Part shown: piece after piece, positions 1-64,000 of the stretch | How the letters are laid out: each line of letters begins with the position of its first letter | Numbering within the stretch: the stretch's first letter is position 1 | DNA from: Escherichia coli | Lineage (GTDB): Bacteria; Pseudomonadota; Gammaproteobacteria; Enterobacterales; Enterobacteriaceae | Length of the DNA stretch: 64,000 nucleotides | Direction: 5' to 3' (one strand) | NCBI RefSeq assembly: GCF_003334305.1 | Contig: NZ_QOWS01000002.1 | Notes under the pieces: model-generated | What the model was told of the DNA's origin: nothing | The model's input: only the letters and a program-made list of their open reading frames with translations | Databases searched by the model: none | Program-made: the position numbers and the translations under genes

Positions 1-64
1 GTGGCGGCCTCAGTCCGGAACAATTTGAAAACAAGAACCTCGCTTAGGCCTGTGTCCATATTAC

Positions 65-1244
65 GTGGGTAGGATCAATAAGAGTGGTTTGTTTTCAATG
101 GACAGAGTCATTCTTGATGACGTTCTATATTCATTGAGCCTACGATACAGAGTGAATCTATCAGAAAACGTAGTTGAAAAATTTATTGAAAGCGATAGCA
201 AAGAGAAGGTTGAACATCTCAGGAAGGAAATTGCTAGGTTTATCAGGTTTGCTAAAGAAAACTTTGATCTTATCCGTGGAGAGTTTATCGTTTTTGTACG
301 AAGAGAATCCTCTATTAAAGATTCGGAGAGAGCTAATGGAATTTTAGAAGATAACTCTGATACTAATTTCCTATTTCGATATCTCCCCCCTAATATTGCC
401 CGTCTGTATGAAAATAGACTATCCGTACAGAATATAGAACGTCTGGGCAATACAAATAAAATTCGGTTGTTAAACAGAAATGTTTTAACGAATGAAATTA
501 TGTTGAAAATTAAAGACTGCGAAAGCACGTATACAAATGGATATATGTATCAATATATAAATAATGCCATTGATAATGATGATGGCACCATATCTATGGA
601 AATTGTCATGGGAAAGCATAGCGGAAAAAAGTTATGAACGGTGGGTGCAGGGAGCAAAAAATCGTACAGTTCTCTTTCATTATAAAAACATTATTACTGA
701 TCTTAACCAAGCGCATTCATGCAGAGCGTCCCTGGGCGCATATTGCCCATTTCATGGAGAAATTCTTCGTAAACTGGATCAAAGGAATGAAGTTCAGAGG
801 GTTAAACTCTCTATTGACGTTCCATTTCTAGAGGGGCTTACTCCAAGTGAACTCTACAAAATTAGAACTGACTACGAATCGAGTTTTAATGCCTTCCGCT
901 CTGTGCTACGTGAAGCTGCGTATGACATAGAAGCAGAAAGTGACCCATATAAGAGGTAGCTGATAAATCAGCATTTTGTCGAGCGCATATGGGATGAAGG
1001 ATTGACCGATATTGAGCAAAAAATACAGACCTATAAGCGGAAAAGTAATAAAGAACTTTTTCTTAACATTGCGCCATCATTGATAGGTTTTATTGGGGCA
1101 CCAAATCCAGTGTCGTTGGCTACAGGAGCCTTTACGATTCTAAAAGAGGTTTTTAATATAACAAGCCACTCTTCAGAAATAAAGAGTCACCCTTCATATT
1201 TCCTTCTCATGACGTCAAAAGGCAAAAATAAATTTTATGACTGA
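65..1244 (+). pseudogene. Low-GC decayed coding region of unknown function: three collinear ORF segments (65-637; 564-959; 1002-1244)
   Basis: Segments 1 and 2 overlap by 74 nt in different frames near A-runs at ~620-660. Segments 2 and 3 share a frame and are separated only by one TAG at 957-959. Track starts at 65 and 1002 are GTG/TTG. Visibly AT-rich compared with flanking DNA. No recognisable motif. Confidence 0.3.
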
Positions 1245-1330
1245 AGCAGTAGAAAATATTGTGAAAATATATTCACTTAAGCAAAAAGGTTGAGGGGCTG
1301 CCGGATCTGTTATTAACGGGGAGCTAATTA

Positions 1331-1358
1331 CTTTGCCGAGTAAAGCAACTCGGCAAAG
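1331..1358. terminator. Perfect 11-bp stem / 6-nt loop hairpin between convergent genes
   Basis: CTTTGCCGAGT-AAAGCA-ACTCGGCAAAG. No clear U-tract on either strand. Confidence 0.3.
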
Positions 1359-1380
1359 TAGCATAGACTTGAGTGAATTA

Positions 1381-1899
1381 TTAGATTTTAACTAGTTCGC
1401 TAGTCTCTACTGAAGCTCTCAAATTAATGGCAGGCTCCTGTGAGCCAACTCGGTATGTGTAAGACTGAGGGTGATCTCTGGCAATGTCAATGAGATCGAT
1501 TAGAGCCTCAGTTGCTCTCAGAGCTTCATTTGGAAGTTCTCGAGGCTCGAAGCTACTGAGTGTGCCGGGCTTCATATGTGCAATCTGCTCATGCCTAATC
1601 TTTAATACTGGTTCTGCGAGTGCAAGGAACTTTTCAGCTGCCAATTTCACAGCCTCTGGTGAAGCAGAATACGAGCCGCGTTTCAAAAACATTGATACAG
1701 ATCTCACATCTTTCCTTTTATCCGCAAGACGCGCTAAACGGATCACCAACATTTCCAACAATGCATTGAGGGCTACCAACTGATTGGCAAGCTCATATCT
1801 TGTACTGCTATTAGTAAGGCCTTCCATCAACCGCTGATACGTATAGATGGTTGTTAGGATATGCCATGCTTCTGCTTCCATTTCTTCAAGAATCGTCAT
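1381..1899 (-). CDS. Hypothetical 172-aa protein; possible HEPN-like R-x5-H motif (KIRHEQIAH)
   Basis: Clean ORF, convergent with the upstream decayed ORFs. AT-rich promoter-like region 1900-2217 is shared divergently with the GTPase gene. Family assignment is inference only. Confidence 0.5.
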   Translation of the reverse strand: MTILEEMEAEAWHILTTIYTYQRLMEGLTNSSTRYELANQLVALNALLEMLVIRLARLADKRKDVRSVSMFLKRGSYSASPEAVKLAAEKFLALAEPVLKIRHEQIAHMKPGTLSSFEPRELPNEALRATEALIDLIDIARDHPQSYTYRVGSQEPAINLRASVETSELVKI

Positions 1900-2253
1900 A
1901 AATACTCCACAATGGTCTGATAGTTATCATGCAGATATCTAAATAACCAATTTAAACTAATTTTATAATTCAACACGTAGCACATGATACTGAATCACTA
2001 CGTATAAATTAGATACTTTAGGATTTTATTTGGACAAGCCCGCCCCGGAAGACAATTCTACCTTAGTGTATATAAGGACCGCTTATGGCACAGAGCGGAC
2101 TGTCAGATGAGGTTTAGTTCTGTACTAATGAGCCGATACAAATTAGCTGCATATACCTGCATTCCAAATAATTTTAGGCAGATATTATCTCCGTGAGTCC
2201 CCTGCCACCTTTCCGGTGTGCGGGGTTTTGTCTTTTTCACCGGGAATACATGT

Positions 2254-3126
2254 ATGAATCCGTCTGATGCCATTGAGGCAATTGAAAAACCGCTCTCCTC
2301 CCTGCCTTACTCGCTTTCCCGTCACATCCTGGAACATCTGCGCAAACTCACCAGTCACGAACCCGTGATTGGCATTATGGGTAAAAGCGGGGCCGGTAAA
2401 TCCTCACTCTGTAATGCACTGTTTCAGGGGGAGGTCACCCCGGTCAGTGATGTTCACGCCGGCACCCGAGAAGTACGGCGCTTCCGTCTGAGTGGCCATG
2501 GTCACAGCATGGTTATCACTGACCTGCCCGGGGTGGGCGAGAGCCGGGACAGGGATGCAGAGTATGAAGCCCTGTACCGTGACATTCTGCCTGAACTTGA
2601 CCTGGTACTGTGGCTGATTAAAGCCGATGACCGTGCCCTGTCTGTGGATGAGTATTTCTGGCGACACATCCTGCACCGGGGACATCAGCAGGTGCTGTTT
2701 GTGGTGACGCAGGCCGACAAAACGGAGCCCTGCCATGAATGGGATATGGCCGGCATTCAGCCTTCTCCCGCACAGGCACAGAACATTCGGGAGAAAACGG
2801 AGGCGGTATTCCGTCTGTTCCGGCCCGTACGTCCGGTTGTTGCCGTATCGGCCCGCACCGGCTGGGAACTGGATACGCTGGTCAGTGCGCTAATGACAGC
2901 ACTTCCCGACCATGCCGCCAGTCCCCTGATGACCCGCCTGCAGGACGAGCTGCGCACGGAATCTGTCCGCGCTCAGGCCCGTGAACAGTTTACCGGTGCG
3001 GTGGATCGGATATTTGACACGGCGGAGAGCGTCTGTGTTGCCTCTGTTGCCCGTACGGTTCTGCGTGCCGTCCGTGACACGGTGGTCTCTGTTGCCCGCG
3101 CTGTATGGAACTGGATTTTCTTCTGA
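2254..3126 (+). CDS. yeeP: YeeP/YkfA-family P-loop GTPase
   Basis: Walker A GKSGAGKSS near the N-terminus; recognised as the GTPase that precedes flu in CP4-44-like islands. Start moved to ATG 2254 (MNPSDAIEAIEK); track ORF begins at GTG 2218. Confidence 0.8.
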   Translation: MNPSDAIEAIEKPLSSLPYSLSRHILEHLRKLTSHEPVIGIMGKSGAGKSSLCNALFQGEVTPVSDVHAGTREVRRFRLSGHGHSMVITDLPGVGESRDRDAEYEALYRDILPELDLVLWLIKADDRALSVDEYFWRHILHRGHQQVLFVVTQADKTEPCHEWDMAGIQPSPAQAQNIREKTEAVFRLFRPVRPVVAVSARTGWELDTLVSALMTALPDHAASPLMTRLQDELRTESVRAQAREQFTGAVDRIFDTAESVCVASVARTVLRAVRDTVVSVARAVWNWIFF

Positions 3127-3244
3127 ACAGTCTGCCAGGGAAATGCCTGATAACATTACGTTAACCAACTGAAAACATGACACAAACCCCTCATACTCCT
3201 CCTGTTTCTCTTGCGTGACCGCCTTGTCGTTAATAGAATAAAAC

Positions 3245-3280
3245 GATCGATAAAACAGGTATCGATCGTTACTATCGATC
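3245..3280 (+). promoter_or_regulatory. Three clustered GATC sites upstream of flu: candidate Dam/OxyR phase-variation switch of agn43
   Basis: GATC at 3245, 3264 and 3277, ~220-250 bp upstream of the flu start codon, matching the known agn43 arrangement. Confidence 0.6.
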
Positions 3281-3497
3281 ATTTATAGTGGTTAATGGTC
3301 TGCGAAAAGGCAGCTGAATCTCTTCATCATGCAGAACGGAATTGCACACAACGGACTGATACTTCTCTGGCGGATGAGAGAGGGGAAGCATTTATGTCCG
3401 GGAAAAACCACTTTATCTGACCATGCTGTTTTGTACCTGCCGGTATCCACTTTTGTGGGTACCGGCTTTTTTATTCACCCTCTGTAAGGAAAAGCTG

Positions 3498-6344
3498 ATG
3501 AAACGACATCTGAACACCAGCTACAGGCTGGTATGGAATCACATTACGGGCACCCTGGTGGTGGCTTCCGAACTGGCCCGCTCACGGGGAAAACGCGCCG
3601 GTGTGGCGGTTGTGCTGTCTCTTGCTGCTGTCACATCAGTCCCGGCACTGGCTGCTGACACGGTTGTACAGGCGGGAGAAACCGTGAACGGCGGAACACT
3701 GACAAATCATGACAACCAGATTGTTCTCGGTACGGCCAACGGAATGACCATCAGTACCGGTCTGGAGTATGGGCCGGATAACGAGGCCAATACCGGCGGG
3801 CAATGGATACAAAATGGCGGTATCGCCAACAACACTACTGTCACCGGTGGTGGTCTTCAGAGAGTGAATGCCGGAGGAAGCGTTTCAGACACGGTTATCA
3901 GTGCCGGAGGCGGACAGAGCCTTCAGGGGCAGGCAGTGAATACCACTCTGAACGGCGGTGAGCAGTGGGTACATGAAGGCGGGATTGCAACGGGTACCGT
4001 CATTAATGAGAAGGGCTGGCAGGCCGTCAAATCCGGCGCAATGGCAACCGACACGGTTGTGAATACCGGCGCGGAAGGGGGACCGGATGCAGAAAATGGT
4101 GATACCGGGCAGTTTGTTCGCGGAAATGCCGTACGTACCACTATCAATGAAAATGGTCGTCAGATTGTGGCTGCTGAAGGAACGGCAAATACCACTGTGG
4201 TTTATGCCGGCGGCGACCAGACTGTACATGGTCACGCACTGGATACCACGCTGAATGGGGGGTACCAGTATGTGCACAACGGCGGTACGGCGTCTGGCAC
4301 TGTTGTAAACAGTGACGGCTGGCAGATTATCAAGGAAGGTGGTCTGGCGGATTTCACCACCGTTAACCAGAAAGGCAAACTGCAGGTGAACGCCGGTGGT
4401 ACCGCCACACATGTCACCCTGAAACAGGGTGGAGCACTGGTTACCAGTACTGCAGCAACGGTTCTTGGCAGCAACCGTCTGGGCAATTTCGCGGTGGAAA
4501 ACGGTAAGGCTGACGGCGTTGTTCTGGAGTCCGGTGGTCGCCTGGATGTACTGGAGGGCCATTCAGCCTGGAAAACACTGGTGGATGACGGCGGTACCCT
4601 GGCAGTGTCTGCCGGTGGTAAGGCAACAGATGTCACCATGACATCCGGTGGTGCCCTGATTGCAGACAGTGGTGCCACTGTTGAGGGGACCAATGCCAGC
4701 GGTAAGTTCAGTATTGATGGCACATCCGGTCAGGCCAGCGGACTGCTGCTGGAAAATGGCGGCAGCTTTACGGTTAATGCCGGGGGACAGGCCAGCAACA
4801 CCACTGTCGGACATCGTGGAACACTGATGCTGGCTGCCGGGGGAAGTCTGAGTGGCAGAACACAGCTCAGTAAAGGCGCCAGCATGGTACTGAATGGTGA
4901 TGTGGTCAGTACCGGCGATATTGTTAACGCAGGGGAGATTTACTTTGACAATCAGACAACACCGGATGCCGTACTGAGCCGTGCTGTTGCAAAAGGCAAC
5001 GCCCCGGTAACGTTCCATAAACTGACAACCAGTAACCTCACCGGTCAGGGTGGCACCATCAATATGCGTGTTAGCCTTGATGGCAGTAATGCCTCTGACC
5101 AGCTGGTGATTAATGGTGGTCAGGCAACCGGCAAAACCTGGCTTGCGTTTACAAATGTCGGAAACAGTAACCTCGGGGTGGCAACCTCCGGACAGGGTAT
5201 CCGGGTTGTGGATGCACAGAATGGTGCCACCACAGAAGAAGGTGCATTTGCCCTGAGTCGCCCGCTTCAGGCCGGCGCCTTTAACTACACCCTGAACCGT
5301 GACAGCGATGAAGACTGGTACCTGCGCAGTGAAAATGCTTATCGTGCTGAAGTCCCCCTGTATGCCTCCATGCTGACACAGGCAATGGACTATGACCGGA
5401 TTCTGGCAGGCTCCCGCAGCCATCAGACCAGTGTAAGCGGTGAAAATAACAGCGTCCGTCTCAGCATTCAGGGCGGTCATCTCGGTCACGATAACAACGG
5501 CGGTATTGCCCGTGGAGCCACGCCGGAAAGCAGCGGCAGCTATGGCTTCGTCCGTCTGGAGGGTGACCTGCTCAGAACAGAGGTTGCCGGTATGTCTCTG
5601 ACGACAGGGGTGTATGGTGCTGCAGGCCATTCTTCCGTTGATGTTAAGGATGATGACGGTTCCCGCGCCGGCACGGTCCGGGATGATGCCGGCAGCCTGG
5701 GCGGATACCTGAATCTGACACACACGTCCTCCGGCCTGTGGGCTGACATTGTGGCACAGGGAACCCGCCACAGCATGAAAGCGTCATCGGACAATAACGA
5801 CTTCCGCGCCCGGGGCTGGGGCTGGCTGGGCTCACTGGAAACCGGTCTGCCCTTCAGTATCACTGACAACCTGATGCTGGAGCCACAACTGCAGTATACC
5901 TGGCAGGGACTTTCCCTGGATGACGGCCAGGATAACGCCGGTTATGTGAAGTTCGGGCATGGCAGTGCACAACATGTGCGTGCCGGTTTCCGTCTGGGCA
6001 GCCACCACGATATGACCTTTGGTGAAGGCACCTCATCCCGTGACACCCTGCGCGACAGTACAAAACACGGTGTGAGTGAACTGCCTGTGAACTGGTGGGT
6101 ACAGCCTTCTGTTATCCGCACCTTCAGCTCCCGGGGAGACATGAGCATGGGTACAGCCGCAGCCGGCAGTAACATGACGTTCTCACCGTCCCAGAATGGC
6201 ACGTCACTGGACCTGCAGGCCGGACTGGAAGCCCGTGTCCGGGAAAATATCACCCTGGGCGTTCAGGCCGGTTATGCCAACAGTGTCAGCGGCAACAGCG
6301 CTGAAGGCTATAACGGTCAGGCCACGCTGAATGTGACCTTCTGA
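3498..6344 (+). CDS. flu: Antigen 43 self-associating autotransporter adhesin
   Basis: N-terminus MKRHLNTSYRLVWNHITG with extended signal peptide, repetitive G/T/N-rich passenger, conserved C-terminal beta-barrel ending in F. Start placed at ATG 3498; 948 aa. Confidence 0.9.
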   Translation: MKRHLNTSYRLVWNHITGTLVVASELARSRGKRAGVAVVLSLAAVTSVPALAADTVVQAGETVNGGTLTNHDNQIVLGTANGMTISTGLEYGPDNEANTGGQWIQNGGIANNTTVTGGGLQRVNAGGSVSDTVISAGGGQSLQGQAVNTTLNGGEQWVHEGGIATGTVINEKGWQAVKSGAMATDTVVNTGAEGGPDAENGDTGQFVRGNAVRTTINENGRQIVAAEGTANTTVVYAGGDQTVHGHALDTTLNGGYQYVHNGGTASGTVVNSDGWQIIKEGGLADFTTVNQKGKLQVNAGGTATHVTLKQGGALVTSTAATVLGSNRLGNFAVENGKADGVVLESGGRLDVLEGHSAWKTLVDDGGTLAVSAGGKATDVTMTSGGALIADSGATVEGTNASGKFSIDGTSGQASGLLLENGGSFTVNAGGQASNTTVGHRGTLMLAAGGSLSGRTQLSKGASMVLNGDVVSTGDIVNAGEIYFDNQTTPDAVLSRAVAKGNAPVTFHKLTTSNLTGQGGTINMRVSLDGSNASDQLVINGGQATGKTWLAFTNVGNSNLGVATSGQGIRVVDAQNGATTEEGAFALSRPLQAGAFNYTLNRDSDEDWYLRSENAYRAEVPLYASMLTQAMDYDRILAGSRSHQTSVSGENNSVRLSIQGGHLGHDNNGGIARGATPESSGSYGFVRLEGDLLRTEVAGMSLTTGVYGAAGHSSVDVKDDDGSRAGTVRDDAGSLGGYLNLTHTSSGLWADIVAQGTRHSMKASSDNNDFRARGWGWLGSLETGLPFSITDNLMLEPQLQYTWQGLSLDDGQDNAGYVKFGHGSAQHVRAGFRLGSHHDMTFGEGTSSRDTLRDSTKHGVSELPVNWWVQPSVIRTFSSRGDMSMGTAAAGSNMTFSPSQNGTSLDLQAGLEARVRENITLGVQAGYANSVSGNSAEGYNGQATLNVTF

Positions 6345-6364
6345 CAGAACCATCGCCTCTTTGT

Positions 6365-6389
6365 GGTCCCGATCATCATGATCGGGACC
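6365..6389 (+). terminator. Palindromic hairpin just after the flu stop
   Basis: GGTCCCGATCAT-C-ATGATCGGGACC, contains two GATC sites; no strong U-tract. Confidence 0.35.
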
Positions 6390-6458
6390 CGGACCGGCGC
6401 AACGGATATTCAACGCCACATTCGCTGGCATTAACAATAACATGATATTCATCACGGA

Positions 6459-8981
6459 GTGACTATGTTACAGATAGTCGGCGCGCTGATCCTGCTGATA
6501 GCAGGATTTGCCATTCTTCGCCTTTTGTTCAGAGCATTAATCAGCACGGCTTCTGCGCTGGCAGGGCTTATATTGCTGTGTCTGTTCGGCCCGGCCTTAC
6601 TGGCTGGCTATATCATCGAACGCATAACCCGGTTGTTCCATATTCGCTGGCTGGCAGGCGTATTTCTGACGATTGCCGGAATGATCATCAGCCTCATGTG
6701 GGGACTTGATGGTAAACATATCGCGCTGGAGGCTCACACCTTTGACTCTGTGAAATTTATTCTGACCACCGCTCTCGCCGGTGGTCTGCTGGCTGTTCCC
6801 CTGCAGATCAAAAACATTCAGCAGAACGGGATCACACCAGAAGATATCAGCAAGGAAATTAACGGGTATTACTGCTGTTTTTATACTACCTTTTTCCTTA
6901 TGGCGTGTTCTGCATGCGCACCATTGATCGCGTTACAGTACGATATTTCACCGTCACTGATGTGGTGGGGCGGGTTGTTGTACTGGCTGGCTGCATTAGT
7001 GACGCTGCTATGGGCGGCCAGCCAAATCCAGGCGCTGAAAAAACTGACCTGTGCCATCAGCCAGACACTGGAAGAACAACCGGTGCTCAACAGTAAATCG
7101 TGGCAGACCAGTTTGCAAAACGATTACAGCCTTCCTGACTCACTGACGGAGCGCATCTGGCTGACGCTCATTTCTCAACGGATTTCCCGGGGAGAGCTGA
7201 GGGAATTTGAACTGGCAGACGGAAACTGGTTACTGAACAATGCCTGGTATGAAAGAAACATGGCAGGGTTTAACGAACAGTTGAAAGAGAACCTGTCATT
7301 CACACCTGATGAACTGAAAACGCTCTTCCGGAACCGCCTGAATTTATCACCGGAAGCGAATGACGATTTTCTCGATCGTTGCCTGGACGGCGGTGACTGG
7401 TATCCGTTTTCAGAAGGTCGCCGTTTTGTATCATTCCACCACGTGGATGAGCTTCGTGTCTGTGCCTCCTGCGGGCTGACAGAAGTACATCATGCCCCGG
7501 AAAATCATAAGCCGGATCCGGAATGGTACTGCTCCTCTCTTTGTCGCGAAACAGAAATACTGTGTCAGGAAATTTATGAACGCCCTTACAACTGTTTTAT
7601 TTCCGATGCAACGGCGAATGGTCTGATTCTCATGAAACTGCCGGAAACCTGGAGTACAAATGAGAAAATGTTTGCTTCCGGAGGGCAGGGACATGGGTTT
7701 GCCGCTGAACGGGGAAACCATATTGTCGACAGAGTCCGTCTGAAAAACGCACGGATCCTCGGTGATAATAATGCCAGAAATGGAGCAGACAGACTGGTCA
7801 GCGGAACAGAAATCCAGACGAAATATTGTTCAACTGCAGCCCGTAGCGTCGGTGCGGCATTCGACGGACAAAACGGACAGTATCGTTACATGGGAAATAA
7901 TGGCCCCATGCAACTGGAAGTCCCCCGTGATCAGTATGCCGGCGCTGTTGAAACTATGAGGAATAAGATCCGCGAAGGTAAAGTACCCGGTGTAACCGAT
8001 CCCGCAGAAGCGTCCCGGCTGATTCGTCGGGGACATCTGACTTATACCCAGGCCCGTAATATCACCCGGTTCGGGACCATCGAATCGGTCACTTATGATA
8101 TTGCCGAGGGTTCGGTTGTCAGTCTGGCGGCCGGAGGGATCAGTTTTGCCCTGACGGCATCGGTCTTCTGGCTCAGCACTGGCGATCGCGATGCTGCCCT
8201 GCAGACAGCTGCTGTCCAGGCAGGAAAAACCTTCACCCGCACACTGGCTGTCTACGTCACAACCCAGCAACTTCACCGGCTCAGTGTTGTTCAGGGTATG
8301 CTGAAGCACATTGATTTTTCGACTGCCAGCCCGACTGTCCGACTGGCTCTTCAGAAGGGGACTGGTGCAGGAAATATCAGTGCCCTGAACAAAGTAATGA
8401 AGGGTACGCTGGTGACATCTCTGGCACTGGTAGCTGTCACAACCGGCCCTGACATGATCAAAATGTTGCGGGGACGGATCTCCGGTGCGCAGTTCATCAG
8501 GAATCTTGCCGTGGCATCTTCCGGTGTGGCAGGTGGAGCTGTCGGGTCAGTGGCGGGCGGGATACTGTTCAGTCCACTGGGACCATTTGGTGCACTGACA
8601 GGGCGTGTGGTTGGCGGTGTTCTGGGGGGAATGATTGCCTCCGCTGTATCAGGAAAAATTGCCGGAGCGCTGGTTGAAGAAGATCGCGTCAAAATTCTGG
8701 CAATGATTCAGGAGCAGGTGACATGGCTTGCCGGCAGTTTCCTGCTGACCGGACATGAGATTGAAAATCTGAACGAGAATCTGGCCCGTGTTATCGATCA
8801 GAATGCTCTGGAGATCATTTTCGCCGCCGGTATACAACAACGGGCCGCGACCAATATGTTAATCAAACCACTAGTGGTCAGTATCATCAGGCAACGCCCC
8901 GTCATGGAATATGATGCATCCCATCTCGGCAATATGGTTAACCGACTGGAAGAAGCATTCCCCCCGGAGCTCCCGGCATAA
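6459..8981 (+). CDS. yeeR: YeeR-family inner membrane protein, 840 aa
   Basis: Hydrophobic N- and C-terminal segments; recognised as the gene following flu in CP4-44-type islands. Confidence 0.75.
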   Translation: MTMLQIVGALILLIAGFAILRLLFRALISTASALAGLILLCLFGPALLAGYIIERITRLFHIRWLAGVFLTIAGMIISLMWGLDGKHIALEAHTFDSVKFILTTALAGGLLAVPLQIKNIQQNGITPEDISKEINGYYCCFYTTFFLMACSACAPLIALQYDISPSLMWWGGLLYWLAALVTLLWAASQIQALKKLTCAISQTLEEQPVLNSKSWQTSLQNDYSLPDSLTERIWLTLISQRISRGELREFELADGNWLLNNAWYERNMAGFNEQLKENLSFTPDELKTLFRNRLNLSPEANDDFLDRCLDGGDWYPFSEGRRFVSFHHVDELRVCASCGLTEVHHAPENHKPDPEWYCSSLCRETEILCQEIYERPYNCFISDATANGLILMKLPETWSTNEKMFASGGQGHGFAAERGNHIVDRVRLKNARILGDNNARNGADRLVSGTEIQTKYCSTAARSVGAAFDGQNGQYRYMGNNGPMQLEVPRDQYAGAVETMRNKIREGKVPGVTDPAEASRLIRRGHLTYTQARNITRFGTIESVTYDIAEGSVVSLAAGGISFALTASVFWLSTGDRDAALQTAAVQAGKTFTRTLAVYVTTQQLHRLSVVQGMLKHIDFSTASPTVRLALQKGTGAGNISALNKVMKGTLVTSLALVAVTTGPDMIKMLRGRISGAQFIRNLAVASSGVAGGAVGSVAGGILFSPLGPFGALTGRVVGGVLGGMIASAVSGKIAGALVEEDRVKILAMIQEQVTWLAGSFLLTGHEIENLNENLARVIDQNALEIIFAAGIQQRAATNMLIKPLVVSIIRQRPVMEYDASHLGNMVNRLEEAFPPELPA

Positions 8982-9056
8982 CGTGTGTTCTGCTCCTTTT
9001 AGGTTTTATCACCTGATTTGCCAGTGTCATCGTCATGACTCAGAGAGGTAAATACC

Positions 9057-9293
9057 ATGATTCACCTGTTCAAAACCTGCATTATTACTGGCGTCATTCT
9101 GGGGTTAACGTGGTCTGCCCCACTCCGGGCACAGGATCAACGTTACATCGGTATACGCAATACAGATACGATATGGCTCCCGGGAAATATTTGTGCTTAC
9201 CAGTTCCGGCTGGATAATGGCGGAAACGGTGAAGGATTTGGCCCCTCACCATCACTCTGCAACTCAAAGACAAATATGGTCAGACGCTGGTGA
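9057..9293 (+). CDS. Small hypothetical secreted protein (78 aa) with N-terminal signal peptide
   Basis: MIHLFKTCIITGVILGLTWSAPLRAQ signal-like N-terminus; AGAGAGG ribosome-binding site upstream. Confidence 0.4.
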   Translation: MIHLFKTCIITGVILGLTWSAPLRAQDQRYIGIRNTDTIWLPGNICAYQFRLDNGGNGEGFGPSPSLCNSKTNMVRRW

Positions 9294-9511
9294 CCAGAAA
9301 AATGGAAACGGAAGCTTTTGGTGACAGTAATGCCACGCGAACCACAGACGCATTTCTGGAAACGGAGTGCGTGGAAAATGTCGCCACAACCGAAATCATT
9401 AAAGCAACTGAAGAAAGTAACGGCCATCGTGTCAGTCTGCCGTTATCGGTTTTCGATCCCCAGGACTACCATCCACTGCTAATTACCGTTTCCGGAAAAA
9501 ACGTTAACTGA
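9290..9511 (+). CDS. Small hypothetical protein (73 aa)
   Basis: ORF overlapping the previous stop (GTGA); alternative ATG at 9302; weak ribosome-binding site. Confidence 0.25.
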   Translation: MTRKMETEAFGDSNATRTTDAFLETECVENVATTEIIKATEESNGHRVSLPLSVFDPQDYHPLLITVSGKNVN

Positions 9512-9536
9512 TCCCTGAAGTCAGTTTCATGCTTCA

Positions 9537-9572
9537 GCCTCTGTCACAACGCGTGGCAGAGGCTTTTTATTT
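9537..9572 (+). terminator. Rho-independent terminator-like hairpin with T-run
   Basis: GCCTCTG...CAGAGGC stem followed by TTTTTATTTAT. Confidence 0.5.
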
Positions 9573-9589
9573 ATCAGGAGAAAACAGAT

Positions 9590-9823
9590 ATGCCGGGTTA
9601 CACAGAGTATGTCCTGGCTGAAGGATCTTTCTCATACGGGCAGGCGGTTGCTGTCATAACAGCTTACCGCAATGTGTTTATCCAGGATGACCCGGGAATG
9701 CATTTCCGTCGGATTATCCGCAACACGGAAGGTCAGCGACGCTGGCGCTGCCGGAATTCTGAACCCGATGCCGGAAAGGTGCTTAATACGCGGCTCGCCA
9801 GTGACGGTCTTCTCAGACAATAA
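9590..9823 (+). CDS. Small hypothetical protein (77 aa)
   Basis: AGGAG ribosome-binding site 9 nt upstream of the ATG; flanked by two similar terminator-like hairpins. Confidence 0.4.
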
Positions 9824-9846
9824 ACGTCATTCATTTCACCCATCAG

Positions 9847-21058: not shown

Positions 21059-21811
21059 GATGAAACCCCGCTTTTTTTATTGATCGCACACCTGACAGCT
21101 GCCTCTAAAATAGAAGCACCAGAAGTACTGACAGATGTTGCACTGCTGTGTGTAGTAATAAATCAGCCCTAAATGGGTAAAATATAAAACTAATGGATTA
21201 CATCTGATTTCAATCTAGCCATTACAAATCTTAAATCAAGTGTTAAACATGTAACTAAATGTAACTCGTTATATTAAAATGTTAATCTTAAGGTTTTATT
21301 AAGTTTAGAAATGATAGAAAAGTTGTACATTTGGTTTTTATTGCACAATTTTAAAAAATCATACAAATGGTGATAACTTACTAATAATACATATAAAAAA
21401 TATTTCGGTGTAGTCCTTTCGTCATGTAAAACGTTCTTGTTTTTTCTCCGCACCTCCGTGGACAATTTTTTACTGCAAAAAGACGAGGTTTGTCACGGCT
21501 TGTGCGCAAGACATATCGCAGCAATCAGCGACGGGCAAGAAAAATGACTGTCTGGTGATTTTTGATAGCGGAAAACGGAGATTTAAAAGAAAACAAAATA
21601 TTTTTTGCGTAGATAACAGCGTATTTACGTGGGTTTTAATACTTTGGTATGAACAAAAAAAGAAAAATACAACGCGCGGGTGAGTTATTAAAAATATTTC
21701 CGCAGACATACTTTCCATCGTAACGCAGCGTTAACAAAATACAGGTTGCGTTAACAACCAAGTTGAAATGATTTAATTTCTTAAATGTACGACCAGGTCC
21801 AGGGTGACAAC
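21059..21811. promoter_or_regulatory. csgD-csgB divergent intergenic control region
   Basis: 753-bp AT-rich intergenic region between divergent csgDEFG and csgBAC; known to carry both promoters, many regulator sites and the csgD 5' UTR. Confidence 0.8.
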
Positions 21812-22267
21812 ATGAAAAACAAATTGTTATTTATGATGTTAACAATACTGGGTGCGCCTGGGATTGCAGCCGCAGCAGGTTATGATTTAGCTAATTCAGA
21901 ATATAACTTCGCGGTAAATGAATTGAGTAAGTCTTCATTTAATCAGGCAGCCATAATTGGTCAAGCTGGGACGAATAATAGTGCTCAGTTACGGCAGGGA
22001 GGCTCAAAACTTTTGGCGGTTGTTGCGCAAGAAGGTAGTAGCAACCGGGCAAAGATTGACCAGACAGGAGATTATAACCTTGCATATATTGATCAGGCGG
22101 GCAGTGCCAACGATGCCAGTATTTCGCAAGGTGCTTATGGTAATACTGCGATGATTATCCAGAAAGGTTCTGGTAATAAAGCAAATATTACACAGTATGG
22201 TACTCAAAAAACGGCAATTGTAGTGCAGAGACAGTCGCAAATGGCTATTCGCGTGACACAACGTTAA
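21812..22267 (+). CDS. csgB: Minor curlin nucleator CsgB
   Basis: Recognised sequence (MKNKLLFMMLTILGAPGIAAA...). Confidence 0.95.
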   Translation: MKNKLLFMMLTILGAPGIAAAAGYDLANSEYNFAVNELSKSSFNQAAIIGQAGTNNSAQLRQGGSKLLAVVAQEGSSNRAKIDQTGDYNLAYIDQAGSANDASISQGAYGNTAMIIQKGSGNKANITQYGTQKTAIVVQRQSQMAIRVTQR

Positions 22268-22307
22268 TTTCCATTCGACTTTTAAATCAATCCGATGGGG
22301 GTTTTAC

Positions 22308-22763
22308 ATGAAACTTTTAAAAGTAGCAGCAATTGCAGCAATCGTATTCTCCGGTAGCGCTCTGGCAGGTGTTGTTCCTCAGTACGGCGGCGGCGGTAAC
22401 CACGGTGGTGGCGGTAATAATAGCGGCCCAAATTCAGAGCTGAACATTTACCAGTACGGTGGCGGTAACTCTGCACTTGCTCTGCAAACTGATGCCCGTA
22501 ACTCTGACTTGACTATTACCCAGCATGGCGGTGGTAATGGTGCAGATGTAGGTCAGGGCTCAGATGACAGCTCAATCGATCTGACCCAACGTGGCTTCGG
22601 TAACAGCGCCACTCTTGATCAGTGGAACGGCAAAAATTCTGAAATGACTGTTAAACAGTTCGGTGGTGGCAACGGTGCTGCAGTTGACCAGACTGCATCT
22701 AACTCCTCCGTCAACGTGACTCAGGTTGGCTTTGGTAACAACGCGACCGCTCATCAGTACTAA
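22308..22763 (+). CDS. csgA: Major curlin subunit CsgA
   Basis: Gly/Asn/Gln-rich repeats; recognised sequence. Confidence 0.97.
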   Translation: MKLLKVAAIAAIVFSGSALAGVVPQYGGGGNHGGGGNNSGPNSELNIYQYGGGNSALALQTDARNSDLTITQHGGGNGADVGQGSDDSSIDLTQRGFGNSATLDQWNGKNSEMTVKQFGGGNGAAVDQTASNSSVNVTQVGFGNNATAHQY

Positions 22764-22784
22764 TACATCATTTGTATTACAGAA

Positions 22785-22809
22785 ACAGGGCGCAAGCCCT
22801 GTTTTTTTT
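22785..22809 (+). terminator. Rho-independent terminator after csgA
   Basis: ACAGGGC-GCAA-GCCCTGT followed by T8. Confidence 0.7.
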
Positions 22810-22821
22810 CGGGAGAAGAAT

Positions 22822-23585
<764 letters not shown>

Positions 23586-23679
23586 GTTTCTGAACAACGC
23601 ACGTTGCTGAGCAGAAAAATGCGATTTAACCAAAAAGCCTGCTGTACACTTAAGAAACAAGAAGGTGTAAGGAGGCGTT

Positions 23680-24213
23680 ATGAAAACGCGTATTCATGTT
23701 GTGCAGGGTGATATTACCAAACTGGCCGTTGATGTGATTGTGAATGCGGCTAATCCGTCATTAATGGGAGGCGGCGGCGTCGATGGGGCCATTCATCGCT
23801 CAGCGGGTCCGGCCCTGCTGGATGCCTGTTTAAAAGTCAGGCAACAGCAGGGCGATTGCCCTACGGGGCATGCCGTTATTACGCTTGCAGGCGCTCTTCC
23901 CGCTAAAGCCGTAGTGCACACCGTCGGGCCAGTCTGGCGTGGTGGTGAACAAAACGAAGACCAGCTTTTGCAGGATGCCTATCTCAATAGCCTACGACTG
24001 GTGGCGGCAAACAGCTATACGTCAGTGGCTTTTCCTGCAATCAGTACTGGGGTTTATGGTTACCCTCGTGCGGCAGCGGCTGAAATCGCAGTTAAAACCG
24101 TTTCAGAATTTATTACCCGTCACGCTTTACCCGAACAGGTATACTTTGTCTGTTATGATGAAGAAAACGCCCACCTCTACGAAAGACTCCTTACCCAACA
24201 AGGAGATGAATGA
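23680..24213 (+). CDS. ymdB: Macro-domain O-acetyl-ADP-ribose deacetylase YmdB
   Basis: Recognised sequence and synteny. Confidence 0.95.
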
Positions 24214-25636
24214 TTTGCCCCGGCTGGCGAGCGCGGTGCTGCCACTGTGTTCGCAACATCCCGGTCAGTGTGGTCTTTTCCCTCTGGAGAAAAGTCTGGA
24301 TGCGTTTGCCGCCCGGTATCGTCTGGCCGAAATGGCAGAGCATACGCTGGATGTTCAGTATTACATCTGGCAGGACGATATGTCGGGTCGGTTACTGTTT
24401 TCCGCCCTGTTAGCCGCAGCAAAGCGTGGCGTTCGCGTCCGTTTGTTGCTGGACGACAACAATACGCCCGGACTTGACGACATTTTACGCTTGCTTGACA
24501 GCCATCCCCGCATTGAAGTCCGGCTTTTTAATCCTTTCTCGTTTCGCTTGCTGCGTCCGCTTGGTTATATCACCGACTTTTCCCGTCTCAATCGCCGTAT
24601 GCACAATAAAAGTTTCACTGTCGATGGCGTGGTGACGCTGGTAGGGGGGCGAAATATTGGTGATGCCTATTTTGGGGCAGGGGAAGAGCCACTTTTTTCG
24701 GATTTAGATGTTATGGCAATAGGGCCCGTGGTAGAGGACGTTGCCGATGATTTCGCCCGCTACTGGTATTGCAAATCGGTTTCACCCTTACAGCAAGTGC
24801 TGGATGTCCCGGAAGGTGAAATGGCGGATCGCATCGAGTTACCCGCCTCCTGGCATAACGATGCTATGACGCATCGTTACTTACGCAAAATGGAATCCAG
24901 TCCGTTTATAAATCATCTGGTTGATGGAACGTTGCCGCTTATCTGGGCGAAAACACGTTTATTAAGTGATGATCCGGCGAAAGGGGAGGGCAAGGCAAAA
25001 CGGCATTCACTGTTACCGCAGCGCCTGTTCGATATCATGGGCTCACCCAGTGAACGCATCGATATTATCTCTTCCTATTTTGTACCGACACGCGCAGGTG
25101 TGGCGCAACTCTTACGGATGGTGAGAAAAGGGGTAAAGATTGCGATCCTAACCAATTCTCTTGCCGCTAACGATGTTGCTGTCGTCCATGCCGGATACGC
25201 GCGCTGGCGCAAAAAATTGCTCCGCTATGGCGTGGAATTATATGAACTCAAGCCGACGCGTGAACAAAGTAGTACGTTACACGATCGCGGCATAACCGGT
25301 AATTCCGGAGCCAGCCTGCATGCTAAAACCTTTAGCATCGATGGTAAAACGGTGTTTATCGGCTCTTTCAATTTCGATCCGCGTTCAACATTGCTCAATA
25401 CTGAAATGGGCTTCGTGATAGAGAGCGAAACGCTGGCACAGTTAATTGATAAACGCTTTATTCAGAGCCAGTATGATGCGGCCTGGCAGCTCCGTCTGGA
25501 CAGGTGGGGACGGATCAACTGGGTTGATCGTCATGCAAAGAAAGAGATTATTCTCAAAAAAGAACCCGCCACCAGTTTCTGGAAGCGGGTTATGGTCAGA
25601 CTGGCGTCGATATTGCCCGTGGAATGGTTATTGTAA
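24206..25636 (+). CDS. clsC: Cardiolipin synthase C (phospholipase D family)
   Basis: Two HxK(x)4D-type motifs ([18 protein letters not shown]); start ATG 24206 overlaps the ymdB stop (ATGAATGA). Confidence 0.9.
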
Positions 25637-25643
25637 ATGTGGC

Positions 25644-26801
25644 TTAACGGGCTGGTGCTTTATCGTTCTCACGCTTAACAACCGGTTTACCAGAAAACAA
25701 AAACTTCAGTAACGGGATGCGTAAATGAATTTCATACAGAATTATCGCAATCCCTACTACGAATATCAGGCCACAGAGAAAACCAAGCCAGTTGGAGGTG
25801 ATGTGCGGTGTAATGTATGCGCCGAAAAACAGCGTTAACGGGTGGTGAACCAGATAGATAAATAGCGATGCGTTAACAAAATAAGTCACCCGCGCTGACT
25901 GGAAGTTAAGCAAACGGTGGCCAAAGGAGAAGACCACATTCACCATCCACAGACCGAGGACCATGGTGATCACTGACTCGGTTTCGTACATCCAGGCATC
26001 GCCACTGCCATAGCGCTGGTTGAGTAAATAAGCGACAAACGCCAATGCTGCAGCGAGGGTACAGCCACGAGACGGCGTGGTAAACAAGGCTTTAAGATGA
26101 GGGAAAATGAAAGCCAGTGCGCCGAGGATAAAGAACGGTAAATAAAATAGCGTTTGCATGACAATAAAATTGAACATGCCATTACTCAGAATGGGCGGAT
26201 ACACAATAAAAATCGTTCTTCTTATTACCGCATAACCGATGCCGAGGCATAAAAAAATCACCGATAGTTTTACCATCGAGAATTTTTTATTCGTTTTATC
26301 AGAATTTTCTAAATTATTTCTGATGCGCTTAAATATCCATACGCACAGCGTCGTCATGACTACTAACACCAGTAAAAACCACAGGTGTGATATTAATTCC
26401 CAGGCCAACGTATTATATTTGTCATACAATGACAGCCCAGGCCAACTTTCCGCTTTTCCTTTGACATATTGCAGCATAATAAATTGCGGTAATGTCAGTA
26501 GGGGGATGGCTGTTAACATCGGGATACCTACACGTTCGACACGTACTTTCCACCATTTTTTCAAGGGATAGCGTAAAAAAAGCATGTAGGAAAAGTAGCC
26601 GGATATAACGAAAAATACCTGCATGCGGAACGAGTGGATGAAGTCATTAAAAAGGGTCAGCCACAATGATGGTTCGGCGCTATTCACATGCCATGTATGG
26701 CTCGAATAGATTAAAGAAATATGAAAAGGGATCCCTAACAACATCAGCCAGGCGCGGATGGAGTCGAGGAAATATTCACGTTGCGCGGGTACTGGATTCA
26801 T
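25644..26801 (-). CDS. opgC: OPG succinyltransferase OpgC (MdoC)
   Basis: Polytopic membrane acyltransferase; recognised by synteny. Confidence 0.9.
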
Positions 26802-27083
26802 ATATGGTTAACTAATCTCGGATTTTTCGTCTTATCCCTGTCGGGTTATGCCTTTAGGCTTGTTGCCATAGCGACACCGACCTGACCGCGCCAGGCGCAG
26901 GCTTCAAGGTTTTTATGCATAGCATCATCGCTACCACTAACCAGAATGGAAGCGTCTGTAAGACGGTTGATAAATAAAATTGCTGGCAAACCCTACACGA
27001 AGTCGATGCTTCTGTCTTTAGGAGAAGCACGGAAAGTGAAAACGGTTGCAATCAGATGCTTAATCCATGAGCCAGCGTGCTGA

Positions 27084-31266
<4,183 letters not shown>

Positions 31267-31278
31267 AAACGTAGTTGC

Positions 31279-31365
31279 CTGATGCGCTACGCTTATCAGG
31301 CCTACATCGCTCCTGCAATTTATTGATTTTGCAAGATTTTGTGGGTCGGATAAGGCGTTCACGCC
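31279..31365. repeat. REP/BIME palindromic units downstream of opgH
   Basis: GCCTGATGCGCTACGCTTATCAGGCCTAC and CGGATAAGGCGTTCACGCCGCATCCG units. Confidence 0.7.
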
Positions 31366-31395
31366 GCATCCGGCAAAAACAACGAGCCAATAAAA

Positions 31396-31422
31396 ATACC
31401 GGCGTTATGCCGGTATTTTTTT
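31396..31422 (+). terminator. Rho-independent terminator (opgGH)
   Basis: ATACCGGC-gttat-GCCGGTAT followed by T6. Confidence 0.6.
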
Positions 31423-31438
31423 ACGAAAGAGGTATTAA

Positions 31439-31666
31439 ATGCGTTTAATTGTGGTGAGCATCATGGTGACCTTGCTGAGTGGCTGTGGCAGCATTATTAG
31501 TCGCACTATACCGGGGCAGGGGCATGGCAACCAATATTATCCCGGTGTGCAATGGGATGTGCGTGACTCCGCCTGGCGTTATGTCACGATCCTTGATCTG
31601 CCATTCTCTCTGGTTTTTGATACTTTACTGCTGCCGATCGACATTCATCATGGCCCGTATGAGTGA
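31439..31666 (+). CDS. yceK: Lipoprotein YceK
   Basis: Lipobox LLSGC; 75 aa. Confidence 0.85.
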   Translation: MRLIVVSIMVTLLSGCGSIISRTIPGQGHGNQYYPGVQWDVRDSAWRYVTILDLPFSLVFDTLLLPIDIHHGPYE

Positions 31667-32041
31667 TTAACGTTCATCCCACTCATCAGCTGCTGCGCGT
31701 CCTTCCTCGGTATCCAGCGGTGGCTCAAGCTGAAATTCCCCCTCGTCCCATTCATGTAATGTATTCTCTTCCTGCCACTCCTGGCGTATCTCTATCTCAT
31801 CATAGTCGCCATCAAAAACACTTTGCGCGGCTTCACCGCTAAGCATAGGTAAACATTCACCTTCTTCCCCTTCGTCGGCAAAAAACTCAACTTGCCACAT
31901 GATGTCGCCGTCCTGCAAAACGTATTTTTGGGCATTGAACTGTTGCACATTCGCATCTTCGGCGTCGATGCCGGGGTTGTCTGCAAGAAATTCTGCGCGT
32001 GCAGCGTCAATGGCTTCTTCAAGCGTTGCGTACATGGTCAT
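31667..32041 (-). CDS. msyB: Acidic protein MsyB
   Basis: Highly acidic 124-aa protein; recognised. Confidence 0.9.
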   Translation of the reverse strand: MTMYATLEEAIDAARAEFLADNPGIDAEDANVQQFNAQKYVLQDGDIMWQVEFFADEGEEGECLPMLSGEAAQSVFDGDYDEIEIRQEWQEENTLHEWDEGEFQLEPPLDTEEGRAAADEWDER

Positions 32042-32123
32042 CACGATTCTCCCTTTGAGTTGATGAGGTTTCAGGGAAAAGGATAGCTGATTCTCCGCTT
32101 TTGCAAGTATGAAAGGCGAAAAA

Positions 32124-33350
32124 TCAGTTCGATACCTGGGGTATTCGACGACGACGTAGACTGTTCCATGAATAGACTGCGTTGAATAACACTACGCCAG
32201 CGGTGACGAGAAATACCGCTCTGAAACCGTAGTTCGCTGAAATCGCTGCTCCCATCAATGGTCCGGTAACGTTGCCAATATCACGAAACGATTGGTTATA
32301 GCTGAAGATACGCCCGGCGATCTGGTTGCTCGAGTTGTAAACCAACAGTGTCTGTACGGCGGGGAGTAGTGCACCATCGGCGGCACCGAGCAAAAAACGT
32401 AAAATCCCAAGTTGCAATGGCGTCTGAACGTAAGACATTGGGATCAACAGCAGTACAGAAAAGATCAGCGCTGTAATCAGGATCTTTTCGGGTCCGATTC
32501 GATCGCCAAGTTTGCCGAGTCGTGGTGCGCTTAGCAGAGCCGCCACGCCTGGCACCGAGGCGATCATGCCACTGATAAAGGCGACGTTACTGACGTTACC
32601 CGCCAGTTCGCGGACATACAGCGTCAGAATGGGGGCAATTGAGCCTGTCGCCACCTGGATGATTAACGTGGTGACAAACAGGCTGAGTACCAGTTTCGGG
32701 TTTTTAAGTGATGTCACCACTTCCCGCATGTGCAGCATCTCTTTTTTGCTGACCGGCTGGAATTTTTCTCTGATGCAGAACAGGGTGACGAAAAAGCAGA
32801 GTATGAGCACACTGGCGGTAATAAAGAATACCGGACGTAAGCCGTAGCTATCGGCGAGCAGGCCGCCAGCCATTGGGCCGAGCAACGCACCACTAACGCC
32901 GCCTGTGGAGAGCGTACCCAGCGCCCAGCCGCTTTTATTACGCGGTACTTGTGTGGCGATAAGAGCATTAGCGTTGGGGACAAATCCGCCAAGTAACCCA
33001 AGAAGCGCCCGTAGGATCAAAAACTGCCAGATATTTTGTGCCAGTCCCATCAACACCATCACGATGCCCATGCCGAGGGCAGAGCGTAATAGCATGAGTT
33101 TTCGGCCTTTACGGTCGGCGAGTCCACCCCAAAACGGTGAGGCGATGGCCGAAAATAAAAATGTAATGCTGAAGACAATACCGGACCACATATTCAGGGC
33201 GGAGTGACCGGTAACGCCAAGCTGCTCAACGTAGAGGGGTAAGAAGGGCATTACCAGACTGAAGGCGGCCCCGGTAAGAAAACAGCCTAGCCAGGCGACG
33301 ATCAGGTTTCGTTTCCAGTTTATAGGGGTGTCATTTTCACAGGGTGACAT
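32124..33350 (-). CDS. mdtG: MFS multidrug efflux transporter MdtG
   Basis: Recognised sequence and synteny. Confidence 0.93.
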
Positions 33351-33521
33351 AGCAATCCGCTGTTGGTGCGCCAGGCGCGGTGAACATAAGAAGAAAAGAT
33401 AAGCACACTAATTATGCGCCCGACTTCCAGGGGGCGCAATCCAGAGAGCTTTTATCGCTAAATCAGGGGGATTTGCTGTGGTAATGCCGGATGCCATTCT
33501 GAAGCATCCGGCATGGGAGAT

Positions 33522-34442
33522 TTAATAGCGTGAAGGAACGCCTTCCGGGCGTGTTTTAAAGCGACGGTGTAACCACATATACTGCTCTGGTGCCATCATG
33601 ATGCATTTTTCGACCACTTTGTTCATCCACGCGGCGGTAGTTTCGGCATCATCCAGTGGCGGAGAACACTCTGGCGGCAGCATAATCAATTGATACCCTT
33701 TGCCATCTGGCTTACGGCGTGGAACGAAGGGCACCAGACATGCGCCGGACATCCGTGCCAGCATCCAGGTTCCGGTCGTGGTCGCAGCCTGCTCAACGGC
33801 AAATAACGGGACGAAAACGCTTGAGCGCGGGCCGTAATCATGATCCGGTGCGTACCAGACCACTTCGCCTTTTTTCAGGGCTTTAATCATGCCTTTTAAA
33901 TCTTTGCGGTCGAGCATCGATTTATTTGAGCGCAAACGGCCCCAGGTTTGTAGCCAGTCAATCAGTGGATTATCGTTCGGGCGGTAAACGCCAATCCCCG
34001 GTTCCTGCATACCAAACTGCCGCGCACCCAGCTCCAGTGTCAGAAAATGGATGCCAACTAACAGGATGCCGCGTTTTTGCGCCTGCACGTCACGAATGTG
34101 TTCCATGCCGATCACTTCCGTCCAGCGGGCGATTCGGCGGTCCGGCCAGAACCACGCCATGCCGGTTTCCATCAGGCCCATGCCAACGGATTCGAAATTC
34201 TTCACCACCATTTTACGGCGTTCTTGTTCGCTCATTTCCGGGAAGCACAGTTCCAGGTTGCGATGCACAATTTTTGCGCGTCGTTTCATAAAACGTAACG
34301 CCAGTTTTCCTAATCCACAACCGAGGCGGTAGATAACCGGGTAGGGCAATTGCACGACTAACCAAAGTACGCCAATACCCAACCAGGTTAACCAATAACG
34401 CGGATGAAGCAGTGCGGTGGAGAACTTGGGTAGATTCGTCAT
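33522..34442 (-). CDS. lpxL: Lipid A lauroyl acyltransferase LpxL (HtrB)
   Basis: Start placed at [17 protein letters not shown]; 306 aa. Confidence 0.93.
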
Positions 34443-34666
34443 ATCAATCCTGTTTTTCAACCTATTCGGGCAATTGTATGTATTGTCGCATTTTTTCGCC
34501 CGCAACCAAAATTTGTGGCTGAAGACTGGGCGAAATTGCCGCGCTTGTAAATAACAAATAATTTTTAATGCGCAAATGTAGCGTAAAATGTGTGGATGTT
34601 AATTATCGATAATTGCTATATCATGCCGCGGATTTTTACTTTCCCATCTCGCAGGAACCGTACACC

Positions 34667-35719
34667 ATGCCAGTGTTACACAACCGCATTTCCAACGACG
34701 CGCTAAAAGCCAAAATGTTGGCTGAGAGCGAACCGCGAACCACCATTTCGTTTTACAAGTATTTCCACATCGCCGATCCTAAGGCGACCCGTGACGCTTT
34801 ATATCAGCTGTTTACCGCGCTGAATGTTTTTGGGCGAGTGTATCTGGCGCATGAGGGCATTAACGCGCAAATCAGCGTACCTGCGAGCAATGTTGAAACA
34901 TTTCGCGCGCAGCTCTATGCCTTCGACCCGGCTTTAGAGGGTTTACGCCTGAATATCGCGTTGGATGATGACGGGAAATCCTTCTGGGTACTGCGCATGA
35001 AGGTACGCGATCGCATTGTTGCCGACGGTATTGACGATCCTCACTTTGATGCCAGCAATGTTGGTGAGTATCTGCAAGCGGCGGAAGTGAACGCCATGCT
35101 TGACGATCCCGATGCACTATTTATCGACATGCGTAACCACTATGAGTATGAAGTGGGGCACTTTGAAAACGCGCTCGAAATTCCGGCAGATACCTTCCGT
35201 GAGCAGCTGCCAAAAGCAGTCGAGATGATGCAGGCACATAAAGATAAAAAAATCGTCATGTACTGCACCGGCGGCATTCGTTGTGAAAAGGCCAGTGCCT
35301 GGATGAAACATAACGGATTCAACAAAGTCTGGCATATCGAGGGCGGAATTATTGAATACGCCCGTAAGGCGCGCGAGCAGGGCTTGCCGGTGCGTTTTAT
35401 TGGCAAAAATTTTGTTTTTGACGAGCGGATGGGCGAACGTATATCGGATGAGATTATCGCGCATTGCCACCAGTGCGGCGCGCCGTGCGACAGCCATACC
35501 AACTGTAAAAATGATGGCTGCCACCTGCTGTTTATTCAGTGTCCAGTATGTGCGGAAAAATACAAAGGTTGTTGTAGTGAGATTTGCTGCGAAGAAAGCG
35601 CGTTACCGCCAGAAGAACAGCGACGCCGTCGGGCAGGACGTGAAAATGGCAATAAGATCTTTAATAAGTCTCGTGGACGTCTGAATACAACACTGGGCAT
35701 TCCTGATCCAACGGAATAA
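34667..35719 (+). CDS. yceA: Rhodanese-domain tRNA U34 hydroxylase TrhO (YceA)
   Basis: Start placed at [16 protein letters not shown]; 350 aa. Confidence 0.9.
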
Positions 35720-35760
35720 ATATCATTGCCGGATGCGTGCCATCCGGCAACATTTCACTC

Positions 35761-36336
35761 TTACTTCTGCTGTACGCCTTCCACTGAAATAATCAGATCC
35801 ACTTCCTGAGAAGCTGGACCTAAATCTGTCTTGATATTGAAGTCCTTGAGCTTAATTTTGCCTTCGGCCTCGAAGCCTGCACGTTTACCACCCCATGGGT
35901 CGTCGCCCTGACCAATTAATTTCGCTTCCAGCGTGACGGGTTTGGTTACGCCATTCAGCGTCAGATCGCCGGTAATATCCAGTTCGTCACCGTCTTTCTT
36001 CACGCTGGTGGAGGTGAATGTTGCCTGTGGATATTTTGCGGTATTGAGGAAATCTGCACTGCGAAGATGTTTATCGCGTTCGGCGTGATTAGTATCGACG
36101 CTGGTGGTGTTAATTGTCACATTCACTTTATCGGCAGCCGGATTTTTTTCGTCAAAGGTAAAAGTACCGTCGAAATCTTTAAAGGTGCCGTATAACCAGC
36201 TATAGCCAAGGTGCTGGATGCGGAAATTAACAAAGGCGTGCTGACCTTCTTTGTCAATTTTGTAATCGGCGGCAACCGCTGAACCGGCAGAGAACATCAG
36301 GGACGCGAAGGTTAAACCAAGCAGGCTTTTTTTCAT
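35761..36336 (-). CDS. yceI: Periplasmic protein YceI
   Basis: Signal peptide; recognised. Confidence 0.92.
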
Positions 36337-36339
36337 TTT

Positions 36340-36906
36340 TTATACTCCATAGTCAGATGACGACTTTCCCAGCATGCGCTTCAGAGTGTCGTCTTTATCG
36401 ATGAAATGATGCTTCAGGGCCATAAATCCGTGCATAACGGACAGTACTACGACGCTCCACGCGAGCCAAAAATGCAGGGCACCGGCAAAGTCTGCCTGTG
36501 CGCCAGCGTCGGCAAGGGTCGCGGGGACGTCAAACCAGCCAAAAACGCTGATCGGTTTACCATCGGCAGTTGAGATCAGATAGCCGCTGATGCCGATGGC
36601 GAACAGCAATAGGTACAATGCGAGATGTCCAGCCTTTGCGGCAAGACGAGTCATGGGCGAATAACTCGGCAGCGGACCCGGCGGTGGAGATATGACACGC
36701 CACAGAACGCGAATAACCAGCCCCATCATTAACAAAATACCGATGCTTTTATGCAGTTCGGGTGCTTTGTGATACCAGCCATCGTAATAACTGAGCGTGA
36801 CCATCCACAGACCTAAAGCAAACATGCCGTAGACAATAATTGCGCTTAGCCAATGGAAGGCCGCAGATATAACACCATAGCGTTCAGGGGTATTTGTGAA
36901 TGACAT
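36340..36906 (-). CDS. yceJ: Cytochrome b561 family protein YceJ
   Basis: Start placed at MSFTNTPERYGV; 188 aa. Confidence 0.9.
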   Translation of the reverse strand: MSFTNTPERYGVISAAFHWLSAIIVYGMFALGLWMVTLSYYDGWYHKAPELHKSIGILLMMGLVIRVLWRVISPPPGPLPSYSPMTRLAAKAGHLALYLLLFAIGISGYLISTADGKPISVFGWFDVPATLADAGAQADFAGALHFWLAWSVVVLSVMHGFMALKHHFIDKDDTLKRMLGKSSSDYGV

Positions 36907-37166
36907 AAGTGCATCCAATGCGAATTTGCGAGAGAAAGAAAATGGCGTGTCGGAGAATGAATTGCAACACAAAAATAACAAATTGAATGATATTTATTTT
37001 TATTTCAATAATTTTGAATTAATAATGAAAGAATCTTCATAAGTTTAGTGGGTTCAGCATCAGAGATGTCTGGTGAGTGCTGTAGAAGCAGGAATAATCT
37101 CATTCAATTTTTCACGCTAAATGAAAGGGAGATTAAATATTTGTCAGTTTATGTCAGTGCGGAAAA

Positions 37167-37307
37167 CTAAAAATAAAACACATAGATCAGATCCATAATT
37201 GCCAACAATCCCCAGAGAAAAAGATAAAGCATCAGATGCTCGCGAATATTATTGATGAGATAGTGCAACAGCCGACGCATTAAATACTCCTGTAAAAACG
37301 GCCTCAT
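37167..37307 (-). CDS. yceO: Small hydrophobic protein YceO (46 aa)
   Basis: Minus-strand [49 protein letters not shown]; below the size cut-off of the ORF track. Confidence 0.6.
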
Positions 37308-37327
37308 TCTGGAGGCCGTAATGATGA

Positions 37328-38446
37328 TTATTGGAAGCGGGAAAGCCTGAATGGCGTCAAATCAAAATCGCTTTTTTTGTCTTGCGCAAAATCGGCAGCT
37401 ATTTCCCCTAAAACTGACGCAAATTTAAAACCGTGCCCACTCAGGCCGGTAATGAGCAGTGTATTATCGTGGCCGGGTAGGGTATCGATAATAAAATCTT
37501 CGTCAGGCGAATTATCATAGGTGCAGGCAGCGCCGTACAGGCAGCAACCGATACCCGGCAATACATTGCGCAAGAACGGGAAGGCTTCCGAACCATCGCT
37601 GACCACTTCCGCAAACGGAACACGTTCATCCGCTGAATGGATAACCTGGCCTCCGTTATGTTTGCCAATCTTCAACGCGTCGTTTTCTGCCGGAAAACCA
37701 TAATATTGATCGCCATTGGGCAGTTCACCGGTAAACGCCGGGAATTTATTCTTCACGCTATAGCGGCCATCGGCCTGATACCAGGCAAATACTTTACGTA
37801 CGGGCTGGACAGGCAGCTCCGGGAGCAGGTCTTTTACCCATGTTCCCGCGCAGACAATCGCTTTTTTCGCCTGATACTCACCGTCAACGGTTTCAATAGT
37901 TACGCCATCATCGTCATGACGAATTGCGGTGACCGGGCAGTTGAACAGTTGCGCACAGCCCGCTTCCTTCGCCAGTTGGATCCAGGTTTTAATCGCCAGT
38001 TCGCTGCGCAAAAAACCGGAATCAGTCTCAAATAAGCCGATGTAGTTGTCCGGGACGCGTATTTCTGGCCAGCGGGCCATAATCCCTTGCGCATCGAGCT
38101 TTTCAACGTTGAGTTGCCACTGTTCGGCGCTGTGGGCGACGTTGGCGAGAAATGCGGAGTCAGCCGGGCCGAGGTTAATGACACCAGAGCGTACAAAAAT
38201 GGGATCATCTTCGTTGTGGCGGGAAAGTTCATCCCACAGCGTTTGCGCGCGGAGGACCAGCGGGACATACTTTTCGCCTTCACCATAAGCATGGCGAATT
38301 AATCGCGTATCGCCATGGTGGCTGCCGTGTTGATGCGGTGGCATATGGGCGTCGGTCATTAGCACGTTTAAACCGGCGCGGGTTGCATAATACCCGGCGG
38401 CAGCGCCTACGGAACCGCTGCCAATAATGATGAGATCGTATTTCAT
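37328..38446 (-). CDS. solA: N-methyl-L-tryptophan oxidase SolA
   Basis: N-terminal FAD fold [15 protein letters not shown]; recognised. Confidence 0.95.
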
Positions 38447-38560
38447 TTTTTTCTCTCTGCTCTCATGGTTTAAGCAGAGTAATTAACTGAATGCAGATAT
38501 ACAACCCAGAAATGGTAAAGGCACCGGTGAGGTGCCTTTTGGGTGGATGGTCATGTCATG

Positions 38561-64000: not shown

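What the first reader, a model, noticed from the sequence alone, without database searches (positions are those of the whole stretch)
1..2217. Low-GC accessory module of unknown function at the left edge
Backbone annotation does not explain this stretch. It is clearly more AT-rich than the adjacent yeeP-flu module and the chromosome. It holds a broken plus-strand coding region (65-1244), a convergent intact 172-aa gene (1381-1899) and a 320-bp AT-rich divergent promoter region shared with the GTPase gene. None of the translations match a family I recognise. Small, compositionally foreign cargo next to antirestriction and toxin-antitoxin genes is where phage-defence or abortive-infection genes are often found. 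The module may continue upstream of position 1.
Basis: partly seen in the sequence, partly recalled or inferred. Interest (0 to 1): 0.6.

Follow-up and report, generated by a model that had tools for sequence, protein, structure and literature searches.

The report
Stand-alone HEPN gene beside dead neighbour
The AT-rich stretch is a rare piece of island cargo holding one intact small gene for a HEPN (AbiU2-type) predicted RNase, probably an abortive-infection phage-defence protein, and the wreck of an uncharacterised 459-residue gene cut off by an IS3 element.

Summary
Window 78-2075 has 38% G+C against 51% for the rest. It contains a broken plus-strand gene and an intact convergent 172-aa gene.

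- **Left end:** bases 1-77 are the right end of an IS3 copy, so the module does not continue upstream.
- **Broken gene:** it is a pseudogene of a 459-aa protein that is intact in E. coli 28RC1 and about 30 other genomes. Here it lost its first 211 bases next to IS3, has a 2-bp deletion in an A-run and carries a CAG>TAG nonsense codon.
- **172-aa gene:** Evidence is a Pfam PF18734 match, a pLDDT 90 model whose Foldseek hits are nearly all "HEPN AbiU2-like", and a conserved R102-x5-H108 motif.
- **Contexts of relatives:** they are single-gene integron cassettes in Vibrio and Marinobacter, and one sits in a P2-prophage hotspot. A 2026 preprint links a Vibrio mimicus cassette with this domain to protection against T4 and T7.
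- **459-aa family:** it is widespread (341 representatives), unannotated, and sits in defence-type contexts.
- **Linkage:** the two families co-occur only in this E. coli module (51 of 5,426 genomes).

Verdict: a new member of a known kind, plus debris. Interest is moderate to low.

The parts
1..77 (+). Right end of an IS3 copy: the 3' end of the transposase gene to base 47 and the terminal inverted repeat ending GGATCA at 72-77. It truncates the neighbouring gene.
   Evidence: Sister genomes identical over 1-2217 annotate an 'IS3-like element IS3 family transposase' ending at the equivalent of window 47. Homology to the intact gene of strain 28RC1 starts at window 78.
78..1244 (+). Pseudogene: codons 71-459 of a 459-aa protein of an uncharacterised, widespread ~455-aa family. 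It has three lesions: loss of the first 211 bases next to IS3, a 2-bp deletion in the A-run at 625-630 (A8 to A6), and a CAG>TAG nonsense codon at 957-959.
   Evidence: Alignment to L003:11790-13169 (WP_000282642.1, intact) lists the lesions. The family has 341 representatives at E<=1e-3. There is no Pfam, NCBIfam, PADLOC, PHROGs or PDB match.
1329..1360 (.). Perfect 13-bp inverted repeat with a 6-nt loop between the two convergent genes. It may be a bidirectional terminator hairpin, but there is no T-tract.
   Evidence: the repeat finder I1: arms 1329-1341 and 1348-1360, 100% complementary. The terminator scan did not call it.
1381..1899 (-). Intact 172-aa gene for a stand-alone HEPN AbiU2-like protein (WP_000153723.1), a predicted RNase with the motif R102-HEQIA-H108. 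A GGAG Shine-Dalgarno sequence lies 5 nt before the ATG.
   Evidence: Pfam PF18734 E=7.1e-5, and 18 of 28 family members match at E<=1e-3. The AF2 model has pLDDT 90. 45 of the top 50 Foldseek AFDB50 hits are 'HEPN AbiU2-like'. H108 is invariant and R102 at least 90% conserved. The gene is intact in all 51 E. coli genomes that carry it.
1900..2075 (-). Cargo-specific AT-rich region upstream of the HEPN gene, presumed to hold its promoter. No consensus site was found.
   Evidence: Only the 51 cargo-bearing genomes match this part. There is no sigma-70-like hit, no tandem repeat and no Rfam match.
2079..2217 (+). Island backbone: the conserved upstream region of the yeeP-like GTPase gene. It is not part of the cargo.
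   Evidence: Matches in 4,156 of 5,426 genomes start at query position about 194-200 of window:1880-2300, which is window 2073-2079.

Best explanation
**What it is.** Window 78-2075 is what remains of a rare accessory cargo. It sits in the variable slot upstream of the yeeP-like GTPase gene of a CP4-type integrative island at serX. It once held two independent genes lying tail to tail.

**The left gene is dead.** It encoded a 459-aa protein of an uncharacterised family. An IS3 removed its start, and it also carries a frameshift and a nonsense codon.

**The right gene is intact.** It encodes a 172-aa stand-alone HEPN protein of the AbiU2 family.

**Inferred mechanism for the HEPN protein.** This is by analogy with other HEPN proteins and nothing here shows it.
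- The protein would dimerise so that the R-x5-H motifs of two subunits form a metal-independent RNase site.
- It would stay inactive in healthy cells and be switched on by phage infection.
- It would then cleave host and/or phage RNA (tRNA, rRNA or mRNA), stopping growth before phage progeny are released. That is abortive infection.
- It appears to need no dedicated partner, because its relatives travel as single-gene integron cassettes.

**Shown:** gene integrity, family membership, fold, motif conservation, rarity, the contexts of relatives, and the lesions in the neighbour.

**Inferred:** RNase activity, dimerisation, the trigger and the defence phenotype.
For: **HEPN identity**
- Pfam HEPN_AbiU2 E=7.1e-5 for this protein. 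18 of 28 relatives match at E<=1e-3 and 27 of 28 at E<=0.1.
- The AF2 model has pLDDT 90 and pTM 0.86, with four long helices.
- 45 of the top 50 Foldseek AFDB50 hits are 'HEPN AbiU2-like domain-containing protein'.
- In the motif RHExIAHMK, H108, M109 and K110 are invariant and R102 is at least 90% conserved.

**Stand-alone nature**
- The Vibrio homolog is flanked by VCR-like repeats inside a cassette array. The Marinobacter homologs lie in a similar same-strand array with cassette-boundary repeats.
- HMM searches of all 34 fetched loci find the 459-aa family next to the HEPN gene only in the E. coli module.
- The HEPN gene is full-length at 99.4% identity or more in all 51 E. coli genomes that carry it. 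The neighbour is disrupted in 21 of them, with at least four different 5' truncation points.

**Link to defence**
- The AbiU2 family was defined as a HEPN family from a lactococcal Abi system (PMC3710099).
- In a preprint, a V. mimicus integron cassette with a HEPN AbiU2 domain was present in 94% of phage-surviving clones and is credited with T4/T7 resistance. It could not be cloned alone and was tested only in a clone that also carried a second cassette (bioRxiv 10.64898/2026.03.17.712381).
- A Serratia homolog sits in the P2-prophage gpA-portal hotspot.
- In strain 28RC1 the cargo abuts a type I R-M operon with DarTG embedded.

**Pseudogene lesions:**
Against: - No experiment exists on this protein or a demonstrably close relative. 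I could not obtain the V. mimicus sequence, so its closeness is unknown.
- The V. mimicus cassette was never tested on its own, so its phenotype is attributed to it rather than shown for it.
- PADLOC 2.0 gives no significant hit for the protein.
- No promoter-like site was found upstream, so expression is unproven.
- Divergence among the E. coli copies is too low (99.4% identity or more) to demonstrate purifying selection within the species.
- A toxic RNase without a visible antitoxin is unusual. The V. mimicus cassette could not be cloned alone, which hints that a restraining factor may be required.
- tblastn finds no relatives in the phage or plasmid collections.
Confidence: 0.6

Rival explanations
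1. The 459-aa protein and the HEPN protein were one two-gene system, for example a sensor or antitoxin plus an RNase effector. That system is now broken in this window.
For: In E. coli the HEPN gene is always next to the 459-aa gene or its remnant: 51 of 51 genomes. A distant member of the 459-aa family also lies beside a HEPN/MNT pair.
Against: - The genes are convergent, not operonic.
- Outside the E. coli module, none of the 10 loci fetched via the HEPN gene (6 contexts) has a 459-family gene. None of the 20 loci fetched via the 459-family gene (about 10 contexts) has an AbiU2-like HEPN within 5-7 kb.
- Six E. coli genomes carry the 459-aa gene alone in a lambdoid prophage.
- The HEPN gene stays intact in 21 genomes where the partner is disrupted. 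The partner is therefore not an essential antitoxin, assuming the HEPN gene is expressed.
Confidence: 0.08
2. The HEPN protein is the toxin of an addiction or toxin-antitoxin module that stabilises the island, with an unrecognised protein or RNA antitoxin. It is not a phage-defence gene.
For: Many HEPN proteins are toxins of HEPN-MNT pairs; 7ae2 is a structural neighbour. The island already carries CbtA/CbeA. The V. mimicus cassette could not be cloned alone.
Against: - There is no MNT-like or other small conserved ORF beside the gene, here or in the integron cassettes.
- There are no tandem repeats that could encode a ToxI-like RNA.
- There is no Rfam match.
- Relatives sit in single-gene cassettes and in a P2 hotspot.
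Confidence: 0.12
3. The whole stretch is inert debris. The HEPN gene is silent or non-functional and survives only because the insertion is recent.
For: The neighbour is decayed, IS3 sits at the edge and no promoter consensus was found. The near-identity of all E. coli copies gives no evidence of selection.
Against: - The ORF is intact in 51 of 51 genomes while the adjacent gene was hit in 21 of them.
- The catalytic-motif residues are preserved.
- A good Shine-Dalgarno sequence is present, read directly from the sequence.
- The family is conserved across Gamma- and Betaproteobacteria.
Confidence: 0.15

Closest known systems
HEPN_AbiU2 family (Pfam PF18734; defined by Anantharaman et al. 2013, PMC3710099, from the lactococcal AbiU abortive-infection locus)
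   Same: Significant profile match, four-helix HEPN fold, conserved R-x5-H motif, and location on mobile elements next to R-M and defence genes.
   Different: This is a short (172-aa) proteobacterial subfamily with a C-terminal extension of short strands. The Sel1-repeat or Bxe_C0808 partner listed for the family in PMC3710099 is absent. The only partner-like neighbour seen is a DUF6602/PD-(D/E)xK protein in Serratia. PADLOC has no matching model.
Vibrio mimicus MB461 integron cassette HNPBCG_15845 (bioRxiv 10.64898/2026.03.17.712381)
   Same: A small protein with a HEPN AbiU2 domain, carried as a single-gene cassette. Homologs of the window protein are also Vibrio integron cassettes.
   Different: The cassette was tested only in a clone that also carried a second cassette. 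The window copy is island cargo, not a cassette.
HEPN-MNT (HepT/MntA) toxin-antitoxin systems, e.g. PDB 7ae2
   Different: There is no adjacent MNT nucleotidyltransferase gene. Sequence identity is only 9%, and there is no sequence-level PDB hit.
Integron cassette HEPN Vpc_cass2 (PDB 3jrt)
   Different: A different HEPN family, with 7% identity.
For the 459-aa pseudogene: no described family. The only weak hint is Pfam DUF6236.
   Same: 7 of 65 family members give weak DUF6236 matches, best E 2e-3.
   Different: None reaches E<=0.001. DUF6236 itself has no known function and no paper in the library mentions it.

Membership tests
HEPN superfamily, AbiU2 family (PF18734) | Significant match to the family profile | tested here: met
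   E=7.1e-5, residues 8-110. 18 of 28 relatives match at E<=1e-3 and 27 of 28 at E<=0.1.
HEPN superfamily, AbiU2 family (PF18734) | All-alpha four-helix up-down bundle | tested here: met
   The AF2 model has pLDDT 90 with helices 3-26, 34-59, 81-106 and 124-141. 45 of the top 50 Foldseek hits are AbiU2-like proteins, TM up to 0.80 for relatives at 21-25% identity.
HEPN superfamily, AbiU2 family (PF18734) | Conserved R-x4-6-H catalytic motif | tested here: met
   R102-HEQIA-H108. H108 is invariant and R102 at least 90% conserved in 28 sequences down to 36% identity.
HEPN superfamily, AbiU2 family (PF18734) | Metal-independent endoribonuclease activity | not testable with these tools
   Needs purified protein and RNA substrates.
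Abortive-infection / anti-phage defence gene | Protects a population from phage, with growth arrest or death of infected cells | not testable with these tools
   Indirect only: the V. mimicus AbiU2-domain cassette and the defence-type contexts.
Known defence systems in PADLOC-DB 2.0 | Match to a system model | tested here: not met
   Best hits have E=0.024 (E2) and E=0.012 (Csm5), which is noise.
HEPN-MNT toxin-antitoxin | Adjacent co-oriented MNT nucleotidyltransferase antitoxin gene | tested here: not met
   The neighbours are the convergent pseudogene and the divergent GTPase gene. No other ORF of 40 aa or more on the gene's own strand lies upstream of it.
Integron gene cassette | ORF bounded by attC recombination sites in an array next to intI | tested here: inconclusive
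   The Vibrio homolog is flanked by VCR-like repeats and the Marinobacter homologs lie in a similar array with boundary repeats. In the window only a 13-bp hairpin follows the gene. I did not run an attC model.
IS3 | Window 1-77 identical to the end of an annotated IS3 element | tested here: met
   100% identity to loci where RefSeq annotates an IS3 family transposase ending at the equivalent of window 47.
Pfam DUF6236 (for the 459-aa family) | Significant profile match | tested here: inconclusive
   0 of 65 members at E<=0.001 and 7 of 65 at E<=0.1.

The most novel reading that the evidence does not exclude
The dead gene at 78-1244 belongs to a widespread family of about 455 aa. It has 341 representatives at 50% identity and occurs in Proteobacteria, Bacteroidota, Firmicutes and Myxobacteria. 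It has no Pfam, NCBIfam, PADLOC, PHROGs or PDB relative. This family could be a new single-gene anti-phage or anti-mobile-element defence protein.

Context evidence:
- In Morganella it occupies the P2-prophage gpA-portal hotspot next to a PD-T4-6-like kinase.
- One member is embedded in a type I R-M operon directly after hsdS.
- It lies in lambdoid prophages of E. coli E24377A and SE11.
- It sits beside integrases and toxin-antitoxin pairs elsewhere.

Its repeated inactivation in E. coli (21 of 51 genomes) would then reflect its cost. Separately, the intact 172-aa HEPN protein would be a functional partner-less abortive-infection RNase.
Probability: 0.35. Interest if true: 0.55.

Novelty: new member of a known kind. 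Interest (0 to 1): 0.33.

Why it matters
If the 172-aa protein is an active defence RNase, it adds a very small, partner-less HEPN system to the E. coli defence repertoire. It moves between integron cassettes, P2 hotspots and CP4-type islands, and PADLOC 2.0 does not detect it (DefenseFinder was not run here). The slot upstream of the yeeP-like GTPase gene would then be worth mining as a cargo hotspot. The neighbouring pseudogene points to a large unannotated protein family with defence-type contexts, and an intact allele exists for testing in O157:H7-related strains. For this window itself the finding is modest: one predicted Abi gene and debris.

Tried and rejected
1. **Structure of the 459-aa protein.** AF2 from a 20-sequence alignment of close relatives gave pLDDT 51, which is unusable. 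Foldseek with this model returned only unannotated family members.
2. **Family libraries for the 459-aa family.** The E. coli protein has no significant match in Pfam, NCBIfam, PADLOC or PHROGs, and family profiles find no PDB sequence; ten distant members gave nothing in NCBIfam, PADLOC or PHROGs, and Pfam on all 65 gave only weak DUF6236 matches.
3. **C-terminal transmembrane anchor in the 459-aa protein.** The maximum Kyte-Doolittle 19-residue mean is 1.31, below the usual 1.6, so this is not supported.
4. **Homology between the Serratia DUF6602 partner and the 459-aa family.** hhalign probability 0.1%, rejected.
5. **Other convergent ORFs as HEPN relatives.** The convergent 170-aa ORF in L022 and the 220-aa ORF in E24377A are unrelated to the HEPN family.
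6. **RNA antitoxin or riboswitch.** There are no tandem repeats. The only Rfam hit in 1-3600 is the known IS102/IsrC RNA at 3243-3479.
7. **Phage and plasmid collections.** tblastn of the HEPN protein against both collections, and of the 459-aa protein against the phage collection, found nothing.
8. **IMG/VR.** One HEPN locus and three 459-family loci were found. The scan with the diverse alignment failed for lack of a conserved block.
9. **Literature.** No paper names the RefSeq proteins or DUF6236. The V. mimicus cassette sequence is not in the preprint's supplements.
Full report
**1. The observation**

The left 2.2 kb of the window is AT-rich.
- Windows of 500 bases have 35-44% G+C over 1-2250. 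The GTPase and Ag43 genes that follow have 55-60%.
- Bases 78-2075 have 38.4% G+C against 51.2% for the rest of the window.
- The only other 2-kb stretch this low is at about 19.5-21.3 kb. It is the curli csgDEFG operon, a normal chromosomal region.

The ORF list shows three plus-strand fragments (65-637, 564-959, 1002-1244) and an intact 172-aa ORF at 1381-1899 on the minus strand.

**2. Boundaries**

A megablast of 1-2217 against 5,426 complete E. coli genomes finds the whole stretch in only 51.
- In genomes identical to the window, RefSeq annotates an IS3 transposase whose CDS ends at the equivalent of window 47. Upstream of that lie IS1F and the fecIRABCDE operon.
- The IS3 terminal repeat ends with GGATCA at window 72-77.
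- The module therefore does not continue upstream of position 1. It is cut by the IS.
- On the right, 4,156 genomes match window:1880-2300, but only from query position about 194-200 onward. That places the backbone boundary at window 2073-2079.
- Bases 2079-2217 are thus the common leader of the yeeP-like GTPase gene. The foreign cargo is 78 to about 2075.

A tRNA-Ser(GGA) gene at 15427-15514, followed by csg, confirms that the island sits at serX.

In other islands the slot just upstream of the GTPase gene holds quite different genes. Examples are LysR/hydrolase/MFS genes, a DUF4365 gene with hypotheticals, and a single 290-aa hypothetical. It is a variable cargo slot.

**3. The broken gene**

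In E. coli 28RC1 and relatives the same DNA carries an intact 1,380-base gene for a 459-aa hypothetical protein, WP_000282642.1. Alignment of the window to that locus shows three lesions:
- Homology starts at window 78, which is base 212 of the gene, so about 70 codons and the start are lost.
- A 2-bp deletion in an A-run (window 625-630) causes a frameshift.
- A C>T change at 957 turns CAG into TAG.

Sister genomes such as Ecol_AZ159 keep 180 more bases of the 5' part, with the same IS3 inserted at about base 27 of the gene. The window lineage therefore has a further IS-adjacent deletion.

Strain LSN03-016011/A has the broken gene without the IS3. At least part of the decay may therefore predate the IS3 insertion, although I did not align that copy base by base.

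Across the 51 genomes:
- 30 have a full-length, indel-free copy.
- 21 are disrupted. Four different 5' truncation points are seen (bases 26, 46, 164 and 212), and two further genomes have indel-only lesions.

**4. What the 459-aa protein is**

It has no significant match in Pfam, NCBIfam, PADLOC, PHROGs or PDB sequences.

A word-indexed search finds only Enterobacterales relatives, all annotated as hypothetical. An exhaustive profile search finds 341 cluster representatives at E<=1e-3, mostly 445-465 aa and matching end to end.

A 65-sequence alignment has only Y38, D85 and W260 invariant.
- Its members give no Pfam hit at E<=0.001.
- 7 of 65 give weak DUF6236 matches.
- Ten distant members give nothing in PADLOC, NCBIfam or PHROGs, and the family profile finds no convincing PDB chain (best E 0.005, a designed protein).

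The AF2 model from the shallow alignment is poor (pLDDT 51). Foldseek with it returns only 'Uncharacterized protein' entries, from Enterobacteria, Pseudomonas, Vibrio, Sphingobacterium, Arcobacter, Alicyclobacillus, myxobacteria and others.

Contexts of family members:

| Host or member | Context |
|---|---|
| Morganella | P2-like prophage between gpA and the portal gene, next to a kinase matching PD-T4-6 at 1e-30 |
| Metagenomic member P0133 | Starts 2 bases after hsdS inside a type I R-M operon, followed by a protein with weak PADLOC matches to a TIR effector and DpdB |
| E. coli E24377A, SE11 and four others | 91.5%-identical copy in a lambdoid prophage upstream of Q, next to GIY-YIG and HNH genes |
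| Other members | Beside integrases, a HicB gene and an MNT/HEPN pair |
| Pectobacterium | Alone next to an IS3-family element |

This is the pattern expected of mobile accessory or defence cargo. I cannot propose a mechanism, and in this window the gene is dead.

**5. The intact 172-aa gene**

Sequence and structure evidence:
- Pfam gives HEPN_AbiU2 (PF18734) at E=7.1e-5 over residues 8-110.
- Of 28 relatives down to 36% identity, 18 match at E<=1e-3 and 27 at E<=0.1.
- The alignment shows an invariant H108-M109-K110 and a nearly invariant R102-H103. This gives R-x5-H, the HEPN signature, together with an invariant R54/R57/L58/D60/R66 block.
- AF2 gives a confident model (pLDDT 90, pTM 0.86) with four long helices and a short C-terminal strand region.
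- Foldseek against AFDB50 returns 'HEPN AbiU2-like domain-containing protein' for 45 of the top 50 hits. These include proteins of 16-25% identity with TM 0.7-0.8.
- No PDB chain matches by sequence.
- PADLOC, NCBIfam and PHROGs have no model for it.

Membership of the AbiU2 HEPN family is therefore well supported. Enzymatic activity is not tested.

**6. Is it a two-gene system?**

I think not, for these reasons.
- The genes are convergent and separated by a perfect 13-bp hairpin at 1329-1360.
- The Vibrio vulnificus homolog lies in a same-strand cassette array and is flanked by VCR-like repeats, so it is a single-gene integron cassette. Marinobacter homologs lie in a similar array with cassette-boundary repeats.
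- In Serratia liquefaciens the homolog sits in the P2 gpA-portal hotspot, overlapping a DUF6602/PD-(D/E)xK gene. In Citrobacter its neighbours are unrelated membrane-like ORFs.
- HMMs of both families, searched against six-frame ORFs of all 34 fetched loci, find them together only in the four E. coli copies of this module.
- In E. coli the HEPN gene is full-length and at least 99.4% identical in all 51 carriers, including the 21 where the neighbour is disrupted. The neighbour is therefore not an indispensable antitoxin.
- No MNT-type gene, tandem repeat or Rfam element that could serve as an antitoxin is present.

**7. Likely function**

- The AbiU2 family was recognised as a HEPN family derived from a lactococcal abortive-infection locus. 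Its predicted RNase activity was proposed as the common mechanism of several Abi proteins (PMC3710099).
- A 2026 preprint reports a V. mimicus chromosomal-integron cassette encoding a dimeric protein with a HEPN AbiU2 domain. It was present in 94% of the clones that survived phage challenge and is credited with resistance to T4 and T7. It could not be cloned on its own and was tested only in a clone that also carried a second cassette, so the attribution is the authors' inference (10.64898/2026.03.17.712381).
- A 2024 preprint describes another HEPN-only integron cassette defence, named Esos (10.1101/2024.07.02.601686).
- I could not obtain those sequences, so homology to the window protein is unverified.

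On this basis the best reading is a stand-alone, infection-activated HEPN RNase that acts by abortive infection. The activity, trigger and phenotype are all inferences.

**8. Comparison and novelty**

- The 172-aa protein is a new, short proteobacterial member of a known family, HEPN AbiU2.
- It is not a HEPN-MNT toxin-antitoxin pair, because it has no MNT partner.
- It matches no PADLOC model (PADLOC-DB 2.0, 2023).
- The 459-aa family is undescribed in every library I could search, but this window holds only its remnant.
- Overall this is a rare but ordinary piece of island cargo: a new member of a known kind plus pseudogene debris. It also gives a lead on an unannotated family.

**9. Scores**

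- HEPN AbiU2 identity: about 0.9.
- Defence by abortive infection: about 0.55.
- Interest: 0.33.

Noticed in passing
L017:3700-5549 (Serratia liquefaciens P2-like prophage, between gpA and the portal gene): A 433-aa DUF6602 protein whose N-terminus matches a PD-(D/E)xK nuclease model (PADLOC PD_DExK, E 1e-12) overlaps by one base the start of a 182-aa HEPN AbiU2-like gene. This could be a two-gene nuclease plus RNase defence system in the P2 hotspot.
   Followed up: partly
L004:6001-9033 (Morganella morganii P2-like prophage hotspot): A 459-family gene is followed 67 bases later by a 534-aa Ser/Thr kinase. The kinase matches PADLOC PD-T4-6 (E 3e-30) and mad6 (E 3e-35).
   Followed up: partly
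L021:2767-8932 (metagenomic contig): A 460-aa member of the 459-aa family starts 2 bases after the hsdS gene of a type I R-M operon. It is followed by a 502-aa protein with weak PADLOC matches to a TIR effector (E 5e-10) and DpdB (E 4e-5). This looks like an R-M-embedded accessory gene.
   Followed up: partly
L003:1927-10561 (E. coli 28RC1, left of the intact module): A type I R-M operon has darT-darG inserted between hsdS and hsdR. It lies about 1 kb from the intact 459-aa gene. In the window lineage this flank is replaced by IS3, IS1F and fecIRABCDE.
   Followed up: no
window 3243-3479 (+): Rfam IS102 RNA (RF00124, 64.8 bits, E 1e-9) lies between the GTPase gene and the Ag43 gene. This is the known IsrC-type sRNA position upstream of flu.
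   Followed up: no
window 18713-21058 (-): A second region of 39% G+C is the curli operon. csgG and csgD are confirmed by NCBIfam, and the ORFs between them have the sizes of csgF and csgE. It is ordinary chromosome, and it shows that low G+C alone does not mark foreign DNA here.
   Followed up: yes
window 15427-15514 (-): tRNA-Ser(GGA), consistent with serX, marks the end of the integrative island.
   Followed up: yes
L023:4553-6675 (E. coli E24377A lambdoid prophage): The 91.5%-identical copy of the 459-aa gene lies next to genes annotated as a LEM-3-like GIY-YIG domain protein and an HNH endonuclease, upstream of the Q antiterminator. This looks like a prophage accessory (moron) cluster.
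   Followed up: no

Follow-up and report, generated by a model that had tools for sequence, protein, structure and literature searches.

Remnant of a 459-codon accessory gene in the serX island of Escherichia coli: lesions, probable order of decay and intact relatives

The cryptic prophages and islands of Escherichia coli hold decayed genes that have been broken by IS elements, frameshifts and nonsense codons. In addition, prophages can carry accessory genes at fixed sites, and in P2 the interval between gpA and the portal gene is a hotspot that holds old and tin (PMC9122126). An accessory gene of 1380 nt with an ATG start, encoding the 459-aa 'hypothetical protein' WP_000282642.1, is found intact in strain 28RC1 and in many O157:H7 genomes. 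In the O157-type island its neighbours are a type I restriction-modification system on one side and a 172-aa HEPN AbiU2-like gene on the other. The locus described here has the same position in the serX (tRNA-Ser) island, and almost certainly represents a non-functional remnant of this one 459-codon gene that was inactivated in a stepwise manner, as judged from sequence comparison.

The window is the whole stretch of DNA that was analysed, 64,000 nucleotides of the E. coli chromosome. Its bases 1–16 kb are 100.0% identical to strain A7 (NZ_CP028767.1, 1949371–1965370), and G+C around the pseudogene is 39%, compared with ∼52% in the remaining window. The features are collected in Table 1. Further genes of the island include DUF932, antirestriction, JAB/RadC-like, CbeA/CbtA toxin-antitoxin and DUF4942 genes, and the core genes ghrA, csg, mdo, flg and rne are found beyond it. 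The island has a second pseudogene at 9057–9511 (+), where ORFs 9057–9293 and 9290–9511 represent an IrmA-family gene; RefSeq marks this gene as frameshifted in the identical genomes A7 and UMB200201_11.

Table 1. Features of the window; nucleotide (nt) and codon numbers refer to the intact gene
Feature	Position	Strand	Properties
IS3 right end	1..77	+	RefSeq annotation of identical sequence in UMB200201_11 and A7; forms 5′ breakpoint of pseudogene
ORF 1	65–637	+	190 aa, GTG start
Pseudogene remnant	78..1244	+	nt 212–1380 (codons 72–459 plus stop) of 459-codon gene; orthologue WP_000282642.1
ORF 2	564–959	+	131 aa
A6 tract	625..630	+	A8 in every intact allele; −2 frameshift
In-frame TAG	957..959	+	CAG to TAG by C-to-T transition (C1093T), Gln365 to stop (Q365*)
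ORF 3	1002–1244	+	80 aa
Native TGA stop of ancestral gene	1242..1244	+	Same position as stop of intact 459-aa gene
Convergent 172-aa gene, HEPN AbiU2-like domain	1381..1899	−	Pfam PF18734, E = 7.1e-5; RefSeq hypothetical protein WP_000153723.1; intact, not part of pseudogene
YeeP-like GTPase	2218–3126		Island cargo
Ag43	3423–6344		Island cargo
840-aa membrane-anchored ORF	6459–8981		Island cargo
tRNA-Ser(GGA)	15427–15514	−	Abuts the island
CP4-type genomic island	1 to ∼15514		First 15.4 kb of the window

At the DNA sequence level, bases 78–1244 align end to end with the intact 1380-nt gene (L003, 2790–4169), with 11 substitutions, one 2-base deletion and ∼99% identity; therefore, the pattern of three ORFs is not a matter of chance. 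A preliminary description of the locus had reported these ORFs, with a single TAG separating the last two in one frame, and translation of the frame from base 63 bears this out. That description considered a recently inactivated gene the leading possibility, and comparison with the intact homologues supports it. The frame was, however, thought to have been of ∼390 codons, whereas the ancestral frame had 459 and it is the survivors, codons 72–459, that number 388. In-silico repair (addition of AA and a T957C change) gives a 388-codon frame whose 388-aa product has 7 amino-acid differences from the intact protein. The gene is found at only one place in the matching genome and there is no second copy.

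The −2 shift in the A tract ends the first ORF at the codon 635–637, and the true frame moves to that of the second ORF. In the intact allele the A8 context is GGA AAA AAA AG, which encodes G-K-K-S, and A8 is found in E. coli 28RC1 and E24377A as well as in the Serratia, Morganella, Pectobacterium and Salmonella loci. Two A6 runs had been noted next to the overlap and both are present, but the second (656–661) is the same in the intact allele and only the first represents a lesion. The second lesion is the nonsense codon; at the Q365 column, homologues have Q, K, E or D.

A third lesion, truncation of the 5′ end by IS3 at junction 77/78, was missed in the preliminary description, which listed the frameshift and the stop correctly; as a result, both the original length of the gene and the number of lesions were underestimated. 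The IS3 transposase CDS stops at approximately base 47 of the window, and the terminal inverted repeat ends with ...CGTGGGTAGGATCA at base 77. Homology to IS3-free alleles begins exactly at base 78, as determined by megablast of window 1–2200 against 5426 complete E. coli genomes. Strain AZ159 and the window are identical through base 77 and diverge thereafter. The GTG at base 65 and the first 13 bases of the first ORF belong to the IS3 terminal repeat, and the start of this ORF is therefore an accident of the junction. The truncation removed the promoter and codons 1–71.

The gene is present in 57 of the 5426 complete genomes. The pseudogene allele, 99.7–100% identical to the window, is found in 16 of these. 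Another 35 genomes are at 98.7–98.9% identity, and all but ETEC1706 have a tract of intact length (34/35); the remaining 6, at 91.4% identity, are intact. The gene appears intact in 40 genomes in all, and the tract lengths are A8 in 40, A7 in one and A6 in 16. The A7 of ETEC1706 represents an independent −1 change in the same tract. Independent damage is also seen in TUM1886, which has an IS2 insertion at approximately nt 164 of the same gene.

Homopolymers are a classic site of sequencing and assembly errors, and one alternative is that the frameshift in the A run, perhaps along with the TAG, is an error of this type in an intact gene. The ETEC1706 record may be an example, as it has a frameshifted hsdM adjacent to its A7 tract and an assembly error is possible there. 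The A6 plus TAG allele, on the other hand, is shared by 16 complete genomes that are independent of one another and come from unrelated projects. In addition, the exact fragment products of the window, the 179-aa and 80-aa proteins, are present on 181 and 176 public contigs, respectively, and error is excluded on this basis. The 5′ end has also been physically replaced by IS3, and an IS3-free relative carries two more inactivating lesions. The chance that the split frame arose from sequencing or assembly error is considered negligible. Collinear homology to a gene that is intact elsewhere, disabling lesions relative to its orthologues and the reality of these lesions in independent assemblies all characterize the locus as a pseudogene.

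The other alternative is that of three genuine small genes, two of them overlapping and all expressed independently. PGAP does call a CDS at 98–637 (WP_001616057.1) and, in AZ159, one equivalent to 1002–1244 (WP_143362936.1), but these calls are automatic and the products are named 'hypothetical protein'. The alignment of full-length homologues covers six genera of enterobacteria (E. coli, Salmonella, Pectobacterium, Serratia, Morganella and Pantoea), and 22/22 are single uninterrupted frames of 453–459 aa. None of the 22 displays three separate conserved genes with the same boundaries, the pattern by which the preliminary description proposed to recognize independent genes. Outside of this allele every homologue is one continuous gene, and within it the ORF boundaries match the lesions exactly, with the first GTG in IS3. 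Promoter and terminator scans were uninformative, with more hits in shuffled controls than in the actual sequence, and there was no promoter-like excess. Three independent genes are thus very improbable. The ORFs are by-products of the lesions: nothing in the locus puts the frame right, and the promoter and start codon have been lost. A fragment may still be translated to some extent, for example the 179-aa product from the ATG at base 98 annotated by PGAP.

A further question is whether the gene can be switched on again, with the A tract serving for phase variation by strand slippage or for programmed frameshifting. The E. coli, Serratia, Morganella, Pectobacterium and Salmonella copies have kept A8 even though nearby synonymous sites differ, and slippage has occurred on at least two independent occasions, producing A6 in this allele and A7 in ETEC1706. 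Nevertheless, the homologues from Pantoea and Serratia fonticola have an interrupted A tract, AAA is the favoured Lys codon in DNA of 39% G+C, and 40 of the 57 genomes have A8. Moreover, 16/16 A6 genomes have Q365* together with either the IS3 truncation or the upstream nonsense and deletion lesions, and regain of A8 would therefore not restore the gene. A phase-variable contingency gene was rejected on the grounds that all A6 copies bear these further irreversible lesions, and a programmed ribosomal frameshift because all 22 full-length homologues are in one frame whether the tract is A8 or broken. A switch of either type is most unlikely; the A tract is a mutational hotspot.

Three extant genome states provide a view of how the remnant may have formed. 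The earliest is that of LSN03-016011/A, which has no IS3 and a full-length locus with the type I restriction-modification system still upstream. It carries L19* (TTA to TAA, T56A), a 4-bp deletion of nt 128–131, the same −2 shift and the same Q365*. In the intermediate state, seen in AZ159 and seven others, the lesions are as in the earliest state and IS3 abuts approximately nt 26 of the gene. In the window state, which the window shares with seven genomes including A7 and UMB200201_11, IS3 abuts nt 212; this arrangement is 180 bp shorter than that of AZ159 and the two upstream lesions have been removed. As the IS3-free relative has the same frameshift and stop and two further lesions, death of the gene preceded the arrival of IS3.

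Most simply, decay began with the point lesions, i.e. the −2 slip in the A8 tract, the CAG-to-TAG change, the upstream TTA-to-TAA nonsense change and the 4-bp deletion. Insertion of IS3 at approximately nt 26 would have followed, and a 180-bp deletion adjacent to IS3, extending up to nt 211, would then have produced the window arrangement with loss of the two upstream lesions. This order is inferred by parsimony over the three extant states and not from a dated phylogeny. The lesions themselves are read directly from the alignment, which places three in the window and five across the history of the gene. Non-synonymous and synonymous changes in the dead lineage are at a ratio of ∼5 to 3, a count too small by itself to demonstrate relaxed selection. 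The series of no IS3, IS3 at nt 26 and IS3 at nt 212 offers a small but clean example of stepwise decay followed by an IS-adjacent deletion.

Upstream of base 1 of the window, as seen in strain A7 (L027, 1–8047), IS3, a degenerate IS1F and fecIRABC replace the type I restriction-modification system; fecI is annotated as frameshifted in A7. The restriction-modification system is found upstream in O157 and LSN03 strains. This suggests an IS-mediated reshuffling of the left arm of the island in the pseudogene lineage. On the downstream side, the HEPN AbiU2-like gene is found beside the 459-codon gene in all serX-island alleles examined. Its product has no PADLOC, NCBIfam or PHROG match, and may represent a HEPN protein of the abortive-infection type that has outlasted its dead neighbour.

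The family to which the intact protein belongs has 332 representatives in a profile search (50% clustering, E ≤ 1e-3), spread over many phyla, most of them ∼450 aa in length and aligning end to end. Searches of the intact protein in PADLOC, NCBIfam, PHROGs and Pfam gave nothing significant; in PADLOC-DB 2.0 the best match, to Csm5 at E = 0.012 and 13 bits, is noise, and no defence HMM recognizes the protein. DUF6236 is the sole recurring hint, found in 6/70 members with E values no lower than 2e-3. Against solved structures, profiles built from the close and broad alignments gave nothing meaningful; 50,697 phage records searched by tblastn were without a match, and no papers were found on the protein accessions or on DUF6236. 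A search for related loci with the close alignment gave only three E. coli-type prophage contigs, and in the one examined (L024) the ORF layout is as in E24377A.

Proposed protein structures were obtained with AlphaFold. A first model, from a 23-sequence alignment, was poor (pLDDT 54.5) and was discarded; that from a 70-sequence alignment has a pLDDT of 83.2 and a pTM of 0.81. In the predicted fold, an N-terminal alpha/beta region is followed by a beta-sheet domain at ∼185–248 and by long C-terminal helices. A membrane-spanning segment at residues 398–430 was considered, but the Kyte-Doolittle mean over 19 residues reaches no more than 1.31 and model confidence is low in this region; no transmembrane claim is made. 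Foldseek comparison with AFDB50 gave almost only uncharacterized proteins of the same family, from Proteobacteria, Bacteroidota, Myxococcota and Actinomycetota, and comparison with BFVD gave no match. The fold comparisons provided no functional lead.

Genomic neighbours follow a consistent pattern. In E24377A, a PD-T4-3 gene (E = 4.7e-137) is divergent from the family member and an HNH endonuclease is near. In Morganella, a P2-like prophage carries the family member in the interval from gpA to the portal gene, with a PD-T4-6-like kinase adjoining it. In these prophages (L010–L012, 8001–11033) it forms a two-gene insert with the 534-aa Ser/Thr kinase at the gpA-gpQ hotspot; the same gene pair, with the kinase after the family member, is found behind an integrase in Serratia (L009), and the E. 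coli copies are without the kinase. Distant members come immediately behind a type III restriction-modification pair accompanied by DpdF-like and WYL genes. Another distant member follows Mrr, a methyltransferase and HsdS and precedes a gene with a faint DndB-like match, and yet another is near TIR_2 and PIN genes. The Pantoea copy adjoins an SMEK_N protein and RelB/YafQ. Defence-type neighbours were not found at the Pectobacterium locus, where the only mobile neighbour is a transposase, or on a plasmid-like Serratia fonticola contig, and a Salmonella phage-like contig has no clear defence neighbour. Adjacency to recognized defence genes thus recurs in unrelated genomes, in a small sample of ∼10 loci without statistical control.

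By association with these neighbours, it is tentatively suggested, at somewhat short of an even chance, that the family represents an anti-phage or abortive-infection gene. The family could then, with a like degree of doubt, be a new single-gene system of this type, a solo cassette that moves between prophage hotspots, restriction-modification operons and islands. If so, the repeated inactivations that arose separately in E. coli (this allele, the A7 of ETEC1706 and the IS2 insertion of TUM1886) would be a consequence of the cost that the gene imposes on fitness when there is no need for it. Because the family has no structural match and is repeatedly found beside known defence genes, the intact allele of O157:H7 or E24377A could reasonably be entered in a phage-defence screen; the window holds the dead remnant only.

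At the annotation level, RefSeq (PGAP) shows window 98–637 as a CDS and the rest of the locus without annotation. AZ159 has two fragments as separate proteins in RefSeq. There is no pseudogene flag in either case. WP_001616057.1, WP_021513033.1 and WP_143362936.1, the 179-aa and 80-aa 'hypothetical proteins', should be regarded as pieces of one pseudogene and not as separate families.

Comparison with its intact relatives places the remnant closest to the WP_000282642.1 locus of 28RC1 and O157:H7, which shows 98.8% DNA identity to window 78–1300 and lies likewise beside the HEPN AbiU2-like gene, a GTPase and Ag43/Cah. The two differ in that the former is intact (ATG, A8, CAG) with type I restriction-modification upstream, whereas the remnant has IS3, IS1 and the fec operon upstream. 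WP_000282641.1, a 459-aa protein of a prophage region in E24377A and SE11, is of the same family, intact and at 91% DNA identity. Its context differs, as it is divergent from the PD-T4-3 GIY-YIG defence gene, with the HNH endonuclease and without an AbiU2-like neighbour. The intact family occupies loci of the same kinds as the single-gene anti-phage systems of prophage hotspots, such as PD-T4-3, PD-T4-6 and the genes of the P2 old/tin hotspot (PMC9122126); the likeness is in genomic location, and no PADLOC model matches in sequence. The remnant itself is an ordinary pseudogene, a feature of a familiar kind left by the routine decay of a gene in a mobile island. It decayed in the same manner as the broken genes in the cryptic prophages and islands of E. 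coli, and does not differ from them in kind.

Follow-up and report, generated by a model that had tools for sequence, protein, structure and literature searches.

The closest described system to the locus considered here is the regulatory region of agn43 in Escherichia coli K-12. When its GATC sites are unmethylated, OxyR represses the gene, and methylation abrogates OxyR binding. The competition between the two that follows replication gives rise to heritable ON and OFF states, with switching at about 10^-2 to 10^-3 per generation, and agn43 is locked OFF in a dam mutant and locked ON when Dam is overproduced (PMC4872104, PMC13337833, PMC3764049, PMC2909390). The promoters of both agn43 allelic groups carry three GATC sites at similar spacing (PMC2808357). 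The IS102 RNA is called IsrC, and its antitermination controls the expression of flu (Wallecha et al. 2014, cited in PMC5389530). Analysis of a 64-kb stretch of E. coli DNA (the window) revealed a comparable arrangement upstream of a flu gene. We conclude that an Ag43-family adhesin gene is very probably controlled here by a cis-regulatory switch that is homologous to the one through which Dam and OxyR bring about phase variation of agn43 in K-12.

The GATC cluster lies in a regulatory intergenic region of 371 bp, the upstream end of which is the stop codon of a yeeP-like gene. The features of the locus, numbered from the first base of the window, are as follows.

2254-3126, plus strand: yeeP-like GTPase family gene (open reading frame list; RefSeq annotation of the 99.9%-identical locus, L002, at 11125-11997; weak matches to GTPase models of NCBIfam).
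3211-3216, plus strand: putative -35 hexamer TTGCGT (read from the sequence and the K-12 alignment; K-12 has TTGTCC there).
3233-3247, plus strand: predicted OxyR half-site A, ATAGAATAAAACGAT (8/10), overlapping the -10 hexamer and GATC-I.
3234-3239, plus strand: putative -10 hexamer TAGAAT.
3242-3270, no strand: perfect 11-bp inverted repeat, AACGATCGATA / TATCGATCGTT (arms 3242-3252 and 3260-3270; from the sequence).
3243-3479, plus strand: agn43 leader RNA, Rfam RF00124 IS102 (= IsrC), found by cmscan with 64.8 bits (gathering score 46) and extending from roughly the predicted transcription start as far as the leader terminator.
3245-3248, no strand: GATC-I, Dam target (read from the sequence).
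3264-3267, no strand: GATC-II, Dam target (read from the sequence).
3265-3279, plus strand: predicted OxyR half-site B, ATCGTTACTATCGAT (8/10), spanning GATC-II to GATC-III.
3277-3280, no strand: GATC-III, Dam target (read from the sequence).
3439-3472, plus strand: intrinsic leader terminator (12-bp stem at 3439-3466, then six T at 3467-3472).
3498-6344, plus strand: flu/agn43 coding sequence, 948 aa, an Ag43/Cah family autotransporter (short allele, class C4-like).
15427-15514, minus strand: tRNA-Ser(GGA), serX-type (ARAGORN, the Rfam tRNA model and the annotation of a near-identical genome), marking where the island gives way to the ghrA-ycdXYZ-csg backbone.

The start codon of flu is the ATG at 3498-3500, and not at 3499, with a Shine-Dalgarno sequence, AAGGA, at 3486-3490. 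This placement agrees with the RefSeq start in the near-identical genome, that of strain UMB200201_11, which is 99.9% identical over window positions 1-15500. As judged from its Pfam domains, the open reading frame is full-length and comprises an extended signal peptide, a passenger, a type 1 autochaperone and a β-barrel, with ESPR at residues 6-51, AIDA repeats, AC_1 at 497-599 and Autotransporter at 673-924. Among solved structures, the best relative is the Ag43-UTI89 crystal construct (PDB 7KO9), with which passenger residues 52-613 share about 97% identity. Ag43-UTI89 has been assigned to class C4 (Vo et al.).

An earlier note on this DNA had reported three GATC sites within 36 bp, 220-250 bp before the start of flu, and both statements are borne out. 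The sites begin at 3245, 3264 and 3277, the 36-bp span 3245-3280 holds all three, and they lie 253, 234 and 221 nt upstream of the ATG at 3498. In an ungapped comparison, the start-to-start spacing of 19 and 13 nt is identical to that in K-12 MG1655 agn43, where the sites are at 1345, 1364 and 1377 of the sequence used (L001). A 13-nt operator gap in the first MAFFT pairwise alignment with K-12 was rejected as false, the ungapped comparison giving equal spacing. The raw number of such clusters is by itself unexceptional: the window contains 236 GATC sites in total, and two clusters of three within 36 bp were observed against an expectation of 0.9-1.5. The second cluster, which is tighter at 22 bp, is situated at 28164-28185 within the mdoG/opgG coding sequence and serves as a chance control; no OxyR half-site pair was found there. 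It is the K-12-identical spacing, the conservation among alleles and the possession of the sole OxyR half-site pair in the window that mark the cluster at 3245-3280 as non-random.

Candidate OxyR half-sites were scored as 15-nt units against ATAGnTnnnAnCTAT, which has 10 consensus positions. The centres of half-sites A and B are 32 bp apart, a spacing that is canonical for reduced OxyR (PMC4856963), and their offsets and 8/10 scores equal those in K-12. The half-site consensus is degenerate, and about 24 lone 8/10 half-sites occur in the 64 kb; apart from A and B, no two 8/10 half-sites in the window have their centres 32 bp apart, and shuffled sequences lead to an expectation of 0.013 such pairs. 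The position and the score of half-site A are the same in K-12, O157 cah, ATCC 25922, Citrobacter and Raoultella. Across the recovered operator copies, those from Citrobacter and Raoultella included, A and B score 8-9/10, the exception being half-site B of strain OkiPb01715 at 6/10, whereas the middle segment ranges from 1 to 6/10, with 2/10 in the window and 6/10 in K-12. Because A and B are constant across copies while the middle segment varies, we infer that A plus B constitute the functional OxyR site. Moreover, the centre of the inverted repeat, at 3256, coincides with the midpoint of the two half-sites, so that GATC-I and GATC-II are symmetrically disposed; the whole looks like a site for a dimer of dimers. 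With this agreement in GATC spacing and half-site offsets, the likeness to the agn43 Dam/OxyR arrangement proposed in the earlier note holds at the level of sequence.

A contiguous 37-nt OxyR consensus (ATAG-N7-CTAT-N7-ATAG-N7-CTAT) was also tried and was set aside as not discriminating, 14 sites in the window scoring at least 13/20. In the K-12 register it matches at 10/20 positions in the window and 14/20 in K-12. The lower value is explained by the segment between GATC-I and GATC-II, which reads GATAAAACAGG instead of the AATATCTATTT of K-12, the central CTAT being replaced.

The promoter hexamers were placed by alignment with K-12 and are separated by a spacer of 17 bp. The -35 block, TCTCTTGCGTGAC, is invariant among island-type alleles, and the -10 hexamer is the same in K-12 and in 9/10 island-type alleles. 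A consensus promoter scan was below threshold at the operator and reported no promoter, because the hexamers match at just 8/12 positions and the scanner needs 9/12; the putative -10 is overlapped by half-site A, and the Rfam leader model begins at 3243. The RF00124 match is full-length, extending over model positions 1-206 of 206 without truncation, and its score of 64.8 bits compares with 77 for O157 cah and 252.6 for the homologous place in K-12. Since the model begins 2 bases before GATC-I, the three GATC sites would fall within roughly the first 40 nt of a leader of about 255 nt and not upstream of the promoter; they are thus predicted to overlap the -10/start region and the beginning of the transcript. 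The terminator of the leader has a folding energy of -24.1 kcal/mol (z = -6.8) and is nearly invariant across alleles, K-12 included.

For the comparison of alleles, sequences were sampled from complete E. coli genomes by similarity over the whole 371-bp intergenic region, the presence of GATC not being a selection criterion. Three GATC sites at -253/-234/-221, or 1 nt closer to the ATG, were present in 9/9 other island-type alleles that keep the upstream region. Among ten island-type alleles including that of the window, 14 of the 63 operator columns are variable and none of these is among the 12 GATC columns; the associated P value of 0.035 is modest and comes from a small sample. At 3281, the base that follows GATC-III, the window has an A, in contrast to the G of all the other alleles sampled. 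This position falls outside the consensus positions of half-site B, and exact matches to the 63-nt operator of the window were found in 43 of 3265 records. The A at 3281 also creates a minus-strand ATG (3282-3280) at the head of a 130-aa open reading frame (2890-3282) that is probably spurious. We judged this reading frame, together with a minus-strand 'terminator' at 3270-3242, to be a by-product of the operator palindrome and the 3281A change.

Damaged copies do occur elsewhere, so that 'intact' is a meaningful description of the present one. In STEC2018-553, only the last 105 nt or so of the leader are left, an IS3 element having taken the place of all that lay further upstream, promoter and operator included. 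In PigCaeca_2, the upstream region is unrelated and without GATC. In the cah gene of OkiPb01715, a 13-bp deletion between tandem ATCGATCGTTTAT repeats has fused GATC-II with GATC-III, leaving two GATC sites and reducing half-site B to its score of 6/10; O157-type operators look liable to slippage at their perfect 13-bp tandem repeat. The search of IMG/VR returned one contig only, an E. coli island fragment in which the leader is cut at the equivalent of 3415. None of these defects is present in the window copy, in which all the cis elements visible in the sequence are found in the K-12 register. To that extent the contention of the earlier note that the island copy is intact, as opposed to a silent remnant, is supported.

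Of 5426 complete E. coli genomes, 3263 have the island-type operator, with up to 5 copies each and 4708 copies in total, and 1811 have the K-12-type regulatory region; the type represented in the window is therefore the commoner. The trans-acting genes dam and oxyR are each present in 5426/5426 complete E. coli genomes, UMB200201_11 among them, and neither is within the 64-kb window.

By analogy with K-12, the switch would operate as follows. A sigma-70 promoter, with its -35 at 3211-3216 and its -10 at 3234-3239, would start transcription at about 3243-3247. An OxyR tetramer bound to the half-sites at 3233-3247 and 3265-3279 would cover the -10, the start site and the first 37 nt or so of the transcript, blocking transcription (OFF) and shielding the three GATC sites from Dam. 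Should Dam act first, in the hemimethylated period after replication, OxyR binding would be prevented and the gene would be ON. Both states would be inherited, with switching at low frequency. Transcripts initiated in the ON state would cross the leader, of about 255 nt, where those stopping at 3439-3472 would give a short IsrC/IS102 RNA and those reading through the leader terminator would serve as flu mRNA for the 948-aa autotransporter. Phase variation itself at the window copy, in the sense of bimodal methylation and OxyR binding, is what this analogy leads us to expect; the experiments from which the mechanism is transferred used the K-12-type operator, and the central segment of that operator is different.

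That difference has a bearing on how the switch might behave. Because the island-type operator is without the central half-site, and because of the A at 3281 beside GATC-III, a homologous operator could support a switch unlike that of K-12, one that is locked or has a strong bias, whether mostly to OFF or mostly to ON, or that is insensitive to one form of OxyR. The middle half-site scores of 2/10 in the window and 6/10 in K-12 and the rarity of the change at 3281 would favour such behaviour, as would two precedents, the locking of opvAB by single-base changes in OxyR half-sites (PMC4856963) and the variation in switch frequency among gtr alleles of the same architecture (PMC2909390). We nevertheless consider it unlikely. 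The island-type operator is the majority type, in 3263 genomes against 1811, and shows tight conservation, both of which speak for its being functional; moreover, position 3281 is not a consensus position of half-site B, and A and B themselves are unchanged.

Two other readings deny the operator its role altogether. The notion that the three GATC sites are a chance cluster without regulatory function can draw on the raw count, with 0.9-1.5 such clusters expected per 64 kb and another within mdoG, but chance would have to account for a spacing identical to that in K-12, for conservation across alleles and genera, and for the coincidence of the cluster with the sole OxyR half-site pair, with the start of an Rfam-recognised leader and with a place directly upstream of an Ag43 gene. 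Homology and conservation effectively refute it, the non-significant raw count notwithstanding, and we give it next to no credence. Slightly more can be said for the idea that the palindromic, CGATCG-rich segment acts mainly as RNA, in the form of a 5' stem-loop stabilising the leader or mRNA, or as a SeqA-binding cluster, and is not an OxyR/Dam operator. In the predicted leader RNA, the inverted repeat at 3242-3270 folds into a 5' stem-loop: a hairpin of 10 bp made by the first 27 nt appears whether the minimum-energy or the centroid structure is taken. A stem over the region of GATC-II and GATC-III is likewise part of the Rfam IS102 model, and an ancillary effect of SeqA is mentioned in papers. 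The hairpin differs by allele, however, involving GATC-I and GATC-II in the window and GATC-II and GATC-III in the Rfam model. The half-sites in the DNA, by contrast, do not vary, and the genetics of K-12 credits the switch to Dam and OxyR. A role for the RNA is in any case compatible with an operator role and no replacement for it, and as an alternative to the operator this idea is very improbable. Overall, a Dam/OxyR operator homologous to that of K-12 agn43 is the reading that we favour.

The flu gene forms part of the usual module of such islands, in which the order is yeeP-like GTPase, flu, an 840-aa protein, an IrmA-family protein, DUF905, DUF932, antirestriction, RadC/JAB-like and CbeA/CbtA toxin-antitoxin. 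Beyond the tRNA come ghrA, ycdXYZ, the curli genes, mdoGH, pyrC, the flg operons and rne. Since the module ends at tRNA-Ser(GGA) with backbone genes beyond, this Ag43 gene is a serX island copy. In the near-identical genome, the island extends leftwards into IS3, IS1 and a fecIRABCD operon. Some 3-8 kb past the island boundary, at about 18700-23200, are the curli loci csgDEFG and csgBAC, a proximity that places two determinants of aggregation and biofilm formation next to each other.

Directly downstream of flu, an open reading frame at 6459-8981 on the plus strand encodes the 840-aa protein, annotated as hypothetical in RefSeq, with an N-terminal multipass membrane region, a Cys/His-rich centre and a glycine-rich C-terminal membrane segment. 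Searches of Pfam, NCBIfam and PHROGs gave no significant or informative match for this protein. In the backbone, all on the minus strand, Rfam matches were obtained to the rne 5' UTR element (62252-62588), the PyrC leader (40471-40520), the ES056 sRNA (21114-21205), located in the csgD-csgB intergenic region, and the ES036/CssrF sRNA (31298-31340).

A scan with the operator pattern that covered one genome per species brought to light the same arrangement outside E. coli. The triple-GATC/OxyR operator, in the TAATAGAAT -10 context and with the two half-sites of 8/10 each that it has in E. coli, is present in Citrobacter braakii ATCC 51113 (L017, 5109-5145, minus strand) and Citrobacter amalonaticus (L015, 941-977). 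The cargo that follows is known for C. braakii, the C. amalonaticus sequence ending short of the neighbouring genes. In C. braakii, the operator follows a yeeP-like GTPase gene, and 94 nt beyond it lies a gene whose product is not Ag43 but a secreted protein of 154 aa. No Pfam or NCBIfam match was found for this protein, and its only match was to phrog_5248, a PHROG of unknown function. Further downstream are the gene for a 157-aa secreted protein and then the usual DUF932, antirestriction and RadC genes. To judge from this gene order, the flu slot of C. braakii is occupied by different cargo under the same predicted operator.

The same operator architecture, with half-sites of 9/10 and 8/10, occurs in Raoultella ornithinolytica (L016, 5097-5133, plus strand) and Citrobacter werkmanii (L013, 7176-7212, minus strand), 60-100 nt upstream of genes for a variable membrane protein and a conserved secreted protein of 118-131 aa. 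In R. ornithinolytica, a type I CBASS pair on the same strand begins after a gap of 515 nt and consists of a 2TM effector (PDLC00712, 5.5e-72) and a cyclase (PDLC00769, 2.2e-116); in C. werkmanii, close homologues of this pair follow on the same strand as the operator. The unit in these two species may be a phase-variable one beside a defence system. No IS102 leader was detected at the Citrobacter and Raoultella operator loci.

On these comparisons the triple-GATC/OxyR cassette looks portable, and operators with and without the central CTAT can be told apart, the former being the K-12/Citrobacter type and the latter the majority island type of the window. A bolder proposal, possible but in our estimation short of probable, is that the cassette is a portable epigenetic switch with two subtypes that has recombined before unrelated cargo, that the island type, lacking the central CTAT, is perhaps bound only in the extended mode of reduced OxyR and perhaps switches with different kinetics, and that the A at 3281 perhaps shifts the ON/OFF bias.

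As an example of an intact Ag43 switch, the present locus is ordinary and very common, and the finding is already known, since the literature states that Ag43 alleles share this architecture: the genome paper on EAEC 042 says so, citing van der Woude and Henderson 2008 (PMC2808357). Nothing is added to the biology of the switch as such. For practical purposes, the sequence supports annotating the serX-island Ag43 copy as a functional, probably phase-variable adhesin gene, and a clonal culture should contain both aggregating and non-aggregating cells, a point that bears on studies of expression and of biofilms. The wider value lies in two observations, that the experimentally studied K-12-type operator is in the minority among complete genomes and that the same cassette precedes other genes in Citrobacter and Raoultella.

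Comparison of the window with K-12 agn43 reveals that the three GATC sites at 19/13 nt, the half-site offsets and 8/10 scores, and the TAGAAT -10 are shared, that the leader terminator and the ribosome-binding region are almost identical, and that a yeeP-like neighbour lies upstream and an Ag43 autotransporter downstream in each. The differences are that the leader in the window is 31 nt longer, with a middle part too diverged for megablast and the much lower Rfam score (64.8 against 252.6 bits), that the centre of the operator is GATAAAACAGG and not AATATCTATTT, and that the -35 is TTGCGT and not TTGTCC. The protein has 948 aa, whereas the K-12 gene, at 3120 bp, encodes about 1039 aa, and the window copy lies in the serX island and not at the K-12 flu locus, which we take to be the CP4-44 prophage. 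The window copy belongs to the allele family of the island-borne Ag43-UTI89 (c1139, class C4) and Cah of O157:H7 (z1211, class C2), the operator type and its position relative to the ATG being as in the window; the O157 cah regulatory region is 89.6% identical. The window is set apart from these two by the single G-to-A change at 3281, and the 13-bp tandem repeat over GATC-II and GATC-III that is perfect in O157 cah is imperfect here.

More distant parallels can be drawn with other methylation-dependent switches. In pap-type Lrp/Dam systems, too, a bound regulator blocks Dam and heritable methylation patterns result, but the regulator is Lrp with PapI, the two GATC boxes are 102 bp apart and the sequences are dissimilar (PMC2909390). 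The gtr operons of Salmonella (phage P22 and chromosomal) and opvAB share the principle: their GATC sites fall within OxyR half-sites, methylation competes with OxyR binding, and the half-sites are paired at a distance suited to reduced OxyR. They differ in that, upstream of the promoter, GATC is present four times and an OxyR half-site three or four times, with alternative activating and repressing positions for OxyR (PMC2909390), whereas the window has one predicted repressor site, overlapping the promoter and the start site.

Follow-up and report, generated by a model that had tools for sequence, protein, structure and literature searches.

A 948-residue Ag43 allele, probably of short subfamily II, in the serX island of an Escherichia coli strain

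The gene at positions 3498 to 6344 (+ strand) of the window, by which we mean the whole 64,000-nt stretch of Escherichia coli DNA that was analysed, is very probably an intact, phase-variable agn43 (flu) whose product belongs to the short subfamily II of Ag43, a self-associating autotransporter of type Va. The protein falls 91 aa short of K-12 Flu, and sequence comparison indicates that this is because its EJ-BL-AC cassette is of another type, which diverged long ago and also occurs in EHEC Cah. The original prediction, of an Ag43 allele with a shorter passenger domain, had started from a 948-aa flu ORF with the MKRHL start and from a length of about 1039 aa for the K-12 protein; the former was borne out by the ORF list and a RefSeq CDS, and the K-12 length was right, since K-12 MG1655 flu (b2000) is annotated with 3120 nt (1039 aa, N-terminus MKRHLNTCYR). 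The RefSeq CDS, from E. coli strain A7 (NZ_CP028767.1, 1952868-1955714), is this same reading frame of 2847 nt and encodes WP_053905624.1, named 'Ag43/Cah family autotransporter adhesin'.

For sequence, architecture, homology and prevalence of the allele the evidence is direct, and the match to the Ag43 family is far beyond chance. The NCBIfam equivalog model NF033177 (auto_Ag43), which has 948 positions, aligned end to end (protein 1-948 on profile 1-948) and scored 1979 bits where the cut-off is 1200; its match to K-12 Flu is split into two stretches. Pfam domains followed the type Va modular order, with the extended signal peptide region ESPR (aa 6-51), AIDA repeats (seven matches within aa 100-455, of which five have E <= 0.001), AC_1 (aa 497-599) and Autotransporter (aa 673-924), and by its identity to the solved structures 7KO9 and 7KOH the passenger is an L-shaped three-stranded beta-helix. 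The features of the gene are as follows.

3485..3489, + strand: Shine-Dalgarno sequence AAGGA, 8 nt 5' of ATG 3498, kept in five of five aligned alleles
3498..6344, + strand: agn43/flu CDS, Ag43/Cah family autotransporter adhesin of the short subfamily II type, 948 aa
3498..3653, + strand: extended signal peptide, aa 1-52 (...PALA|ADT), with ESPR (PF13018) at aa 6-51; the crystallised UTI89 alpha-domain aligns from aa 52
3654..4484, + strand: SL beta-helix (long arm of the L), aa 53 to ~329, SL1 type by its identities, with the predicted self-association interface (nine UTI89 interface residues kept)
4485..5297, + strand: divergent EJ2-BL2-AC1 cassette, aa ~330-600, common to Cah and UTI89 Ag43
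4920..5018, + strand: stretch (aa 475-507) aligned opposite K-12 aa 473-598, holding the whole net 91-aa difference
4986..5294, + strand: autochaperone domain type 1, aa 497-599 (Pfam AC_1, PF18883, E = 2.2e-18)
5514..6269, + strand: autotransporter beta-barrel translocator, aa 673-924 (PF03797, E = 2.9e-19), 94% identical to K-12 and ungapped

The reading frame belongs to a single ORF of 973 aa (3423..6344, + strand, in the ORF listing of the window), in which ATG 3498 is codon 26, opens MKRHLNT and gives 948 aa up to the stop codon at 6342-6344. The in-frame ATG 3423, 75 nt further upstream, leaves room for the view that choosing the wrong start codon explains the short length, or that the copy is truncated or pseudogenised, which we regard as vanishingly improbable. 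The upstream ATG would gain just 25 aa, against the 91 needed, and it precedes a conserved terminator hairpin in the leader (3439-3466), while the Shine-Dalgarno sequence is correctly placed for 3498; these two points argue that 3498 is the true start codon and, with the MKRHL start used in K-12 and RefSeq alike, rule out a start at 3423. The ORF runs without a frameshift, and the end-to-end match to the family profile includes the ...NVTF C-terminus. A wrong reference length or a different in-frame start could have undone the original prediction, and neither was found. Pairwise protein alignment with K-12 Flu, the check proposed there, placed the whole 91-aa gap at aa 475-507 of the window protein and aa 473-598 of K-12, in the passenger's C-terminal beta-helix (the 'bottom of the L') and where it joins the autochaperone. 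Confinement of the net difference to one alignment region would suit the recent loss of ~273 nt, in frame, from an agn43 of the K-12 type (1039 aa), giving a derived and possibly impaired truncation, but the surrounding sequence makes this extremely improbable. DNA identity to K-12 falls to 45-66% solely in gene nt ~990-1790, a divergent cassette of ~800 nt (aa ~330-597) around the gaps, against 80-100% in the flanks, which refutes a simple deletion. Over aa 330-600 the protein shares 57% of its residues with K-12 and 94% with O157 Cah, the cassette region being 93-95% identical to Cah and UTI89 Ag43, and 2943 of 5426 complete E. coli genomes carried a cassette of equal length, against 2383 with the K-12 cassette; the NCBIfam consensus, moreover, already has the short length. 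By segment, identity to K-12 is 87-88% in SL, 67% in EJ, 39% in BL, 59% in AC1 and 94-95% in the linker and barrel, and aa 600-948 align at 94-95% with zero gaps, so that the translocator is intact and collinear, as had been predicted. The expectation that the difference would lie in the passenger held in that all 91 residues are on the passenger side; they do not form an indel within K-12-type sequence, the alignments pointing instead to a swapped, long-diverged EJ2-BL2-AC1 cassette. Shuffling of SL, EJ and BL and a shorter BL2 have been described (PMC6668479, PMC10058404), and the UTI89 and EDL933 crystal structures show a C-terminal beta-helix of four rather than seven rungs and an alpha-domain 69 aa shorter (PMC8993888).

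With the swapped cassette as the preferred explanation of the length, its 93-95% identity to O157 Cah, together with the name 'cah' given by PGAP to some close alleles (96% DNA identity), might make the gene an EHEC Cah orthologue (class C2, with an SL2a arm, a double high-affinity interface and fast aggregation) and not a UTI89-like SL1 allele. We consider this very improbable, and Cah (C2) orthology was dismissed on the SL arm, the part that defines the class and bears the interface: over aa 53-320 it is just 71% identical to O157 Cah, against 88% to K-12 and 94% to the long allele of strain '22a', both SL1, and it is near-identical to that of UTI89. The arm is thus of SL type 1, K-12-like and not of the Cah- or CFT073-like type 2, and the short BL, with high identity to Cah and UTI89 and low identity to K-12, corresponds to EJ2-BL2(-AC1), so that by sequence the architecture is assigned as SL1-EJ2-BL2-AC1, Ag43 subfamily II, class C4 of the four-class scheme. 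For the six-class scheme, a long EJ1-BL1 allele shares 94% identity with the window protein in the SL arm. As EJ1-BL1 pairs only with SL1a or SL2b (PMC10058404), this identity hints at SL1a, and so at C6 rather than C4/SL1b. The supplements of PMC10058404 held no entry that we could find for WP_053905624, UTI89, H10407 (the C4 prototype) or SL1b. Nothing contradictory to the overall Ag43 subfamily II explanation was encountered.

The original prediction had also linked the repetitive passenger to autoaggregation and biofilm properties. The part missing relative to K-12 is indeed in the passenger, but it lies in the C-terminal BL beta-helix and its junction with the autochaperone. The self-association interface is on the N-terminal SL arm, outside the length difference, so that aggregation strength is not set by length (PMC8993888, PMC10058404). 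All nine interface residues listed for UTI89 Ag43 (PMC8993888) are kept (G13, G30, T32, N60, D79, T80, T98, N100 and N137), and we therefore predict a UTI89-like single interface with slow, moderate aggregation, autoaggregation by self-association and release of the processed alpha-domain by heat being carried over from the UTI89 Ag43 experiments (PMC8993888). Processing may differ between the forms. K-12 Ag43 is cleaved at 551/552 (PMC10058404), and this D551/P552 site falls inside the part absent from the window allele, where it has no counterpart; the window protein contains zero Asp-Pro dipeptides. Structural work has called the processing site of the short forms (UTI89 and EDL933 Ag43) unknown (PMC8993888); cleavage near aa 482/483 has been predicted in print. 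With the K-12 site in the missing segment and no Asp-Pro elsewhere, the chances seem to us evenly balanced that short subfamily II Ag43 is cleaved elsewhere, possibly by another mechanism, or left partly uncleaved; if so, the different processing could change how firmly the cell retains the adhesive domain.

The region around the gene resembles that of other agn43 loci, and includes the following features.

2254..3126, + strand: YeeP-like GTPase gene upstream, a conserved agn43 neighbour (RefSeq annotation of strain A7)
3243..3479, + strand: agn43 5' leader, equivalent of the IsrC (IS102) small RNA (Rfam RF00124)
3245..3280, + strand: three GATC (Dam) sites at 3245, 3264 and 3277, the putative agn43 phase-variation operator region
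3439..3476, + strand: intrinsic-terminator-like hairpin and T-run in the leader, just 5' of the ribosome-binding site
6465..8981, + strand: YeeR-family gene downstream, a conserved agn43 neighbour, with K-12 yeeR at the equivalent place

A YeeP-like GTPase neighbour is also present in O157, 20AH011 and 22a, while yeeP is a pseudogene in K-12; a Pfam scan of the downstream YeeR-like protein returned no significant domain. In K-12, OxyR binds the operator region and Dam/OxyR phase variation is established there. In DNA alignments, the block AATAGAATAAAACGATC...TATCGATC.TTTATA was conserved in K-12, O157 cah and two other alleles, and the spacing of the GATC sites differed from K-12 by a 13-nt gap as placed by MAFFT. 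Position 3281, beside GATC-III, is a G/A variant. The GATC sites expected of a Dam/OxyR switch are present, and the switch itself is predicted by analogy with the K-12 work. The leader matched the full-length RF00124 (IS102) model with 64.8 bits (gathering score 46), and isrC of K-12 is annotated at the equivalent place, directly 5' of flu. The hairpin has a 12-bp stem, in which 8 pairs are GC, and TTTTTTATT comes after it; stem and T-run were invariant in all five aligned alleles, the sole variable base being loop position 3451. Wallecha et al. are said to have reported in 2014 (J Bacteriol) that the agn43 leader terminates transcription prematurely, and from the hairpin, the Rfam IsrC match and that report, premature termination would be expected here. 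A search of the open-access literature on the agn43 leader terminator found nothing relevant, and a sigma-70 consensus scan of the + strand upstream found no promoter, the scan being strict and uninformative.

Taken from work on homologues, secretion, aggregation phenotype, processing and phase variation would proceed as follows. The protein would be exported by Sec through its extended signal peptide, the barrel would insert and the passenger would then be secreted, its folding as an L-shaped beta-helix nucleated by AC1. Passengers on neighbouring cells would associate head to tail, in the manner of 'Velcro', through the SL arm, leading to autoaggregation and biofilm formation. Methylation by Dam and binding of OxyR would compete at the three GATC sites upstream and so switch expression ON and OFF, agn43 being preceded by a terminating leader of the IsrC type.

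The short 948-residue form is commoner than the K-12 form, was already known, has solved crystal structures and is not unusual, and published work covers this type of allele fully. The length gap to K-12 is no anomaly, because 948 aa is the consensus of the NCBI family model and the commoner form in complete genomes; K-12 Flu should not be taken as the 'normal' length. The importance of the allele beyond correct annotation is slight, the small remaining point that it touches being the processing site of short Ag43 forms.

Among known systems, the closest is UTI89 Ag43 (UPEC; PDB 7KO9; placed in class C4 by Ageorges 2019 and Vo 2022), which like the window protein has 948 aa and the order SL1-EJ2-BL2-AC1. 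The 7KO9 chain aligned with aa 52-613 (passenger and autochaperone) at ~97% identity, ungapped (E = 0); by our count 18 of the 562 residues differ, none of them at the interface (F206T, R208Y, N210D, E218K, G267D, H305N, K309T, L323T, A332T, K337N, T409I, Q431L, M445T, Y482R, V492A, N501D, A502S and S526R); the setting differs, the window gene being from a commensal strain of an orangutan, in a serX (tRNA-Ser) island. Cah/Ag43 of EHEC O157:H7 EDL933 (PDB 7KOH, E = 1.4e-284; class C2) has nearly the same length (949 aa) and shares the EJ2-BL2-AC1 cassette, the translocator and the yeeP-like GTPase neighbour; identity to O157 Cah is 94% in EJ, 93% in BL, 95% in AC1 and 96-97% in the linker and barrel, but 71% in SL, where Cah has SL2a and the window protein SL1, and Cah, whose interface is double and more extensive, aggregates fast (PMC8993888). 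K-12 MG1655 Flu (class C1) shares the start, the extended signal peptide, the SL1-type arm and the translocator, as well as the neighbourhood yeeP-isrC-flu-yeeR and the upstream GATC triplet, but differs in the GATC spacing, in its 91 additional aa, in its EJ1-BL1-AC1 cassette and in having seven base rungs where the window protein would have four. More distantly, AIDA-I and TibA have AIDA-type strand-loop-strand repeats and the type Va architecture in common with the window protein. TibA (4Q1Q) matched it at 2.2e-34, and the model NF033176 gave E = 8.9e-52 but 175.8 bits, so far under its 1200-bit cut-off that the window protein falls outside that family.

The Ag43 (flu) gene lies in a single long ORF in the ORF listing of the window (3423..6344, + strand, 973 aa), in which codon 26 is the ATG at 3498, opening MKRHLNTSYRLVWNH and giving 948 aa with the stop at 6342-6344. 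ATG 3498 is the true start codon, since a ribosome-binding site lies just upstream and a conserved hairpin separates it from ATG 3423:

3243-3479, + strand, IS102/IsrC small RNA (Rfam)
3245, 3264 and 3277, + strand, three GATC sites, within sequence that is conserved in K-12, O157 cah and two further alleles
3439-3466, + strand, conserved terminator-like hairpin between ATG 3423 and ATG 3498
8 nt 5' of ATG 3498, + strand, ribosome-binding site AAGGA (from the sequence)

Over its first 25 kb the window matched E. coli strain A7 from orangutan faeces (NZ_CP028767.1, from 1949371) at 100% identity, and there the identical 2847-nt CDS carries the RefSeq name 'Ag43/Cah family autotransporter adhesin' (WP_053905624.1). 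Together with ORF 3498-6344, this bears out the original prediction of a 948-aa protein with an MKRHL start; the K-12 length of about 1039 aa given there, and the start, were also correct, flu (b2000) of K-12 MG1655 being annotated as 3120 nt (1039 aa) with the N-terminus MKRHLNTCYR.

Pairwise alignment with K-12 Flu, the check that had been proposed, mapped the length difference to window aa 475-507 (K-12 aa 473-598), and all net gaps in the global and multiple alignments fell there. From the Pfam AC_1 domain (window aa 497-599) onwards the two proteins were collinear with an offset of 91, and the linker and barrel (aa 600-948) aligned without gaps at 94-95% identity, so the C-terminal translocator is intact, as predicted. 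The gaps are, however, embedded in a far larger block that has diverged from K-12, and identities to K-12 and to EHEC O157:H7 Cah switch along the L-shaped passenger:

Identity of passenger segments of the window protein to K-12 Flu and O157:H7 Cah
aa 53-307, long arm (SL): K-12 87%, Cah 71%
aa 341-425, elbow-like (EJ): K-12 67%, Cah 94%
aa 426-496, base-like (BL): K-12 39%, Cah 93%
aa 497-599, autochaperone type 1 (AC1): K-12 59%, Cah 95%

DNA identity to K-12 was 45-66% from about nt 990 to 1790 of the gene (window ~4488-5288) and 80-100% on either side. Given this drop and the switch to Cah in the segment identities, the allele is, on sequence comparison, a mosaic of a K-12-like (SL1) arm and a Cah-type EJ2-BL2-AC1 cassette. 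The placing of the length difference in the passenger was therefore right as to the gaps, but a K-12 allele carrying a deletion was rejected, because the block of about 800 nt around them is diverged and Cah-like.

Of 5426 complete E. coli genomes, 2943 carried the short cassette (window 4485-5297; coverage of at least 80%), at 4127 places, and 2383 carried the K-12 cassette, at 3122 places; the short form is thus no less normal than the K-12 form. Seven complete genomes, of human, orangutan and mountain pygmy possum origin, had this very allele and its upstream region at 100% identity (rounded to one decimal place); strain A7 has no other agn43 copy.

Phase variation of K-12 agn43 through Dam and OxyR is established, and the sequence features of this switch are present at the window allele. 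The hairpin at 3439-3466 is where the IS102/IsrC RNA ends, and its stem and T-run were invariant in all five aligned alleles. In K-12, isrC lies directly 5' of flu, in the same place as the IS102/IsrC match; this 'sRNA' coincides with the agn43 5' leader from operator to terminator and is probably a prematurely terminated leader transcript. The base after the third GATC (3281), within the presumed OxyR operator, is A (GATCA) in the lineage of the window allele and in strain 504838, and G (GATCG) in K-12, O157 cah, 20AH011 and 22a.

The gene belongs to a CP4-44-like module (yeeP-like GTPase, agn43, yeeR-family gene, antirestriction gene, JAB/yeeS, yeeT, cbeA, cbtA). This module closes a genomic island (window 1-15514) at its distal end, where the island adjoins tRNA-Ser (15427-15514, - strand) beside ghrA; beyond the island the window holds core chromosome (csg, mdo, flg, rne).

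6465-8981, + strand, gene downstream of agn43, 838 aa, annotated as 'hypothetical protein', and in other genomes as 'YeeR family protein'
9057-9511, + strand, IrmA family protein gene, annotated as frameshifted in strains A7 and 504838
23275-23585, + strand, ymdA, 3' of the curli csgBAC operon, annotated as frameshifted in A7 and intact in 504838

The 838-aa protein is far longer than K-12 YeeR (1533-nt gene), its N-terminal part is hydrophobic and repetitive, and it had no significant Pfam domain (top match C19orf12-like, E = 0.039). In strain 504838 this gene carries a frameshift; a 'dynamin family protein' occupies the position in O157. The window opens at the 3' end of an IS3 transposase gene. 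Immediately before the window, the island has the fecIRABCDE ferric-citrate operon, whose fecI is frameshifted in A7.

The K-12 Ag43 protein is cut at the 551/552 bond (PMC10058404, Figure 1 legend). D551-P552 falls in the K-12 segment without a counterpart in the window allele (window 4920-5018, aa 475-507), and a scan of the whole window protein found no DP dipeptide. According to Vo et al. 2022, the UTI89 and EDL933 proteins have no known processing site, although their alpha-domains are heat-released, and the published predicted site follows residue 482 (PMC8993888), which is R482/F483 in UTI89 and Y482/F483 in the window allele; the processing site of short forms is an already known gap, not a discovery. 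The K-12 RGD at aa 208-210 (FVRGDAV) is RGN in the window allele (4119-4127, aa 208-210), while a second RGD, in the beta-domain, is kept (window aa 879, K-12 aa 970).

UTI89 Ag43 self-associates through a single interface, whose nine residues are all kept in the window protein, at precursor positions 65, 82, 84, 112, 131, 132, 150, 152 and 189 (mature G13, G30, T32, N60, D79, T80, T98, N100 and N137; PMC8993888). On this conservation, head-to-tail self-association like that of UTI89, with comparatively slow aggregation, is predicted. The length difference sits in the base of the L, outside the interacting arm; a shorter base may alter reach or angle, and length would not be the main determinant of aggregation strength (PMC6668479, PMC8993888).

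Ageorges et al. 2019 described four passenger classes, arising by shuffling of SL1 or SL2 with EJ1-BL1 or EJ2-BL2; C4 is SL1-EJ2-BL2, and the lengths of C1/C3 and C2/C4 differ mostly because BL2 is shorter than BL1 by 53 aa (PMC6668479). Ageorges et al. 2023 widened the scheme to six classes in two subfamilies, of which SF-II (C2, C4, C5, C6) has passengers of ~430 aa versus ~500 aa (PMC10058404). Judged by its segments, the window allele is C4 in the four-class scheme, as is UTI89, and in the six-class scheme either C4 (SL1b) or C6 (SL1a). Its SL arm shares 94% identity with the arm of strain 22a, whose allele is of the long EJ1-BL1 type and is itself less close to K-12 (91%), and EJ1-BL1 occurs only with SL1a or SL2b (PMC10058404); this likeness hints at C6.

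The window protein aligned over 1-948 with the 948-position NCBIfam equivalog NF033177 (1979 bits, cut-off 1200), whereas K-12 Flu was split into two stretches, and its Pfam order is canonical (ESPR, AIDA repeats, AC_1, Autotransporter barrel). Vo et al. 2022 solved passengers including the autochaperone for UTI89 (7KO9, C4) and EDL933 (7KOH, C2), whose alpha-domains are 69 aa shorter than those of Ag43a/Ag43b owing to a C-terminal beta-helix of four rungs, not seven (PMC8993888). Window aa 52-613 matched 7KO9 without gaps (E = 0; 18 differences counted in 562 residues, ~97%), and 7KOH was matched at E = 1.4e-284; the Ag43 class of the window allele is already known, common and structurally characterised.

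What the first reader, a model, noticed from the sequence alone, without database searches (positions are those of the whole stretch)
31279..31365. Related BIME-type REP elements at three intergenic sites
The elements after opgH (31279-31365), between flgF and flgG (52445-52545) and after rluC (63771-63866) share palindromic units. The first two also share an internal CAATTTATTGATTTTGC motif. This is ordinary for E. coli but accounts for the otherwise unexplained intergenic length at these sites.
Basis: seen in the sequence. Interest (0 to 1): 0.15.

Follow-up and report, generated by a model that had tools for sequence, protein, structure and literature searches.

The report
Ordinary E. coli REP/BIME intergenic repeats
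The three intergenic stretches are copies of E. coli's well-known REP/BIME palindromic repeats, two of them the IHF-site-bearing BIME-1 type, so the finding is correct but ordinary.

Summary
An unbiased repeat scan of the window ranks these three sites as its top repeat family: a 34-nt palindromic unit at 88% identity. Sites 1 and 2 also share a 65-nt block at 88%, including the exact 17-mer CAATTTATTGATTTTGC.

Sites 1 (opgH–yceK) and 2 (flgF–flgG) are BIME-1 elements, also called RIP or RIB. Each has a short z1 unit, an L linker matching the IHF core consensus, and an inverted y unit. They align colinearly with eight independent copies from other loci.

Site 3 (rluC–yceF) has two units head-to-head with a short linker. 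It resembles a single, degenerate BIME-2 unit and is best called atypical.

All three are present in MG1655. Sites 1 and 3 occur in more than 99% of 5,426 complete E. coli genomes.

One side result goes beyond the finding. The flgF–flgG spacer is dimorphic: BIME-1 in 64% of genomes, and a different GC-rich dispersed repeat (BoxC-like) in 36%. In Salmonella, Citrobacter and about 100 other enterobacterial species the spacer is only 5–31 nt, so the repeat does explain the extra length.

Everything fits published REP/BIME biology. Novelty: already known. Interest is low.

The parts
31275..31306 (+). Site 1, z1-type palindromic unit (TTGCCTGATGCGCTACGCTTATCAGGCCTACA). It starts 8-10 nt after the opgH stop codon (31264-31266).
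31307..31340 (.). Site 1, L linker. The core 17-mer at 31316-31332 matches the IHF consensus YAANNNNTTGATW. The minus strand matches Rfam ES036 (31298-31340).
31341..31376 (-). Site 1, y-type palindromic unit, inverted (tail-to-tail with the z1 unit).
31377..31389 (+). Site 1, truncated right-flank motif (AAACAACGAGCC), shared with another BIME-1 copy (L149).
31392..31422 (.). Context for site 1: a perfect 12-bp hairpin with an A-tract before and a T-tract after. It looks like a bidirectional intrinsic terminator and lies between the BIME-1 and the yceK ATG (31439).
   Evidence: (I3)
52421..52443 (+). Site 2, left-flank motif of the BIME-1 (…ATGACAAGT…). It is an inverted repeat of the right flank.
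   Evidence: (I3)
52444..52473 (+). Site 2, z1-like unit. Its variable stem position is a C-G pair (GCCCGATG…ATCGGG), where z1 has T-A and y has G-C.
52474..52509 (.). Site 2, L linker. The core 17-mer at 52485-52501 carries the IHF consensus. Outside that core it diverges from site 1.
52510..52545 (-). Site 2, y-type unit, inverted.
52546..52572 (+). Site 2, right-flank motif (GAAGACATATGCACTTTGTCACTAATC). It is conserved in other BIME-1 copies as …AGCGCACTTTGTCAGCAA.
63769..63782 (-). Site 3, remnant of a unit foot (ATTATCAGGCTTAT). It duplicates GCCTGATAA of the neighbouring unit.
63788..63822 (-). Site 3, full palindromic unit, inverted. It has a z-type T-A pair but a y-length centre.
63823..63835 (.). 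Site 3, short head-to-head linker (GCCTGCACCGATT). It aligns to the linker of the BIME-2 unit in Rfam naRNA4.
63836..63862 (+). Site 3, degenerate head-only unit (GCCGGATGCG-N7-CGCATCCGGC). It forms a perfect 10-bp hairpin ending 8 nt from the yceF stop codon (63871-63873, minus strand).

Best explanation
These are three copies of the REP/BIME family of non-autonomous palindromic repeats of E. coli.

**What each site is.** Sites 1 and 2 are BIME-1 elements: a z1 unit, an L linker and an inverted y unit. Site 2 also has the family's flanking motifs, giving an element of about 150 nt. Site 3 is one atypical, BIME-2-like head-to-head pair.

**How they most likely work (inferred from published family properties, not shown here).**
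- On DNA, the L linker offers a consensus site for the bending protein IHF, set between two cruciform-capable palindromes.
- On RNA, the units fold into very stable hairpins, or into one long z1:y hairpin. These sit in the 3' UTR of opgGH just before its terminator. They also lie between the convergent rluC and yceF transcripts, where no canonical terminator exists, and inside the flgB-J operon mRNA between flgF and flgG.
- There the hairpins would block 3'-to-5' exonucleases and attenuate readthrough.
- Where a stem begins within 15 nt of a stop codon (opgH, yceF), it could lower translation of that gene by stalling the terminating ribosome.

**How they arose.** By insertion and gene conversion of a repeat family associated with the TnpA_REP/RAYT transposase, not by local evolution.
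For: **Identity**
- The window is E. coli, and all three elements are present in MG1655.
- The repeat family is recovered de novo, and pattern hits occur only at these sites.
- The unit alignment shows the z1, y and degenerate types.
- Sites 1 and 2 are colinear with 8 independent z1-L-y copies from other loci (A7). Of 120 exact L-core matches in metagenome contigs, 59 had both flanking unit heads.
- Rfam ES036, a model of the L motif, scores 52.5 against a gathering score of 37.6 on site 1. The naRNA4 model of a BIME-2 unit scores 54.5 on site 3.
- The architecture matches the BIME-1 definition in PMC3333891 and PMC1187871.
- The IHF core consensus is matched exactly at both sites.

**Dispersed family**
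- Median 19-27 places per genome in all 5,426 genomes, capped.

**RNA structure**
- Minimum free energies of -43 to -54 kcal/mol, z-scores of -4.1 to -6.1.
- The alignment consensus pairs z1 with y, with the L hairpin at the tip.

**Context**
- A terminator-like hairpin lies right after site 1.
- Several other copies are followed in the same orientation by a hairpin plus T-run.
- There is no terminator between rluC and yceF.
- Stems begin 8-10 nt after the opgH stop and 8 nt after the yceF stop. The 15-nt rule is reported in PMC12306157, citing Liang 2015.

**Insertion origin**
- The flgF-flgG spacer is 13 nt in Salmonella and Citrobacter.
Against: - No expression, binding or decay data could be examined, so every functional step is inferred from the family.
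- At site 2 the IHF core is not conserved. The MG1655-type linker (ATCGA instead of ATCAA) is exact in 2,129 of the 3,457 genomes carrying this linker. The window's consensus version is exact in only 110.
- Most other copies carry TTGAAT, one mismatch from the consensus.
- The whole site-2 core is replaced by another repeat in 36% of genomes. That argues against an indispensable, sequence-specific role at that locus.
- There is almost no covariation in the stems: 2 of 33 pairs. This is expected for a young repeat family and uninformative about selection on structure.
- The foot tetranucleotide GTAG/CTAC is exact in only 2 of the 6 units.
Confidence: 0.88

Rival explanations
1. The elements are functionless at these loci. 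They would be selfish or neutral leftovers of repeat spread that merely pad the intergenic regions. Any IHF binding or RNA hairpin effect would be incidental and not selected.
For: - The site-2 core is dispensable as a sequence. It is replaced by an unrelated repeat in 1,944 of 5,426 genomes.
- It is internally deleted in E. albertii and another Escherichia lineage.
- Its IHF core is mutated in most carriers.
- Relatives do without any spacer element.
- PMC1187871 reports that BIME-1 elements are typically present or absent among isolates.
Against: - Sites 1 and 3 are kept in 99.5% and 99.9% of genomes.
- Both site-2 alleles give an equally strongly folded spacer that leaves the flgG ribosome-binding site unpaired.
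- Buttiauxella independently acquired REP-like hairpins in the same spacer.
- Several copies show a consistent orientation upstream of terminators.
Confidence: 0.35
2. The L linker of site 1 encodes a discrete small RNA (Rfam ES036/CssrF) on the minus strand, and site 3 encodes a nucleoid-associated naRNA-like RNA. On this reading the elements are RNA genes rather than DNA or mRNA cis-elements.
For: - ES036 matches 31298-31340 (minus strand) at 52.5 bits, above its gathering score of 37.6.
- naRNA4 matches site 3 at 54.5 bits.
- PMC4550694 reports that many annotated REPs are transcribed and that a REP325 RNA binds HU.
Against: - The ES036 model simply describes the repeated L motif plus a unit foot, so any typical BIME-1 will match it.
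- Site 2 scores only 18.9 bits.
- No sigma-70-like promoter was found on either strand at any site.
- The minus-strand L RNA folds no better than shuffles, with z-scores of -1.2 and -1.5.
- naRNA4 is below its gathering score at all three sites.
- No literature on ES036 or CssrF function was found.
Confidence: 0.08
3. The similarity among the three sites is chance or compositional: GC-rich hairpins such as ordinary terminators, not a repeat family.
For: Short head-only hairpins built on GCCGGATG occur elsewhere in the window (33484-33514, 35725-35750). Part of the unit therefore resembles generic stem-loops.
Against: - The 31-nt unit pattern has 0 expected matches and 3 observed.
- The 17-mer is exact at two sites.
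- The site 1 vs site 2 alignment score is about 14 standard deviations above controls.
- The same architecture recurs at many other loci.
- None of the units is followed by a T-run.
Confidence: 0.01

Closest known systems
BIME-1 (also described as RIB or RIP elements: REP pairs carrying an IHF site) of E. coli K-12
   Same: For sites 1 and 2:
- One short z1 unit and one y unit, inverted tail-to-tail.
- A conserved L linker carrying the IHF core.
- A single copy rather than a tandem array.
- An extragenic position downstream of a gene.
- About 140-150 nt including flank motifs at site 2.
- Present or absent among strains, as reported for this family.
   Different: - Site 2 lies inside an operon between two cistrons, with no terminator. 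The RIB paper's title places the family at the 3' ends of transcription units.
- Its z1 unit carries a C-G pair at the position that normally distinguishes z (T-A) from y (G-C).
- Site 1 lacks the left flank motif and has only part of the right one.
- Both window copies have TTGATT in the core, where most sampled copies have TTGAAT.
BIME-2 (tandem y/z2 arrays; gyrase-binding; source of naRNA4 from REP325)
   Same: Site 3 has two units head-to-head, separated by a 12-13 nt linker. That linker aligns to the linker of the BIME-2 unit in Rfam naRNA4, and the whole model is covered.
   Different: - It is a single unit, not a tandem array.
- One unit is a degenerate head-only hairpin.
- The other has a z-type pair but a y-length centre rather than the longer z2 centre.
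- The score is below the family threshold (54.5 < 59.5).

It is therefore best called an atypical BIME.
REPINs and REP doublets mobilised by RAYT (TnpA_REP) transposases
   Same: Two inverted REPs with a spacer behave as a unit, spread through the genome in many copies and are restricted to intergenic DNA.
   Different: Mobilisation was not tested here, and no tnpA_REP gene lies in the window as far as examined. The IHF-site linker is a peculiarity of the enterobacterial BIME-1.
BoxC repeats of E. coli (56 bp, GC-rich, about 20-30 copies)
   Same: This applies to the alternative flgF-flgG allele, not to the window. It is a GC-rich core of about 56-60 nt with a median of 15 places per genome. 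It also occurs after trpS and gcvP and between eutG-eutH and cstA-ybdD. Size and copy number agree with the table in PMC2267715.
   Different: The name is my attribution from memory. The published BoxC consensus was not available for comparison.

Membership tests
REP / palindromic unit (PU) of E. coli | Imperfect palindrome of about 30-40 nt able to form a stem-loop | tested here: met
   Inverted repeats and folds for all units. The right unit of site 3 is shorter (27 nt) and a perfect palindrome.
REP / palindromic unit (PU) of E. coli | Conserved GTAG/CTAC tetranucleotide at the foot of the palindrome (PMC3333891) | tested here: inconclusive
   Exact in 2 of 6 units (CTAC 31302-05, GTAG 52510-13). 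One mismatch in 3 (GTGG 31341-44, CTAT 52470-73, GTTG 63788-91). Absent from 63836-62.
REP / palindromic unit (PU) of E. coli | Extragenic location | tested here: met
   All units lie between stop and start codons of the annotated genes.
REP / palindromic unit (PU) of E. coli | High copy number dispersed over the genome | tested here: met
   Median 19-27 matching places per genome in 5,426 genomes, capped at 40 pieces per record.
BIME-1 | One z1 and one y unit in inverse orientation, as a single copy | tested here: met
   Sites 1 and 2: short-centre unit on the + strand, long-centre GCCGGATG unit on the - strand, tail-to-tail. Site 3 does not meet this.
BIME-1 | Long, conserved L linker between the units, frequently carrying an IHF binding site | tested here: met
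   The linker aligns with 8 other copies. The core matches YAANNNNTTGATW / WATCAANNNNTTR exactly at both sites. Rfam ES036 passes its threshold on site 1 only.
BIME-1 | IHF actually binds the linker | not testable with these tools
   Only the consensus match could be checked. The IHF ChIP paper examined (PMC3333857) does not discuss REP or BIME in its main text.
BIME-2 | Composed of y and z2 units separated by a short S linker | tested here: not met
   Site 3: one unit has a z-type pair with a y-length centre, the other is a degenerate head-only hairpin. The linker aligns to the model's linker, but the total is 54.5 bits against a gathering score of 59.5.
BIME-2 | Occurs as multiple tandem copies | tested here: not met
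   Site 3 is a single pair plus a 14-nt remnant.
Rfam RF02751 ES036 (CssrF) sRNA | Covariance-model score at or above the gathering score | tested here: met
   Site 1 minus strand scores 52.5 against 37.6. Site 2 scores 18.9 and does not meet it.
Rfam RF02751 ES036 (CssrF) sRNA | Expressed as a discrete small RNA from this locus | not testable with these tools
   No expression data. No promoter-like site. The fold is no better than shuffles.
BoxC (alternative flgF-flgG allele in other strains) | GC-rich dispersed repeat of about 56 bp with tens of copies per genome | tested here: met
   A conserved core of about 56-60 nt at 5 different loci. Median 15 places per genome.
BoxC (alternative flgF-flgG allele in other strains) | Match to the published BoxC consensus | not tested
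   The consensus is not available in the held literature.

The most novel reading that the evidence does not exclude
The flgF-flgG spacer may be a recurrently colonised site where a strongly folded intercistronic RNA is selected, whatever repeat family supplies it. Escherichia carries two alternative cores: BIME-1 in 64% and a BoxC-like repeat in 36% of E. coli genomes. Both are also found in other Escherichia lineages, which suggests an old or recombining polymorphism. Buttiauxella independently placed REP-like hairpins in the same spacer. About 100 other enterobacterial species keep 5-31 nt. If selected, the structure would uncouple or re-balance expression of the proximal rod genes (flgB-F) against flgG-J, and the two alleles could differ in IHF binding or mRNA processing.
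Probability: 0.15. Interest if true: 0.35.

Novelty: already known. Interest (0 to 1): 0.12.

Why it matters
For annotation, this closes three "unexplained" intergenic stretches. They are standard REP/BIME repeats and need no new hypothesis.

The practical value lies in the detail:
- Two genes (opgH, yceF) have a REP stem within about 10 nt of their stop codon. That puts them in the class reported to be translationally down-tuned by REPs.
- rluC and yceF, which converge, have only this repeat between them and no canonical terminator.
- The flagellar rod operon carries a strain-variable structured spacer, which gives a natural allele series for testing what BIME-1 does inside an operon.

None of this changes current understanding of the family.

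Tried and rejected
1. **Curated repeat names.** I looked for them in the MG1655 RefSeq record. The copy available lists no repeat features at any of the three sites, so annotation could not be used as a test.
2. **Counting L-linker copies per genome.** A 46-nt BLAST query failed. In a 28-Gb database only the orthologous full-length match passes the E-value limit. That result was reused as a presence/absence count for each locus.
3. **Primary papers.** The definitions, the locus list and the 15-nt rule rest on papers that are not held: Boccard & Prentki 1993, Gilson 1991, Bachellier 1997, Raghavan 2011, Liang 2015 and Liang & Deutscher 2016. I used secondary descriptions in PMC3333891, PMC1187871, PMC2817692 and PMC12306157.
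4. **ES036/CssrF literature.** The search found nothing relevant.
5. **Terminator scan at site 1.** The consensus scan missed the hairpin at 31392-31420 because its T-run is counted into the stem. Folding shows it clearly.
6. **Metagenome matches.** About half of the 120 exact 18-mer matches lacked flanking units and were treated as chance hits.
7. **Shared flanks at the two flgF-flgG alleles.** I considered that they share BIME-1 flank motifs, which would imply core replacement. Part of the apparent left-flank similarity (AATAAAAGCG) belongs to the BoxC-like repeat itself, so only TTGAA…ATGACA and CTTGTCA remain shared. The idea is left open.
8. **A sigma-28 or sigma-70 promoter for flgG inside site 2.** No consensus match was found.

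Full report
**1. What is in the sequence**

The window is E. coli chromosome. A 701-nt stretch around site 1 matches all 5,426 complete E. coli genomes, under mdoH(opgH)/yceK/msyB. The window is colinear with MG1655 at about 1.08-1.146 Mb.

Site 1 lies between the opgH stop (31264-66; ORF) and the yceK ATG (31439). Site 2 lies between the flgF stop (52415-17) and the flgG ATG (52589). Site 3 lies between the rluC stop (63738-40) and the stop of the convergent yceF (63871-73 on the minus strand). All three elements are present in MG1655 with a few substitutions.

**2. Is the similarity real?**

Yes, on four independent measures.
- A de novo repeat scan of the whole window returns two relevant families. 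The first is the three 34-nt units at 31341-74, 52510-43 and 63788-821, at 88% identity. The second is a 65-nt block shared by sites 1 and 2, also at 88%.
- A degenerate 31-nt unit pattern with up to 3 mismatches hits these three places only, with 0 expected.
- The complete 107-nt elements of sites 1 and 2 align at 85 of 108 positions. The score is 60, against -15 +/- 5 for shuffles and random window segments.

Site 3 shares the palindromic unit but not the linker.

**3. Anatomy**

All units were aligned in head-to-foot orientation.

*Sites 1 and 2.* Each has a short-centre unit on the + strand. At site 1 it reads GCCTGATGCGCTACGCTTATCAGGCCTAC; at site 2 it is a variant, GCCCGATGCGCAAGCTTATCGGGTCTAT. 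Each also has a long-centre unit on the - strand, GCCGGATGCGGCGTRAACGCCTTRTCCGRCC. The two units face tail-to-tail across a linker of about 34 nt.

PMC3333891 and PMC1187871 define BIME-1 as one z1 plus one y unit, inverted, in single copy, separated by a long conserved L linker that frequently carries an IHF site. These two sites fit that definition.

The 17-mer contains CAATTTATTGATT, an exact match to the IHF core YAANNNNTTGATW. Nine such matches occur in the window, and two of them are these linkers.

The position that distinguishes z (T-A) from y (G-C) is C-G in the site-2 left unit. Three different Watson-Crick pairs therefore occupy the same stem position.

*Site 3.* It is built differently.
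- An inverted full unit at 63788-822, with a z-type T-A pair but a y-length centre.
- A 12-13 nt head-to-head linker.
- A degenerate head-only hairpin at 63836-62.
- A 14-nt foot remnant at 63769-82.

On the minus strand it aligns over the whole Rfam naRNA4 model, which describes one y-linker-z2 unit of the BIME-2 array REP325. It reaches only 54.5 bits against a gathering score of 59.5. It is single, not tandem, so it fails the BIME-2 definition and is best called an atypical BIME.

**4. Related copies elsewhere**

An exact-pattern scan of metagenome contigs for GCAATTTATTGAWTTTGC returned 120 loci. Of these, 59 had both unit heads in the expected flanks; the rest are compatible with chance.

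They fall into at least nine different genomic sites. Those include orthologues of site 1 (L151, L201, L230) and of site 2 in another Escherichia (L142). Eight independent copies align colinearly with the two window elements as z1-L-y (A7).

Longer extracts add two points.
- The family has flank motifs: a left …GA(C/T)TGA(C/T)G… and a right …AGCGCACTTTGTCAGCAA. Site 2 has both, which makes the element about 150 nt (52421-52572). PMC1187871 gives about 140 bp for BIME-1. Site 1 has only a truncated right flank.
- Several copies are followed, in the same orientation, by a hairpin plus T-run. Site 1 is followed by one at 31392-31422.

Most sampled copies have TTGAAT in the core. The two window copies have TTGATT.

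Rfam's ES036 (CssrF) family is in effect a model of the L motif plus a unit foot. It matches site 1 above threshold (52.5 against 37.6). On site 2 it matches only the core hairpin (18.9 bits).

**5. Population and outgroup data**

| Locus | Query | Genomes with a match covering ≥80% of the query (of 5,426) |
|---|---|---|
| Site 1 | 46-nt L linker | 5,397 |
| Site 3 | 140-nt query spanning the rluC–yceF spacer | 5,419 |
| Site 2, BIME-1 allele | 46-nt L linker | 3,457 |
| Site 2, BIME-1 allele | 321-nt query spanning the spacer | 3,479 |
| Site 2, alternative allele | 86-nt alternative-allele repeat | 1,944 |

The 1,944 alternative-allele genomes include O157:H7 and O111:H8. In them, window positions about 52424-52558 are replaced by about 100 nt containing a different GC-rich repeat.

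That repeat is itself dispersed. It has a median of 15 places per genome, and copies lie after trpS and gcvP and between eutG-eutH and cstA-ybdD. Its size and copy number fit BoxC (PMC2267715). The name is my attribution; the consensus was not checked.

A genome-collection scan anchored on the flgG start returned 111 species.
- The flgF-flgG spacer is 5-31 nt in nearly all of them. It is 13 nt (TAA-tacaggacatttt-ATG) in Salmonella and Citrobacter.
- Only Escherichia has 137-172 nt. E. albertii and one divergent "E. coli" carry the BIME-1 allele with an 18-nt internal deletion of the y unit. Two other Escherichia lineages carry the BoxC-like allele.
- Three Buttiauxella species have their own REP-like GTAG hairpins in the same spacer.

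So the repeat does explain the spacer length at site 2. It is an Escherichia-lineage insertion, and the site has been colonised more than once.

Within BIME-1 carriers, the MG1655-type linker breaks the IHF core (ATCGA). It is exact in 2,129 genomes, while the window's consensus version is exact in 110.

**6. How it most likely works**

*Shown here.* The RNAs would be strongly structured: -43.2, -49.1 and -53.9 kcal/mol, with z-scores of -4.1 to -6.1. The alignment consensus pairs z1 with y and puts the L hairpin at the tip. No promoter-like sites occur at any site, and none of the units is followed by a T-run. Unit stems start 8-10 nt after the opgH stop and 8 nt after the yceF stop, but 28 nt after flgF and more than 40 nt after rluC.

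*Inferred from the literature on the family.*
- IHF binds the BIME-1 linker.
- REPs bind DNA polymerase I and facilitate Rho-dependent termination (PMC2817692).
- REPs stabilise upstream mRNA and act as terminators or attenuators (PMC3333891).
- REPs within 15 nt of a stop codon stall ribosomes and lower translation (PMC12306157, citing Liang 2015).

*By locus.* Site 1 is a 3'-UTR element of opgGH sitting just before the terminator, and is a candidate translational damper of opgH. Site 3 is the only structured element between convergent rluC and yceF, and is a candidate damper of yceF. Site 2 is an intercistronic structured spacer in flgB-J. Both of its alleles fold about equally well (-53.1 and -50.6 kcal/mol) and leave the flgG ribosome-binding site unpaired.

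**7. Rivals**

- *Neutral or selfish DNA with no local function.* This is a serious alternative, especially for site 2, given the replacement, the deletion and the broken IHF core.
- *Discrete sRNA genes (ES036, naRNA-like).* This is weak. The Rfam hit only recognises the repeat, there is no promoter, and the minus-strand fold is no better than shuffles.
- *Chance similarity.* Refuted.

**8. Verdict**

The finding is correct and its interpretation is supported, with the refinements above. It is already-known biology, and interest is low. The flgF-flgG dimorphism and recurrent colonisation is a minor but clean side observation. It is consistent with the published statement that BIME-1 elements are present or absent among isolates (PMC1187871).

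Noticed in passing
window 52424-52558 (flgF-flgG spacer); L004-L006, L034, L067: The spacer is dimorphic in E. coli. The BIME-1 allele is in 3,479 of 5,426 complete genomes. In 1,944 genomes (O157:H7, O111:H8 and others) the core is replaced by a different GC-rich dispersed repeat (BoxC-like, median 15 places per genome). Both alleles also occur in other Escherichia lineages.
   Followed up: yes
L007-L117 (flgF-flgG in 111 enterobacterial species); L062, L086, L098: The ancestral flgF-flgG spacer is 5-31 nt (13 nt in Salmonella and Citrobacter). Buttiauxella species independently carry REP-like GTAG hairpins, one or an inverted pair, in the same spacer. The site has therefore been colonised repeatedly.
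   Followed up: partly
L008 (E. albertii), L018, L142: In these Escherichia lineages the flgF-flgG BIME-1 has an 18-nt internal deletion of the y unit (gtaggccg^catccggcaa), between GCCG direct repeats. Their L core is TTGAAT or more diverged.
   Followed up: no
window 52494; L002 1134: MG1655 and most BIME-1-allele genomes (2,129 exact) have T->C inside the IHF core of site 2 (ATCAA->ATCGA). The window's consensus version is rare (110 exact).
   Followed up: partly
window 31298-31340 (minus strand): Rfam ES036 (CssrF) sRNA matches above its gathering score. The family model looks like a description of the repeated BIME-1 L motif rather than of a single-locus sRNA.
   Followed up: partly
window 31392-31422: A perfect 12-bp hairpin with an A-tract and a T-tract (bidirectional terminator look) lies only about 17 nt upstream of the yceK start codon. 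This leaves almost no room for a yceK promoter after the opgGH terminator.
   Followed up: no
window 31246-31256: CCGGATGCGGC lies inside the last codons of opgH. It is perfectly complementary to the head of the y unit at 31363-73 (I4). It may be a REP-head remnant absorbed into the coding end.
   Followed up: no
window 33484-33514 and 35725-35750: Two isolated head-only hairpins built on GCCGGATG…CATCCGGC, like the right unit of site 3. Neither has a T-run. Energies are -21.7 and -16.1 kcal/mol, with z-scores of -6.4 and -4.1. They are probably degenerate REPs or mRNA 3' stabilisers.
   Followed up: partly
L191 (metagenome contig), around the BIME-1 copy: This BIME-1 copy is bracketed by two near-identical copies of a terminator hairpin (gccacttcttttgggRagtggc). 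It looks like insertion with a long target duplication, or a duplicated terminator.
   Followed up: no
L241 (cstA-ybdD spacer of E. coli CH4793): A BoxC-like repeat lies directly next to a y-type REP. The two repeat families therefore co-occupy other spacers as well.
   Followed up: no
window 62252-62588, 21114-21205, 40471-40520, 3243-3479, 15430-15514: Other Rfam matches above threshold: the rne 5' UTR element, ES056 sRNA, the PyrC leader, IS102 RNA and a tRNA. All are expected for this region of E. coli.
   Followed up: no
window 51514-51557 and 53246-53289: A 44-nt direct repeat at 77% identity lies near the 3' ends of the ORF 50437-51642 (the gene before flgF, flgE by MG1655 order) and of flgG. 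I take it, untested, to reflect a conserved C-terminal motif shared by these flagellar proteins, not a mobile repeat.
   Followed up: no

Follow-up and report, generated by a model that had tools for sequence, protein, structure and literature searches.

The hairpin behind solA and the start of the small-protein gene yceO in Escherichia coli

The solA-yceO junction and its hairpin

The window, by which we mean the whole analysed stretch of 64,000 nucleotides, is made up of the E. coli region trhO-yceI-yceJ-yceO-solA-bssS-dinI-pyrC. According to the RefSeq annotation, pyrC, dinI, bssS, solA, yceO, yceJ and yceI lie on the minus strand and trhO is convergent to them. The DNA of window positions 36900-37700 is present in 5,425 of the 5,426 complete E. 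coli genomes searched by megablast. Window coordinates are converted into those of NC_000913.3 by adding 1,082,140, and the features discussed below are collected in Table 1. No terminator-like hairpin was found behind yceO, nor a stable one anywhere in the gap between yceO and yceJ (window 36906-37166). From Escherichia to Kosakonia (loci L005-L041) this gap measures 252-269 nt and mostly about 260 nt, and its near-constant length suggests a conserved promoter or leader region of yceJ. Within solA, the lowest synonymous-codon variability among 54 solA sequences was found in codons 188-201 (window ~37844-37885) and in codons 1-11, which may reflect an embedded element or simply a codon or structure constraint.

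Table 1. Features of the solA-yceO junction in window coordinates
Feature	Position	Strand	Basis
solA (N-methyl-L-tryptophan oxidase) CDS	37328..38446	-	ORF list, RefSeq annotation of identical E. coli DNA
solA stop TAA	37330-37328	-	sequence
Putative terminator hairpin	37298..37319	-	sequence, energy, folds, compensatory changes in 48 species
Hairpin 5' arm ACGGCCTC	37319-37312	-	sequence
Hairpin loop CAGAAT	37311-37306	-	sequence
Hairpin 3' arm GAGGCCGT	37305-37298	-	sequence
T(U) tract TTTTT after the stem, first T able to pair with A37319	37294..37298	-	
ATG1, start of the legacy 46-aa yceO model (b1058)	37305..37307	-	NC_000913.3 annotation
46-aa yceO ORF	37167..37307	-	ORF list
Shine-Dalgarno AGGAG, 6-nt spacer to ATG2	37287..37291	-	sequence
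yceO, conserved 37-aa form (ATG2 37280-37278, stop TAG 37169-37167)	37167..37280	-	
Rho-dependent region inside solA	~38279 (NC_000913.3 1120419)	-	PMC7815308

On the minus strand, the stem-loop ACGGCCUC-CAGAAU-GAGGCCGU, followed by a run of U residues, begins 8-9 nt past the solA stop. Six inner pairs are extended by C37318:G37299 and A37319:U37298 to a stem of 7-8 bp, which contains six G:C pairs, encloses a loop of 6 nt and has a hairpin energy of -14.0 kcal/mol with 8 bp or -12.3 kcal/mol with 7 bp. The stem is thus as stable as expected of an intrinsic terminator, and the UUUUU on its 3' side likewise corresponds to the U-rich tract of such terminators in E. coli. The terminator-like structure GGCCTC-CAGAAT-GAGGCC reported after the solA stop in an earlier note, which was made from the sequence alone, is therefore present, with the energy given above and with covariation in 48 species; the description of its stem as 6 bp long falls short by the additional pairs.

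The hairpin is kept in both the minimum free energy (MFE) and the centroid fold of the junction, and the fold of the 76-nt junction has a z value of -2.2, which was equalled by 6 of 200 shuffled sequences. No competing fold of the antiterminator type appeared in the MFE or centroid structures in contexts of 76 nt and 137 nt, and an Rfam scan of positions 36700-38700 gave two chance matches elsewhere and no other match at E <= 1. Since there is neither a competing fold nor an Rfam match, and since the sequence upstream is the translated 3' end of solA, the element lacks the features of an attenuator or a riboswitch. In our own scan for hairpins followed by a T tract, 17 sites were found in the 64-kb window, including the one between solA and yceO. 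A consensus promoter and terminator scan of the window did not list it, we think because, with the first T engaged in the A:U closing pair, only four T remain in the tail window. A score of the d'Aubenton-Carafa type depends on whether A:U closing pairs are counted and was only used qualitatively. The hairpin has no second copy within the 64-kb window and is not a repeat.

Conservation of the hairpin and its role behind solA

The solA loci of 54 other species, from Escherichia to Siccibacter and Shimwellia, were compared, and a yceO homologue lies directly behind solA in 51 of them. A hairpin follows solA in about 50 enterobacterial species, in most of which it starts 2-12 nt past the stop, and the common layout consists of the solA stop, 2-12 nt, the hairpin, 14-30 nt and the yceO start, and yceO itself is followed by no terminator. 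In an alignment of 48 sequences, the nine stem pairs are formed in 85.9% of the cells as opposed to 31-54% when the columns of the 3' partners are slid. Double-sided changes occur in 34 cells of this alignment, a number reached by none of 500 shuffles, and compensatory exchanges, for example C:G to U:A, are found at four pairs (23:51, 24:50, 28:41 and 29:40), so that base pairing has been maintained as in an intrinsic terminator. Two more distant genomes (L066 and L067) carry unrelated stems at the same site (GTGGCGG/CCGCCAC and CAGGGC/GCCCTG), and one locus (L037) has solA, the hairpin and a T-rich tail, while yceO is absent. Escherichia and Citrobacter have a good U tract, and in Kluyvera, Leclercia, Kosakonia, Siccibacter and others it is weak or degenerate.

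Some of the compared loci are organised differently. In two Pseudocitrobacter loci (L044, L046) and in Kluyvera ascorbata (L045), REP-like palindromes of the GCCTGATGGCG...CTTATCAGGCC type are located between the solA stop and the hairpin, and despite these insertions the distance from the hairpin to the yceO ATG stays at 14-15 nt. The genes yceJ and yceI are absent in L042-L048, L050, L051, L056 and L057, which include Yokenella, Kluyvera, Pseudocitrobacter and Pluralibacter, and in these genomes yceO converges on trhO, with stops that overlap by 4 nt or are at most 13 nt apart. As an A tract precedes the hairpin there, the opposite strand reads as a hairpin with a U tract; yceO would then be wholly antisense within the 3' UTR of trhO, with the hairpin as a bidirectional terminator. 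A further locus, a 492-nt contig (L059, cov_0.75) of the Terrisporobacter petrolearius assembly, contains a fragment identical to residues 157-320 of E. coli SolA and is almost certainly a contamination of that assembly.

Because the stem-loop is conserved after solA with compensatory changes and persists where yceO is absent, it is assigned to solA. It is located just past the stop of this co-oriented gene and is retained together with solA in L037, which is the position of an intrinsic terminator. In sequence, position and covariation, the element agrees with an intrinsic terminator, and on these grounds we infer that it behaves like a Rho-independent terminator of solA. The curated and thresholded Term-seq lists of PMC7815308 contain no RNA 3' end in the range 1119200-1119599 of NC_000913.3, and solA is weakly expressed. 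The low expression of solA and Rho-dependent termination inside the gene could explain the missing 3' end. The same dataset shows a strong 3' end for the bssS terminator at 1120652/3, which is 65 nt before solA begins, and a region of Rho-dependent termination approximately 170 nt into solA (Table 1; PMC7815308, supplementary file 2; Adams et al., 2021). The available parts of the supplements of two other transcript-end studies (PMC12207403, PMC6131387) hold no entries for solA or yceO.

The start codon of yceO

Two start codons have been assigned to yceO, named here ATG1 and ATG2, and both the 46-aa and the 37-aa version circulate in protein databases. The 46-aa model beginning at ATG1 is kept in the legacy K-12 record NC_000913.3 and in some GenBank entries, and the RefSeq/PGAP CDS of 114 nt and 37 aa begins 48 nt after solA, which is ATG2. 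ATG1 lies in the loop and the 3' arm, as had been noticed before: its A and T are the last loop bases and its G is the first base of the 3' arm. ATG2 is in frame, 27 nt downstream of ATG1 and 19 nt past the stem, and is therefore outside the hairpin. The duplex with the anti-Shine-Dalgarno sequence reaches -6.9 kcal/mol for ATG2 as opposed to -1.7 kcal/mol for ATG1, which has no Shine-Dalgarno sequence, and in other genera a purine-rich motif with a median of -4.3 kcal/mol is found at the position of the Shine-Dalgarno sequence of ATG2. Since the conserved start and its Shine-Dalgarno sequence lie 3' of the stem, this is not a start occluded by RNA structure.

The protein family points to the same codon. 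The Pfam model PF10968 (DUF2770) matches with E = 3e-22 over its full length, its positions 1-36 of 36 corresponding to residues 10-45 of the 46-aa form or 1-36 of the 37-aa form, and this family does not share the nine-residue extension of the 46-aa model. NCBIfam gave no match for either form, and the name used by PGAP is "YceO family protein". The word-indexed protein search returned only relatives from Escherichia, and the distant ones came from a profile search of 1.84 billion representatives, which yielded only 63 clusters. Distant full-length members have 36-41 aa and match from residue 1, so that the ATG2 form, counted from its MRR... motif, has the size of the family (approximately 36-41 aa); N-terminally extended distant members carry 10-108 additional residues, and two of these contain the C-terminal sequence of SolA. 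In the loci L061-L064 (~1020-1800), which belong to more distant genomes with a DUF2770 gene, a gene for a 209-aa regulator of the GerE/LuxR type is located between solA and yceO, with solA and the regulator gene each having a hairpin of their own, and in L061 and L062 the yceO ATG is preceded, at a distance of about 30 nt, by a perfect TATAAT. A metagenomic contig has yceO 15 nt behind an MFS transporter gene, and the hairpin is absent there.

Each of the 52 sequences in which yceO adjoins solA keeps the 37-aa frame of the MRR type; the conserved start codon is ATG in 46 of them, GTG in 5 and ATA in 1, and the length is 37 aa in 44. The ATA is that of Citrobacter sp. wls619 (L026), which has a TTG one codon upstream, and in Salmonella enterica subsp. 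arizonae (L030) a premature stop cuts yceO to 22 codons. An ATG or TTG at the junction of loop and arm that is open to ATG2 occurs in Escherichia and in the C. freundii group, the extensions having 9 and 11 codons, respectively. Outside these two groups, the extension is absent, interrupted by a stop or out of frame; in 14 of the 52 sequences, the frame is closed by a stop codon that lies between the hairpin and the conserved start. Wherever a start-like codon is present upstream, the extension is 7-15 codons long. As neither frame nor length is conserved, coding constraint on the nine-codon extension was rejected. The shared reading "MRPFL" is accounted for by the conservation of GAGGCC and the T tract as RNA structure, because the substitutions are compensatory and not synonymous.

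On this basis, we hold with high confidence that ATG2 is the main start of yceO, and ATG1 is most likely an old annotation artefact of the K-12 model rather than a physiological start. ATG1 is probably an Escherichia-only by-product of the putative terminator, in which GAGGCCG-TTTTT-A reads ATG AGG CCG TTT TTA in frame, and the spurious nine-codon extension would have been taken up by an old longest-ORF gene model. In the literature, no start-site mapping was found for E. coli yceO. The proposal of the earlier note that yceO starts inside the hairpin and needs an alternative fold for its translation is not supported, given the position of ATG2 outside the stem and the lack of an alternative fold in the structures examined. 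The situation is like other start mis-assignments to the longest ORF, in that ATG1 lacks both a Shine-Dalgarno sequence and conservation and is not covered by the family profile, and in that the later PGAP start is located downstream. It differs from the usual errors of this kind because the extension of yceO is created by the terminator itself and mimics a regulatory overlap. With hairpin-occluded starts such as those of RNA thermometers and attenuator-type leaders, the junction shares an ATG1 placed partly inside a stable stem-loop; unlike these systems, it has no sequestered Shine-Dalgarno sequence, no competing fold, no leader peptide, no conserved occluded codon and no Rfam family.

Expression of yceO and alternative readings

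With a distance of only 19 nt between the stem and ATG2, there is no space for a promoter in this interval. The consensus scan, which covers sigma-70-like sites, found none near the junction, and the synonymous variability of the last 60 solA codons shows no dip among 54 sequences, for which reason a conserved promoter embedded in the 3' end of solA was rejected. Because no promoter was found near the hairpin or the ribosome binding site, yceO is most likely transcribed by read-through, and its mRNA is probably made at a very low level by polymerases that pass the solA terminator. The dependence of yceO on read-through, one of the two options of the earlier note, is thus plausible, there being no room for a promoter behind the terminator. 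The short tract of five U would favour read-through, and the position of the hairpin only 8-9 nt past the solA stop may favour it as well, as a terminating ribosome could hinder its folding. That yceO is translated at all, which had been left in doubt, is answered by PMC12529367, where YceO-SPA from the chromosome is described as detectable at a level at least 10,000-fold below pBAD-induced levels. The same study reports native YceO by top-down MS, and the YceO peptide was detected solely with the 46-aa ORF cloned in pBAD; this clone and the peptide standards alike follow the 46-aa model (PMC12529367, Table 1 and Fig. 7), so the peptide is no test of the native start. Overall, we consider it likely that the stem-loop is the solA terminator and that yceO encodes a protein of 37 residues which starts at ATG2 and is expressed from low-level read-through transcription.

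Other readings of the junction have to be weighed against this one. A promoter of yceO itself, situated in the 3'-terminal part of solA or sharing sequence with the hairpin, appears unlikely; it would make read-through irrelevant. In one such arrangement, transcription could start near G37299 from a -10 box formed by the loop CAGAAT, and the hairpin would then be part of the promoter or of the 5' end; the Escherichia loops (CAGAAT, TAAGTT, TAAATT, AATCAT, CAAAAT) indeed all fit xAxxxT. A separate upstream gene of the GerE family together with a TATAAT about 30 nt before yceO in the distant relatives shows that an own promoter is possible in principle, and a transcriptome study describes yceO as induced alongside acid-resistance genes with solA unmentioned (PMC8765455). 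However, the -35 candidates of the loop example (CCAATA, TCCAAT) match only two of six positions, the loops of Citrobacter and others (GTTGGT, GTAAT) do not resemble a -10 box, the sigma-70 consensus scan is negative and the last 60 solA codons are free of synonymous-site constraint. It is considerably less probable still that the hairpin is mainly an element of RNA stability or processing and not an efficient terminator on the solA strand, acting as a barrier to 3' exonucleases for the solA mRNA, as a 5' stem of the yceO mRNA or, where yceO converges on trhO, as a terminator of the opposite strand. This would fit the far wider conservation of the stem than of the U tract, the absence of the site from the Term-seq 3' ends of PMC7815308 and the constant distance of 14-15 nt to the yceO ATG behind REP-like insertions. 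It would also fit the A tract before the stem in Kluyvera, Yokenella, Pseudocitrobacter and Pluralibacter, in which trhO ends at most 13 nt from, or 4 nt into, yceO. In E. coli, however, the stem has no A-rich flank on its 5' side and is followed by UUUUU on its 3' side, judged by the same criteria the site is like the other terminators of the window, and L037 retains the hairpin and its T-rich tail without yceO.

The view to which we give the least credence, regarding it as highly improbable, accepts the 46-aa form as real, with a start sequestered in the terminator hairpin and a product made only upon read-through combined with refolding or melting of the stem. In E. coli, no stop interrupts the frame that ATG1 shares with ATG2, all eight Escherichia-group sequences examined have ATG or TTG at the position of ATG1, and the 46-aa form is annotated in K-12 records and some GenBank entries. 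Against it stand the missing Shine-Dalgarno sequence (-1.7 kcal/mol), the loss or interruption of the extension outside Escherichia and the C. freundii group, the Pfam model beginning at residue 10, the explanation of the MRPFL reading by an RNA structure whose changes are compensatory and not synonymous, and an alternative fold that was searched for and not found.

Beyond low-level read-through, the spacing between the solA stop and the hairpin allows a more specific, rather doubtful version, according to which the hairpin would be a ribosome-gated terminator that polymerases trailed by a ribosome read through, thereby making yceO mRNA. In the constructs of Li et al., which start from a distance of 8-9 bp, the translating ribosome repressed a terminator close to a stop codon almost completely, and full efficiency was reached beyond 30 bp from the stop (Li et al., 2016; PMC4824070). 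The solA hairpin, at 8-9 nt, lies in the range of near-full repression of tR2 in that study, which used a synthetic RFP-tR2 system, unlike the solA spacing, which is read from sequence. Since short distances between stop and terminator are common, the spacing at solA may not be selected. If ribosome gating were true, the tiny membrane protein YceO would report on active translation of solA. In Escherichia, the stem might also be melted by a ribosome that terminates at the solA stop and then reinitiates 20 nt further on, at ATG1 or the TTG in its place, so that a 46-aa proteoform would arise as a minor product.

At the rpsU-dnaG-rpoD and rplL-rpoB junctions of E. coli, intrinsic terminators between co-oriented genes are partly read through. 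The solA hairpin resembles such partial terminators inside operons: a GC-rich stem with a short loop and a U tract comes right after the solA stop, and the downstream gene yceO has its own Shine-Dalgarno sequence, no detectable promoter and a far lower product level. The comparison is by analogy, as termination and read-through at solA-yceO are, unlike in these operons, predicted from sequence. In further contrast to them, the downstream cistron encodes a 37-aa membrane protein, and in many genera the U tract has decayed while the stem persists.

The overlap between the hairpin and the start of yceO is most likely a gene-model error that has already been corrected by RefSeq and Pfam, and with the start corrected to the 37-aa form the apparent regulatory paradox is removed. 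In the K-12 reference records (b1058; 46-aa model), the start of yceO is probably wrong, and peptides and clones derived from this model, as in PMC12529367, may track a non-native N-terminus. This is an ordinary case that involves no new mechanism, and its main value lies in the curation of the yceO start in K-12. For the biology of E. coli, yceO is a further small-protein gene that seemingly depends on leakage through an upstream terminator, and such leakage behind solA would fit the very low native level of YceO.
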